Source: a virus
IMG/VR virus record: IMGVR_UViG_3300022555_000009
DNA: 64,000 nucleotides
Strand: one strand, 5' to 3'
The position numbers and the translations under genes were made by a program. Positions 1 through 64,000 of this stretch are shown here, one piece after another. The first letter of the stretch is position 1; each line of letters starts with the position of its first letter. The notes beneath the pieces are model-generated. The model was not told the origin of the DNA. It did not search any database and saw only the letters and a program-made list of their open reading frames with translations.

Positions 1-14
1 CTTTAGCATACAGA

Positions 15-2243
15 ATGCTACCGCATCTTCTTTTTAAGAGAGGATCTTATTTCTTAAAGTCAGTATATCCTACGGTAGCAGGATCATTGTATAGTGGTCA
101 ATCCTTCAAATATATTAATGGCGGAACGATTCCTAGAATTCTGCCTGGCACAGTGGACTCCATATACCCTACAAGCTCTACTATCTTTGGATGGCAAGAT
201 TTTAACATACTGCCTCCTAGTTATTATAAGTTCGATACGTTACATAAATTTGATGAGTGGGTAAATCCACCTACGAATACTGTTCATAGTAAATTCGATA
301 CTGGTTTACCTATTCTCGACGCCGGCAAAGGACTTTTGGTTGAGTTAACTTTGGACGAAATTTTAACGCACTATAATACTATAGCCACACATAGTTGTCT
401 GATGGATTTACCTTGGTTAACTACGCTCGGTAACTTGACAGAAACTGTTGCCAGAGCCTCTGATAGAATATCCATAGGATCTCAGTTGAATCTCGTAGCA
501 TTAAACACAGGTTACTACAATCAAGCTGGCGATAATGCAACTTATACTCACCCCAATATTCAGGCTAACTTTAGACAATTTAGAAGCAACTACTCTCCTT
601 CAAGCGCTTCGTATGTAAAAGTAGGTACGGGAACTCTCAGTTCCCCTACCCAGTATTCCTCTACATTGAAAGATAATTCAAGCCAGGGGAATAACGGAAC
701 TTTAGTGGGGATGTCATCTGCTTCTATAGTGCCCAGAGGAGCCAATGCCTGCCTATATAGCCCAGGAGGGAAAAAAGTTACGTTGCCTGCTGCTCTCAAT
801 AGAACCACGGCTTCTGCCTGGTCCGTGAGTATTTGGTTAAAAACAAACGCTTTAGGAAGCTTGCAATTCTTTCTCGGAGGAGCAGGAGACGGGTCTCATG
901 GGGCTCTCTTAATAGATGCCTCCGGAGTTTTAAAATTCAGAGCAACAGGGGGAACTTACGCAACTCTCGGACCTCCAGTCACGGCACTGACCTGGAATCA
1001 TGTTGTTGTGAATTGCGATGCAGCCGGGAATATGACGGGGTATTTAAATGGGACGCTTGGATCTACAGTCGCCGTAGGGACTACTGATACGATATTTACT
1101 ACACTATTTCAAGGATACCTCAGCGGCACACTATATGAATTCATAGGATACTTAGACGAATTTAGATTATACAACAGAGTTCTGACATCCGCTGAGATAA
1201 CTTCTCTGTATGCTATGTCTGACTTTACTTCGTCCGGAAATGGTCTCTTGGCGTGGTACTCAATGGATTTTGTCCCCACTGATATTGCAGCTCCAAAATT
1301 GAAGGCGGGTGTCGGCTCCTATGATACCTTTATAAACGGCCAGTTCTTAGGGATAACACCAGTAGTACATTCATTACAGTCAACTTTAGCCATAACATCC
1401 CCTGTAACTTTGAATCCCAATTATTTCATAGGAGATAAAACCACAACTCCTCCTCAGACTACTATAGATCTCAATGGAAAAAATTTGTCCCCAGGCACAC
1501 TGTCAGCAACTATAACCTTCAGCACGGGAACTACAACTCCAGGAAATATTATACCTCGAAGACTGGTGGTAGGAGAGAAACTCAACGTAGCTTTAAGCTT
1601 ATATGATCCTGTGATATCTTTATACGCTCAAACAGTTCCTCTTGTATCGGTGGCTTGGTCCTCTCCAACTGTATACAATGTTGGCGACGAAGTAGTATAT
1701 TCTCCCACAGGAGTTTACTATACCTGCCTCATATACCATACATCCGGAACCTTTGCAACAGATTTGACAACTCACAAGTACTGGACAGAGTCTACCTGGT
1801 GGCCAACTCCATTTAGAAATTTCACGGATTATATCCAGACAACTGCTGATTATACCTTACCTACAGAAAATTATATGCCATATATCTCTGGAGCAGGTCT
1901 AGATTTTCTTACGCTCTCAGGTAAATATGACTCTAATGGAAATAATCCGGTTGTGTACTTAGATAGAGCAAACGGTCTTTTGTATCTATCAATGCGTATC
2001 AGTTCTGACGGCGCTTTTCAAAATTTCGTCGCTATAGGTGGACCTAATTACGGAGACACATATCAATATAACGCCTCATTTTCATACTATTTAAATAGCA
2101 ATAATAAAGGACAACATGTGGCTTTGACTGAGATCGGCCTATTTGATGTAAATGACAACATGATGGCTTACGGAACCTTTCCACCTATCATATATGATTC
2201 TTATGTAAATCATTTATCCACGAATTTATTCTTGCAGATGTAA
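15..2243 (+). CDS. Baseplate/tail-fibre-associated structural protein with inserted LamG (ConA-like) domain; probably 5'-truncated by the window edge
   Basis: LamG signature (WSVSIW...WNHVVV...GYLDEFRLYNRVLTSAEI); C-terminal LTEIGLFD...MAYGTFPPI resembles phage tail-collar/baseplate termini; frame is open back to base 3. Confidence 0.65.
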   Translation: MLPHLLFKRGSYFLKSVYPTVAGSLYSGQSFKYINGGTIPRILPGTVDSIYPTSSTIFGWQDFNILPPSYYKFDTLHKFDEWVNPPTNTVHSKFDTGLPILDAGKGLLVELTLDEILTHYNTIATHSCLMDLPWLTTLGNLTETVARASDRISIGSQLNLVALNTGYYNQAGDNATYTHPNIQANFRQFRSNYSPSSASYVKVGTGTLSSPTQYSSTLKDNSSQGNNGTLVGMSSASIVPRGANACLYSPGGKKVTLPAALNRTTASAWSVSIWLKTNALGSLQFFLGGAGDGSHGALLIDASGVLKFRATGGTYATLGPPVTALTWNHVVVNCDAAGNMTGYLNGTLGSTVAVGTTDTIFTTLFQGYLSGTLYEFIGYLDEFRLYNRVLTSAEITSLYAMSDFTSSGNGLLAWYSMDFVPTDIAAPKLKAGVGSYDTFINGQFLGITPVVHSLQSTLAITSPVTLNPNYFIGDKTTTPPQTTIDLNGKNLSPGTLSATITFSTGTTTPGNIIPRRLVVGEKLNVALSLYDPVISLYAQTVPLVSVAWSSPTVYNVGDEVVYSPTGVYYTCLIYHTSGTFATDLTTHKYWTESTWWPTPFRNFTDYIQTTADYTLPTENYMPYISGAGLDFLTLSGKYDSNGNNPVVYLDRANGLLYLSMRISSDGAFQNFVAIGGPNYGDTYQYNASFSYYLNSNNKGQHVALTEIGLFDVNDNMMAYGTFPPIIYDSYVNHLSTNLFLQM

Positions 2244-2253
2244 AGGAACAAAG

Positions 2254-3894
2254 ATGCCCACATATACAACTAATCTAGGCTCTCAGCAAGTAACCATATC
2301 ATACCAGGAAGACATCACCGCTATAAATGCAAACCAATTATTCTTGGGTATGTCCCCGAAGGCAGATTCCTCTGGGCTTCCAAAATCTTTTGTACCAGCC
2401 TCAAGTATATCTGTGACAGTAGATACATCTAATATTAATGTCAGTATAAATGCTGGAACGACAATGATGTTCTTTAATACTGTCTCCTCCCAGCCCTTCT
2501 TGACAAAAGTATATCTCAATTCAACGGCCACTTTAACTTTATCTAAAACCAATTATCTAGGTCAAGGCCCAATGAATATTTCGTCGGCAATAAATATTCT
2601 TGCCGACTGGGGATACTCCTCGGTTGATTCTACTGCCCATTATGCGGGATTCAGTGCTGTAGATGATGCTACAGCCGTGACAAGCATTTTAGCCGGCCAA
2701 GTTCTTCTCGGTAGATTTTTGAATCAAGGCGCTATGGTAGCAGACTATGTGGCGAATGGAATATCAAGCACATTAAATGTTTACCGAGCAGACTATTCAA
2801 CAGTTGTCGGATTAAATACAGTAACTAATTCTAATGTTTCCCTACAGAATCTAAGGCCAGAGTTCAGAGGCGACGGAGCCGGGATTAATTTAACAGCCGG
2901 TAATCTCTGGATATCAGATACTGTATGCTATTGGGCAGCAACAGGCAATCAGAGTTACGCTACTTTAATACCCCCTCCTCCAAAACTGGGAGGAGCTGGA
3001 ACTTACCAAGTAGACTTACTCAGACTTTACCTGGATGAAACTTCCAGTACTTACTTTACCGCTGGGTGGTCTTCAAACGTAATTACCACAGGGAATACTT
3101 GGAACTTTGATTCTATGAATTTCTCTAGGGACGCTCTCATGTCATTTCTGAGCGGACAAGAGTTGAGTACATCCATAAGATATGGAATGATAGGAATAAC
3201 ACAATTCTCTGCTGTCGGTACAGCAATAACTGCAACCTCTGCCGCAGGATCAACATATACAGTAGGTGACTCTATTATATTGTCAGGATTCGTAGGCACA
3301 GAGCAGATCAAGCTTAATGGGCTATCTACGACTATTACTGCTGTCGGTACAGGAACATTTTCATTCGTAGCTGGATCTTCTCTGGCAACTAATACATACA
3401 CAACAGGAATGGGTGGATGCCTAAGATTGATGTCGGGTGGTACTATAGGAATAACTAATTACACCGTTTCTTCCACGGGAATCACAGTAACTGCTAATAC
3501 TCCTTCTAATGAAGTATCAGTAGGAGATGTAATTACTATATCAGGAGCAGTGGGAACAGAGCAGGCCAAACTAAATGGCGTATGGTCCGTAACCGCTACC
3601 GGAACTAATACTTTCACCTTCTTAGTTAATACTCAGGTGACCTCAGGAACCTACAACTCTGCTTTAGGTACTTGTGTTAAATCAGTTCCTCTTGTTTCTG
3701 GGCCAGGGTATACTGTTCTCGTCGAAGTGAGATCGTGTAACAGTAACCCGGGCTCGGGTGATTACTTCATACCTGGAGTATGGCCTCAGAATACTTATGC
3801 CCCTGAAACTTTTACGCCCCGCATAGGGGAAGTAGAGCGATTAGCTAAATTCAAACTGCCAGCATACGCCGGCATCACTACACAAGGAGCATAA
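2254..3894 (+). CDS. Virion structural protein with two tandem ~75-aa beta-rich modules
   Basis: Ser/Thr/Gly rich; repeated VGDxIxxSGxVGTEQxKLNG...TxxGTxTFxF. Confidence 0.55.
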   Translation: MPTYTTNLGSQQVTISYQEDITAINANQLFLGMSPKADSSGLPKSFVPASSISVTVDTSNINVSINAGTTMMFFNTVSSQPFLTKVYLNSTATLTLSKTNYLGQGPMNISSAINILADWGYSSVDSTAHYAGFSAVDDATAVTSILAGQVLLGRFLNQGAMVADYVANGISSTLNVYRADYSTVVGLNTVTNSNVSLQNLRPEFRGDGAGINLTAGNLWISDTVCYWAATGNQSYATLIPPPPKLGGAGTYQVDLLRLYLDETSSTYFTAGWSSNVITTGNTWNFDSMNFSRDALMSFLSGQELSTSIRYGMIGITQFSAVGTAITATSAAGSTYTVGDSIILSGFVGTEQIKLNGLSTTITAVGTGTFSFVAGSSLATNTYTTGMGGCLRLMSGGTIGITNYTVSSTGITVTANTPSNEVSVGDVITISGAVGTEQAKLNGVWSVTATGTNTFTFLVNTQVTSGTYNSALGTCVKSVPLVSGPGYTVLVEVRSCNSNPGSGDYFIPGVWPQNTYAPETFTPRIGEVERLAKFKLPAYAGITTQGA

Positions 3895-3900
3895 TTAATC

Positions 3901-4833
3901 ATGTCAAACCCCACTCCGATATGGAAATATACTTGGAACACGTCAGGATATGAGCCCGTAGCTGTAACTCTCAATACCCTAAACAATCAGATATCTGATG
4001 TTATAAAACTACCTCACTCCTTTTTTAAACAAGAAGGTTTCCAGGCATCGTACTTAACATCAGAGGGATTTTATGCTCCTTTGTCAGTGGGAGTGGAGGA
4101 TTCTTTATCTAGAGTAGATATTCTTTTATTCGGATTAGAGTCGGAATTATCTAGACTAGCGGGAGCCCAGATTTATTCTCGAATAAAACTTAATTCTCCT
4201 TTAGCTATAAACGCTAGCTTACAGATTTCCGTAGTGTATGTAGCAGACGCATTTGATCCCGCTGAATTTAATCAATCTCTAAACCAAGAAGCGAACGTTA
4301 CTCATAAATCATTAACGGTATCTGACAGAATTATGACTTCGGAAATGGTAGCCGATAGTGCAGAGGTAGACGAATTTATCGGAAGCTTCGGGAAAATAAA
4401 CGCCACAGAGATTAATTTCATAAGTGGTAAGGCCTCTTTCGCAGGAGCACAGTTCTCGGAAGAAGGATGTTCAATACCAGGTTCTAAGTGGTCTTTTGGT
4501 ACCATTAATTTACGAGCCAATCAGTACGGAAGATTGACAGTCGAAGACCCTAATAATCATATATTTAAACCTTACGTTACTCTAGAGGAGATGAAAGACA
4601 CTTCGTATATTCCTGTCGTTACAGCCAATAATCCTACTTCTTTGGCAGACAGTGGATTCATGTCGGTGGACTTGGATAATAAAAGAATATATGTAAACTC
4701 TATGCAAGTTAATCAAATTGTGTTGAGCGACGGAACATCTGGAATAGAGTTTACTAAAGCTTTACTAGTATCTCTTTTGGATAGAATAGCTTCTTTAGAA
4801 CAGAAAGTCTTAGCTCTAGAGTCTAAGCAATAA
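3901..4833 (+). CDS. Tail-fibre-associated protein with C-terminal coiled coil
   Basis: Position in fibre operon; ends LLDRIASLEQKVLALE. Confidence 0.45.
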   Translation: MSNPTPIWKYTWNTSGYEPVAVTLNTLNNQISDVIKLPHSFFKQEGFQASYLTSEGFYAPLSVGVEDSLSRVDILLFGLESELSRLAGAQIYSRIKLNSPLAINASLQISVVYVADAFDPAEFNQSLNQEANVTHKSLTVSDRIMTSEMVADSAEVDEFIGSFGKINATEINFISGKASFAGAQFSEEGCSIPGSKWSFGTINLRANQYGRLTVEDPNNHIFKPYVTLEEMKDTSYIPVVTANNPTSLADSGFMSVDLDNKRIYVNSMQVNQIVLSDGTSGIEFTKALLVSLLDRIASLEQKVLALESKQ

Positions 4834-4846
4834 AAAAGGATAGCGT

Positions 4847-6868
4847 ATGAGCTTATTATACTCCGACTTAAAAGTCCCAACATCCGCCTACAATCTAGAT
4901 ACTCCTACCACCTTAACCATAAGTGGTACTACAGTATCCAGAGCCACTATGGCAGGCACTGTAGCTTCTACTCCCCCTTTAACAGGGCAACAAATACACG
5001 ATAACTTTTTAGTTGTTGCCTATGGAGTCAAGGCCGTAGAAACTCGAGCCACTGCCTTGGAAGCTTTGGGGCAAGTAACAGGGGCGGCTGCAACTGGATA
5101 TTTAAAGTATAATGGCTTAGTGGATCTCGATGGAGCTATGTTCGGGGGATCTCCTTGGTCAGTCACAGGTTCAGTCGCTATAACTGGGGGCGCTCTTACT
5201 GTAGCTTCTGCTTTAAGTACCCAAGTTCAAGTGAACGGAGGTACTGTACTTGCCACCTTATACTTGCCTGCAGCTACGTACTCAAGTACGGCAAACTATA
5301 TTTCTAGTATATGGCTCAAAGGATCCTCAGTAAGCGTGACGGACGCCAATACCTTTACGATGACAGGAACTGTAAACTTATCTGGCGTAACAAAGACGGC
5401 CGGCTGGACTTTTACTGTATCTGTGAACGGCGGCGTTGCTACTACAGTGACTGTTACACTTTCGTCAGGCAGTGGAGCTACTAATATTGCCTCGGATATT
5501 CAATCGGCTATCACCGCCGCAGGAGCTGGAGTTAGTTCCTATCTATCGTGCGCTGCTTCAACAAACTTTATTAAGTTTACCGGTGCTGGAGGGGCGTATA
5601 CAGTATCTATAGCGGGTACTGGAACTATACAAACAGTTATCAATGGAATAGCCGGGCCTTGGAACCTCTGGGACTTATCCTCTAGAATAACATTCTCAAA
5701 TCCCTCAGCGAATTATGTGGCGATAAGCGGTTATGCTACGGTATCCTCTAACTTCATATTCACCAAGCCTGGCTCTAATGATTTGATGACAGCAATAGGT
5801 ACTGTGGCTGGAATGGGATTCGTAGGAAATGTCACGCCGACAATTTATCATACTGTGAGGCTTGTTTCCTCCTCCACGAATCTAAACTTCAAAGCTAACT
5901 TATACGCGCCTTCGATAACTACGAATACGCTAACAATATCTTCTTTGGCTATTACAGGCGGTCTCGCAGTAACCGGAAACGTTGTAGTAACAGGCGCAAT
6001 ATCTGCTACAACGGATATATCCGCTTCAGGCAACGTAACTGTAGGAGCATCTGTTTCTACTACTACACAGGTAACAGGATTATTTAAAGTCAAGTACCCC
6101 GGTTTCAACAATATTATTTCTGCAGACGCTTCTGGAAACTTAATTGTCGTAGATATATACGCAGCAGCAACGTATGGTTCCTTTATTGTTCAGCCTGGTT
6201 ACTGGGGAGCCTTACCTTCATTATCTGTAGACGCTGCCGGAACTTTGAATGTTGGAAGCATAGGTGGGGTACCTGCAATGACAGTAAATGGTGCTGGATT
6301 ACTGAAGACTAAAAATATTCAAGTCTTATCAGCTACTCCCTTAGCGGGAACTTCTTGCTTATTTCTCGCCACATCATACGCTGGTGCGGGATGGGCCGGG
6401 AGCTCTGATATCTTAGGATACTCTGGAGGTATTAAAGCAAATACCTTAGCTTCTGTATCTAACGCAACCTTCGGGGGCGTAACTACTCTTGGCGGTGGTT
6501 TAGTAGCGGCTACTCTTGGCACAGCTACTACTGGCACGACTCTCATTGTTGACGGCTCAGGAAATATTAGACCAACAAGTTCTGATATTCGATTAAAGAA
6601 GAATATACAGCCTATCAATTATGGGCTGAAAGACTTATTAAATATCCGCGGAGTAACCTTTAATTGGAAAGATCCTACTGAAGGGCAGGAAACTTTAAGG
6701 AACTTGGGTTTTATTGCTCAGGAAGTTAGAGAGATATTCCCTGAAGTAGTATTCGGAGATGAAAGTAAAGAGATGCTTTCTATTAACGCTACTTACCTCA
6801 TTCCCGTCATTGTCGAGGCAATAAAAACACTAAATAATAAGATTGAAGAGCTAAAAAGCCTTCAGTAA
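4847..6868 (+). CDS. Tail fibre with C-terminal peptidase S74 intramolecular chaperone
   Basis: SSDIRLKKNI...GFIAQEV...PEVV plus terminal coiled coil. Confidence 0.85.
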   Translation: MSLLYSDLKVPTSAYNLDTPTTLTISGTTVSRATMAGTVASTPPLTGQQIHDNFLVVAYGVKAVETRATALEALGQVTGAAATGYLKYNGLVDLDGAMFGGSPWSVTGSVAITGGALTVASALSTQVQVNGGTVLATLYLPAATYSSTANYISSIWLKGSSVSVTDANTFTMTGTVNLSGVTKTAGWTFTVSVNGGVATTVTVTLSSGSGATNIASDIQSAITAAGAGVSSYLSCAASTNFIKFTGAGGAYTVSIAGTGTIQTVINGIAGPWNLWDLSSRITFSNPSANYVAISGYATVSSNFIFTKPGSNDLMTAIGTVAGMGFVGNVTPTIYHTVRLVSSSTNLNFKANLYAPSITTNTLTISSLAITGGLAVTGNVVVTGAISATTDISASGNVTVGASVSTTTQVTGLFKVKYPGFNNIISADASGNLIVVDIYAAATYGSFIVQPGYWGALPSLSVDAAGTLNVGSIGGVPAMTVNGAGLLKTKNIQVLSATPLAGTSCLFLATSYAGAGWAGSSDILGYSGGIKANTLASVSNATFGGVTTLGGGLVAATLGTATTGTTLIVDGSGNIRPTSSDIRLKKNIQPINYGLKDLLNIRGVTFNWKDPTEGQETLRNLGFIAQEVREIFPEVVFGDESKEMLSINATYLIPVIVEAIKTLNNKIEELKSLQ

Positions 6869-6887
6869 GTAACACATCGGAGATATA

Positions 6888-9800
6888 ATGGCCTACGTTC
6901 CCGAAAACCAAGATGTCTGGTTAGATACTAACAGAGCTCATATGCGCTACAGATTAGGAAGTACCAATTATGGTATTACTCCTAACGTCTGGTATACTGT
7001 ATGCTCAAAAGCGGGCTCCTCTGTTGCAGCCGGAGACATTTTAAGCGTCATAGACCAGGGATGGGCAACTTCCCTGGGAAGCTCCACTTATGCTGGGCAA
7101 GTCTTGCAGACTGATAACACAGTAATTGGCGCCACTATAGGAGTGGCTCTTCACGCAGCTACTGCTGGACAGCCTGTTGAAGTTCAAACAAGCGGAATGT
7201 ATACCTGGCCTTCAGGAAAAGATACAGACTTAGGAACCTCCGATATAGGAAAAGTAGTTTATGTTCTCAATAATACTTCAACTACGAGCACGATCTTAGG
7301 ATTAACAACTGATAGAAATATTGCTGGAGCCGTGGGTGCCCCTATCATTCTCGGAAAGATTATAGCATGCACACCTTCAATGGCCGGACCACTTACTATC
7401 ATCCTAGATCCCACGGGAGACAGCAGAGCTGCTTCTAGTCTTTCTCAGGCTATCTACATCGCCGGAGAAGCTATAACAATAACTGCTGCACAGGGATTTC
7501 CTGTAGTTTCAGAAGATGCCACGGATGGTAAAATATACGTAGCCGATAGAAGAAAGTCTCCTATGTCTTTCTTTGTGTCTGCGACAGGAACTGTAGGCAC
7601 AATTTCTGGAGGTGGTCCTTGGACAGCAACTGTTTCAGGTTTAACTAACGTAACTAATATATCAATCGGCGCTACCCTTTCGGCTACAGCTGGAGTTGGT
7701 ACTCTTTATGGTGGATCTCCAACTTCAGTAGCTGTAACAGGATTTACTTCGACGTCAATAACTTACCAGGTAACAGGCGGAACCACTCCTACTGCAGGAA
7801 GTATCACCAATCTAACTGCCACCGACTATAAAAATCGACACAGAGTAGTAGGTTTCTGTATCGCGAACTCTACAGTTCCTCAAACCACATATCCTATTAC
7901 CATAACTGCAGGTCAGCAAGTCGTAGTTGAAAGACTAGGCCCTATTACCCTAGGAACAGGAATTACTCTCACCTCCGGAAAGCAGCTATACGTAGATACG
8001 CTAGGAGCCGTTGTTCAGGATGACTCAACTTTCTCTGCTACAGACTGGAGATTAATAGTAGGTATTGCTACTTCTCCCTTAGGAACAGCAACTACAAACC
8101 CAGGCACAGCTTTAGTTCAAATAGCTCCACCAGCGACACCCTTGCCTGACGCCGTTCCTGTGGGCACTGTACAGGCTATTGGAAATTATGGTTGGGCATA
8201 CGATTATGGTTTCTACCCTTGTATCACGAATGGTTCCGGAGGTTTAGTAGTAACGGGTTCAGGAGCTAATCAAGCGGGACAGCTATCTGCATATAATCCC
8301 GCAACAGTAGTAACTGCGCCAACCTCAAATCCCGCGGCTAACGGTACTTTTGATTTTACTACCTTATACCAAGCTATAAATACAACGTATGGAGGATATA
8401 CAGTTTGGTACGTAGCTGGAGCAGGCACTGCATCTGGGACCGTAAAGATCAACGGTGTAACCTACACGATGGCAGGCACAGAAAATTCTACCTCCCTAGT
8501 AGCAGCAAGAATCCAGTCTCAAATGGCATCTACGCAGGCAGGCTATGTTTGTTATAATCCCTCAACATTCTATGTAGCTATATCTAATGATAGCTCTCAT
8601 GCTCCTCCTCTTATCGACGCTTCCGGTTTAGTTAATTACACTGTGAATGCGACAACTGCTTCTACCAATGGAGGAGCTAACGCCGGCGTCAGCAATATTT
8701 GCTCTACTTTTAGTCTTCCAAGTCTTTACACAGTAAATCCCCACATTCAAATCAAGTACAAGAATTGGCAGTATCTACCTCTATCCAATGGAGCTCAATT
8801 AATAAAGACCACTCCTGTGGATTGGACACCATGGTCTAGTAACCCCGGACTGAATTGGACTAACACGTCATTACAGAATATTTTGACGAATACTACTTGG
8901 GCTAATACTCCTCCGAATGGTATTGAGGACCTTGTATTTTCTCTCTATGTCAGGAGCAACGCTACTCCAAGTAAAGTATGGAAAATAGAGCCTCTGCCTT
9001 CTTCTCATTATTCCGGCGGAGAAACTTTATACGGTTACCAGTGCTACATAGACACGTCAACCCAGTATCTCTATATTAACTTCATGCCCGGTGGATTGGC
9101 AATCTTTGACACCCCCGGCTCAGGACCAACTGTTATTCCTACGAATTCAACTTGGTCTTGGAAATTCGTCGTACAGAAGACAGACAGGTTCAATCGCTTT
9201 ATAGATTACTCTTCTGATGATAAGAATCTACAGGCTTGGAAAGTTCTATATGGCGACTCCTCTTCTTACTCAATCAATTATGATCCTCTTACGGCAGTAA
9301 CTGCAGGAAGATTCAATAGGCAGGTGTCAACAGCCCCTCTCATTGGAAATACTACTAGGTTAAATTACGAAGGTGACTTGTATGTTACTGATCTCGTAGT
9401 AACTAATAACGTAACTAACACAGGTGTCGCTAATGTTTCCGGCAAAGCAGATGGATCAGGATACAATAGAATTCGTGGTTCCTTGAATCTAAGAAACACT
9501 GCGGATGGCGCAGACGTAATTTATACTGACAATACTGGTAATCTTACTATGGTGGGAACTCTCACTGTAGGCGCGTCTGGCAATTCGTACATTAGAACAG
9601 CTCAAGCCGCAGGATCTTTGTTTGATACAGTTGCTACCACAATAAATATTGGTGGCGTTGTCGCAAGTACCACTCTTAATTTATTAGGATCTACTGCAAC
9701 TGGGGTCGTGAATGTAAATTCTACTTTAGATGCATCAAGCACAATTGCAGCTGGATTCGTAGTCAAGGGCGGAGTAGGTGTTGCAGGTAAGATGTACGTT

Positions 9801-12764
9801 GGAACAGGGACGGGAGTCTTATACGTAGGAGCTACTGCAGGAACAATAGATACTACTGGAGGAGCAAGCACCGCGTACCTGTTTAATACTAACGCCACGA
9901 CAATCAATGCTTTCGGCGCAACCACGACTCTTCAAGCAGGTACATCTGCCCAAGGCTTCGGGTATACTGGAACAACGACAAACATAGCGAATTCCACAAC
10001 TGCCCAAATAATCAATATTGGAACAGGTGCCACAACTTCTACATCTGTGAAAGAAATAAACATTGGCACTAACACCGGCGCCAATGCCTTTACGAATGTT
10101 ACCATTGGAAGTTCCACCGGTACAACCACAATAACTTTTAACGGGCCTACTTCTTTCACTAACACAAATAGTATTTATATAATCAGCCCTGTAACAGGGG
10201 GCAATGGAGTCACAGGAGTTGCTAACTCTTTCGGTACCCTTCACATAACTCCTTACGCCTACCTTAAGGTTATAAATAGCACAGGAACAAATACAAACGT
10301 CGCTAAGTTCAATCTATCTACCTTGCCAACTGATGGCTGGTCCATAGGAACTACGGATAGTACGGGAACCAACGCAAGAACTTTATCCCTGACAACAGGA
10401 CACATAGCTCTCACAGGCAACGCTTCTACGTTCATAACCTCAGCGACGGGAACAGTAGGTTCTATTACTACTCTCGACACTGCTATCTGGTCCGCTATAG
10501 TATCTGGCTTATCAAGCACAGCAGGAGTTGTCGTAGGATCTACTATTTCGGCAACAACAGGAGCAGGAACCTTATACGGCGGCTCTCCTACCTCTGTAAC
10601 GGTTATAAGTTTTACATCAAACACTATTACCTACAGAGTTGTCGGTGGCACTATTCCTACAGCAGGTTCTGTAACTAATATTACTGTTTCTGGATCTACG
10701 CTAGTTCTTCCCACAGGATCATTGACTCTACCGGCTCTTGCTGCAATCGGAGATATCCCTTATGCTTCGTCAACAACTGTTCTAAGTAAAATAACTGCTG
10801 TCGCAGTTGGTAACGCCTTTATTTCCCGCGGAGTCGGCACTGTCCCTGCATGGAGTAAAATCGGTCTAGATACATCAGGAACAGAAAGCGTCAAGCATGT
10901 CGATGGAGTCTTGCAGATTGTAAATGGCGGCTTAGGATTATCCTCAACTGTAGCCAACACCGTTTATAAAACTAATGCAGGCAATACTGCTTTTGTAGCA
11001 TCTAATATAACAGACGACGGCAATATACACTTCAATAGCGTTTCTCTAGATACTATAAAGTCTGTGACGATTCCTTATGTTTCTGGTGTAACTAATCAAA
11101 TCAATATTACCAACACGGACACCATTAATAACACCACTGCTATTAATATCAGTAAAACGAATTCGCCAGGTGGTGCGTACAATGTTTATGGTTTGCAGGT
11201 TGCTCTCAATACAACAGGCGGTACAAACGCTTACGGAACTTACTATAACGTCATTGGTACAGTAACTAACAAGTATGCTATATACATTGCGGCAGGTTTA
11301 ATCAATTCGGCTGACGCAACGGAAGCTAGTCAAGGCGCAGGATCGCTGATCCTAGCTGGCGGTATGTACATCGTTAAGAAAGCATATTGTGACGGCGGCG
11401 TATATCTACTAAACAATGCCGCGTACTACACAGCATTGGTTGGAGCCTCTGGAGCTTCCGGTCAATCTACAATAACTCTTAACGCCAATAGTGGAAGCAG
11501 AACAATTTCTCTATCAGGAAGCTTAACGGTAGGCACCGGCGGAATCACATTAACTCCTAATGCGGCAGGGACCACATTAAGTATTACTAATACTGCGTTG
11601 ACTTTCAATTCTACTTTAGGTAACACAGGAGTTCTCATTGCTTCTTCCGCAAATACTATAGACACAGAAGCTCAACTATCGATAACTCGAGGCGGAACAG
11701 GCACAAGCACTTTCACGGGAACCGGTAAAAATGTATTCGACAATGGCCCTATATTGATTACTCCCACTCTCGGGGTTGCATCCGCAACCTCTATCAACGG
11801 ATTAACTATATCATCATCTACAGGAACCTTGACGATAACAAATCTTAAAACACTCTCTGTAAGTAATACGCTTACTCTAGCTGGAACTGATGGTAAAGCA
11901 GCAACATTCAATGATAACTTTACCACAGGAACTTTAACTAGCGGCTATGTCATATACGCTTCAGCAGCGAATACAATTGCATCGGAAGCGATTTTATCTA
12001 CTTCTCGGGGTGGAACTGGAAACGGATTTACTAAATTCTCTGGTCCTGCGTCAGCAGAAAAAACAAAAACTTTGAGAGACGCCTCTGATACTATTCTTGA
12101 ATTGGGAGGCTCTTATACCCCAACAGGAACTTGGAATTGGGGCAGTGCCACTATTTCAAACCTAACAGCTAGTGCTGTCGGCGCGGCCAATATCACAGGA
12201 ACAACCTTGTCCTCAACGGTTACGTCGTCTAGCTTGACGTCCTTTGGAGCTTCAATTGCTCTAGGCACTCCAGCTTCGGGCACTCTAACTAACTGCTCAT
12301 TCCCAACATTAAATCAAAGCACTACAGGTCAGGCAGGCAGCGTGGCTAATAACTTGAATTTTACCAATACCTTTTCCTCCGGAGGAACAACTGCTTACAA
12401 TGGTGCTGCAGTTCGAACAATATATGTTCCAGGACAAAACTTAGAGACAGGGGCTACGGTGACATTCTCTACAGTTACCGCCGCTTCCTTCAACTCAACT
12501 TCCTTGAGGGCATTGAAGAAAAATATCAATGATTTTACTCAGTCCTCCTTAGATATTATTGACACAGTGAAGGTAGTGTCCTTCAATATGAAAGACGACG
12601 ATGTCTATCACGTAGGCTTTATCGCTGACGATACACATGAGTACTTAGCAACTAGGGATCACAACAAGATGGATTTGGGAAACTCAGTAGGTTTGTTGAT
12701 AAAAGGTATGCAAGAGCTTAGGGAAGAAAATAGAAAATTAAAGTCACTATTAGGAGTGGTGTAA
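6888..12764 (+). CDS. Long tail fibre (1958 aa) with C-terminal S74-like chaperone
   Basis: Thr/Gly/Ser-rich fibre repeats (GGTG, GGVGV); C-terminal SLRALKKNI...VGFIADD...LIKGMQEL. Confidence 0.85.
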   Translation: MAYVPENQDVWLDTNRAHMRYRLGSTNYGITPNVWYTVCSKAGSSVAAGDILSVIDQGWATSLGSSTYAGQVLQTDNTVIGATIGVALHAATAGQPVEVQTSGMYTWPSGKDTDLGTSDIGKVVYVLNNTSTTSTILGLTTDRNIAGAVGAPIILGKIIACTPSMAGPLTIILDPTGDSRAASSLSQAIYIAGEAITITAAQGFPVVSEDATDGKIYVADRRKSPMSFFVSATGTVGTISGGGPWTATVSGLTNVTNISIGATLSATAGVGTLYGGSPTSVAVTGFTSTSITYQVTGGTTPTAGSITNLTATDYKNRHRVVGFCIANSTVPQTTYPITITAGQQVVVERLGPITLGTGITLTSGKQLYVDTLGAVVQDDSTFSATDWRLIVGIATSPLGTATTNPGTALVQIAPPATPLPDAVPVGTVQAIGNYGWAYDYGFYPCITNGSGGLVVTGSGANQAGQLSAYNPATVVTAPTSNPAANGTFDFTTLYQAINTTYGGYTVWYVAGAGTASGTVKINGVTYTMAGTENSTSLVAARIQSQMASTQAGYVCYNPSTFYVAISNDSSHAPPLIDASGLVNYTVNATTASTNGGANAGVSNICSTFSLPSLYTVNPHIQIKYKNWQYLPLSNGAQLIKTTPVDWTPWSSNPGLNWTNTSLQNILTNTTWANTPPNGIEDLVFSLYVRSNATPSKVWKIEPLPSSHYSGGETLYGYQCYIDTSTQYLYINFMPGGLAIFDTPGSGPTVIPTNSTWSWKFVVQKTDRFNRFIDYSSDDKNLQAWKVLYGDSSSYSINYDPLTAVTAGRFNRQVSTAPLIGNTTRLNYEGDLYVTDLVVTNNVTNTGVANVSGKADGSGYNRIRGSLNLRNTADGADVIYTDNTGNLTMVGTLTVGASGNSYIRTAQAAGSLFDTVATTINIGGVVASTTLNLLGSTATGVVNVNSTLDASSTIAAGFVVKGGVGVAGKMYVGTGTGVLYVGATAGTIDTTGGASTAYLFNTNATTINAFGATTTLQAGTSAQGFGYTGTTTNIANSTTAQIINIGTGATTSTSVKEINIGTNTGANAFTNVTIGSSTGTTTITFNGPTSFTNTNSIYIISPVTGGNGVTGVANSFGTLHITPYAYLKVINSTGTNTNVAKFNLSTLPTDGWSIGTTDSTGTNARTLSLTTGHIALTGNASTFITSATGTVGSITTLDTAIWSAIVSGLSSTAGVVVGSTISATTGAGTLYGGSPTSVTVISFTSNTITYRVVGGTIPTAGSVTNITVSGSTLVLPTGSLTLPALAAIGDIPYASSTTVLSKITAVAVGNAFISRGVGTVPAWSKIGLDTSGTESVKHVDGVLQIVNGGLGLSSTVANTVYKTNAGNTAFVASNITDDGNIHFNSVSLDTIKSVTIPYVSGVTNQINITNTDTINNTTAINISKTNSPGGAYNVYGLQVALNTTGGTNAYGTYYNVIGTVTNKYAIYIAAGLINSADATEASQGAGSLILAGGMYIVKKAYCDGGVYLLNNAAYYTALVGASGASGQSTITLNANSGSRTISLSGSLTVGTGGITLTPNAAGTTLSITNTALTFNSTLGNTGVLIASSANTIDTEAQLSITRGGTGTSTFTGTGKNVFDNGPILITPTLGVASATSINGLTISSSTGTLTITNLKTLSVSNTLTLAGTDGKAATFNDNFTTGTLTSGYVIYASAANTIASEAILSTSRGGTGNGFTKFSGPASAEKTKTLRDASDTILELGGSYTPTGTWNWGSATISNLTASAVGAANITGTTLSSTVTSSSLTSFGASIALGTPASGTLTNCSFPTLNQSTTGQAGSVANNLNFTNTFSSGGTTAYNGAAVRTIYVPGQNLETGATVTFSTVTAASFNSTSLRALKKNINDFTQSSLDIIDTVKVVSFNMKDDDVYHVGFIADDTHEYLATRDHNKMDLGNSVGLLIKGMQELREENRKLKSLLGVV

Positions 12765-13889
12765 ATGTCAGAAGGATTTAAGACATATATATCAGGTTCT
12801 TACTGGGTATTAAGTACAGTATTTGAGCCTAAGAATGCAGACGCCACTACACCAAACTCCACTATTGGTAATCATTTTATGGATGGAGGATCCCCTATAT
12901 ACAACCTCTATTTAGCAAGGAATACAGCATCAGTAGGCGATAGTGTGGGTCTGGTTCAAGCAGCTAATGTAGGGTTCACTTATCAAGGCACTGATATTTC
13001 CGCTTATTTTCAAAAAGTGGGGTATGGCCCCGGAACCACCATTGTTCATCAAGCTACCTCTGCTGGTTCCACCGTCTATTCCTGTCCCGGGCCCGGGCCC
13101 GGAACAAATAAAAAAGTTCGCCATGCCTTTTTCATTGCGGGTGGAGGAGGTGGAGGTGGGGCAGGTGGTGATAATGCTGGAACCTATGGAGGTGGAGGTG
13201 GAGGTGGAGGTGGGGCTGCGGGATATTATAATTCTGGTGTAGTTGACTTACCCAGCGGTAGTATTAGTATTACTGTAGGTGCTGCCGGTACTGGGGGGAC
13301 CACGCCCTCAGCAACGGGGGTAGCTGGGGGGTATTCAGCTATAGAAGGATACTATAATGTAAATGGGGGAACTGGAGGCGTGGGAGGCTATAGTGGACTT
13401 CCGGGTAGTGGGGGATATGGTGGAGTTGGAGGGTTTGGTGGTGGTCTAGGAAATTACATTGCATATGATACCTCACAATCTAGGGCTGTTCAAGGACAAC
13501 CATCCTCTACAACTAATACAGCAACAATAACTGTAAGGAACTCAGCTACCATTACCAATACCTCTGGGGTTGGAGGACTTGGAGGCCAGAATGGAAGAGG
13601 AACCATTGTTATAATACAAGAGTCTGAGGCTTATAGAACTCCGGGGGGAGGAGGGGGGGGAGGAGGGGGAGGATGCCTTGTTGGCTCAAACTCTGGTGGT
13701 GCTGGTGGGGCTGGGGGTAATGATAGATTTAATGGGCCGTGGGGGTCATCCACAGGAGGAGCAGGAGGTACACCTACTAACTTTGGAGGAGGTGGAGGAG
13801 GTGGAGGGGGTGCAGGAGATGATCCTTCTCGTCGATATGGTGGTAATGGCGGGAATGGATATTGTGGATGTGTATACATATATTACTAA
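12765..13889 (+). CDS. Glycine-rich tail-fibre tip/adhesin-like protein
   Basis: Poly-Gly runs, ISITVGAAGTGG and GGNGGNGYCGCVYIYY typical of glycine-rich phage fibre domains; directly follows the long fibre. Confidence 0.65.
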   Translation: MSEGFKTYISGSYWVLSTVFEPKNADATTPNSTIGNHFMDGGSPIYNLYLARNTASVGDSVGLVQAANVGFTYQGTDISAYFQKVGYGPGTTIVHQATSAGSTVYSCPGPGPGTNKKVRHAFFIAGGGGGGGAGGDNAGTYGGGGGGGGGAAGYYNSGVVDLPSGSISITVGAAGTGGTTPSATGVAGGYSAIEGYYNVNGGTGGVGGYSGLPGSGGYGGVGGFGGGLGNYIAYDTSQSRAVQGQPSSTTNTATITVRNSATITNTSGVGGLGGQNGRGTIVIIQESEAYRTPGGGGGGGGGGCLVGSNSGGAGGAGGNDRFNGPWGSSTGGAGGTPTNFGGGGGGGGGAGDDPSRRYGGNGGNGYCGCVYIYY

Positions 13890-13910
13890 CTAAAAATAGG
13901 AGAGAATAAA

Positions 13911-14324
13911 TTGGCATTATTGGCGTATAGTTTTGATACAGGCTATGCAGAAAAACTTGATAATATCTATCTAAAGATAGTTAATATCTCTTTTAACTCA
14001 TATAATACCCAAGTTCTTATTGATATGCAAGCTTGGCTAACTAAAGAATCTAGAGAACAGGCTAAAAAAGTTGATGAAATAGAACTAAGATTAAAGTTAG
14101 GAAAAAAAGAAAATCAGACAGACGAAGAATGGATAGAATTTGAGAACAATGCAAAGATAATGTATAGGCCTCAACCACTAGCTACTTGGCAGACGGGGTG
14201 TAGAGCGGTAGATATAGATGTACACTCTATTGATTTACTTGATCCTAACAGTATGTTAAGTTCTGCTTATCAATATTTAAAAGATAATTTCAAACCTGAG
14301 ATACATAATTTTAAGGATGTTTAA
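13911..14324 (+). CDS. Small hypothetical protein, possible fibre assembly factor
   Basis: AGGAG RBS, TTG start, C-terminal AYQYLK motif; position after fibre genes. Confidence 0.4.
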   Translation: MALLAYSFDTGYAEKLDNIYLKIVNISFNSYNTQVLIDMQAWLTKESREQAKKVDEIELRLKLGKKENQTDEEWIEFENNAKIMYRPQPLATWQTGCRAVDIDVHSIDLLDPNSMLSSAYQYLKDNFKPEIHNFKDV

Positions 14325-15046
14325 TGTCTATTTCCATTATAATTCCCTGTTATAATCAAAGTGAGTTTTTATTAGAAGCAATAAATAGTTGTATTAATCA
14401 ATCTAAGAAAGCTGATGAAATCATTGTTTTATTAATGGACAAAAGAAGTTGGGAATTAAAGGAATATCTGGAATCACTTAACATAATATGTATAGTAAGC
14501 CCTCAATTATCTCTTACTAAGGCAAGAAATATGCTTATTGCAAATACAAAATCTACATATATCATACCATTAGATGCTGATGATTATCTTCCTTTGAATT
14601 TCATTGAGGAGACATCTAAAATAGATAGTGACATTGTCTATGTGGATAGCAGGGTGCTAGGTAATGGTATGGATATAATCACTAGGACTCCTGATATTGT
14701 TCAAAAAAGGCATTTTACTTCAAAGCATCCATTAATACGAACTACAGCACTTTTTAAGAAAACTGTATGGTTTGATATCGGTGGTTATAATGAAGATTTT
14801 ACTTATGGACACGAATGCTGGGAATTTTGGTATAGAGCATTTTTTCTAGGAAAATCTTTTAAAAAATGCCATACTACTTATTATATATATAAACAATATC
14901 CTACTAACGGAAGAGCTTATATCGCTCGTGATAATTTTCAGATAATAAGAAAACAATTAAAAGAATTGTATCCCGGAGATTTTGAAGTGATCAGCCGTAG
15001 AAATATCCCACCAAAAGAAAGAAAGAATTTCGCGAATCTAAAGTAA
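14324..15046 (+). CDS. Glycosyltransferase family 2 (GT-A fold)
   Basis: ISIIIPCYN, ARN, LDADD (DxD), GGYNEDF, ECWEFW. Confidence 0.9.
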   Translation: MSISIIIPCYNQSEFLLEAINSCINQSKKADEIIVLLMDKRSWELKEYLESLNIICIVSPQLSLTKARNMLIANTKSTYIIPLDADDYLPLNFIEETSKIDSDIVYVDSRVLGNGMDIITRTPDIVQKRHFTSKHPLIRTTALFKKTVWFDIGGYNEDFTYGHECWEFWYRAFFLGKSFKKCHTTYYIYKQYPTNGRAYIARDNFQIIRKQLKELYPGDFEVISRRNIPPKERKNFANLK

Positions 15047-15060
15047 GCAGTATACATAGG

Positions 15061-15067
15061 ACTAATT
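15061..15067 (+). promoter_or_regulatory. ACTAATT putative phage late promoter
   Basis: Recurring motif just upstream of gene starts. Confidence 0.6.
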
Positions 15068-15089
15068 TCTAATAGAGAGGAATACTCCA

Positions 15090-15788
15090 TTGGATTTTAT
15101 AGGCCTCACCTTTTTTATACCTTCCACCTTGTTAGTTATATGGGGAACCTTTATAGCTACCAAGTATTACCTGTCGGAGAAGACGCGATTTGAAGACTAT
15201 TATCTTCTCCTGGCGATAGCGAGTTTTTTTGGCAAATTTTTACTGCAATCTTTCATCCTAGTAACTAATAATTTAAGTCCCAGCCTCGTTTTCATGGTCC
15301 AGGCTTTACAAACTTGGACCTATTGGTTTTTGTTGATCTTCCTATTCAAAAGAAATTTTTTCGAAGCCAAATTAAAAAGAGTCTTATGGATTCTTTTGAC
15401 CTTGATTATAGTGATAGGTAGCACCATCCTCATAGCCAGCAGTTCTTTCCAAATAGATCCCGTCGTATACGTAGCGAAGTATCCAACTCTAATGAAGATG
15501 GACTATCTCTTAGATGATAGCTTTGTTAATACAACTCAGTACTTAAGAGTATTCATGCTAGGCCTTTGCGTGTGGTTCTCTTGGAGACTACTGAAAAAGC
15601 CATCCTGGATGTTTTTCGGCGCCTCCTTTCTTTTTCTAGTTGAACTTTTTACATTCTATAATAATCTACCCTGGAAATTTCTTCCTTCATGCTTTATATT
15701 CAGAATAATCCAAGTATTTGAATTAATTTCTATCATATGCATATCTTTAGATATGAAGTTATATTTTGGTAAAAGAGATTCTAAATGA
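15090..15788 (+). CDS. Polytopic membrane protein (~7 TM)
   Basis: About seven hydrophobic segments by inspection; GAGAGG RBS, TTG start. Confidence 0.6.
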   Translation: MDFIGLTFFIPSTLLVIWGTFIATKYYLSEKTRFEDYYLLLAIASFFGKFLLQSFILVTNNLSPSLVFMVQALQTWTYWFLLIFLFKRNFFEAKLKRVLWILLTLIIVIGSTILIASSSFQIDPVVYVAKYPTLMKMDYLLDDSFVNTTQYLRVFMLGLCVWFSWRLLKKPSWMFFGASFLFLVELFTFYNNLPWKFLPSCFIFRIIQVFELISIICISLDMKLYFGKRDSK

Positions 15789-16813
15789 CTGAAGCTCCTG
15801 CTAGTGCAGTAACGCCTGCTGTCGTGTCTTTATTACACGACATAATCAGCAAACCTTTTTGGGAATCCGCTGTGCTGATAGTCCTAGCAGGTCTTGTGAC
15901 ATTTTTTGTTGTAGGCGGTCTTGCGTTCGCCCTATCGCGAATTCGAGGGGAGGTAGATATAGATTTCTTATCTTTGTTCCGTATAGGTAAGAAAAGAGAA
16001 GAACTAACTTCTAGAAATGATATCAATATCGTAGTAAATAATACCCCACCCTCAACTTCCGCTGAATTCGTTAAAGAGGAGAATAAGCTTTTGAATGAAA
16101 TGATAGGGGCAGAAGACATGGTTGAAAAAGATGAGATTATCGCGGAGAAAACTCCTGGTGATCCCGATAACGTCTTGCTTATGGTTATTAGCAAGAGCGT
16201 TAGATTCGGATCGGATATCTCCAAATACAAAGAAGTGTACTTAATAAAATCTCAGATGGCTGCTGCGGAGTTGAGGTCGAATATTATTGAAAATATTCTT
16301 ATAAAAGATTACATGGAGGTAATATATAAGAAAAATTCAAAAATCAACATTCAAGATGACCAGTCCTATCGAATCTTTGAAGAGATAGTCCATAACCAGG
16401 CCCATAGAAATATCTTAGCAGTCTTGCGTAGATTGTTCAAAGACAATCATTTAACTCAATACGACGAAGAAGGCTTCAATGAGTACTCAAGTGTACAATG
16501 CGAAAGAATAATAACGCAAATGAAGTTATCTATAAATGGGTCTATTCCTAGTTTTCTTGATCCGGGTCGAGAAGCAGTAAATATAATCCTTGATCGCTCG
16601 AATCAAGCGCTCTTAGAAACCTTCAAAGATATTTTTTCTGAAGCCCGTGTTTTAGCTTTCAGAACAGAGTCAGTTATACGTAAAAAAGAAAAAGACTTCG
16701 ACGATGAGATAAAGAAGCTCACGGGAATTTCAGAAGCTCATAAAAGGGCTGATATCGCTTCTGAAGATCCCTATGCTATAAACTATAAAACAAGGGAATT
16801 AAAATATGAGTGA
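15785..16813 (+). CDS. Single-pass membrane protein with helical soluble domain
   Basis: N-terminal TM (AVLIVLAGLVTFFVVGGLAFAL); start overlaps the upstream stop. Confidence 0.55.
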   Translation: MTEAPASAVTPAVVSLLHDIISKPFWESAVLIVLAGLVTFFVVGGLAFALSRIRGEVDIDFLSLFRIGKKREELTSRNDINIVVNNTPPSTSAEFVKEENKLLNEMIGAEDMVEKDEIIAEKTPGDPDNVLLMVISKSVRFGSDISKYKEVYLIKSQMAAAELRSNIIENILIKDYMEVIYKKNSKINIQDDQSYRIFEEIVHNQAHRNILAVLRRLFKDNHLTQYDEEGFNEYSSVQCERIITQMKLSINGSIPSFLDPGREAVNIILDRSNQALLETFKDIFSEARVLAFRTESVIRKKEKDFDDEIKKLTGISEAHKRADIASEDPYAINYKTRELKYE

Positions 16814-17102
16814 TACTACTGTAGTAAATACAAGCGTTACTGTAAATACAAAGCCTTTGGGATTCTTTAGAGACCCCTCAGGAGACTTGAGTTCAGGAAG
16901 GCTTGTAAAGATAGGCTCTTTTTTCGCAGCCATTGTTATTGGCTTAGCAGGATTAGGTGTATTAAGTTACGCCGCAATCTATCCTGCGGCAACAGTTAAC
17001 GCAGCCTTGACACCACTTTCCAGCTACTGCTTAGGAATTGCTGGAATGTTTTTAGGCGTCGCCGGCGGATCTGAGATCGTACAGAAAGTTACTAAAAGTT
17101 AA
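16806..17102 (+). CDS. Putative holin (2 TM)
   Basis: 98 aa, FFRDPSGDLSSGRL followed by two TM helices and a basic tail. Confidence 0.5.
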   Translation: MSDTTVVNTSVTVNTKPLGFFRDPSGDLSSGRLVKIGSFFAAIVIGLAGLGVLSYAAIYPAATVNAALTPLSSYCLGIAGMFLGVAGGSEIVQKVTKS

Positions 17103-17121
17103 GTCCCACTGGAGGACACAC

Positions 17122-17128
17122 ACTAATT
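17122..17128 (+). promoter_or_regulatory. ACTAATT putative late promoter
   Basis: Intergenic, upstream of strong RBS AAGGAG. Confidence 0.6.
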
Positions 17129-17171
17129 ATAGAGTTAGGAGCCTCATAGAGGTAAATACAAAGGAGATCAT

Positions 17172-19028
17172 ATGGCAACTATTAAGAAATCCCTGAAGAA
17201 GGGCGGCGAGGCTCGTTGGACGTTCCGAGGAGCTCAGTCGGGAGATTTTTTCACAATTCCAAACGGATTCCGAGTCGCTACCGACGGCGTTGTTTTAGAG
17301 AACAATACAACCGTTCCAGTAGAAGGAACCATTTCTATCGGTAAGGGCAGCGTTCCTATTTTTGGAGCTTATGCCTTCACACTCAGCACTCTTACGACTG
17401 CTACCACAGGTACTATTACTGCTGGTGGTGCGTTGAGCTTCACCACAGCTCTGACTGCTGCTCAGGTTACCGCAGTTAACGCTCTCGGTAACACAGCGGC
17501 TGGATTAGCTCTCTTCGCATCTTCTCTTGTAGGTAATATCAATGCAACAGCGGCAGGAGCGGCTGCAGCAGCAGCAGCAACTACCAATCCTGGATACCTA
17601 TCCCCTTGGACAGTATCTTCTTCTGGTGCAGTTATTACCTTCGTGGCCCCTGTTCCAGGCACTGTCAACACAGCACCTACCTTCACGGGCTCAGCTGGTG
17701 TAACAATCAGTGCAGCTGTTAACACGGCAGTTGGAGCAAACGACGTTTCTGTTCTATCTGGTTACTCTGTAGCCTCCTTGGCCCCAGGAGCAATAACTCA
17801 GGTTACTTTGCCTGCGCCTATCTACAACGACGTGGCTACCGGTGGAAGACTTAATACTGTTTTCACAGGTACAACTTCAGGCTCTGCGGGATCATATGTT
17901 CTCTGTGGAAAGACAGTAAGTATTCCAACATCTACCACGGCCCTTCAAACCGGAGTCGTACTAGGCGGACGTTCTATTTATGTCTCTACGATATCTGGTT
18001 ACGTAGGTACAGCAGGTATCACTGTTAACGGCGTCGCTGTTACGGCTCTTGCTTCTTCTCTCGCCGGTATCGTTAACGGCATCGCAAATACTAACGTTCC
18101 AGGATGGACTATATTCTCTGACGGCGCAACAATCTTTACAATGATTGCTAACTTGCCCGGTCCGACATCAATGCCTGTTATAGTGACTGCAGGTCAGTTC
18201 ACTAACACACCATCTACCCAGACTGTGGGCTTCAATCTTCCTGGTTATATCGCTGACACTTCTACTCCGATCGCAACTACAATTACTTTAAACGGTAACG
18301 CTGGTGCATTAGCTTCTGCTGTAATCGGTGGAAATTATGTCGCAGCTCCTTATCTCGCTGCATTGACTTATACTCCTACTATAATGGCCCCCGTCTTTGC
18401 TGGATGTGCGTGGTACCAGGGAGTTATGACTGGTGCGCCAACTGCAACTACTCAGATAGTTATTGATGGTGTTTCTTCGATCGCTTGTGGTGCAACTTCT
18501 CTAGCTTCCCTGATGACTGCCATGGCTGGTCTATCAGGCGTTAACTGGATTATCACAAACGTAGCAGGCGGCTCCTTCCTGATGGTTAACACCGTCCCAG
18601 GATATCACGCTCCTCCTGTGATTTCTTTCACCAACAACAACAACGCTGCTGTGGGTACTATTACTTCTGGTCCAGGATTTACTCTTTCTGGCTACACCCA
18701 GACTTACACGGCAACGACCGCAGTGTTTACTTCTCAGGCTACTACTTATGCGCCTGGAATGTCTTTCTACCCCGTGGTAGCTCCTACTACTCAGACTTGG
18801 ATTAAGAATGCGGCTTACAGCGGCTCTACTGGTGGCGTTATTGTATCTAACGATATTGTAAACACCGTGGGCTACTCGGCTCCAACTCTCACAGTAGGAA
18901 GTACAATCGGTACTCAGACCTATGTGAATACCCTCACTTCAACTGATACTCCTTACTTCTTTACCTTCTCTCGTTCTGAGATGCATGGTAAGACCAATGT
19001 GTCAGTTCTTCTAAAGAAGTGGTCGTAA
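17172..19028 (+). CDS. Ala/Thr/Gly-rich virion structural (decoration/fibre-like) protein
   Basis: Composition; own promoter motif, strong RBS and terminator. Confidence 0.5.
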   Translation: MATIKKSLKKGGEARWTFRGAQSGDFFTIPNGFRVATDGVVLENNTTVPVEGTISIGKGSVPIFGAYAFTLSTLTTATTGTITAGGALSFTTALTAAQVTAVNALGNTAAGLALFASSLVGNINATAAGAAAAAAATTNPGYLSPWTVSSSGAVITFVAPVPGTVNTAPTFTGSAGVTISAAVNTAVGANDVSVLSGYSVASLAPGAITQVTLPAPIYNDVATGGRLNTVFTGTTSGSAGSYVLCGKTVSIPTSTTALQTGVVLGGRSIYVSTISGYVGTAGITVNGVAVTALASSLAGIVNGIANTNVPGWTIFSDGATIFTMIANLPGPTSMPVIVTAGQFTNTPSTQTVGFNLPGYIADTSTPIATTITLNGNAGALASAVIGGNYVAAPYLAALTYTPTIMAPVFAGCAWYQGVMTGAPTATTQIVIDGVSSIACGATSLASLMTAMAGLSGVNWIITNVAGGSFLMVNTVPGYHAPPVISFTNNNNAAVGTITSGPGFTLSGYTQTYTATTAVFTSQATTYAPGMSFYPVVAPTTQTWIKNAAYSGSTGGVIVSNDIVNTVGYSAPTLTVGSTIGTQTYVNTLTSTDTPYFFTFSRSEMHGKTNVSVLLKKWS

Positions 19029-19050
19029 TTTAAACGAATTTTCGAAAAAT

Positions 19051-19076
19051 AAAGGAGGCTGAAAAGCCTCCTTTTT
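19051..19076 (+). terminator. Intrinsic terminator
   Basis: AAAGGAGGCT-GAAA-AGCCTCCTTTTT. Confidence 0.85.
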
Positions 19077-19107
19077 AATTTAATTAGAGATGTACTAATT
19101 TGGAACG

Positions 19108-19551
19108 ATGTACCAAAACCCCAGAACTCTATTTCAGCAGCGTATAAATGGTCTTCTAAAAGATCCGGAATGTTCTCCTATGTTTGAGGATATCTTTAAA
19201 TTGCTGCAGTTATATGCCTTAGAAAAATTAACGCCCAATAAGCCTGATGAGTCAAACTGGAAAACTCTGTTGCTTATGTACGAAGAACTAGGCCCATCTG
19301 GGATGGCTAAGCTCGTGTCCTTGGCTAAAGGCAAAGCCATAACTTTCCCTACAGAAGAAGAGTTTCAAGACTCTGTAATAACTACTTTAAGTTATTACTA
19401 TAAGGAAGTAGAGAATAAGAATTGGGACGAAATTAAAAAGATACTGAATCAGCCGGATCTGAATACTATTAAGTTCGGCATTCGCGTACGGAATTTCTCG
19501 ACGTTTATAAATGAACAGTTGTTGAAAAAATTCAAGAAGGTAGAAATATGA
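19108..19551 (+). CDS. Hypothetical protein, weak Mor/C activator-like motif
   Basis: ELGPSGMAKLVSLAKGKAITFP; ACTAATT lies 7 nt upstream of the ATG. Confidence 0.35.
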   Translation: MYQNPRTLFQQRINGLLKDPECSPMFEDIFKLLQLYALEKLTPNKPDESNWKTLLLMYEELGPSGMAKLVSLAKGKAITFPTEEEFQDSVITTLSYYYKEVENKNWDEIKKILNQPDLNTIKFGIRVRNFSTFINEQLLKKFKKVEI

Positions 19552-20024
19552 AAAACAAAGATTTAGAGGACGCAAAAAACATGTTAACTGCTACGTTGGT
19601 GGAATCCACTAAAACACCAACCTTATACGACCCTTCTACAGAAGTAGAGAGATCATTATCTAGCTTTCTTCAACATAGGCTGACCAAATTGCAGGAGGAC
19701 GCTTCAAGAGAAGAAACTATATGGGAGGCTATAACAGAGAGAGTCTCTGAGTTCAATCCTGATCAGCTAATGAGGCTTCTAAATATTCTACAAGAGAATA
19801 GTAACTCAGGCGTTGAAAAAATCCTGAGTCCTTTCATTCCGAGAGCAGGGGAAAGAATTCCCCTCTTGCCTGACAACTCAAAGAAGAGTAAGGATATCGT
19901 CGAAGAGACAATATTCAATGAGTCTGGTAAAGATTTGATGGAGGCCTTTTCCGAATTGAACTCCCTAGTGAGGGAAATGGCTAAGACAAGAGAAACTGAG
20001 GATATAAAGAAAGTACTGTCGTAA
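19548..20024 (+). CDS. Hypothetical helical protein
   Basis: 158-aa ORF with ATGA overlap. Confidence 0.5.
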   Translation: MKNKDLEDAKNMLTATLVESTKTPTLYDPSTEVERSLSSFLQHRLTKLQEDASREETIWEAITERVSEFNPDQLMRLLNILQENSNSGVEKILSPFIPRAGERIPLLPDNSKKSKDIVEETIFNESGKDLMEAFSELNSLVREMAKTRETEDIKKVLS

Positions 20025-20039
20025 AATATACTTTTCTGT

Positions 20040-20142
20040 ATCTTTAGAAAGGAGGTGATCCTAATCTAAAGGTGACGAAAATGTACAAAAATAAAAGGTA
20101 GGAATATGCTAAGAGGCTCTCTGAAAAGAGAGCCTCTTTTTT
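20040..20142 (+). ncRNA. Candidate small RNA with a 16-nt perfect complement of the 16S rRNA 3' end
   Basis: TATACT at 20027-20032; AGAAAGGAGGTGATCC at 20046-20061; terminator at 20111-20142; only tiny ORFs inside. Confidence 0.45.
20111..20142. terminator. Intrinsic terminator between convergent genes
   Basis: AAGAGGCTCTCT-GAAA-AGAGAGCCTCTT followed by a T run. Confidence 0.85.
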
Positions 20143-21958
20143 ATACACTACTCATCTCAAATATCATCTTCGCTGTATTACGATCTAAGTACTGTTGAGT
20201 ACCGAACTTTTTAGTTGTGAAGTCCTTATCTTCCAAATTCATATCTCGAACACAATCTAAGGAGTTATCAATAATTAGGAGATAGGTGTACACCGTCTTC
20301 TGTTGCCCAATACGATGAATACGAAATATAGATTGGTTATACTCTGTATAATTCCAGGTTCTATCAAAGTAAATAGCTATATTAGCCTCAACAATAGTCA
20401 CGCTGCTATTAAGAACCTGTATGCCCGCAATAAGAATATTGCGATCTTTCGAGGCTTGAAAATCTGCTATGATATCTGCCTTGAATTCATCCAGGGTCCT
20501 CCCCTTCGGTACTTTGACTTCCCCGTTGATGAGATAGGGCTGCCTCTTTTCTAAGATTACCGCCAGTTCTTGACCGACTGTAGGATGAGAGCACCATATA
20601 ATAATTTTTTCGTTAGGATGCTTTTCTAAGAGATCATCCAAAGCTCCCATCTTACAGTGATTAGAGAACTTAAATTTTTCGACCTTGCGAATAAGATTGT
20701 CTGGTAACTTTGTTTCATGGTTTAAAAGTAAGCTTGGATTATCGATGGCTAAGGAGAGATAGGGGAAAGAATTAAACACAGCTCGAGAGTCTATGCCTCC
20801 GTAAAATTCTTGTATGGCTCGTAGTTTTTCTACAACGATTCCTTGGTAGATTTCCTTCTGCTCATCAGATAGCTCCACATAAATCTTCTGTATGAAGTGC
20901 TCAGGCAACTCCAAAACGTCGTCAGCAAATCTTCGAGTAGACACTGATTTTACAATATCAGCCATCTCTATAAGTTTATTGGGTTTGAAGTAATTGATAG
21001 CATATAAAGAAAATCTATTGCCAGTATCTGCATACTCTTGTAGCCACTCGAAGTAAGAGAAATTCTTTACTAAGGCGGGATCTAAGAACTTCAGCTGTGA
21101 GTAGTACTTCTCTTCTCTGTCTGCAGGAGTTCCTGTTGCAATGTATCTATACTGAAAGAAGGGAGCGGCAAGGTGTATGGCCTTAGATTGCCTGGCTTGA
21201 GGATTCGCGATATTATGTGATTCGTCCAGGATAATGATGCCAACATCTCCCTGAAGCCAATCTCGAAAGGGAATAGGACACTTACGATAATTCTTTGAAT
21301 TGGATATCTCTTCCTGATACTCATCAGATACTAAGAGGAAAGATCGGTAGCTGCAGATGACAACATGAGATTTCACGTCGTCAAAAGGTCGCCGGTTTTT
21401 AATTCCCCCAACTCTAACATCTGATGAGTCATAGTTAGAAAATCTCCCCAGTTCTCTCTTGATATTGTAAGTGCCAGACCCTGAGGTAATGATAAGTACT
21501 TTTCTGACGTCTTTGTATTTACGGAGTAATTCAAGGGTGTTACATAGTATCCAGCTCTTCCCGGTACCTTGTTCATTAAAAAGAGCATATCGGTTGTAAC
21601 TGGAGCATTTAGATAGGTCTTCGAGTTGGAAATATTCATGCGGCGCCTTCCCCATAATGGGTTGTACTTTTAAATCATCTTTAGTAAAAGGAATTCTTTG
21701 AAATTCGATCGATCTCTTGGGAGTCTTCAATATCTCTATCTGAGACCATACTTCGTTTGTAATATAAAGTTCTTCTACGTCTCCCAAAGCGTCTATGACA
21801 GAGTCATAAACAGACGTCGGAATACACCACTGTTTACTCTTTGGTTCAAACTGACATCGATATCTCTTATATATAGTAAGATCTGTATCGAAGGCGTTGA
21901 CCGAGAATAATTGACTGGCATATATTTTATCGTCGCGAACTAGAATCTGAATGCTCAT
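20141..21958 (-). CDS. SNF2-family (SF2) helicase
   Basis: EQGTGKS, LDESH, ATGTP, QSIFRIHRIGQ. Confidence 0.9.
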   Translation of the reverse strand: MSIQILVRDDKIYASQLFSVNAFDTDLTIYKRYRCQFEPKSKQWCIPTSVYDSVIDALGDVEELYITNEVWSQIEILKTPKRSIEFQRIPFTKDDLKVQPIMGKAPHEYFQLEDLSKCSSYNRYALFNEQGTGKSWILCNTLELLRKYKDVRKVLIITSGSGTYNIKRELGRFSNYDSSDVRVGGIKNRRPFDDVKSHVVICSYRSFLLVSDEYQEEISNSKNYRKCPIPFRDWLQGDVGIIILDESHNIANPQARQSKAIHLAAPFFQYRYIATGTPADREEKYYSQLKFLDPALVKNFSYFEWLQEYADTGNRFSLYAINYFKPNKLIEMADIVKSVSTRRFADDVLELPEHFIQKIYVELSDEQKEIYQGIVVEKLRAIQEFYGGIDSRAVFNSFPYLSLAIDNPSLLLNHETKLPDNLIRKVEKFKFSNHCKMGALDDLLEKHPNEKIIIWCSHPTVGQELAVILEKRQPYLINGEVKVPKGRTLDEFKADIIADFQASKDRNILIAGIQVLNSSVTIVEANIAIYFDRTWNYTEYNQSIFRIHRIGQQKTVYTYLLIIDNSLDCVRDMNLEDKDFTTKKFGTQQYLDRNTAKMIFEMSSV

Positions 21959-22752
21959 TGGAGATTATGCTCCTTGAAATATTTTCTCCAGTCTACGCCG
22001 CCTTTATAGTACTCCCCCTCACGAGGATCTGCGATAACAATATCTACTGTCAAAGGAACACCCTTCTGCCAGGGTTCCATTCTTTCAAATATTTCTTTGA
22101 TCTTGGCTATCACCTCTTTCATTTCATTATCCCAGATAATGAAATCTACAGAGTCGTGAACCATACCTTGTATATAGGATTTAATATTATTGGCTTCTTT
22201 CCAGATTTGGAAATCGACCATGCAACCCATTACTTTACAAGCCTCATCATTTTGAATAGTCGTGTTGGCTAAGATATTATAAAGGCCCGCTACTTCTTTT
22301 CTATCCTCATCCTTACCTTTTAGCATAAGAACTGGCGTTCTGCGAATTGCTCCGTGGTAAGAACGAACATATCCCTGCTCCTCGCCTATCTGCTTATTAC
22401 GCTCAATGCGATCAGCAAGTCCTTTATATGTCTTAAAGAATTGGTCTCGAATATAATCAGCGACCGTAATGTAGCCCCACATTTTAGGTTCTACATCTTT
22501 ATACTTCTTAGCAATATTAAATTTCTTGTCGTAGAGCTGAAATTCCTCTATGAAGTCGTCGACCTGCTCTTGCGTCCATTTTACAGATAAAGTAGTCTCG
22601 GCGAATGTTATGGAAGCCATACCGAATAAAAATCCGAAGTTAACTGCTTTCGCCATTTGTCTGTATACATCGTAAATGTTATCTTTCTGGCGCAGTCTCT
22701 TAAATTCAATTTCTGTTATGGGCCTCATGACTTTTCTATGTGTGATTTTCAT
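21955..22752 (-). CDS. polA: Family A DNA polymerase, C-terminal fragment only (motifs B and C)
   Basis: RQMAKAVNFGFLFG (motif B), GYVRSYHGAIRR, NTTIQ, MVHDS (motif C); no motif A or exonuclease; likely start MKITH at 22752. Confidence 0.85.
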   Translation of the reverse strand: MKITHRKVMRPITEIEFKRLRQKDNIYDVYRQMAKAVNFGFLFGMASITFAETTLSVKWTQEQVDDFIEEFQLYDKKFNIAKKYKDVEPKMWGYITVADYIRDQFFKTYKGLADRIERNKQIGEEQGYVRSYHGAIRRTPVLMLKGKDEDRKEVAGLYNILANTTIQNDEACKVMGCMVDFQIWKEANNIKSYIQGMVHDSVDFIIWDNEMKEVIAKIKEIFERMEPWQKGVPLTVDIVIADPREGEYYKGGVDWRKYFKEHNLQ

Positions 22753-22793
22753 ATAGAGAATATATGAATCAGCCTTTGTATATATTGGTCCAT
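22753..22793. promoter_or_regulatory. Divergent pair of putative leaderless promoters (TATATT -10-like)
   Basis: TATATT 6 nt before the polA ATG (minus) and 7 nt before the sbcC ATG (plus); no SD on either side. Confidence 0.5.
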
Positions 22794-24881
22794 ATGACAA
22801 TACTAAAACTTGAGCTTGAAAACTTCATGAACATAGCTAAAGCCGACCTAGATTTTAAAAACGGCATAAATGTTATTTCGGGAAAAAATGGAGCAGGAAA
22901 AAGTGCTGTGCTTGAAGCTATCGCTTTCTGCATGGTTGAACGCAGAAGAGGGGACTCTTGGAAAGACTACATCAGGTCCGGAACAACAGGATTTAAAATC
23001 CACCTACTCATACAAAAGAGTGCGGCAAAAGCGGATGTCGTTGAATTCAGATATGAAGGTAATATAAAGCAAGGCGCGACCAGTAAGCAAATTATCTACC
23101 AGGGTAAGACCTATGTGAATTCGGAGTGCTCTGATTTTATAAAGGACACCTTTGACTCCGAAATGTTGGAGAATATTATTTTTACCCTACAGGATAGTAA
23201 ACCAGTCACTCACCAGACTCCTCTGGAGCGTAGGACCATATTTAAGAAAATATTCAATTCTAATTTCACAACCGCTGTTGAGAAAATTAAAGCGGATATT
23301 GAACAAAAAGAGGCTGAAAGCACAACCTTAGCATACGAGATAAATGCCATTAAATCCAAAACTTATCCTAAGGTGAGATTAGAGAGTATGGATCCTCAGG
23401 AATTGAGTGTCTATCTTACAGAGCAATCTAAGATAGAAGATAAGATGAAAGAATCTACGTTCGATAATGAATTTAATACCCTCTACCTGAGCAACCGAGA
23501 AGTCTTCGAAAAGTATGTGTTGCCTTCGTACCTAAATACTAGGGATGATGTAACGAAGCTTGAGAAAGAAATCGGAGATTCTCTAGTGAAAACAGAATTC
23601 TGCGAACGCGACATACGAGCTGGTGAAGCACGGCTTAATACTTTAGATATAAATATCAGTGGGCTCAAGCTCAAAATAGAAGCTCTTGAAAAATCTCTGG
23701 ACTCTGAGAGTGATTCTATAGGAGACCTTGAAAAAACTTTACAAGGTTTGAGAGCCCGTATCCGGGAAGCTCAGGTGCTTAGGTCCATCTCCAATACACA
23801 TTTGGAAACACATAAGAAAGGTAAGTGCGATGCTTGTGGGCAAGATTGTGATATAACAAGGATCCAGGAGTTAGAGACCGGGGTTAAAGTTATTTCTAGG
23901 CACATTCAGGATTTAATTTCTGATGAAAATCAGGTTACGGCCCAGCATACTTCCTGTGTAGCGCGTGTTAAAGAGATCGGTAAAACCTTAGATGACTTAA
24001 GGAATACTCTTTATCGTGAGAATGTGGGGGTCGAGAAAACAACAAAAAATCTTGAAAATAATCGACGTGAAATTACCCAGGATAGGCTATCTACGCAGAG
24101 TCTACAAACGATTTTACAAGAGAAAACAAGAGAATTATGTAGAATAGAACCCGAGGTCGATCAGAAAGAAACATGGCTCAAAGAGAACGAATCTCGATGG
24201 CAGGCCTTAGAAACTTCTGATCCAGCTATTTATGAAGAACAACTGAAAGGCATACGCGCTAAGATTCAGGATTATAATCAAAGATTGACATCTAGGTTAG
24301 AGCGAGAAGCTTTCAACAAGAAGCTAGATGAGCAGATTCAAAAAGATTCTGACCAGGTGCAAAAGCTATCTGAGAAGATAAATACTCTAGACTTAGAAAT
24401 CAAAAATCTCGAGTTCGTTAAGATGTTCTACGAGACTACGTTTCCCAATTTTATCAACTCAAAGGCCTGTACCTTACTGGAGTCTTATATGAATAACTTC
24501 CTCAGCACAACTAAGGAGGGATTCCAATTTAAACTTTTGTCCACGAAGAAAGGTATAGACTTTTTATATAAGGCAGACCCCGCGTCAGAATGGTTGAATG
24601 TTAAGTTAGCCTCTGGTTTTGAAACTTCGGTATCTAATCTAGCTTTTAAATGTGCCGTGGCTTTTTCATACCAGTCTGGACTTTTGGTTCTCGACGAGCC
24701 TGACGCATACAGTTCTGAGTCTAATAGCGAGCGGTTATTTGAAACCTTGACCAGTATTAACGACGGATTTGAGCAGATGATTATCATTACGCATAAGACT
24801 CAGGCTATGGAATTCTTAAAGGAGAACGGCGCCAATATTTATAAAGTTACTGATGGAGTCTTCGAGCAATCTGCTGACTAA
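22794..24881 (+). CDS. sbcC: SbcC/Rad50/gp46-like SMC ATPase
   Basis: GKNGAGKS Walker A, coiled coil with CDAC zinc hook, ASGFE signature, LVLDEP, ITH. Confidence 0.9.
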   Translation: MTILKLELENFMNIAKADLDFKNGINVISGKNGAGKSAVLEAIAFCMVERRRGDSWKDYIRSGTTGFKIHLLIQKSAAKADVVEFRYEGNIKQGATSKQIIYQGKTYVNSECSDFIKDTFDSEMLENIIFTLQDSKPVTHQTPLERRTIFKKIFNSNFTTAVEKIKADIEQKEAESTTLAYEINAIKSKTYPKVRLESMDPQELSVYLTEQSKIEDKMKESTFDNEFNTLYLSNREVFEKYVLPSYLNTRDDVTKLEKEIGDSLVKTEFCERDIRAGEARLNTLDINISGLKLKIEALEKSLDSESDSIGDLEKTLQGLRARIREAQVLRSISNTHLETHKKGKCDACGQDCDITRIQELETGVKVISRHIQDLISDENQVTAQHTSCVARVKEIGKTLDDLRNTLYRENVGVEKTTKNLENNRREITQDRLSTQSLQTILQEKTRELCRIEPEVDQKETWLKENESRWQALETSDPAIYEEQLKGIRAKIQDYNQRLTSRLEREAFNKKLDEQIQKDSDQVQKLSEKINTLDLEIKNLEFVKMFYETTFPNFINSKACTLLESYMNNFLSTTKEGFQFKLLSTKKGIDFLYKADPASEWLNVKLASGFETSVSNLAFKCAVAFSYQSGLLVLDEPDAYSSESNSERLFETLTSINDGFEQMIIITHKTQAMEFLKENGANIYKVTDGVFEQSAD

Positions 24882-24979
24882 TTAAATAACGCGAGCGAGT
24901 TAGCTCTATAATAAACGTAATCAAGGGTATAGTTACCCATTTGATAAAAAGTACCGTAGTGTACAAAAAGGAGAAATGT

Positions 24980-26266
24980 ATGGCAGTTTCAGATGATGCA
25001 TTCAAGCAGTTTGCAGTAAAAACCGAACAGGAAGAAAGGGATCGCGCAGCTAAAGCCTCTAGCGGGGGCTATCAGCGAGATTTTGAAAATGTAAAATATT
25101 CCGGCCTTGAGAAAGGCGTAATGAAGATCATTCGTGGTCTCGGCGGAGTTCCTAATTCAGGCCAAGATAAGTTTACTTCTCGCACTGTGAGACATTCTCA
25201 GATCGTTGCAGATGATGGTAAGCGCATTCGAGTCATTCTTCCTCTCAAGACAGAGAACCCAGCTTTTATTCTATGGAAGATCATAGATAGGGTTACTGAG
25301 GTTGAGTGGGTCAATAAGGCGAAGGTATTCGTTAACGAGAGGAAGCATTCTGATATCTTTAGGATGGTGTCTGTTAATGGGTACGCAGAGGGAACTAATC
25401 AGGCTAAGTACGACAAGGGTTGGGCTGGTCGCGATTACTTCGTGATGAATTGTATCGATCGTTCGATGATGGATTGGCACAAGGAAAATAAGCATTCAGT
25501 TATTCTTTCGAAGCAGATCAACACAGTAAATACCGATGACGGTAAGGTACTGGAGTTTGCTGAAGAAGGTGTACCTGCTTATGGTTTCACTAATCTCTTG
25601 GCTTTGAATATCTTCAAGTTCTACGGTGATTGGTGTAATTATGATCTTGGCGTGGAGAAGCTCGGTCTTATGCAGAGCCCATTCCGACTCATTAATGCTT
25701 CGAAGCATGAGGAAGAGGTGCCTGAGGATCTTCGCGATCTCATTAAGTCTGGTCCTTTGACTGATGAAGAGAAGTCTTGGGAGTTGTACGACCTCGATAA
25801 GATTTTCGGTGTAACTTCGTACACAAAGCTTTTCAATAAGCTGAAGTTGTCAATCGCAAAGATTGATATGGCCCTCGGTAGTCATTACCTAGATGAGCTG
25901 AAGAGTCTCGCAGACCTAGAGGCTGCAAAGAGGAAGGAGCAGAATGAGCAAGCTGAAGCGGAGAAGGGTGCGAAAGATCCAGATGGATCCGAGTCAGCGG
26001 GTCTTAATCCTGATCCTGTACCGGAAGCTCGTCCGGCGAAGCGCCCACAGATGCAGGATGTGCCTGCTGATGTAGTTGAGCCTAAAGGATTTGCTACATT
26101 AACTCCTTCTGAGCTAAGTGGAATCACTAGTTGGGTTCCTGTAGACGGAAAGAAGTGGAATATCAAGTATAACGTTCCTGGAAAGCAGTATGAGTGTCCC
26201 CAGTGTGAAACTCCTGCCCCCGAAACTTATGCTCATTGCCCTGGTTGCGGCATGTCTTTTGCGTGA
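24980..26266 (+). CDS. Putative single-stranded DNA-binding protein (gp32-like) with C-terminal zinc ribbon
   Basis: Position, strong RBS, GG-rich N-terminal linker, acidic/Pro linker, CPQC...CPGC. Confidence 0.5.
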   Translation: MAVSDDAFKQFAVKTEQEERDRAAKASSGGYQRDFENVKYSGLEKGVMKIIRGLGGVPNSGQDKFTSRTVRHSQIVADDGKRIRVILPLKTENPAFILWKIIDRVTEVEWVNKAKVFVNERKHSDIFRMVSVNGYAEGTNQAKYDKGWAGRDYFVMNCIDRSMMDWHKENKHSVILSKQINTVNTDDGKVLEFAEEGVPAYGFTNLLALNIFKFYGDWCNYDLGVEKLGLMQSPFRLINASKHEEEVPEDLRDLIKSGPLTDEEKSWELYDLDKIFGVTSYTKLFNKLKLSIAKIDMALGSHYLDELKSLADLEAAKRKEQNEQAEAEKGAKDPDGSESAGLNPDPVPEARPAKRPQMQDVPADVVEPKGFATLTPSELSGITSWVPVDGKKWNIKYNVPGKQYECPQCETPAPETYAHCPGCGMSFA

Positions 26267-26281
26267 GAAGGATAATCACAA

Positions 26282-26527
26282 ATGAGAGTATACGATAGAA
26301 ACAATAAAGAGATTACTGTAGGCACAGAGATTGTGTGGGCTTCAAAGCACGGTTGTCGGGCGGTATTGAAGCGAGGAATCGTCGAACAGATATCTATGGA
26401 GGGTATCAAGGCGAGAATCTCTAATTTCTCCTGGGGGAGAAATGAGGGAGTATATCTTGCCAGACTTCCTTTCTCTCTATGGCGTAAGCCTGAGGATGAT
26501 ATTCGTACCGAAGCCGAAGTGATCTAA
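26282..26527 (+). CDS. Small hypothetical protein
   Basis: YDRNNKEITVG start typical of small phage beta-barrel proteins. Confidence 0.5.
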   Translation: MRVYDRNNKEITVGTEIVWASKHGCRAVLKRGIVEQISMEGIKARISNFSWGRNEGVYLARLPFSLWRKPEDDIRTEAEVI

Positions 26528-26548
26528 AGAGAAATAAAGACTTTTACA

Positions 26549-26572
26549 ATAGCCGTTCGAAAGAACGGCTAT
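26549..26572 (+). terminator. Hairpin, probable terminator
   Basis: ATAGCCGTTC-GAAA-GAACGGCTAT followed by a T-rich tract. Confidence 0.6.
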
Positions 26573-26598
26573 ATTTATTTATAAGAGAGGTGTCGACA

Positions 26599-28461
26599 AT
26601 GGAGTTGAATGTAGCTGAGATGTTCGGTCCCGTGCTTCAGGGAGAAGGCAAGTCTCTCGGCGAGCCAGCTTTCTTTCTGAGGCTATCGAATTGTAATCTT
26701 ATGTCCATAGGGTATAATCGAGGAATTTCTCAGCCAAAGATATGGATGAATAAAGGTGGAGAGAAAAATATACAAGATGTAAAGCCTGATGATGTAATCT
26801 GGGCCACAAATGAAAACGGAAATCTCGTTGAAACAAAAGTTCTATCAGTATTCGAATACGACATCAAAGATAGAGTTGAGCTAATAGTCGAAGGGATAGA
26901 TCACCCTGTTTACTGCTCAGGGGAGCACCCCTGGCTAACAAATCAAGGGTGGAAGAGAGCTGACGAGCTTCTTAAAGACGATGAAATAATGCATTTTTCT
27001 AAGAAGCAGATTCAATCAGAAAGAATGAAAAAGTATAACCCTATTCATGATCCAGATACTATGAAAAGACATATTGAAAATACGAACTGGACAACTCAGG
27101 GAGAAAAAATTAAAGGTGATATTCAAAGAAGGAAAGCTGCAGACACTTATGTAGACGCCGTTACTTCCATGAGACGCAATAATCCAGAAAAGTATGCAGA
27201 GATGAATAAAAATACCTCAGTAAGAATGACAACTAATAATCCAATGTTTAATCAGGAAGTAGTTAAAAAAAGTAGAGGGACCCACCAGAATATAAATCAA
27301 TATTACCCCTTTATGTCCAAATCAGAGAAAGATTTTTCTAATATTGCTATGAAAATGGGGCTGCCAGTTAAGTATATTGGAAGATTTGATCTTCAGATTA
27401 AACACAAGAGTAAAACATACTACCCTGATTTTATAATTGAGGGGACAAATAGACTTCTGGAAATATACTACTCAAAAGGGAAATTATATTCTCACAGGAA
27501 TGAACAGTGGAAAAAAGAAAGGCTGGAGGCCTTCGAGGCTAATGGCTATTCCTGCACGTTTGTAAATTGTTCCGAGAGCAATATTAATGATATTAAAGAT
27601 TTAATATCCACCGAAATAAAAATGCAGAACGGGGTAAAGATTATATCTGTAACAAAAGTTAATCAATTTAAAACCCATTATGAGGGAGAAAAATCGTTAT
27701 CTAATTCCGATACCCAGTTCAATATTACCACTAAGCCGATGAGAGCAATTGATATTATGTGTTACCCTTATCATAATTTCATAGTTGATGGAATGGTTAC
27801 GCATAATTGCGGCGGTCATAACGGTGAGAAAGTTCGCGATGGGTCCGCTACTTGGTGGTGTGACTCTGAAAAGATTTGGCGAGAAAGTAAATCGTATACT
27901 CCTGGTGAAATTATTGAATATATTAAGGACGCGGGTGAGCTTGATAATATTAGATCTGGATCTACTCACTTAGTTATTACTGGCGGCGAGCCTCTCTTAC
28001 GCAGGAATATCGATCCGCTAAAACTACTTATTGAAATGCTGAGGTATGATAATCTCGCAGATCAGACATTCTATCCTTATATTGAGGTTGAGACGAACGG
28101 CACTTGCTCAACAGAAGACTTCTTGGATACGTATGTTGATCAGGTTAATTGTAGCCCTAAACTAGCTAATAGTGGTGTGCCTCGAGAGCAAAGAATTAAG
28201 CAGGATGCTATTGAGGAGATAAAGAATCATCTTAACTCTTGGTTCAAATTCGTTGTTAGCAAACCTGAAGATTGGAATGAGATCGAGAAAGATTTCTTGC
28301 CACTTATATTTAAGGATCAGATCATACTGATGCCTGCGGGAGCATCTCGCGAGGATCTTTTAGTTACGAGTCCTATTGTATGGGAGATGGCTTGCAAGCA
28401 TAACGTCAAGGCTACAACAAGACTGCAGACCATAACTTGGGATAAGAGAGTTGGCGTATGA
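26599..28461 (+). CDS. queE: 7-carboxy-7-deazaguanine synthase QueE (radical SAM), intein-containing
   Basis: EMFGPVLQGEG, FLRLSNCNL, ITGGEPL, EVETNG, CSPKL, FKFVV, LMP, RLQ. Confidence 0.88.
   Translation: MELNVAEMFGPVLQGEGKSLGEPAFFLRLSNCNLMSIGYNRGISQPKIWMNKGGEKNIQDVKPDDVIWATNENGNLVETKVLSVFEYDIKDRVELIVEGIDHPVYCSGEHPWLTNQGWKRADELLKDDEIMHFSKKQIQSERMKKYNPIHDPDTMKRHIENTNWTTQGEKIKGDIQRRKAADTYVDAVTSMRRNNPEKYAEMNKNTSVRMTTNNPMFNQEVVKKSRGTHQNINQYYPFMSKSEKDFSNIAMKMGLPVKYIGRFDLQIKHKSKTYYPDFIIEGTNRLLEIYYSKGKLYSHRNEQWKKERLEAFEANGYSCTFVNCSESNINDIKDLISTEIKMQNGVKIISVTKVNQFKTHYEGEKSLSNSDTQFNITTKPMRAIDIMCYPYHNFIVDGMVTHNCGGHNGEKVRDGSATWWCDSEKIWRESKSYTPGEIIEYIKDAGELDNIRSGSTHLVITGGEPLLRRNIDPLKLLIEMLRYDNLADQTFYPYIEVETNGTCSTEDFLDTYVDQVNCSPKLANSGVPREQRIKQDAIEEIKNHLNSWFKFVVSKPEDWNEIEKDFLPLIFKDQIILMPAGASREDLLVTSPIVWEMACKHNVKATTRLQTITWDKRVGV
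26704..27807 (+). mobile_element. Intein in QueE (368 aa, Ser1...His-Asn) with a Vsr/PD-(D/E)xK-like endonuclease
   Basis: Block B CSGEHPWLT; terminal HNFIVDGMVTHN/C; YYPDFII...LLEI; removal restores CNLM-C. Confidence 0.85.
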
Positions 28462-28856
28462 TATTGGACAACGTATTCGTATTACCTATCATTCGAAGAA
28501 ATTATCCCTCTTCCATAAAGGGAGAACTTTCACAAGAATTTCCTATTCAGGAGGACACTCGAGTTTTCTTGGGAGACTTTGCTTACGATAGAATGGAGAT
28601 TTCTGGAGGATGGTATCATTCTTTCCTGAAGGGATGGAAATGGGATCCCTGGCAACTAATCAATGTAAAAGGGAAAGTTTCTAGATATGAGTCTAAGGGA
28701 TTATTTAATCTAATACCAACTACTTTAACGTCCACAGAAATTATTGACACTTGTGATTCTATCGCCGACGAGCTCCCAGAGCCTATTCGTATTGCCTGGG
28801 AGCTTCGATGCGAAGTGTATAACAATGCACATCCGGAGATAAAGATAAATGAGTAA
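28458..28856 (+). CDS. Hypothetical protein
   Basis: ATGA overlap with queE. Confidence 0.5.
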   Translation: MILDNVFVLPIIRRNYPSSIKGELSQEFPIQEDTRVFLGDFAYDRMEISGGWYHSFLKGWKWDPWQLINVKGKVSRYESKGLFNLIPTTLTSTEIIDTCDSIADELPEPIRIAWELRCEVYNNAHPEIKINE

Positions 28857-29082
28857 AATGATGGGTTTCGAATGCGTTGTGCGCGGCTTACGTATCGAGA
28901 GGCTGATGAAGAGAACATCGTGGCCAGATAATATATACATTACTTTCAAAGATAAAGAAGTTCGTCAGTATGCTATTCAGGAAGATGGGCATGATATGCA
29001 TCAGCAATATATGGCATCTGGAGAAGATATATTAGCTACAGACTGGGAGATTTCTCCACGTGATCCTAGTTACAGAGGTTAA
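28849..29082 (+). CDS. DUF2829/Tad2-like putative anti-defence sponge protein
   Basis: MGFECVVRGL...MKRTSW...YMASGEDILATDWEI. Confidence 0.6.
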   Translation: MSKMMGFECVVRGLRIERLMKRTSWPDNIYITFKDKEVRQYAIQEDGHDMHQQYMASGEDILATDWEISPRDPSYRG

Positions 29083-29859
29083 ATGAAAGACTTCATACAA
29101 TGCAGAACATGCGCAAAAAAGCCTGGACCTAAAAATATGCCAGGCTTTTTTTACGTAGACTTAGAAAATGGACAGCAAGCCATAGCAGAGTGTTCTTGCC
29201 ACAAGAGATTTGTCAAGGAAGAACTTAATAGAATCAAAGCAAGTAAGGCTGGGCTTTGGTACTCTGATTATACTCCGGCGAATGATTATGTGGGAACTAA
29301 AAGTTTACAGAATGTAGAACACTTAGAAGAGTATATCAGATTTTTTAAATCTCCTGCCTACTCTAGTTCCATCATATATATGCACGGCCCCAATGGATCC
29401 CAAAAGACGACGTTAGCTCAGTGGGTCGGTTTGAGCCTTCTTCGTAAGGGATTTAAGGTCAAATATATTCTTATGCAGTATCTTGTATCGAAGTTAGCTA
29501 ACGAGAACTTTGAGACTGATGAAGAGGCTATTAAAGAACTCGAGGATCTGAAGAATGTAGATTGTCTCATTATAGACGAGGCCTTAGATAAAAATAAGGT
29601 GACCCTGTATAAGTCAGGATACCAGTTGCCCTTCTTGGAGTCTTTCATTAGAGATAGAGTAGATTATAGGAAAAAAGGCATTGTATTCGTTAGCAACGTA
29701 GCGCCTAGTGATATTGAGAGCCAAGGATTCGGCAAATCTATACAAGACTTTATAGTTAGGAACACTGTTCCCAAAGAAACAGATCTTTTATTTAAAGATG
29801 TGTATCATCAGGTTAAGTCCTCTTTTGATGTTGATAAGTTGTTTAAGGGGAATAAATGA
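29083..29859 (+). CDS. dnaC: DnaC/IstB-like helicase loader
   Basis: CRTC...CSC zinc motif, GPNGSQKT, LIIDE, FVSN; adjacent to dnaB. Confidence 0.75.
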   Translation: MKDFIQCRTCAKKPGPKNMPGFFYVDLENGQQAIAECSCHKRFVKEELNRIKASKAGLWYSDYTPANDYVGTKSLQNVEHLEEYIRFFKSPAYSSSIIYMHGPNGSQKTTLAQWVGLSLLRKGFKVKYILMQYLVSKLANENFETDEEAIKELEDLKNVDCLIIDEALDKNKVTLYKSGYQLPFLESFIRDRVDYRKKGIVFVSNVAPSDIESQGFGKSIQDFIVRNTVPKETDLLFKDVYHQVKSSFDVDKLFKGNK

Positions 29860-31247
29860 AAAGATCTAATCAAGACTTCATAGTACCGGCAGAATTTCAA
29901 GTACTGAAAATCCTTATTGACAACGAAGTCGATTGCCAGATTCTAAATGAGGGAATGTTTCCTCATGAGGAAGCTAAAGCTCTCTTTCAGTCAGTAATGA
30001 AATTGAAAGACAAGGGCGAGTCTATAACTGAAGGATCTTTACTACGAGAAGCTAACTTCCTCAACGACGATATCGACTTGCCTATGATCAAGAGTCTGAT
30101 GGATCATAAGGCCGACCTCTCTAATTGGTTTCCGGCTATAGAGACCTTGCGGAAAGCTAGTATTAAGTATCAGTTGAACTTAGCTTTCAATAAGTTAGCC
30201 GAGACGACTAGTTTACCGGACGACTTAGAGTCTACTGGTATAAGTAACTCTCTATACGAAGCTCAACAGGTTTTGTCTCGCGGTAGTAAAGCTACTGAGT
30301 CTAAGACTTTGGAAGAATGCTTAGACGATTATAAAGACGTTCTGGAAATGAGACGTTTAGGAAAGTACTATCCTTTCGGCGATCAGTTCCTTGATTCTCA
30401 TTTGACGAAGAAGGCAGCGCCCGGGCAAGTCATCATGGTTGCTGGTTCGACAGGCACAGGTAAATCAGCGTACGCTTTAAATATTCTAAATGGTATGATT
30501 AACTTAGGTCAGCCATGTATGTACTTCTCCTTGGAAATGGATACGGAGTCGACCTTCGATAGACTATTAGCAATGAGAACTAGCGTGCCTGTTGAAGGCT
30601 GGTATACATCTGGCAATCAAATAAATCCTCTTCTGCGAAAGCTTGAAGAGGAGCGAAAGCTCTTAGAGAATAAGCCGTTCAGGTTTATCGATGATCCCAA
30701 TGTCGATCTCGGTACTATACAATCTCTCATTCGAGAATTCAAGATGGTATATAGGGTCGATTACATTTTTGTCGTTATTGACTTGGTGACTATGGTGAAG
30801 GAATTCTCTATGATGACCGGACAAAAGTCTTTAGCGAATGCTATAGAATTCGCGGTTAATAGGCTGAATGCTATGGCCAAGACAGAGAACGTGTGTTTCA
30901 TGTGTGTGGCTCAGATGAATAGAGAGGCGGATAAAGAAAAGATAACTGAAATTGAAGATATTGATAAATTGAAGCCTACGCTAAACCATATCAAGAATAG
31001 TAATGCTATGGCAGAGCGAGCGAGAACAGTGCTATCTATATTTAGGGGCAAGTATTACGCGGACAGATATTTTCCAGATGACGAGGCAGTAGAGTATATG
31101 GACGATATCATGGAAGTATCTATTTTGAAGCAAAGCCAAGGAAGAGTTGGCTCTATAGGTAAGTATTTGTTCGAAGGTGAGTGTTTTCAATTGAAGCCTT
31201 ACATAGAAGCAGACCACATTGATACTAATTCTGTAGGCGAATACTGA
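29856..31247 (+). CDS. dnaB: DnaB-like replicative helicase
   Basis: AGSTGTGKS, YFSLEM, VVID, AQMNR, ILKQSQG. Confidence 0.9.
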   Translation: MKRSNQDFIVPAEFQVLKILIDNEVDCQILNEGMFPHEEAKALFQSVMKLKDKGESITEGSLLREANFLNDDIDLPMIKSLMDHKADLSNWFPAIETLRKASIKYQLNLAFNKLAETTSLPDDLESTGISNSLYEAQQVLSRGSKATESKTLEECLDDYKDVLEMRRLGKYYPFGDQFLDSHLTKKAAPGQVIMVAGSTGTGKSAYALNILNGMINLGQPCMYFSLEMDTESTFDRLLAMRTSVPVEGWYTSGNQINPLLRKLEEERKLLENKPFRFIDDPNVDLGTIQSLIREFKMVYRVDYIFVVIDLVTMVKEFSMMTGQKSLANAIEFAVNRLNAMAKTENVCFMCVAQMNREADKEKITEIEDIDKLKPTLNHIKNSNAMAERARTVLSIFRGKYYADRYFPDDEAVEYMDDIMEVSILKQSQGRVGSIGKYLFEGECFQLKPYIEADHIDTNSVGEY

Positions 31248-31316
31248 AAAAATCAGCAAAATAAGCGCCACCTAAGCGCTTCTTCGCCGTATATTATATA
31301 CGTACGAGGTGACAAG

Positions 31317-31811
31317 ATGCGGTGGTGGTTGTGGAAAGGATTCCCTTTCAGACGGTTCGAGTGCTGGCCAGGTCAGTACGCCGCTACCGAAGAGCGCTGG
31401 CCTGGTGAGATTGGCCGGTTTCCGGAAAGTCCTGCGGAAAAACAGGCCAGAATGGAAAGTCACACCTATCGTTGCGACGATGGAACAATTTACGTATACG
31501 GGGTGTACCAGGGTAGGTGGAAGCCAGCGGAAACCAAGAAAGAGGAGCCCAGGCCGTCATTTACCTATTCCTACAGCGAGAAACCTCGCCCCTCGGAATC
31601 TAAGATTCTAGCCCAGTACCGGGAGGATTACGCTAATCTCGGCCTATCTTACGGTGCGTCGTATAATCAGGCCCACGAGGCCTACAGGGCTCTCTTGAAG
31701 CGCTACCATCCCGATGTCAATCCTGGAAAGGGTTCTACGGAAATGACGCAAAAAATAAATACTTCCTGGAGGAATATAGAGAGGTACTTAAAAAGTTACC
31801 AAGCAGCCTGA
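31317..31811 (+). CDS. J-domain (DnaJ-like) protein
   Basis: AYRALLKRYHPDVN...TQKINTSW. Confidence 0.85.
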   Translation: MRWWLWKGFPFRRFECWPGQYAATEERWPGEIGRFPESPAEKQARMESHTYRCDDGTIYVYGVYQGRWKPAETKKEEPRPSFTYSYSEKPRPSESKILAQYREDYANLGLSYGASYNQAHEAYRALLKRYHPDVNPGKGSTEMTQKINTSWRNIERYLKSYQAA

Positions 31812-31830
31812 TCTGAATCTCAAATAACCC

Positions 31831-31864
31831 AATAGCCGGTTTGATCGACCGGCTATTATTTTTA
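31831..31864 (+). terminator. Intrinsic terminator
   Basis: AATAGCCGGT...ACCGGCTATT followed by a T run. Confidence 0.7.
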
Positions 31865-31882
31865 TGTTCGAAGGAGAATTTT

Positions 31883-32401
31883 ATGTTGAAAAAAGTAGCA
31901 ATTTTAAGTTATGTTTTTTTTGTTCTAGTCGCTAATGTTTATGCTGTGCCGCCCGGGTTTGATCCTCATCTTTTAGGATACATAGATTCTGTGTGTGCTA
32001 AGAATAAAATTCCCCCTGTTGTAGTCTATGCGATTATAGAGGTGGAATCCAAGTGGAATGCACGAGCATGTGGGCGAGGGACTGATTTCGGGTTGATGCA
32101 GTTGAATGTAAACTACATACCCGAGTTCATAGATAAATATGGAAACGCTGGTTACAAGTATAGCCCGAAAAGTGATCCGTATGATAATGTTGTGATAGGT
32201 ATCCGCCATTTAAGACGTCTGTTAGATTTATTTCAGGGAGATTACTTTAAAGCCATCATCGCTTATAACTGTGGATACTCAAGAGTCATAGAAAGTAAAA
32301 TCCCCTTATCTTCTATCGATTATCTCGAGAAAGTGCTGATGAACGTTTCTTTTACTGAGACTGAAATAAGAAATAAGAGCTCTTGGAGGAAATTCTACTA
32401 A
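31883..32401 (+). CDS. Lytic transglycosylase (SLT) with N-terminal signal/anchor
   Basis: IIEVES, GLMQLN, AYNCG. Confidence 0.88.
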   Translation: MLKKVAILSYVFFVLVANVYAVPPGFDPHLLGYIDSVCAKNKIPPVVVYAIIEVESKWNARACGRGTDFGLMQLNVNYIPEFIDKYGNAGYKYSPKSDPYDNVVIGIRHLRRLLDLFQGDYFKAIIAYNCGYSRVIESKIPLSSIDYLEKVLMNVSFTETEIRNKSSWRKFY

Positions 32402-32424
32402 TTAAGGATATTGAAGGATATCCT

Positions 32425-33171
32425 ATGGCCGTAACAGCTTTTGATAGATATGTTTCTGGTAGAGACCTACAAGACGCTTTAAAATATGCCCAGGTAACTC
32501 CTTTCGAGAAAGTCCTCGCGGATGCTCGAAATGGGGATATCCGGGCTATTAATTTTATATTTTACTCGAGCCGAAAACAAATAGCGGCAGCTTTCTGGAA
32601 GTATTTTATGGGCGGAAAGAAAGCTCCCCCTAAAAAGGCGATGCAGAGAATTAAAGCAGGACATGCTGACGTATTTGCGGCTGAGGTATACGGCATGCTA
32701 GCAGATCCGGAAGATTCTGCTAACCCCTTAAAAACATATGATAATTCTAAGTTCAAGAACGAGCCTGAGTACGAACAATTAAATAAACTCGGGTATTATA
32801 TTTATAGATATTGTCAGAATCTTGCTTTCAAAATGCTACGAGAAAATCCTGAAGAATACAGTTATGGTAATCCTAATGAAAAAGCTCTTCCTCAGGAACA
32901 GGTAGCCTCTTCCTTTGATCAGCACATAGAGAATGGTAATGACTTAGCTGATGCTAACGCAGACTTTGCTCAGGATGTTGAGATAAGTGATACAGAGCAA
33001 AGATTCCTTCTTCTTCTGCAAACCAAATATCCTAAGCTATACCCCGTTATTAAAATGAGAACAGAGGGGAAGAACACTCAGGATATTGCTGTTGTCCTTG
33101 GTAAGTCTGACTGGGTTATAAATAAGTACACTGCTTTAGCTAAAGAAGTATTCAAGGAATGGATGCAGTGA
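32425..33171 (+). CDS. Sigma-70/ECF-like RNA polymerase sigma factor
   Basis: ARNGDIRAINFIF region-2 start, YIYRYCQN...MLRE, C-terminal HTH EGKNTQDIAVVLGKS; ACTAATT at 32397. Confidence 0.65.
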   Translation: MAVTAFDRYVSGRDLQDALKYAQVTPFEKVLADARNGDIRAINFIFYSSRKQIAAAFWKYFMGGKKAPPKKAMQRIKAGHADVFAAEVYGMLADPEDSANPLKTYDNSKFKNEPEYEQLNKLGYYIYRYCQNLAFKMLRENPEEYSYGNPNEKALPQEQVASSFDQHIENGNDLADANADFAQDVEISDTEQRFLLLLQTKYPKLYPVIKMRTEGKNTQDIAVVLGKSDWVINKYTALAKEVFKEWMQ

Positions 33172-33701
33172 GAACATTCCAGGCCCGCCTAACTAGTCGC
33201 TTAAACTCTCTTCATAGGAAATTAGCGGATAACGCTATCTCTTGGATGGGAGTGTCTACTGATTGTATTCGCATTACTTTGAAGAAAGATAATGTGGGTG
33301 ATATAGTAAGTAGGACAGTAGATGGCTTGGATGTAGTCGAGGTCATATTCCCCAATATCATTGACGTACCTATGTGGCGGTTTATATCCTCTGATGGAAC
33401 AGTGGAGAAGCGCGCGACTGTTATTAATGATCCAGAGTCTCCTTTAGAACCTTTTGAATGTTACGCCCCCGCTACCTCTAAAATAGACCAAGATGATCTC
33501 CTCATTAAATTCTTTGATAATCCCGCTAATGAAAACCCCTTGGTGATTGTTCTACAGGTCAAGGATGTTTTGGGGTCTTTTGGTCAGCGATCTATTTTAT
33601 TTATGAAATTAAAAGCCACATACTACGATGGTAATTTACCTGAATTCATAGTTAATAGTGTATTAGATATGGCGACTAGAAGGGCTACCTTAAAGTGGTA
33701 G
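33159..33701 (+). CDS. Hypothetical protein, possible head-tail/neck protein
   Basis: 180-aa beta-rich ORF. Confidence 0.35.
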   Translation: MDAVRTFQARLTSRLNSLHRKLADNAISWMGVSTDCIRITLKKDNVGDIVSRTVDGLDVVEVIFPNIIDVPMWRFISSDGTVEKRATVINDPESPLEPFECYAPATSKIDQDDLLIKFFDNPANENPLVIVLQVKDVLGSFGQRSILFMKLKATYYDGNLPEFIVNSVLDMATRRATLKW

Positions 33702-33740
33702 CCTGTGCTCGAACTAATTGTATATTAGAAGGAATATGTT

Positions 33741-36281
33741 ATGCCAGAAAAATTTAAGAAGATGGTACGGGGTATAGAGAAGTCAGGTAAGCCTGAGGAT
33801 CAAGCTTATGCCATCGCAACGAGTGCCTGGGAGAAGTCTCATGGCGGCAAGACTCCAAAAGAATCTGTCAATGAATCTTATGATGTTCTTTCTACCAAAG
33901 TAGGCGATCGTTGGGAAGAGACTAAGGCCTCTCTTCTTGCCCTAGGCATGGCAGAAAGTGATCCTAAGTTTTACTCCACTTTGCTAAAGGAAGTGAAGAA
34001 GTCTTTGAAGGAAGATACCTTTAATTCTGACTTCGATCCGGACGCTTGTCAGCGCGAAGATGATCCTAAAACAGTGTCTGGAGAGGATATGACTCCGGGC
34101 GAGAGGACTTTCAACAATCCTGAAACATACACACAGTATGATCCTGATGATGAGAATACTTTAGATCCCGATTATATTCATAACGATACTGGCGACACAA
34201 CTCCCGAAGGCGCTGGCGATCCCAAGGTTAAAGAATCCGTGATTCGCGAAGCCGCAGATTCCCAAGAATGGGAGTGGAGAGGTCGCTCGACAGTGCGGAC
34301 TGCCGTGGCTTGGGCTGAGCTCGATGCCGCTAGAATTTTTCAATTTAGATTTGCCTTATCTCGATCAAAAGAATCTCATTGGTGGAAAGCCTGGGATCCT
34401 CTTGCTGCAAAGGGCGTAAATTCTATAGTATCTTTAAGTATAAAGAAAGTCGGTTCAGATTTGGTTAAGTCCGATAATCCTAAGCCTTACATAGTAGATA
34501 CTGTAGGCGAAGAAGATATTCCGGACTTGCTACCTGTGGCTAAAAAGATAGTCGCGGATTACTTGAAAGTATTTAATGCAAAAAAGTTATTTCAATACCT
34601 CTGCCTACGAGCTAACGGCACTGATAAGACCCGCATTAAGTTTTATGGCTTGCTGAGTGGCGAACTCAGTAGTTTAGGGCTAAAGAGAGACCTAGAGTCC
34701 GAGCAGAAATGCGAGAATCATATTAGAATTTATCAGCAGGCGGTTATGTTCCTTCTAGAAAATTCTAGTGGACCTAAGGAAAAACCCGTCACAGAACGCG
34801 TTGGAGACTCCTTGACAGGCAGAAATACTCCTTCTATTATAAATACGCATCCTGGAATAACAGGGCAGAACTTAGCTAAGGCTCCTGCGGAGAATCCCGA
34901 CTTTACTCACGAAAGACCTTCGGCTCAAGTGTACTCGCAAGAGATAGTGATGGTTAGGGAAGACGAGATGAATGTTGCTACTCCCAAGCAACAGAAAGAT
35001 ACTGGCAGATTCCGGGCTAAAGCTCAGGCCTTGGCTGACACGAAGGCTACTGGCAGGAACTTTAAGAAAATTATACAGGATAAAGAAGGACTTTTAGGAG
35101 GCCTAGGTAAAGTAGCCAATATGGTACACCCCACCTCAGGTCAAACAGAATCTACATTATCTTTTGCCGCGGTTGTACAAGAGATGATGGATAATGGTTA
35201 TGCTTTCAACGAGGCCGTTGCTTATACGTCTAAGCAGTATAAAATCCCTATGTCAGAAATTCTAGAAGACTGTGATGCAGTTGGTATGATTGATGAGGAA
35301 GTAACCTCTTCTTCCTTCGGGGGCCCAGGCGGCGGATTTTTGCCAGCAGACGCTAAGCACGATTGGAAGAAAGATTGGGCGGAGCATAAGGGCGGATCGA
35401 AGCAGATGGAGTCCACTGAGCTAGCAAATTGTCCTAACTGCAACATGGATACTGGAGTACAGGATTCCACGTATGGCGATTATACTTGCATTAATTGTGA
35501 CCATTCCTGGGGTCCTATCGGTACAAGTGACTCCAGGTCCGCTGGATTGTTATCTGACATAGACTGTGATGACAGCTCCAAGAATGCGATGGATGCTGCT
35601 GAGTCTTTTGAAAGACAAAAGGAAGGCATTGTTGGCCGTGAATTTAACTACCAGAGACCCACGGACGATAACGACGACATTGATTGGCCACAAGATGTGC
35701 GCGAGCCAATGTATAATATGGATCCCGAATTAGATACTGACTGGGATGAAGATATCGACCCCGAGGAACGACAAGAAGAACGCCCAGAAGTAGTTAGAGC
35801 TTTATGGAAAAACTTGGCAGATAATCTTACTACTCTGGGAGTAACTCAGGAGAGCCTTAACGGGCTTTCTATGACTATCCTAGCGAGAGCTTTGGATCTT
35901 TGTTATGGTGGAAGATACTGGGAAGCAGCTGATATTCTTGAGGCTTCCATAAGGTCTGATGAACCAAAGTTGGGTCGAGAAGATATGCCGATGCCTGGTT
36001 ACCGAGAATCCTATGATGATACTATGAAGGAATTGAAATCAGGACTTCTTTCATTTGAGAATCACCTGAAGAGATTAAAAGCACGAAGAGCAGATCCTCA
36101 GGAGATAAGAGAACGGGAGAAAGAGATAGAATATTTAAAGCAGGATATTAAAGATCAGGAAAAAGCCGGATCAGATTTAAACGAAGAGGTCGACGGCGCA
36201 GCTATGGAAACTGGCGGTAGCGGTGATGGTGGTCAAGACGGATACGACGTAGATGGAGAATCCTCAGGAGGGATTGTATAA
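33741..36281 (+). CDS. Acidic multidomain protein, putative internal head polyprotein
   Basis: ACTAATT at 33713; ChaB-like AYAIAT, CPNC...CINC zinc finger, many hydrophobic-x-Glu linkers. Confidence 0.5.
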   Translation: MPEKFKKMVRGIEKSGKPEDQAYAIATSAWEKSHGGKTPKESVNESYDVLSTKVGDRWEETKASLLALGMAESDPKFYSTLLKEVKKSLKEDTFNSDFDPDACQREDDPKTVSGEDMTPGERTFNNPETYTQYDPDDENTLDPDYIHNDTGDTTPEGAGDPKVKESVIREAADSQEWEWRGRSTVRTAVAWAELDAARIFQFRFALSRSKESHWWKAWDPLAAKGVNSIVSLSIKKVGSDLVKSDNPKPYIVDTVGEEDIPDLLPVAKKIVADYLKVFNAKKLFQYLCLRANGTDKTRIKFYGLLSGELSSLGLKRDLESEQKCENHIRIYQQAVMFLLENSSGPKEKPVTERVGDSLTGRNTPSIINTHPGITGQNLAKAPAENPDFTHERPSAQVYSQEIVMVREDEMNVATPKQQKDTGRFRAKAQALADTKATGRNFKKIIQDKEGLLGGLGKVANMVHPTSGQTESTLSFAAVVQEMMDNGYAFNEAVAYTSKQYKIPMSEILEDCDAVGMIDEEVTSSSFGGPGGGFLPADAKHDWKKDWAEHKGGSKQMESTELANCPNCNMDTGVQDSTYGDYTCINCDHSWGPIGTSDSRSAGLLSDIDCDDSSKNAMDAAESFERQKEGIVGREFNYQRPTDDNDDIDWPQDVREPMYNMDPELDTDWDEDIDPEERQEERPEVVRALWKNLADNLTTLGVTQESLNGLSMTILARALDLCYGGRYWEAADILEASIRSDEPKLGREDMPMPGYRESYDDTMKELKSGLLSFENHLKRLKARRADPQEIREREKEIEYLKQDIKDQEKAGSDLNEEVDGAAMETGGSGDGGQDGYDVDGESSGGIV

Positions 36282-45200: not shown

Positions 45201-46623
45201 TATCAAAGCCGCTAGGGTCTTTCTGTAGGCTTCTTACCGCATTAAGATCAGCGCCGCCTACGGTGACATTAGATAAATTAGGATTACCCCCGGAGTCTAT
45301 AAAAAAGGCTTCGTTGCCCAGCGGTATTCTAGGGCTCTCATAAGATATATTTTTTAAGTAGTAATCGTTTCTATATGTCTTAAAGGAGGGTCCCGTCCAA
45401 GCGAAAGTATCTATGTTAGTAAGATCAATGAGTCTGAAATCAGATAGCTCAGCGTTGGCGTGATATAATCCTCCTGCGCTGTATAGGGTACATCCCCCTA
45501 TTTCTAGGACGGGGTCAAAGGACCATGCGGATGTGCTGACAGTTGTATACGCGTCTGCTAAGACAGTACTATCTTCTCCTATGATATAAAGATGTTGCTT
45601 ATTATTAATTCGATCAATGCTTACTCGGAAATATAACCACTGCTGGATTTGAGCATTCGTAGTTACTGCGTTTCCAAGAGGTAGTCCACTTCCTCCAGAC
45701 TGAGAAGAATATATTCTAAATTTATGTACGCTTTGATCATAAACAAGGAAGTCTAACCAATCAGCAGAGCCTCCTTTTTCAATACCGAGGATATACTGAG
45801 AGGTTGCAGTATCATAAGTAAATCTTGGTCGTATCCATCCCTCCCATATAAAGGAAACAGGATGCGCAAAATTCTGATAAACCAATTGATTTAAAGTCGT
45901 GGTGCCTAAATGAAACGGCGTTGCAATACGACCGAGTTCCAACTGTACTTGAGTAGCATAAGTGAATTTAGGGCTTGATCCATTATGATCAATTCTTATG
46001 AACTGGTTAGCCCCAGTGATGTCTCCTGAAGTAGTGAAAGTAGACTCAATCTTATACCACTGGCCGACAGGAATAGACGCAGCTAAAATCTGATTCTGAA
46101 CTAAGGTACCTGTACTAGATAACACATATAAATTAATGAGAGAAGCAGCCTCCTGCATAACCCAAGCGGACACAGTATATACCGTATTAGGAGATAGGGT
46201 TAATCCTAAAAATTCATAGTATTGCTGACCAGCGGATGTTTTAGAAAACTTTCTTACGTTGCCCAAGTATCCGTATGGAGCTTTTACTACCTCTGTGAAG
46301 GTGAGCCCTGTATTCGTCCATCCCGTACCGCTCTCAACAGGATCAAGGATTAAGTTTGACGTGTTATCATAGAGAGAAATATTGGGAATTCTATTACCAT
46401 CAGCCCACTGTTTGCATTTTATATTATCCTGACCCAAAATATAGGGAACATTAGTATTAACAACATTGACAGTAGGTACATTACCTTCTGAAGAAACACA
46501 ACCAGAGTCCCTGAAGTCAAGAAAAACTTCACGAGGATTATTTGGAGTTACAAACGGTACAGGCTTGGATAAAGCCTGTACCGTTGCTGATGAGATATTA
46601 ATAATTTCGTTGGCGTTGGCCAT
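42238..46623 (-). CDS. Tail fibre/receptor-binding protein with carbohydrate-binding-like domains
   Basis: PNTVYTVSAWV...QVQLELGRIATPF (CBM-like), ERMRIDGSGNVGIGT fibre repeats; ACTAATT upstream at 46644-46650. Confidence 0.8.
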   Translation of the reverse strand: MANANEIINISSATVQALSKPVPFVTPNNPREVFLDFRDSGCVSSEGNVPTVNVVNTNVPYILGQDNIKCKQWADGNRIPNISLYDNTSNLILDPVESGTGWTNTGLTFTEVVKAPYGYLGNVRKFSKTSAGQQYYEFLGLTLSPNTVYTVSAWVMQEAASLINLYVLSSTGTLVQNQILAASIPVGQWYKIESTFTTSGDITGANQFIRIDHNGSSPKFTYATQVQLELGRIATPFHLGTTTLNQLVYQNFAHPVSFIWEGWIRPRFTYDTATSQYILGIEKGGSADWLDFLVYDQSVHKFRIYSSQSGGSGLPLGNAVTTNAQIQQWLYFRVSIDRINNKQHLYIIGEDSTVLADAYTTVSTSAWSFDPVLEIGGCTLYSAGGLYHANAELSDFRLIDLTNIDTFAWTGPSFKTYRNDYYLKNISYESPRIPLGNEAFFIDSGGNPNLSNVTVGGADLNAVRSLQKDPSGFDNPANVIMTYSSASRTITLTGTNFQGYFRGRPVPGLTDGWVSPVHAAAPTTPLYLYYDGLNYVWATTPWTFDQVQIAFVYWDTSATFRFALRECHGMMNYLTHQELHQTIGTYLMSGGSLSWQGSIPSSNTATARRPVVALSNIKDEDLITANPSLLNPSYTSSVYTIMYLSGAGAALNWSTSQADIALLSGNTPYWNQWTGTVWQQASMGNNSYMSMWLLSVPATNDAGSQSYRYIWIQGQSSGSLSSEQASNFTSLNLGGLAAVIPEMVPIQRVILRYQGGNWIIQETDAINATKIASISGSFNGMTSVDSDYTLIGLGIPASPLGLSGTYANQFTLTNATNTTSTSTGALLVSGGEYIAQDLYVGGNIGIGRAPTNILDVYSSSALKSNVETSSSTGYAVIQAKANSTYVGQLYQYSTANGNTLFGQSTNNMTLLYSNSNTFFVLGVNNAIPLIFGTSGSERMRIDGSGNVGIGTAPSTILHVLGAGGIKLQTTGATDTFFIDAYKDSTSQYRVYHNGTAVYNDVNTSYVVRLSQLGGSGGYMIVSGGASDSGTITNNAITMAGGNIAASGVVRASTGYGTTSSVVTQGFTTSYVTGGYAPMINLGVGYYGIGYLQGTGGYQGVDSIAYHFGPASPNRTNAYFQVNSVGNIWMNGTNAPVTAGAVLNISKGVAYANLPAAVAYDVAIFSASDAPSIRIAEVNGSPVQLTIGMDNAQSGASMATTMGALKFWTSSALDTSGHAGAGGTLGMTISGTTVTATTFSGSLSGTATNATNVTGSGTISGTTTGGGSLTVSSASTVSSATQSSITTCSNLTTVGTVATGTWASLINASATLTSTEDHTTSANYYPLFTTLASTGTLKTSTGFTFNPSTVSLLVSGTNIYYTGSIGGINFGQSNPANGAVWATYIPISTTVNLNITGTHVVIWKMSGGSGMIILYTNGTVANNIMGTFSSSGATCTRANTGVAWSFTTGGTYPVYITVMTAG

Positions 46624-46657
46624 TCTTTAATCCCTTATTAAAGAATTAGTAAGAATT

Positions 46658-46948
46658 TTACCCGCCAACACCTTCGCCACCATTGCTACCACCGTGATCT
46701 CCTTCTTCGGCTATTACGTCAGGAGGAGTAGGCCAGAAAGCAACTCCCCTTACTGTAAGATTAGTCTCACCCTGCTCTTGAAACGCGTCACCAGTGACAA
46801 TCATATTCCCATTGGCAGCAAAATACTGACAAATTGCTTTACCTATCTTTATCCAAGTATCAGTTAGCGTTTTTCTCATGGAAGCTGGAACACCAGGATC
46901 TACAAGAATAGAGGCTATTAGTTTTCCTAGTTCTTCGCCGTCTAGCAT
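46658..46948 (-). CDS. Small baseplate-associated protein
   Basis: MLDGEELGK...WIKIGKAICQYF; follows the spike gene. Confidence 0.4.
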   Translation of the reverse strand: MLDGEELGKLIASILVDPGVPASMRKTLTDTWIKIGKAICQYFAANGNMIVTGDAFQEQGETNLTVRGVAFWPTPPDVIAEEGDHGGSNGGEGVGG

Positions 46949-46961
46949 GATTTTTCCTTTT

Positions 46962-48032
46962 TTAAAAGCCGGCGAACACAGCCGCAGTGTGTGGTACGCC
47001 TGTGAATAGACAGAAGGGTAACCCGCAGAAGGGGCCGGGGCCTCCAGCATTTGGAGTAGTAGCTCCGTTAGGGAATTTTAAAAAATTAGAGGTAACGTAT
47101 AAAGCAGATGTGGACACGGTGATCGCGGGTGCCGTTAATGTAATAGCGCCTCCTGCAGTTATGGTAACTACTCCAGCTCCAGCTGTTAAAGCCAAAGCCC
47201 CGGCCGCTACCGTCAAAGCATATGCTCCTGCTGTCACCGTAGTGGCGGATCCACCCGCCACTATAGTTTTAACTTCTCCTAATCCAATTACTTCTGTTTT
47301 AGTTGTAGTAGTGAAATCATTGCGAGCGGCGAGAGTAGCCATAGACATGTCGCCAGAGGCAGTAACCTGATAAGTGCCTCCAGCTCTCACCCCGACAGAT
47401 CCGTGAGTCTTAGAATCATATGATTCATGTGTTTCTGTATGACTCCCGGAGTTTATAGTCATAGAATCAACTTCGAAATCACCCAAAGTACCCGTAACAA
47501 TCATTTCGCCCTTATTAGTGAAATTGATTTTCATTTTTCTATTCTGTACCACTAGAGTGCCATCAGAGTCGTGCATCATCACTAGTTTATTGCTGTATAC
47601 CATTCCGGAGATACCTAAGGCTTTATCCGTGAACTCGATAGCATCATTTGCTTTGACTATAAAGCTAAGATTATTATATCGGGATAGCTTAAAACCAGCG
47701 TTGGTCTCAGCCTCTTGAATAAGACTTATGGCATTTACTACTTCCCTCGAGCCATCCGTTATCTCTGCTGGGCCTAAAATAAACCCTACTTGGAAGTCTT
47801 CCACGGTCAAGACCCATACATAATCGCCTACGTTATAGGCACTCTGAGTATTCTTGAAGAAATTAGGGAAGCGAGGTAACTGGTCAATTACCGTAAAGTC
47901 TTGCATATCAGGTAGAATACGACATGCATAGTTATTATGATCAAAGTTCTCTACAGTATCGTAGTATTTTTCATCTTCGATTACGGCCTTACATAATCGA
48001 TAATCAGTTTTTATCTGAAAGGGCGCGTTCAT
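46962..48032 (-). CDS. Baseplate central spike (gp5/gpV-like)
   Basis: OB-fold-like YNVGDYVWV...GFILG, beta-helix repeats, terminal C-x-F-T-G-x-P-H. Confidence 0.65.
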   Translation of the reverse strand: MNAPFQIKTDYRLCKAVIEDEKYYDTVENFDHNNYACRILPDMQDFTVIDQLPRFPNFFKNTQSAYNVGDYVWVLTVEDFQVGFILGPAEITDGSREVVNAISLIQEAETNAGFKLSRYNNLSFIVKANDAIEFTDKALGISGMVYSNKLVMMHDSDGTLVVQNRKMKINFTNKGEMIVTGTLGDFEVDSMTINSGSHTETHESYDSKTHGSVGVRAGGTYQVTASGDMSMATLAARNDFTTTTKTEVIGLGEVKTIVAGGSATTVTAGAYALTVAAGALALTAGAGVVTITAGGAITLTAPAITVSTSALYVTSNFLKFPNGATTPNAGGPGPFCGLPFCLFTGVPHTAAVFAGF

Positions 48033-48141
48033 CTTCGTTTTCCTTTAGCTCAGATTCTTTTTGAATTGACTCTTGCGTCTGCTCCAAAGGTTCGTCTCCG
48101 AAAAGACGCTTTTCTAAGTAATCTAACTTGACAGAGTCCAT
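48004..48141 (-). CDS. 45-aa acidic ORF not in the ORF track
   Basis: TAATG coupling to the upstream gene; MDSVKLDYLEKRLFGDEP... Confidence 0.4.
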   Translation of the reverse strand: MDSVKLDYLEKRLFGDEPLEQTQESIQKESELKENEDERALSDKN

Positions 48142-48686
48142 TATGTACCTCTATTATTTAGTGAGTTTTCGGTATTAGTCGAACCCACTTCAGCTATGAT
48201 ATTTTTCGATAACTGAGAAAGTACATATTGCTGTGTTTGCCACGACTCCAATAGTCGGCGTAGAAAAGACACCTTATGATCTGCTACTAGGACTTCATCA
48301 TTTAAAGCTCTATACTCCTCTTTGAATTCCTTGCGCACCAACATCTCTAGTTCTTTAGCTGCTACCCACTTCTGAGCTGACATATCAGATCGATTTTCTC
48401 TATGCCGTATGTCAATATACTTATCCGCATACCAGTCGTCGAATTCTTCCTTCTTCTTAGTATGGTCAATCTTGGCTACATTGTAAAGACTAAGAAGAGT
48501 TAAATATATTAGCTGATAATTGCATAATGCTGAATTGAGTTCGTGAAAAGAGATTTCTTTGTCGGATCCGATGTGAGAATACTCTTTCATCTTTTCGATT
48601 TGAGCATTGACAAAAATTATAAAAAGCTCCTCCGGAGGAGCTTTTTGATCAAGAATACTGGGCTGCTTCACTGGTCGCTGTTCCAT
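48141..48686 (-). CDS. UvsY-like recombination mediator
   Basis: Helical protein coupled (TAATG) to recA. Confidence 0.5.
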   Translation of the reverse strand: MEQRPVKQPSILDQKAPPEELFIIFVNAQIEKMKEYSHIGSDKEISFHELNSALCNYQLIYLTLLSLYNVAKIDHTKKKEEFDDWYADKYIDIRHRENRSDMSAQKWVAAKELEMLVRKEFKEEYRALNDEVLVADHKVSFLRRLLESWQTQQYVLSQLSKNIIAEVGSTNTENSLNNRGT

Positions 48687-50815
48687 TACTCATCTCCTAA
48701 GTCGTCCGATTCTTCGTCGGCTTCTAGAGAATCTAGTACTGTCGCTTTAGTAAATGATTCATTTACTATGCGTTTACAATCTTCAAATTTTTCTGGGTTG
48801 GCTTTGAGGTAAGTCAAAAGCGAATCCCTACCTTGTCCTTTCCAACCCCAAACATCGTTGGACATCCAACCTGCGCCAGCGACCTTTACAATACCTAGAT
48901 CCATGATGAACTGGATATACTCGTTATCGGGATCAAAACCAGTCTCATACTTTAGATCAAGTATGGCGGATCTCTTAGGAATACCCACTTTGTTTTTCAC
49001 ATTTCGAATCTTTACAACGTTACCTATAACAACTTTCTTTATAGCGATATCTTCCATCTTAGATACTTTAGCTCTCCAAGAAGCGTAGAACTTAATAGCT
49101 CTTCCACCAGGAGTAATATCTTCTGGCTTTCCATTAGGAGACCACCCACCTATATTATCGCGAACCTGATTAAGAAGAATAAGGGTAATATTGAATCGAG
49201 ATATATAAGGATTTAATTTACGTAGCCCCTGCGAAAATAGCTTAGCAGTGGCTCCAAAATTCGATTTCCCATATACATCTTCGACTTCAGCTGCTGAGGG
49301 TGTTGCTGCAATGGAATCATAAATAATGCATCCTATCTGGCCTGTCGCAACAAGCTCTTCCATAATAGTAAAAGCTTCCTCTCCGTTCATAGGCCTCACG
49401 AATATGAGATCTTCATCGGCAAGACTTAGTCCGGCTACCTGAGCGTACTTCTTTTCGAAAGAATGTTCCATATCAATAAAGAGTACCATCTTAGGTCCAC
49501 CATCTGTTCTTCGTTGGAACTGACCTCCAATATAGGAACTGATAACAGTATTGTGTGTAGGAATAAAATTATCTGTAATATACAGATGCTCTACATCGTC
49601 TACCATGATACATGAACATTCTTCTTTTCCCACATACTCGACGCTTTTGATATATTGATATCTAATTGTCTTCCTTGACTTCGAAAGAAATAAATCTTTT
49701 TTTCGCTCCAGAGCGAAAGGAGATCCCAACTTCTGTGGCAGCGCCAAGTGTAGCCTATACGATAGAGCTCCTTCTTTTTTTTCTCCTTTGTAGGTGTACG
49801 AAGTCTTTTTTACTTTTATCCTGGCTGTGCCTCCCAGGCTATGAACAATATCGACAACATCTTCAGCTAGCTTTTTGCTAGAGGAAGAGTATTCAATGCC
49901 GCTGTGTTTAACATCCTTGCCAATATGCCCATCGGTGTCCAGTAAACCCCGAAGCAAATTCATTCTATCCTCTATAGAAGACCATTTATAATCGAAGGGA
50001 ATAAACTTATCATAAGAATTTCTACCTTGAAGGTCTAGTTGTTTTAGTATTGCCGGAAGAGACCCCTTCGACTTTATTCTCCAATCATAGAAGGAGGCTT
50101 GAGACAACTCAAACCCCAAAATACTTTTTATCGAATCTATAAGTTGTTGATCTTCAGAGGAAAATTGAGTCATAGCCTGAGTCATGCATCCATCACCCAA
50201 AAGAAGTCCTAAAACATAAGGATCTAAGGGCAAGCTTTTTTTAAGGAACTCCTGAGGCTGAATCAATTCTAAATAATCTGCGTCAGGACTATTTATTTTC
50301 CCATATTTAGAAAGAGACTTATTGATATTTTTTGCCAGATCCTCTGTGGTCACTGTTTTTAAGCAGGAATCCTCAAAATTTTTAGATTTTCTAGCCCATC
50401 TTGTAGAATACTTTGAAGACTTAACGTTCCATAGATGATCTCTTCCCGCCCTTGTTGTAGATCCATCTCGAAGGGTTATCTCAAATACATCTTTTTCTCC
50501 CTGCGGAAATACACCCGTGACATTAGTTACTCTCCCTGAAGGAGTACAAACCTTATCACCTACCTTAAGATTTCCCATAAGGGTCCATCCGGTTGGTGTC
50601 AGTACCCTAGAACTATTAGGCTGTTCTTTGCCACCGCTCTCCGGCCCAAAGAATTCTATTATACGACCGAGAGGAACTCCTCCACCCATAATATAATTCA
50701 GCTGAGGAGAAGACATCACTAATCTCCTCACGAGACCAGCTTCCTCTACATTGGGTAGGGAGTCGGAGTAATCCTTCTTTAATTTTGTTAGAACTTTTGT
50801 TAGTTCCTTATTCAC
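48686..50815 (-). CDS. recA: RecA recombinase, intein-containing
   Basis: GGVPLGRIIEFFGPESGGK/T, FIDMEH, YDSIAA, NQVRD, TPGGRAIKFYAS, KNKVG. Confidence 0.95.
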   Translation of the reverse strand: MNKELTKVLTKLKKDYSDSLPNVEEAGLVRRLVMSSPQLNYIMGGGVPLGRIIEFFGPESGGKEQPNSSRVLTPTGWTLMGNLKVGDKVCTPSGRVTNVTGVFPQGEKDVFEITLRDGSTTRAGRDHLWNVKSSKYSTRWARKSKNFEDSCLKTVTTEDLAKNINKSLSKYGKINSPDADYLELIQPQEFLKKSLPLDPYVLGLLLGDGCMTQAMTQFSSEDQQLIDSIKSILGFELSQASFYDWRIKSKGSLPAILKQLDLQGRNSYDKFIPFDYKWSSIEDRMNLLRGLLDTDGHIGKDVKHSGIEYSSSSKKLAEDVVDIVHSLGGTARIKVKKTSYTYKGEKKEGALSYRLHLALPQKLGSPFALERKKDLFLSKSRKTIRYQYIKSVEYVGKEECSCIMVDDVEHLYITDNFIPTHNTVISSYIGGQFQRRTDGGPKMVLFIDMEHSFEKKYAQVAGLSLADEDLIFVRPMNGEEAFTIMEELVATGQIGCIIYDSIAATPSAAEVEDVYGKSNFGATAKLFSQGLRKLNPYISRFNITLILLNQVRDNIGGWSPNGKPEDITPGGRAIKFYASWRAKVSKMEDIAIKKVVIGNVVKIRNVKNKVGIPKRSAILDLKYETGFDPDNEYIQFIMDLGIVKVAGAGWMSNDVWGWKGQGRDSLLTYLKANPEKFEDCKRIVNESFTKATVLDSLEADEESDDLGDE
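49550..50626 (-). mobile_element. Class-3-type LAGLIDADG intein (359 aa) in the RecA P-loop, first residue Glu
   Basis: EQPNSSRVLTPTGW; DHLW; LGLLLGDG and LRGLLDTDG; ECSCIMV; IPTHN/T. Confidence 0.9.
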
Positions 50816-51525
50816 ATATTCTCCTTAAATGTTGTTACACGGTACTGTATTGGATTTTCCGCTTCACCTTTCTCTGTTTCGGAAAAATCCCAAATAGAGG
50901 GCTCGATGGCGTTTGATATACTCTTATCCATCACTGCTACAAGTCTTCCCCAATCTACAGGCTTTTTTAAACGGATATATAGATTTTTTATTTGAGTGAA
51001 CTCTTTGGCATTCCACTGAAAAGTTCCTCGACAATGCTCTTTCCACAGCCACATCATTTGTGATAACTCTTCCGATATATTTCCGGTGGCTCTCATAAAT
51101 TCATCATAAGTTCTCGCCTTAGTAATAGCGGTATAAAACTCTTTCTTAGACACCACTTCTTTTAAGATAACCGGAGCACAGTCTAGAAGCAGCGCCTGTA
51201 TATTCCTCATGTCTAACTTGAAAAACCTCCTTGCAGGCATTCCTAATCGCTTAGTTTGTACCAGCTGCTTCTTTATTAAAGAATTGATAGCCGCGCATTG
51301 ACGATAGTATGTCATACCTAAGTCTCTCTCAAGATAATCTACAGTTTGGAAAAACCAACCATCAGTTGTCTGATCTTTAAAGTACTTATACGCGGAGACG
51401 AGCTCCGTCAGCACTATGGCTTCATCGCAATCCTTTAATTGTCTTAAAAGAGACTTATTAACCATTAAAAATGTATCGTTTGATAGAAGCTCTAAAACAT
51501 ACTGTTCTGAACCCACATTTATCAT
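50812..51525 (-). CDS. Winged-helix replication initiator-like protein
   Basis: GWFFQTVDYLERDLGMTYYRQ...GMPARRFFKLD. Confidence 0.6.
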   Translation of the reverse strand: MINVGSEQYVLELLSNDTFLMVNKSLLRQLKDCDEAIVLTELVSAYKYFKDQTTDGWFFQTVDYLERDLGMTYYRQCAAINSLIKKQLVQTKRLGMPARRFFKLDMRNIQALLLDCAPVILKEVVSKKEFYTAITKARTYDEFMRATGNISEELSQMMWLWKEHCRGTFQWNAKEFTQIKNLYIRLKKPVDWGRLVAVMDKSISNAIEPSIWDFSETEKGEAENPIQYRVTTFKENM

Positions 51526-51818
51526 AGACCCTTTCCTAGGAAGAACTCACCGAGACTAAGAACAAACTTATCTACGGTTGTGCATTCCCTCAGCTTCCTT
51601 TGTAGTAGAATATAGTGTCTATCTCCGAAAGATACTCCATGGTCCTCAGTTTTCTTTTTGATTAAATCTGATACTTGGCCAAAGGTGAGACTCTTCCATT
51701 TGTGACCCGATAACTCATTCTTAAACAGATCCTCTACAACCGAGAGCATCGAAGGATACTTTACGATCACTTCTTCTTCAGGAGGCTTCAAGGTTTCAGT
51801 ATGCATTCCATTAGTCAT
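51522..51818 (-). CDS. Hypothetical protein
   Basis: Overlap-coupled in operon. Confidence 0.5.
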   Translation of the reverse strand: MTNGMHTETLKPPEEEVIVKYPSMLSVVEDLFKNELSGHKWKSLTFGQVSDLIKKKTEDHGVSFGDRHYILLQRKLRECTTVDKFVLSLGEFFLGKGL

Positions 51819-53001
51819 TTCTCATGCTCCTCGGAGGACGCACCCCAATGATCTCCACATTTCTCTCGTGGAATTCCTTGTCAAACTGCTCTTGGCGAGT
51901 AAGAGGAGTTTGCTCTACCATAGGTCGAATAGCGTTGCTCTTCGAGAACCAATTAGCCATCTTGCTGAGAAAGTATGCCTTGCGGAGGTATGGCTTTGTC
52001 TCTTTTGAGAGATCATCCATAACCACTAGAAGTTCTCGAAGGCCAGGACTTTTAGCCATCGCCTTAGTTGATGCTTCATAGTACTCATTCTTTGTATACC
52101 CTGTCATACCATACACATAGGCGTCCACAAGAGCCGAGTAGGCGATATTGAAAAAATCTTCGATATTGAGATCCGCTATGTCTGTAAAGAAAGTGAGGTC
52201 TCTATTTAAGAGCTTCATCAAAGTTCCATTAATGGTGCTTTCATCGATAATACCGAGATTAGATTTAATCTCTTCGACTGTATAGTACTTGCCTACGAGA
52301 CATTTTTCTAAGTACTGAACACCCTCGCGAAGAGATCCGCGAGCAGATCCGGCGATAGAGGCTAATCCTGCGAGCTTGAATGAATCTGGAATACTTTTAT
52401 CATTCCAGAGATTCATCTTCTCCAAGATACCCTTGAGAGCTATCATAATATCTTTTGTATTGAAAGGTTTAAAATTGAAGGTTTGGCACCTACTCTGTAT
52501 AGCGGTAGGGATGCCAGTATTAAACATAGACAGGAGAATGAAGTGTACATGACTTCTGGGCTTCTCTAGGATCTTCAACATCGCACTTTTAGCCTGCGCG
52601 CTAAGTTGATCAGCTTCCTCAATAATGAGAATTTTCTTCTTATCATACATAGGAGCCGAATCTGCGATCTGGCCGAAATCAACTACGTCATCCTTACCCG
52701 AGAAGGAGGATCCGTCTAGTACTACTACATCCCTATCGAAGCGCTCTTCGATGATAGACTTGCAAGCCACACATTCACAGCAAGGATCGCCTTCTTTTGT
52801 GAGACTCTTACAAACTAGAGTCATAGCGACAAGGTGTGCCGCTGTTGTTTTTCCTGTTCCAGAAGGACCCTTCATTAACATGGCTGTGGGCCAATCTCCG
52901 GAAGTTTGTCTAGCCTTTAGTTCTTTTACAACTCCTTCTTGATTGTATATATCTGAAAACTTTCTAGGCCTCATTATAATAGACAATTGAGTAACTCCCA
53001 T
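51811..53001 (-). CDS. dnaX: DNA polymerase III gamma/tau-like clamp loader subunit
   Basis: RPRKFSD, GPSGTGKTT, CCECVAC, IIEEAD, LKILEKP, SRC, GSLRE. Confidence 0.88.
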   Translation of the reverse strand: MGVTQLSIIMRPRKFSDIYNQEGVVKELKARQTSGDWPTAMLMKGPSGTGKTTAAHLVAMTLVCKSLTKEGDPCCECVACKSIIEERFDRDVVVLDGSSFSGKDDVVDFGQIADSAPMYDKKKILIIEEADQLSAQAKSAMLKILEKPRSHVHFILLSMFNTGIPTAIQSRCQTFNFKPFNTKDIMIALKGILEKMNLWNDKSIPDSFKLAGLASIAGSARGSLREGVQYLEKCLVGKYYTVEEIKSNLGIIDESTINGTLMKLLNRDLTFFTDIADLNIEDFFNIAYSALVDAYVYGMTGYTKNEYYEASTKAMAKSPGLRELLVVMDDLSKETKPYLRKAYFLSKMANWFSKSNAIRPMVEQTPLTRQEQFDKEFHERNVEIIGVRPPRSMRND

Positions 53002-53048
53002 TCATCTCTCCTTAGATACTGAATATAGGGATGAATGGGAGTTTTTAT

Positions 53049-54356
53049 TTATAGGGAAATTCCGGTTCCTGCCCCTTGTGTTGCAATTGGAGATTCTCCG
53101 GTGACCACGTAGTATTTTGCAGTGTCTGTGGCATTCAGATTAGTTGTCAACGTAGTATTTCCTACTCTAAGAGTGGTCTGAGCTCTGTTTCCTCTATATA
53201 TGGTTAAACTTACCTCTGTACAGAACCAGTCTCTAGTATAAAGAGAGGGGTTAAATACGTCTGTTGACAATTCGTCTTTTGATAAGTTTACAGATATGTA
53301 ACGGCCTAAAACAGCGCTGTGTACATAGGGGCAAGATAACTCGAGATGGAATCCTTCGAGAAGCTCATTACCATATCTAGTCAGTAATTCTGTCACGGTA
53401 TCACTGCGGTCTTGGCTGGAGTCTTCTTGAATGATTCTAGTAAATTCCCCTGGATTGATAAGGCCTCTTTTGGAGGTAATGGGAACAAATCCTACTTCTC
53501 CCGGTCCAATGACTAGAGGAGTGATATCTTTCAAGAATCCTTTCATAGGCTCGTTTACGGCTCTATACTGGTTTATGGAGTACATGTAGGTAAGACCAGG
53601 ATTAGTATTTTGCCAGATTACTCCTCCGTCCACCATCAATTTGAGATTGTTAATGAATATATCGCCATCGTAATCCGGATCTGAACTAGATAGAGGCACT
53701 AGGTGCAATGCCCTGTCTGCAGCCCTGAATTTCTTATGAGATTTTTTAACTATATTTGTCGAGGTGGCTACGAACTTATGAGTATCGTCCGTATAGATGA
53801 AGGGGGGACAATAATTTTCTCCCCTCATATGAAATCTAAGTCTATCTTCGATGAACTTGCCTGGCGTCATATAGGTTCTCCACCTAGTCAGTATATCGTC
53901 GGCACTTTGATTGATTTCAGCATTAAGAATAAATGAAGATAACTCTGCATCATACATAGTTCGCAGTATATCTGTTATTCTTCCTGTGTATGCTCTGGAT
54001 CCTATTTTTTGTTTGAAGTACCAGGGGCTTATGAGAGTAATAGTAACTAAGCCAGGTATTGTTCTTCCCGAAGTTCCAGGACCTGCTTCTATTTTAAATA
54101 TAGATAGTGGCTTCACGGAGTCGGGGCTATAATCTTGGCTAAATACAAAAGTTAAATCCTTCCCTACTATAAGGGTTCCATCTTCTATATAGTTAGAAGG
54201 TGCATTAAAGGTCCATGTCCCCGTTGTATATAGGCTGTTTACATTTGAAACAATATTTAAAACTTTTGTAGCTGCTTTAAGGGCTGTCAAGTCCTCTCCA
54301 GTCTCAACGTAGACTTGCCAGTCTACGTTTGCAGTAAAATCAAGTGGTTCAGGCAT
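53049..54356 (-). CDS. Putative baseplate hub (gp27/gpD-like)
   Basis: Position; SRAYTGRITDIL; terminal WFCTEVSLTI...TTLRV. Confidence 0.5.
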   Translation of the reverse strand: MPEPLDFTANVDWQVYVETGEDLTALKAATKVLNIVSNVNSLYTTGTWTFNAPSNYIEDGTLIVGKDLTFVFSQDYSPDSVKPLSIFKIEAGPGTSGRTIPGLVTITLISPWYFKQKIGSRAYTGRITDILRTMYDAELSSFILNAEINQSADDILTRWRTYMTPGKFIEDRLRFHMRGENYCPPFIYTDDTHKFVATSTNIVKKSHKKFRAADRALHLVPLSSSDPDYDGDIFINNLKLMVDGGVIWQNTNPGLTYMYSINQYRAVNEPMKGFLKDITPLVIGPGEVGFVPITSKRGLINPGEFTRIIQEDSSQDRSDTVTELLTRYGNELLEGFHLELSCPYVHSAVLGRYISVNLSKDELSTDVFNPSLYTRDWFCTEVSLTIYRGNRAQTTLRVGNTTLTTNLNATDTAKYYVVTGESPIATQGAGTGISL

Positions 54357-54705
54357 TATTTGTTACCTTCCATTTATTTATGAAACCGAGAATATCTTTT
54401 CTGGTAGGTATAATAGCCACATCTCCAACATTGATTAAATCTTTATGAGCTATATTATTTATAGTTAAAATAATATCGTCGTATTGTGCAGGCTTGTCCT
54501 GTGAAGTACTTCCATCTAAGAAGTACTGTATAATTTGAAAGGGCTTGCTCATAAAGGAAGTATCCATCGGGTACTGAAACGGAGGCTCTGTAATTTCGAA
54601 GGATCCAAAATCAACAGACAGAGGATCTGGGTACTGCTGGTTATCTATATCAACTTGAGTACTTGGTTTCATTAGGTTGTATCGAGATACAATGGGATCT
54701 GCCAT
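54349..54705 (-). CDS. Putative baseplate wedge protein (gp53/LysM-like)
   Basis: DDIILTINNI...VGDVAIIP. Confidence 0.55.
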   Translation of the reverse strand: MADPIVSRYNLMKPSTQVDIDNQQYPDPLSVDFGSFEITEPPFQYPMDTSFMSKPFQIIQYFLDGSTSQDKPAQYDDIILTINNIAHKDLINVGDVAIIPTRKDILGFINKWKVTNNA

Positions 54706-54717
54706 TTCAATTTCCTT

Positions 54718-55482
54718 TTACGTGGATAAATAATTACTAGTAAAATCGGCCGAAGTAGCAATAGTCTGAGATTTAAATGTTATGCTTATTTCTCCAGATA
54801 TTGGGTATCCCTTGGAGTCAAGTTTATTGGAGAATTTAAAATTAGCTGTTTCTGCTAAGTAATTTTTTAAATGTAGAAAATCGGGGAAACTATTATTCGC
54901 TCCGAAAGCTACGGTCCAGGTACTCGATACAGTATCTGACGACCGAGTCGCGGTTTTAAAATAAGATTCTCCGAATGCTGAAAAAGCGCTGAAGGCGTTG
55001 GTGGCCGGAGCGGTTAATAAGTTCCCTACGGCAATCTCAGAGGGCACGCAAGCAGACATTAGAGTCATAATGGGACTAAAAACTTCTGTGTTGCCGTCCC
55101 AGGCATTCATTTGTCCGAATTGTAATTTGAGAGTGATAGAAAAGTTTGCAGGTAAGGATTCTTTCCAAGCACTAGCCATATAGTACTTATTATACATTTT
55201 TTGACCTAGAGTATCCGAGGCAGTTGTTATCGCGGAGAACACGCTACTGATGGCGCCGGTGCCAGCAGCCTTTTTCATAGATTCTTGAGCTCCTTCAAAG
55301 AAAGCTTTGACTGGTTGAAATAACTGGTTAGTTATAGAAAATCCTATGTCATCTATATAGGGAAAATATAAGTCTAGGGATGCGGGTCCTGTCCCTGTTA
55401 CGGTGCTTTTAGTTAATCTAACATAAGGACTACCGTTAGGAAAAGTTTTTGGGTCCGAGTAAAGAGCGGTGCTTAGGGCCAT
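54718..55482 (-). CDS. Putative tail-tube initiator/cap (gp48/54-like)
   Basis: Position; DSKGYPISGEISITF. Confidence 0.5.
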   Translation of the reverse strand: MALSTALYSDPKTFPNGSPYVRLTKSTVTGTGPASLDLYFPYIDDIGFSITNQLFQPVKAFFEGAQESMKKAAGTGAISSVFSAITTASDTLGQKMYNKYYMASAWKESLPANFSITLKLQFGQMNAWDGNTEVFSPIMTLMSACVPSEIAVGNLLTAPATNAFSAFSAFGESYFKTATRSSDTVSSTWTVAFGANNSFPDFLHLKNYLAETANFKFSNKLDSKGYPISGEISITFKSQTIATSADFTSNYLST

Positions 55483-55496
55483 AGTTATCTATCCTT

Positions 55497-57482
55497 TTAC
55501 GAGTATGATTTTACTTTAAGTTTTGGAGCTTCTGGAATATTATCCGGTCCCTCAGAGGTGGGAGCATTAGATATTTTTTCTAAAATATTATTCTGCTTGC
55601 CCATCGCTTTTGAATCTTCCTGAGCTATACTAATCAATTGTCTCAATAAATCTGCTTGCTCGTTGATTTGAGTAACAGAAGATATTTGTTCTCCAGCATG
55701 TATTGTAGCTGCAACTGCTTCACCAGGGACCCCAGGAATTACGCTTCCTGGGGAATAGTCCGTACCTATCTCAAAAGATGTTTCCCCTACAGAAGATTTA
55801 AACTTGCTCCAGTCGCTTATGGTTGATTTTTCATATCCTGGGATAGAATGTAGCAGATCCAGCTGTTGCGCCCCACTTAAGCCCGCTATGGGGATGCTTT
55901 GACCATCAAATACTATGAAATCATCCATGGCTCTATTTCTGCTATTGTAAGGGCTAACTAGTTTTCGTCTACCTTTTGCTGATAATAATCCAGTTGAGTC
56001 GAGTTGTGCAGCTGCGCCTCGAGACCCGGGAATAGTAGTGGGTTCAGCCAAGGCGGCGGCCGCGGTGCCAATTTCAAAAGAGTTTGCCTTGGAAGAGATA
56101 AGCGCGATGGCATCTAGATCATTTTCTTTTCCTTCCTTTTTGAGTTTAGCTCTCTGCTCAGACGTTAAAGATTTTGCTAATTCCTTTGTTCTCTCTTCGT
56201 AAGACTGGCCAGAAATTCCCTCGTATAAGGCAAAAGCTAAAGCGGCTGCTGCTGCGATGCCTAATCCTATGGCGCCTGCTTTAGCGACAATGGGTAGAGC
56301 TTTCTTAACTAAGTCCTTAGTTAACTTTCCACTCATCAAAGCATTTATTATGCCGCCCTCTATGTCTCCTTCTACTCCGGGGCCTCCACCTGAAGCACTT
56401 ATATTTTTAGTATCCTTCATAAGAGCGTCTAATTTTGATCCGATATATAAAGCAGGCAAAGCGTATTGTACAGGAAGCTGCAAGATATCTCCAGCAGAAG
56501 GATCTTCAGATTTTACAACATTTATTTTTTCATCGGCGCTTCCACGACTTCCACCGCTTCCACCGAAGGCGCCCCCTGTCTTATACTTGCCTCTGCCCCC
56601 GCCAGGTCCGCGCGGAGGTCTTCCATTGTTAATATCTATAATCTCCGGTACGCTTTCTAACAAGCCTGCTAATTTCTCTTGGTCTATTCCAGCTTTTTCA
56701 TAAGCAGCGGTGCTGGCTCCAATAGCGCTTTCTCCGAGACCTCTATCGAGTAAAAACTTACTAGTAGCTGCCTGCGATTTTAATTCAGCGCCTTTATTAA
56801 TAGCCTCATGGCCTCTGCTCATATACCCAGACTGAAATTCTTTGGTTGGAGCATTGAGTATTCTATCTAATCTATTCCCGGAGTTATCCCCCGAAGTCAA
56901 GCCTAGCTTATCTGTCGCTGTACCGAAGAGCTTCAAGAAAGGCATTTTCTCAAATATTTCTTGTTGTATGTTCGAGGCAAATTGTTGATCATCAAACTTA
57001 CGCGTTTGTTTGCCTGCTTCTCTTCCTGCTTTCTTAGTAGAGGCTCTATATTCTTTGGCGTCCTTTTTATCGCTAAGGAGAGCATCTAAAAGTTCACTGT
57101 TTAGCTTTTTCTGATCTTTCTTTAAATCGTCCAAATATCTCTGTAATTGATTAGCTGTTTTGATGCTTGCATCTATAGATTTCTTTAACTCATCTGATGT
57201 CTTTCTTTCCTCGATAGACATCGCAGCATATTTCTTATCTGCTTCTTCTTTTTGCTTCTGAGCGGCCTCTTGCATCTCTAAGATTTTAGGGAAAAACGTA
57301 CTAGATAATAAATCAAAATTCTGAGTCGTCTTCCCTAAAGCTTTGACAAGCGCAGTCTTAAAGCCATCAGGCATATCGCCCATTGCTTGTGTGAGTTTTT
57401 TTATGCCTTTATCAATATCAGCCATGGAATCACTGACGCCCGGGGGCATCATGCCATCTCCCTCACCAACTACGCCCGCCAT
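55497..57482 (-). CDS. Tape-measure-like protein
   Basis: Helical, Ala/Gly rich, hydrophobic segment, ATIHAGEQI motif; follows chaperone genes. Confidence 0.55.
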   Translation of the reverse strand: MAGVVGEGDGMMPPGVSDSMADIDKGIKKLTQAMGDMPDGFKTALVKALGKTTQNFDLLSSTFFPKILEMQEAAQKQKEEADKKYAAMSIEERKTSDELKKSIDASIKTANQLQRYLDDLKKDQKKLNSELLDALLSDKKDAKEYRASTKKAGREAGKQTRKFDDQQFASNIQQEIFEKMPFLKLFGTATDKLGLTSGDNSGNRLDRILNAPTKEFQSGYMSRGHEAINKGAELKSQAATSKFLLDRGLGESAIGASTAAYEKAGIDQEKLAGLLESVPEIIDINNGRPPRGPGGGRGKYKTGGAFGGSGGSRGSADEKINVVKSEDPSAGDILQLPVQYALPALYIGSKLDALMKDTKNISASGGGPGVEGDIEGGIINALMSGKLTKDLVKKALPIVAKAGAIGLGIAAAAALAFALYEGISGQSYEERTKELAKSLTSEQRAKLKKEGKENDLDAIALISSKANSFEIGTAAAALAEPTTIPGSRGAAAQLDSTGLLSAKGRRKLVSPYNSRNRAMDDFIVFDGQSIPIAGLSGAQQLDLLHSIPGYEKSTISDWSKFKSSVGETSFEIGTDYSPGSVIPGVPGEAVAATIHAGEQISSVTQINEQADLLRQLISIAQEDSKAMGKQNNILEKISNAPTSEGPDNIPEAPKLKVKSYS

Positions 57483-57490
57483 GTATCACC

Positions 57491-57670
57491 TCATACCCAA
57501 TTTAAAAGCCCTGATGATCCAATATTAGGATTCTGTTTTATCAATCTAGAAATATCCTCAATCTTTTTTTCCAACAATTTGTACTGAAAATAAAACTCAT
57601 GGAAGGGCAGACTTGTCAGATCTGATATCCCGTTGTGAGTCTTAGTCGTCATAAGAAATATCATACTCAT
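57491..57670 (-). CDS. 59-aa gp51-like/tail chaperone second ORF (not in the track)
   Basis: MSMIFLMTTK...ISDLTSLPFHEFYFQYKLL; overlaps the upstream gene in the +1 frame. Confidence 0.55.
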   Translation of the reverse strand: MSMIFLMTTKTHNGISDLTSLPFHEFYFQYKLLEKKIEDISRLIKQNPNIGSSGLLNWV

Positions 57671-58709
57671 CAGAGTCTGATAATCGTATGGCTTGAAGAA
57701 TATCCAAGAGTCGAAAAGAAAACCTCCGTGTACATACTTCTTTCGTTATAGGGTTCTTCAATTCGATATTAGGATCTATGCCGAAGTCTAACTTAGAAAA
57801 CTGAGTATCAACCTTCTTCGTAATATTCACATCTAAGCGAGGATCCTCACTATACTTAAGTTTTTCTTCAATAGTAGACTTGCTGAGATCAATACCATTA
57901 AAAGCTACTATGTAAAGGGCTTTGGACAGCTTGCTCATATAGATAGCCTTATTTATATTATGTAGCTGCCAATCTAGGAATTCCTTCTCAGGTATGACTG
58001 GTAAATCCGTAGATCCCTTTTCAGATCTTGCTTCGCGCAGGTCTATTAATTGCTTTATCTTTTCAAATCTTAAATCTTCTTTTTCAAACTTATCATCTGC
58101 AGCTTTCTTCAAAGCTAAAGAATCCCCGATTCTAGTGTACGCTAAGAATTTTACTTCCACGTAACTAGGATCATTTTTCGGAAATCGATTCTTTATAGTA
58201 ACATATGATTTTACTTCACTAGGAAAATCTTTGATTTTCACATTGCGTAAGTCCACATCAACCTTAGGCTTCCATTTTCCGGCAATAAGGTTATTGGCCT
58301 GCTCTTCTTGTCCATGAGCTTTAAGCCAGTCTAAATCCTCCTGGTTCCAAGGAAAATCTGTAGACGTAATGAGAGGTGTAAAGAAATTCGCATATATCTT
58401 TATTAAGAGCTCCACGACGGCCTTCTCTGGCCACTCTTCTACTTTTACAGGTTCTAGGATGAGATCTTTTAACAAGTGTATAAGTCTCTCAGGCAAAAGT
58501 TCATCGGAGGCCATTGAGAGATCAATAAGATTTTCCGTATTAAAGTTTTTCACATGTATTATCTCAGGTACTCCTAGTTTTCCCTTCGTAGAAAGATTGA
58601 TAGGAATATATCCGCCAGGAATATTGAGTTTCAGAGACTGCTGTACCTTGTCTATGATCTTTGTGCTTTGAGTCATGTCGTCATTTTCGTCGACTACTTC
58701 GAACGGCAT
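57642..58709 (-). CDS. Baseplate hub assembly/tail chaperone (gp26-like)
   Basis: Start MPFEV with GGGAG RBS and ACTAATT at 58731-58737; LSTKGKLG, DFGID...NPIT. Confidence 0.55.
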   Translation of the reverse strand: MPFEVVDENDDMTQSTKIIDKVQQSLKLNIPGGYIPINLSTKGKLGVPEIIHVKNFNTENLIDLSMASDELLPERLIHLLKDLILEPVKVEEWPEKAVVELLIKIYANFFTPLITSTDFPWNQEDLDWLKAHGQEEQANNLIAGKWKPKVDVDLRNVKIKDFPSEVKSYVTIKNRFPKNDPSYVEVKFLAYTRIGDSLALKKAADDKFEKEDLRFEKIKQLIDLREARSEKGSTDLPVIPEKEFLDWQLHNINKAIYMSKLSKALYIVAFNGIDLSKSTIEEKLKYSEDPRLDVNITKKVDTQFSKLDFGIDPNIELKNPITKEVCTRRFSFRLLDILQAIRLSDSDEYDISYDD

Positions 58710-58755
58710 ATAGTATTCTCCCCTTAGCTTAATTAGTGAAAATTTTTGAGCAATA

Positions 58756-58781
58756 AAAAGCCTCTCCGCAGAGAGGCTTTT
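58756..58781 (-). terminator. Intrinsic terminator
   Basis: AAAAGCCTCTC-CGCA-GAGAGGCTTTT. Confidence 0.85.
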
Positions 58782-58786
58782 ATAGT

Positions 58787-59524
58787 TTACTGCTTCTGCC
58801 TTGTGACAGTGAGAAGTGAGCTCGTCGCTGTCCCCAACGTACATTTTATATAGCCATAAGGTTTTGTTATGGAATCCTCTGTGTAAATAGATACGGCAGC
58901 AATCGTAGTCGATATAATCCACGAAGGTGATCCCTGCAAGTCAGCATCGGGCATAGTATAATAGACTCCGGTTACTGATCCACCAGTCGGCGTAACTGAT
59001 GTTAAGAATGCACCATTTACCATTACTGCGTCATTAGTATATAGAATACTATCGAGTAAGCTTCTCGTGCCCGTGATAACTAATCGCTTAGTTGCTGGAA
59101 TCGTTCCTCCTATAGCACTGATGCCTCCGCCGCTTGGGGGAGTATAATTTAGAAGGGGTCGTATACAAGAAAGTGTGATTGTCTGTGCAGCTGTATCGGA
59201 AGATAGCGTCCATGCAACTCCGTCCATAGTATTGGATACTGCAGTCAGTCCGGATTGAAAAGCCGTCACTAGGGTACCGAAGGTCATACCGCCTGCTAGA
59301 GTAACCGTGGCTGGCGTTCCTGTTCCTATAGTTAGGGTTCCGGCTCCGTTTGGTACTCCATTAACCTTGATAATATTCTGCTCTAGGTATTGTTCACCCT
59401 GTTTTATTGTATTTACAGTTAAAGTAAATTCAGCAGATGTAGCTGGAACAGGAATAATCTTAAACGTAGCAGTATTTCTATTTACTCTATATCCTGTTGT
59501 TTGGATTCGGGCAGTAGCAACCAT
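58787..59524 (-). CDS. Thr-rich virion structural protein
   Basis: ACTAATT at 59542-59548; composition. Confidence 0.45.
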   Translation of the reverse strand: MVATARIQTTGYRVNRNTATFKIIPVPATSAEFTLTVNTIKQGEQYLEQNIIKVNGVPNGAGTLTIGTGTPATVTLAGGMTFGTLVTAFQSGLTAVSNTMDGVAWTLSSDTAAQTITLSCIRPLLNYTPPSGGGISAIGGTIPATKRLVITGTRSLLDSILYTNDAVMVNGAFLTSVTPTGGSVTGVYYTMPDADLQGSPSWIISTTIAAVSIYTEDSITKPYGYIKCTLGTATSSLLTVTRQKQ

Positions 59525-59552
59525 CTTTATAGTCCTTTATCAATTAGTAGCG

Positions 59553-59759
59553 TTATTTGTGAAGTTCTTCAGCTAAGCCAGCTTTATCTAACTTCGAGTA
59601 GTATACACCCGGATGATCTCTCAAGTGGTCTTGGGCTATATGTTTGTATAACTCTTCTGGTGATGGAAATTCTTCGTTATCTAGGGCATATTTTGTAAAC
59701 CAATCATAGGTAGGCTTGTGCTCATGCTCTACTATGATTCCTGCTTCTAACTGTGTCAT
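59553..59759 (-). CDS. DUF5661-like small protein
   Basis: GIIVEHEH...IAQDHL...YYSKL. Confidence 0.6.
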   Translation of the reverse strand: MTQLEAGIIVEHEHKPTYDWFTKYALDNEEFPSPEELYKHIAQDHLRDHPGVYYSKLDKAGLAEELHK

Positions 59760-59764
59760 ACTGC

Positions 59765-60331
59765 TTACTCCTTCGGCTTGATAAGAACATATGCCTTGCC
59801 CAGTCCGATATCATAGGTAACTAAGGTGTATCCTAGTTTTTTCGATAAAAGCTTGGCATAACTATCATATAAAGGTTGTCTCGGAATATCTCCGGAGAAC
59901 ATCAATATATCGATATTTTCTTCGTGCTTTTCTAAGTAGCCTAAAAGAATGTCCTTCACGGTAGCGAAGACTTCAAATACTGTCTTCTTACTCAAGCCCG
60001 ATACATTCTTATAAACAGGATCATTGTGTATGGGTTCCAAATAAGCGAATTCAAAAAGAGACATGTGGTAAGGAGGATTTAGTAAATCTAAAATCTCCAT
60101 GCTCTCCGGATCAGATCTATCCAACAAGCAGTAATTTAAAACCCCGTTCTGAGTCCTCATTGTAACTTGGGAGATATTGACTCTATAAGTACTATTATCG
60201 GAGGTTTTAAATTTCGAAATAATTTGAGAGTCTTTTCCGTTCTCATCTCTTATTATTTTAAAAGGCGTCCAAGGTCTTACCAGGTCGCCTAGTTCTTTAA
60301 TCTTCGTCTTCATCGTCTTCATCGTCGTCAT
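59765..60331 (-). CDS. Hypothetical protein, paralog of 60297..60926 (start may be 60313)
   Basis: IKELG...RPW, FKTSD, EVFATV, RQPLYD, KAYVL. Confidence 0.6.
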   Translation of the reverse strand: MTTMKTMKTKIKELGDLVRPWTPFKIIRDENGKDSQIISKFKTSDNSTYRVNISQVTMRTQNGVLNYCLLDRSDPESMEILDLLNPPYHMSLFEFAYLEPIHNDPVYKNVSGLSKKTVFEVFATVKDILLGYLEKHEENIDILMFSGDIPRQPLYDSYAKLLSKKLGYTLVTYDIGLGKAYVLIKPKE

Positions 60332-60926
60332 CCAGTAGAATACTAGGATCGAACAAAATGTAGGCTTTACTCCTGTAAGCAGTTTCGCCCGCCATTAGAT
60401 AGAATCCAAGATGTTTCTCTATCATTTTAGAAAATCTATCATATAATTTTTGTCGAGAAGGTTCTTTCGCGGAAAATTCTAGAGCATCAAACTGATCGTA
60501 ATATGTTTCTAAAAAATTCAACATACATTCTTGTACGGTGGCAAATACCTCCAGGCCTACTCTGGGGCCGAGATTTAGAATATTAAATGACTCTTCCTCT
60601 TCATTTTCTTCCTCACCGGTGGTTCTCGCAAAAGTTATGATGTAACTACTTATTGGAACCTGCGATGCATCAGATTCTTCGAGATATTTATGTAAGTCCA
60701 TGAGAGGTGTGACATATTGTTCACCCTCGGCGGGTTCACCATTAAATTCCTCTACAAGATCAGCAGGCCATAGCCCGTAGTACCAAAATAATACCTTATA
60801 AAAACCGCCGTCTGAAGTTTTAAAATAATAGTATATATTTTTGTGCTCTGAGGACTCATCTTCCTCACTAATTTCAGCTTTTCTTTTCCAAGGGCGTATC
60901 GATTCGCCGAGCTCTTTGATTCTCAT
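60297..60926 (-). CDS. Hypothetical protein, paralog of 59765..60331
   Basis: IKELG...RPW, FKTSD, EVFATV, RQKLYD, KAYIL; ACTAATT 4 nt upstream of the ATG. Confidence 0.6.
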   Translation of the reverse strand: MRIKELGESIRPWKRKAEISEEDESSEHKNIYYYFKTSDGGFYKVLFWYYGLWPADLVEEFNGEPAEGEQYVTPLMDLHKYLEESDASQVPISSYIITFARTTGEEENEEEESFNILNLGPRVGLEVFATVQECMLNFLETYYDQFDALEFSAKEPSRQKLYDRFSKMIEKHLGFYLMAGETAYRSKAYILFDPSILLDDDDEDDEDED

Positions 60927-60928
60927 TA

Positions 60929-62629
60929 TTAATTAGTCTTTGTAAAAGTATATACTATGGTCCCACAGTCCCATACTCTATCGTATCCATTGATTTGCAT
61001 ATTCTCCCATTCTGTTTTTTTAAAATCGAAGTTAGGCAGTACCTTCTTTAACTTGTGTTTCTGAAAGGTTAGTCTGTGAATAAGTTCCTTGTAATCTTTC
61101 GTATAGTACATGCCAGGAGAATTCGTGTGAGAATATTCGAACCCTAAATTAAAAGTACTCTTACCATTAAAAATTCTTTTGTCAGTATACGATAGAACTG
61201 TACTACCTAGTGGTAGCGATTTTACAACTTCGTTCCACAACTTTGATATACCGCCGACTACTACTGTGTTCAAAGAGCAAGCAAATCTAGTTAACTCATA
61301 CGTATTTTTCTTAAATCTATTTTTAGACACGACTATGTGAGCCACTAAATTTCCTTCTTTGTCTTTTAGACCATACCTCATAGAACCTTGGGCGTACCCT
61401 TGAATGTGATTAACTTCAAAAAAAGATCTGCTATCAGCAGGGGACACTTGAACTATAGAGCATGATCTAGCTCCTACTTTTCTGTCACATATTCCTAATT
61501 TATTTTTTATGATGGACTTAACTACATCAGATTTATTGATCCACTCGGAGTCCCAAAAATGTAGTAAAGTAATATTCTGAGCTTCACAAAGACTAGTTTT
61601 ATTGAAATGATATTGTGTTCCTCTCTGGCCCCTAATTTCTGAGTGCCAGTATATTTCATTCAATTCAATAGCTAAGTTCCTATCTGGTAAGTATATATCT
61701 AATTCAAGCGGGGATATAATTCTACGGGAATTCTCTACGATTCTTTCATTAGGCAGTACTTCTTTGAGCCAAGCGACGATTTCCTTTTCTATGATCCCTT
61801 GCGAGCCGGGGGGATAACACGTTGGACACCGGGGATACTTTCCATTAGCTAAGTAATCTTCAAAGGCAGATCCACAAGTATTACATTGAAACTTGTAATA
61901 CTTAACCTGTCCTTCCGTATCTACAGTAGAGATATATTCCTCTTGACTGAATAAAGGAGTAGCTTTTGTTATTCTTTCTGAAGACATCAGTTTACTCCAG
62001 AAATCCTGTCTCTTAGTCTTAAGAACTTTTTGCCAGATATCCGGACCATAAATGCTACATTCATTGCCATACTTTATTAGATTGGTTGCTTTAGCCTTCT
62101 CATGAGGCTTATTTCCGTGGGCACTAAAAGAAGTAATTTGAGCTTTTTGCGCGGCCTCAGACCTTACTTGATGAACTTTATCACCATACTTCTCTTCCCA
62201 CTTCTTCCTAATATAATTTTTATCTTGAAAGATATTATCTACGCCAAATCTTTCCTTTGTAGTTTTCCTTATTTTAGCTTGAATCTCTGCAGATTGGGCA
62301 GGCCTTTCTACTCCGTATCTTTCTAGGTTTGTTTTGGCTACTTTGCTTGAGGTTCCCTTAGCTTTGCAAGAGTTAGAACAGAACTCTCTATATCCTTCTT
62401 TAAAAGATATAAACTTAACGGAGGAGCCACATATCATGCAAGTCGGCTTTGTAGTAAAATTATGGGATAATAAATATAACTTCTCGGATGTTGATCCTAC
62501 TGTGGGACACTCGGTATTAACAATATCTAGCCACTCTTTTCTGTTTTTTAAAAACGTAGGAAAAGCAGGATTGAGTAGTCCGTTTGATCTGAACATCCCT
62601 AGTTTTTTTAGTTCTTCCAGTAGCACCAT
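60929..62629 (-). CDS. Free-standing Hef-like/Vsr-type homing endonuclease
   Basis: CMIC/FCSNSC, TNLERYG-type repeats, ELDIYLP...AIELNEIYWHS, NHIQG, GYDRVWDCG. Confidence 0.75.
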   Translation of the reverse strand: MVLLEELKKLGMFRSNGLLNPAFPTFLKNRKEWLDIVNTECPTVGSTSEKLYLLSHNFTTKPTCMICGSSVKFISFKEGYREFCSNSCKAKGTSSKVAKTNLERYGVERPAQSAEIQAKIRKTTKERFGVDNIFQDKNYIRKKWEEKYGDKVHQVRSEAAQKAQITSFSAHGNKPHEKAKATNLIKYGNECSIYGPDIWQKVLKTKRQDFWSKLMSSERITKATPLFSQEEYISTVDTEGQVKYYKFQCNTCGSAFEDYLANGKYPRCPTCYPPGSQGIIEKEIVAWLKEVLPNERIVENSRRIISPLELDIYLPDRNLAIELNEIYWHSEIRGQRGTQYHFNKTSLCEAQNITLLHFWDSEWINKSDVVKSIIKNKLGICDRKVGARSCSIVQVSPADSRSFFEVNHIQGYAQGSMRYGLKDKEGNLVAHIVVSKNRFKKNTYELTRFACSLNTVVVGGISKLWNEVVKSLPLGSTVLSYTDKRIFNGKSTFNLGFEYSHTNSPGMYYTKDYKELIHRLTFQKHKLKKVLPNFDFKKTEWENMQINGYDRVWDCGTIVYTFTKTN

Positions 62630-62711
62630 TTCAGCCTCTTACTATTATTTAGTATAGGTTATTCCCAGAAGTTATATTAATTTTATTAAGTGTTATAGTG
62701 TGCGAATGTTG

Positions 62712-63025
62712 TTACGTTGTTAGCACTCTCTGTACTACCGTGTTTGAGTATACCATTCCCTTCTCTCGTATAACTTTGACTATATTATTTATAGATAAGC
62801 CGGACTCTCTTAATTGCTTTATAATAAATAACTCCTCCTCGCTGAGCTCAGCTTTGTTAGGGGCTTTTCGCCCCTTTAGTTATATAAATAAGTTTTTACT
62901 TTGCATTTTTTTCCTACCCTCTTATGCTCTGTCCATCTGTTGCGCAACTTACCGGTGGTTTGCCCCACGTACTGATGTCCATTCTCTATATTAGTTATCA
63001 CGTATACTATTCCAAATTGTTTCAT
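62712..63025 (-). pseudogene. GIY-YIG homing endonuclease remnant (internal deletion/frameshift)
   Basis: MKQFGIVYVITNIENGHQYVGQT...RNRWTEH...LYN* then, in another frame, LKGRKAPNK...LRESGLSINNIVK HTH; GGGAG RBS. Confidence 0.8.
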
Positions 63026-63085
63026 CGTAGCTCCCTTTGATCTTTAATTAATATCCCCCTCTCAAAAAGAATCAGAAAGCAAAAT

Positions 63086-63110
63086 AAAAGCCGCTCTTTT
63101 CAGAGCGGCT
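63086..63110 (-). terminator. Intrinsic terminator after the capsid gene
   Basis: AGCCGCTCT-TTTC-AGAGCGGCT with adjacent A run (T run on minus). Confidence 0.85.
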
Positions 63111-63137
63111 CGATTACTAATTCGTTACTATATAATG

Positions 63138-64000
63138 TTATAGTACACGGATGTTGTTGATTTGGATGATCCCGAAGTATTTTGGATTAAGGACCTGGTA
63201 GTCACCGAAGGACGCCAAGCCTGCTTCCTTGTAGAAGTTCTTTCTCTGGAGTGAACCAGTGCTGAAGAATGGTACGAGTACTCCGAAGGCCACGCTAACG
63301 TCTGCCTCGTTATTCTCGTTCTTCCATACGCAAAGAAGCTGATTATCCGGGATAATCTGAGAAGGAACCTTGAACACTGGAATGTTGTAGAGCTCTCCGA
63401 CCTGGTATCCACCGATTCTTGGCTGTGCACCCTTGGTTGTGAAACCAGCGTTGAGTCGTAGATAGGTAACAGCAGCAGGACCACCAACGATCCTCGATAC
63501 GCCGCCTCGCATAATGTCGTTAAACATTACGTCACCAACACGCTCGATAGCCTGAGAAGCAGTCTGCGCGGTATGGATATAGGAGTCCTGAGTACCGGCG
63601 CCACCTTCAGCGTCAAACTGAAGAATTGGGTAGCCGTTCGTTCGTGCAGCAGCCCAAGCAATTCTTACAGCGCGGAAGTCCAGAGCCTTCTTGATTTCCT
63701 GTCCAGCTGCGTCCATGAGAACTTCCTCAGTGGAAACACCAACAGTAGAATCAAGATACAACTCAGACATGGTCGTCCAGCTAACGCCCAAGGTCATAGG
63801 TCGAACCCTGAACTGATAATCAGTCATCACGAGGTCAACTTCACCGAGAGACGTACCAGAAGTATCCAATTCTGATGCATACCTACCGATAGCGAGTGTA
63901 ATTACACCAGCATCAGATCCAGACAGCGCATACACGCCGGCACCGGAATAAGAAATAGTAATATTTAGGCCGGCGCGAATAGACCAAGTACCAGACCTGT
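63138..64000 (-). CDS. Major capsid protein, T4 gp23-like (partial, 5' part outside the window)
   Basis: RPMTLGVSWTTMSELYL...EEVLMDAAGQEIKKALD resembles the gp23 core; frame open to the window edge. Confidence 0.8.
   Translation of the reverse strand, partial: RSGTWSIRAGLNITISYSGAGVYALSGSDAGVITLAIGRYASELDTSGTSLGEVDLVMTDYQFRVRPMTLGVSWTTMSELYLDSTVGVSTEEVLMDAAGQEIKKALDFRAVRIAWAAARTNGYPILQFDAEGGAGTQDSYIHTAQTASQAIERVGDVMFNDIMRGGVSRIVGGPAAVTYLRLNAGFTTKGAQPRIGGYQVGELYNIPVFKVPSQIIPDNQLLCVWKNENNEADVSVAFGVLVPFFSTGSLQRKNFYKEAGLASFGDYQVLNPKYFGIIQINNIRVL

Follow-up and report, generated by a model that had tools for sequence, protein, structure and literature searches.

An orphan super-Shine-Dalgarno site in a conserved non-coding element between convergent genes of an uncultured phage

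Between two convergent genes of an uncultured large tailed phage lies a conserved non-coding element that carries a 16-nt perfect complement of the 16S rRNA 3' tail (AGAAAGGAGGTGATCC, 20046-20061, + strand), with no start codon at initiating distance. We call such a site an orphan super-Shine-Dalgarno (super-SD) and use "the window" for the whole stretch of 64,000 nucleotides that was analyzed; the longest known contig of the phage is about 170 kb. The element as a whole (hairpin, linker, and terminator) spans 20025-20144 (+), and its conservation leads us to regard it as real and as being under purifying selection across diverged phages. As to its function, we tentatively suggest, by analogy with the STAB-SD stabilizers, that the tip of its hairpin docks a 30S subunit without initiation, parking the subunit and stabilizing the 3' tail of the RNA. 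As a phage device, the orphan super-SD module would be one so far undescribed.

The site and its transcription unit

The site is the exact reverse complement of the common 16S end GGAUCACCUCCUUUCU, and the initial annotation was right about both its coordinates and its sequence. It occurs once in the window, where the runner-up carries 3 mismatches, and a 16-mer is expected to match by chance about 128,000/4^16 = 3e-5 times per window. Its length, described early on as far beyond that of any other ribosome-binding site in the window, does stand apart: the other perfect complements of the 16S tail measure at most 8 nt before a gene and at most 10 nt anywhere. Reading on from the last gene, the order is TAA (20022-24), aatatacttttctgtatcttt, AGAAAGGAGGTGATCC, taATCTAAaggtgacgaaaATGTACaaaaataaaaggtAGGAATATG, ct, and the terminator, with the super-SD 22 nt past the stop codon of that gene and 50 nt ahead of the terminator. 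At initiating distance after 20046-20061, ATG is absent, as had been claimed, and so are GTG and TTG. At start-codon distance, 8 nt past GGAGG, stands AUC-UAA (20064-20069, +); its first four bases, AUCU, are the hallmark of a wider class of sites (discussed below) and here lie within the 3' strand of the main stem of the hairpin. The spacing in the window is AGAAAGGAGGUGAUCC-UA-AUCU, i.e., N = 2 (UA), then AUCU, hairpin, and terminator. The next ATG past the super-SD, at 20081, is preceded by a second SD-like sequence, AAGG(U)G, and opens only MYKNKR*, again as first reported.

The element occupies a gap of 116 nt, with a 158-aa gene (19548-20024, +) on one side and, on the other, an SNF2-family helicase gene (20141-21958, -), the latter with a PHROG DNA helicase match (5e-67) and, on public copies, the Pfam domains SNF2-rel_dom and Helicase_C. 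At its downstream end sits an intrinsic terminator (20111-20144, +) with a 12-bp stem, a GAAA loop, and U6, the stop codon of the helicase gene lying within the T-run. The terminator hairpin (20111-20138) has 6 GC pairs in its stem, in keeping with the strong terminator of the initial annotation, and the T-run is found on the + strand only. Because the U-run lies solely on that strand, the SD-sense strand is the one whose transcript ends here.

Upstream, the 158-aa gene and a 147-aa gene are joined by an ATGA overlap into an operon (19108-20024, +, from the ORF list). The pair is likewise called on public contigs, and the operon closes the structural gene block; tail genes lie upstream of the element and replication genes on the other strand. 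The motif ACTAATT occurs in 17 copies in the window, mostly 4-45 nt ahead of start codons (e.g., at 15061, 17122, 19094, 24877, 33713, and 37604 on the + strand and at 46650, 59548, and 60937 on the - strand), and is likely a phage-specific promoter or regulatory box. One promoter-like copy (19094-19100, +) is located 7 nt before the ATG at 19108 and is conserved in the relative L001, 8 nt before the homologous ATG. With ACTAATT 4-8 nt from their ATG, the mRNAs at 19108, 37615, and 60926 may be leaderless. Directly ahead of the element, no conserved ACTAATT was found in the window or its relatives. The element had first been read as a separate RNA gene of ~100 nt, preceded by TATACT. This hexamer does occur (20027-20032); it lacks a -35 partner, however, and the relatives do not keep it, so that a promoter role finds no backing. 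Since TATACT is not conserved and ACTAATT is conserved before the upstream operon, the element reads as a 3'UTR and not as a gene of its own. Most likely, a single transcript runs from ACTAATT through 19108-20024 and the element to the terminator, making the element the operon's 3'UTR.

Several other genes of this phage and its relatives deserve a short mention. The SNF2 helicase gene is coupled to a stand-alone gene (21955-22800, -) whose product is confined to the C-terminal part of a family A DNA polymerase (265-281 aa); the same short PolA gene also precedes the helicase in L001, L157, and L159 (Pfam DNA_pol_A, 258-273 aa). L157, a helicase relative, carries an IS605 OrfB-family gene (OrfB_IS605, Cas12f1-like). 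Elsewhere in the window are a transposase (phrog_506; 37615-38862, +), a 566-aa homing/HNH endonuclease (60929-62629, -), a protein with a QueE-like radical-SAM C-terminal part (26590-28461, +) that hints at 7-deazaguanine metabolism, and a 709-aa protein (48686-50815, -) matching both ATPase/terminase-like and UvsX/RecA-like families.

Conservation, predicted fold, and computed pairing

Three lineages were compared, namely the window and two relatives, L001 and L252, that were found through a large protein collection and contig look-ups. Identity to the window is 70% for the helicase and 66% for the 158-aa homologue of L001, and 71% for the 158-aa homologue of L252. Both relatives retain the element, again placed between the two convergent genes. 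Identity at third codon positions of the flanking genes is no more than 36-46%; the core of the element, from GAAAGG to GUAC, is about 90% identical across the lineages. Two blocks of the linker, AAAUGUAC (20079-20086, +) and AGGAAUAUG (20100-20108, +), are invariant in all three, and the window's version of the element recurs identically in at least 8 independent assemblies. L252 shows one change inside the SD core, GGAGG to GGGGG, which keeps the pairing with CCUCC via a G-U wobble and removes the GGA motif. The terminator, whose conservation had been proposed as a check, keeps its place and its U-run in L001 and L252, but the sequence of its hairpin differs by lineage.

Further out, the element is absent from helicase relatives at 47-53% identity (L003, L157, L158, and L159) and from L253, whose 158-aa homologue is 47% identical. 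In the large protein collection, the 158-aa protein has no homologues outside the window's lineage, protein-seeded IMG/VR searches with the helicase and the 158-aa protein returned no relatives, and BLAST of the locus and of the class members against cultured phages gave nothing close. The initial annotation had voiced two doubts, namely that the motif might be absent in relatives or might be a captured rrn fragment. Neither holds: L001 and L252 keep the element, and by Rfam search there is no SSU rRNA, 16S, or ITS similarity beyond the 3' tail, the sequence departing from 16S right past GATCC. No tRNA or Rfam family was found in the element region at gathering score, and weak Rfam matches to Phe-leader and PyrR reflect the terminator only. 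A third doubt, that the site might precede a conserved peptide, is likewise answered. The frames opened by the conserved AUG encode MYKNKR* (6 aa), MYNGKEYDTGGS* (12 aa), and, in L252, at least 50 codons; these peptides share only MY, and no conserved reading frame lies behind the element.

The predicted fold of 20025-20144 has an energy of -40.7 kcal/mol (z = -6.2). It contains a bulged hairpin (20029-20085, +) that is built up from an outer stem (20029-36/20077-85), a main stem (20039-48/20065-74), and a tip stem (20050-53/20059-62) carrying the pentaloop GGUGA (20054-58). Single-sequence folds of the window, L001, and L252 each yield this same hairpin with the super-SD at its tip. The main stem pairs YCUUUAGA with UCUAARGG and closes a 2x2 A-rich internal loop; in all three lineages, the tip stem is a three- to four-pair GGA/UCC helix below the GGUGA loop. 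Portions of the site itself, GGA/UCC and AGA/UCU, are thus paired inside the hairpin. The consensus fold of the three lineages retains the hairpin with wobble or one-sided changes only, the number of true compensatory pairs being 0.

The computed duplex between the window site and the 16S tail amounts to -29.8 kcal/mol, for which the common 16S tail is assumed. Opening the hairpin costs 9 to 13.5 kcal/mol in the three lineages. With the same assumed tail, this leaves a net pairing of -16.4 kcal/mol for the window and a range of -16 to -21 kcal/mol over the three. For the SD duplexes of the window genes (n = 46), the median is -7.1 and the strongest -14.0 kcal/mol, and the net pairing of the element exceeds that of every real ribosome-binding site of the window.

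Known systems and a wider class of viral sites

The closest comparison, drawn from the outset, is with the STAB-SD of Bacillus thuringiensis cry3A, which binds the 30S subunit without initiation and blocks RNase J1 (Agaisse & Lereclus 1996; Mathy et al. 2007; reviewed in PMC4113751). The element resembles it in being an SD-like complement of the 16S 3' end that would not initiate, as it lacks a start codon at initiating distance. The description as a STAB-SD-like, non-initiating, and extreme anti-SD complement is well supported by AUC-UAA 8 nt past GGAGG and by the computed duplex energy. The location, on the other hand, is different: a STAB-SD lies in the 5'UTR and protects a long downstream mRNA, whereas the element belongs to a 3'UTR in which no more than about 90 nt and a terminator follow. 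Its complement is also longer (16 nt), sits on a conserved hairpin, and is followed by AUCU. A polypurine 5' stabilizer in Bacillus phage SP82 was reportedly described by Hue and co-workers in 1995.

A second system that comes to mind is the CC2171 sRNA of Caulobacter and other Alphaproteobacteria (Rfam RF01867), a small RNA that is bounded by a terminator and carries an orphan super-SD and a mini GG/CC tip stem. The RF01867 consensus starts with GAAAGGAGGUGAUCCAGUGUCUC; its opening reads GAAAGGAGGUGAUCC-AGUG-UCUC, and it has a terminator at its end. The window element also shows GAAAGGAGGUGAUCC followed by UCU(C) a few nucleotides later. CC2171, however, is a stand-alone chromosomal sRNA of about 159 nt, whereas the element is part of a phage 3'UTR. 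The CC2171 RNA is expressed and has been validated by Northern blot in Methylorubrum, its function being not known (bioRxiv 10.1101/2022.01.24.477521). The RF01867 covariance model gave no match for the window element at gathering, and none at E <= 10 on 19950-20220; two other class members match weakly (24-26 bits, threshold 75). The element belongs neither to the STAB-SD stabilizers nor to CC2171.

Ribosome-binding sites without a product are known from other settings as well. Start-stops bind ribosomes in Escherichia coli (bioRxiv 10.1101/520783), silent upstream ribosome-binding sites occlude a nearby one, and unproductive ribosome binding can regulate (bioRxiv 10.1101/520783; PMC13285730). 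Like the element, these are binding sites that yield no product, and they act through ribosome occupancy. A start-stop has a start codon, though, whereas the element has AUC at the start position, which sets it apart from such minimal ORFs, and it has no downstream gene to occlude. In the icaR 3'UTR of Staphylococcus aureus (PMC3868564), an anti-SD motif pairs with the SD in the transcript's own 5' region. The likeness lies in the 3'UTR location and the SD/anti-SD complementarity; icaR is the mirror image, with the anti-SD side in icaR and the SD side in the element.

The recurrence of the motif in intergenic positions with a trailing ATCT, which had been suggested as a check, was followed up in an unbiased sample of AAAGGAGGTGATCC in IMG/VR viral contigs (118 sites, 104 families). 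ATCT stands within 0-4 nt after AAAGGAGGTGATCC in 33 of the 104 families versus 2.1 expected (P about 2e-30); ATG, GTG, or TTG stands there in 30 of the 104. ATCT is present in 18 of the 26 families that have no start codon and are not contained in a long frame. We define the class here as GGAGGUGAUCC with no start codon within 0-4 nt, AUCU within 0-4 nt, and a hairpin or terminator, a definition under which the window element falls. AUCU behind a super-SD recurs in many unrelated phages, with U-AUCU-C(C) as the class consensus after the site. AUC does not serve as a start codon: across the class the ATC frame is not open, and with 50 codons reached at 12 of 117 sites it ranks below both other frames.

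Class members are found in three settings: immediately ahead of a terminator, 20-30 nt ahead of another SD, of the ordinary kind, that leads a late gene (such as those for portal, large terminase, head protease, major tail protein, and endolysin), and within RNAs closed by long covarying stems. Members of the leader type, lying about 20-30 nt before a second SD and start, resemble occluding ribosome-binding sites. The terminators of the class and the downstream genes with SD and start all sit on the SD-sense strand. U-AUCU-CC is complementary to GGAGGUG and would form a self-hairpin. Another possible partner is the 790 loop of 16S (helix 24), whose bases AGAUA we take to be complementary to UAUCU. 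At the class sites, the flanking bases give no extension of the complementarity to the 790 loop, and the site flanks weakly favor the self-hairpin reading.

Two apparent signatures were discarded. ATC-TAA as an enriched start-stop had emerged from pattern scans of IMG/VR, but in the ATCT scan TAA/AA is not enriched once ATCT is given. AATCTAARGG, also present in L004, L005, and L008, looked like a shared signature, but about 1.5 chance matches are expected among thousands of ATCT-type sites. In the window's lineage, this stretch is the 3' strand of the hairpin; two matches in bacterial genomes are coding and fall in a cyclophilin GGDP motif.

The survey also brought up several groups that are of interest in themselves. 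The cultured jumbo phage FLC1-1B of Ralstonia (L262, LC819005) has a class member between gp176 and gp175, in a gap of 436 nt without annotation (locus 443-878); it reads TAAAGGAGGTGATCC-TT-ATCTGG followed by a GC-rich hairpin and is a possible tractable model for the class. True start-stops, GGAGGTGATCC-gc-ATG-TAA, are found in prophage-like IMG/VR contigs (L108, L110, L113, L119, L124, and L132), where they precede a second SD and gene ATG in a natural tandem arrangement of ribosome-binding sites. Two structured RNA families of about 100-130 nt each, one comprising L026, L032, L072, L085, and L089 and the other L024, L038, L042, L049, L078, L081, and L095, wrap long covarying closing stems around an orphan super-SD and AUCUAA module, and neither has an Rfam match at gathering score. 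A distinct, widespread sub-family has the super-SD, then AUCUUGAC, and then a hairpin with covarying stems and the conserved loop GAAUAGA. It falls into two groups (L267, L275, L287, L288, L291, L303, L308, L311, L313, L344, and L349; and L277, L332, L339, and L352), with GCAG/CUGC stems in one group and GCGG/CCGC stems in the other. Finally, L436 has a weak Rfam GP20-a match (1987-2080; 30 bits, threshold 47) about 200 nt downstream of its orphan super-SD module, with a gene downstream.

Possible roles of the element

From the sequence and its conservation, together with the predicted fold, the non-coding nature, and the strength of the computed pairing, we infer the functional steps of a possible mechanism, in which STAB-SD-like binding of the 30S subunit would be the most economical explanation. 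The tip of the element would pair with the anti-SD tail of a 30S subunit that is either free or part of a ribosome fresh from termination 22 nt upstream. No initiation could ensue because the P-site position would hold AUC-UAA and no start codon. By analogy with STAB-SD, the parked subunit would then act as a roadblock to exonucleases. The transcript end would be protected, and a stable ribosome-bound stub of about 95 nt may be left when the body of the mRNA decays. Any titration of ribosomes would be a by-product of the abundance of this stub. We lean toward this reading with due reserve. Counting against it are the short stretch left to protect beyond the site (about 90 nt and a terminator), the part of the site that is paired within the hairpin, and the two invariant linker blocks, for which the mechanism does not account.

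The alternative that survives best holds that the element is a 3'-end hairpin working independently of ribosomes, its purine tract being kept for pairing in cis or for an RNA-binding protein, and its likeness to an SD being incidental. Candidate partners are the pyrimidine arm and U-run of the terminator, AUCU-type strands, and a phage or host protein. The site is, after all, embedded in a conserved hairpin, and the complementarity of the class consensus to GGAGGUG suggests self-sequestration. Moreover, the 3' arm of the terminator with its U-run, CCUCUUUUUU in the window and CCUCCUUUUUU in L252, can in either case pair with the purine tract. Against this, the complement to 16S spans all 16 nt, although pairing in cis would not call for GAUCC and AGAAA, and the sole substitution in the core preserves the pairing with rRNA. 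A CsrA-type protein would look for the GGA motif at the tip, which is lost in L252. On balance, we think a ribosome-independent role unlikely, though worth keeping in mind.

The initial annotation had itself put forward a decoy acting in trans: an RNA, taken here to accumulate late, would titrate the anti-SD tails of 30S subunits, shut down SD-dependent host translation, and spare leaderless phage mRNAs. The extreme computed pairing strength would suit such a role, as would the place of the element at the end of a probably abundant late transcript. Several phage genes with ACTAATT 4-8 nt before their ATG may be leaderless, and terminator-ended orphan super-SD units recur in many phages. However, a genuine SD leads 32 of the 46 window genes (about 70%), compared to 9 of 46 control positions, and a block would strike most of the phage's own genes. 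A global decoy that spares the phage is unlikely for this reason. It would also have to match the number of ribosomes, yet a strong promoter of its own is not evident (TATACT is not conserved) and the window holds one copy of the element. We consider this reading rather improbable. A bolder version extends to the whole class, in which GGAGGUGAUCC, 0-4 nt, and UAUCU would form a widespread phage clamp on the anti-SD tail of the 30S subunit, perhaps also on the 790 loop, and the 3'UTR-derived RNA of the window would sequester 30S subunits late; this is a speculative proposal to which we give still less credence.

Less probable again is a real translation start, be it a start-stop at AUC-UAA or a micro-ORF (MY...) that begins with the AUG of 20081 and would serve as a leader or regulator. 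AUC does lie exactly at the place of a start codon, 8 nt past GGAGG, and AAAUGUAC is invariant, with the second SD-like AAGG(U)G ahead. In other phages this super-SD is followed by ATG-TAA start-stops, and binding of ribosomes to start-stops has been seen in E. coli (bioRxiv 10.1101/520783). The peptides, however, are not conserved (from MYKNKR* and MYNGKEYDTGGS* to a frame of 50 or more codons in L252), across the class both other frames are more open than the ATC frame, TAA is not enriched after ATCT, and there is no downstream gene to regulate. The micro-ORF reading is weak, as are the two that follow.

It is very unlikely that the - strand is the functional one, with read-through transcripts of the helicase gene carrying GGAUCACCUCCUUUCU as a mimic of the 16S tail that masks the SDs of mRNAs. 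The terminator has no U-run on that strand, so helicase transcripts probably do read through the element, and the anti-SD motif in the icaR 3'UTR (PMC3868564) offers a precedent. The terminators and downstream SD-start genes of the class nonetheless sit on the SD-sense strand, and all three lineages keep the terminator U-run there. For practical purposes, three further origins can be dismissed: coincidence, an artefact of assembly or priming (a universal 16S reverse primer contains GGAGGTGATCC), and capture of a piece of an rRNA operon. The grounds are the 3e-5 chance matches expected, the identical copies in at least 8 assemblies, the conservation in two diverged relatives, the departure from 16S after GATCC, and the absence of an SSU rRNA or other Rfam match.

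In short, known non-initiating SDs amount to a handful of Gram-positive 5'UTRs, and one alphaproteobacterial sRNA also starts in this way. In phage contigs, a perfect 14-nt complement of the anti-SD is an AUCU orphan as often as it is a real ribosome-binding site, and the super-SD module is short and portable. If the docking of 30S subunits holds true, phages would control RNA stability or the availability of ribosomes through a common layer that lacks annotation. The module would also explain the recurrent calls of a "missing gene" behind strong ribosome-binding sites in phage annotation.
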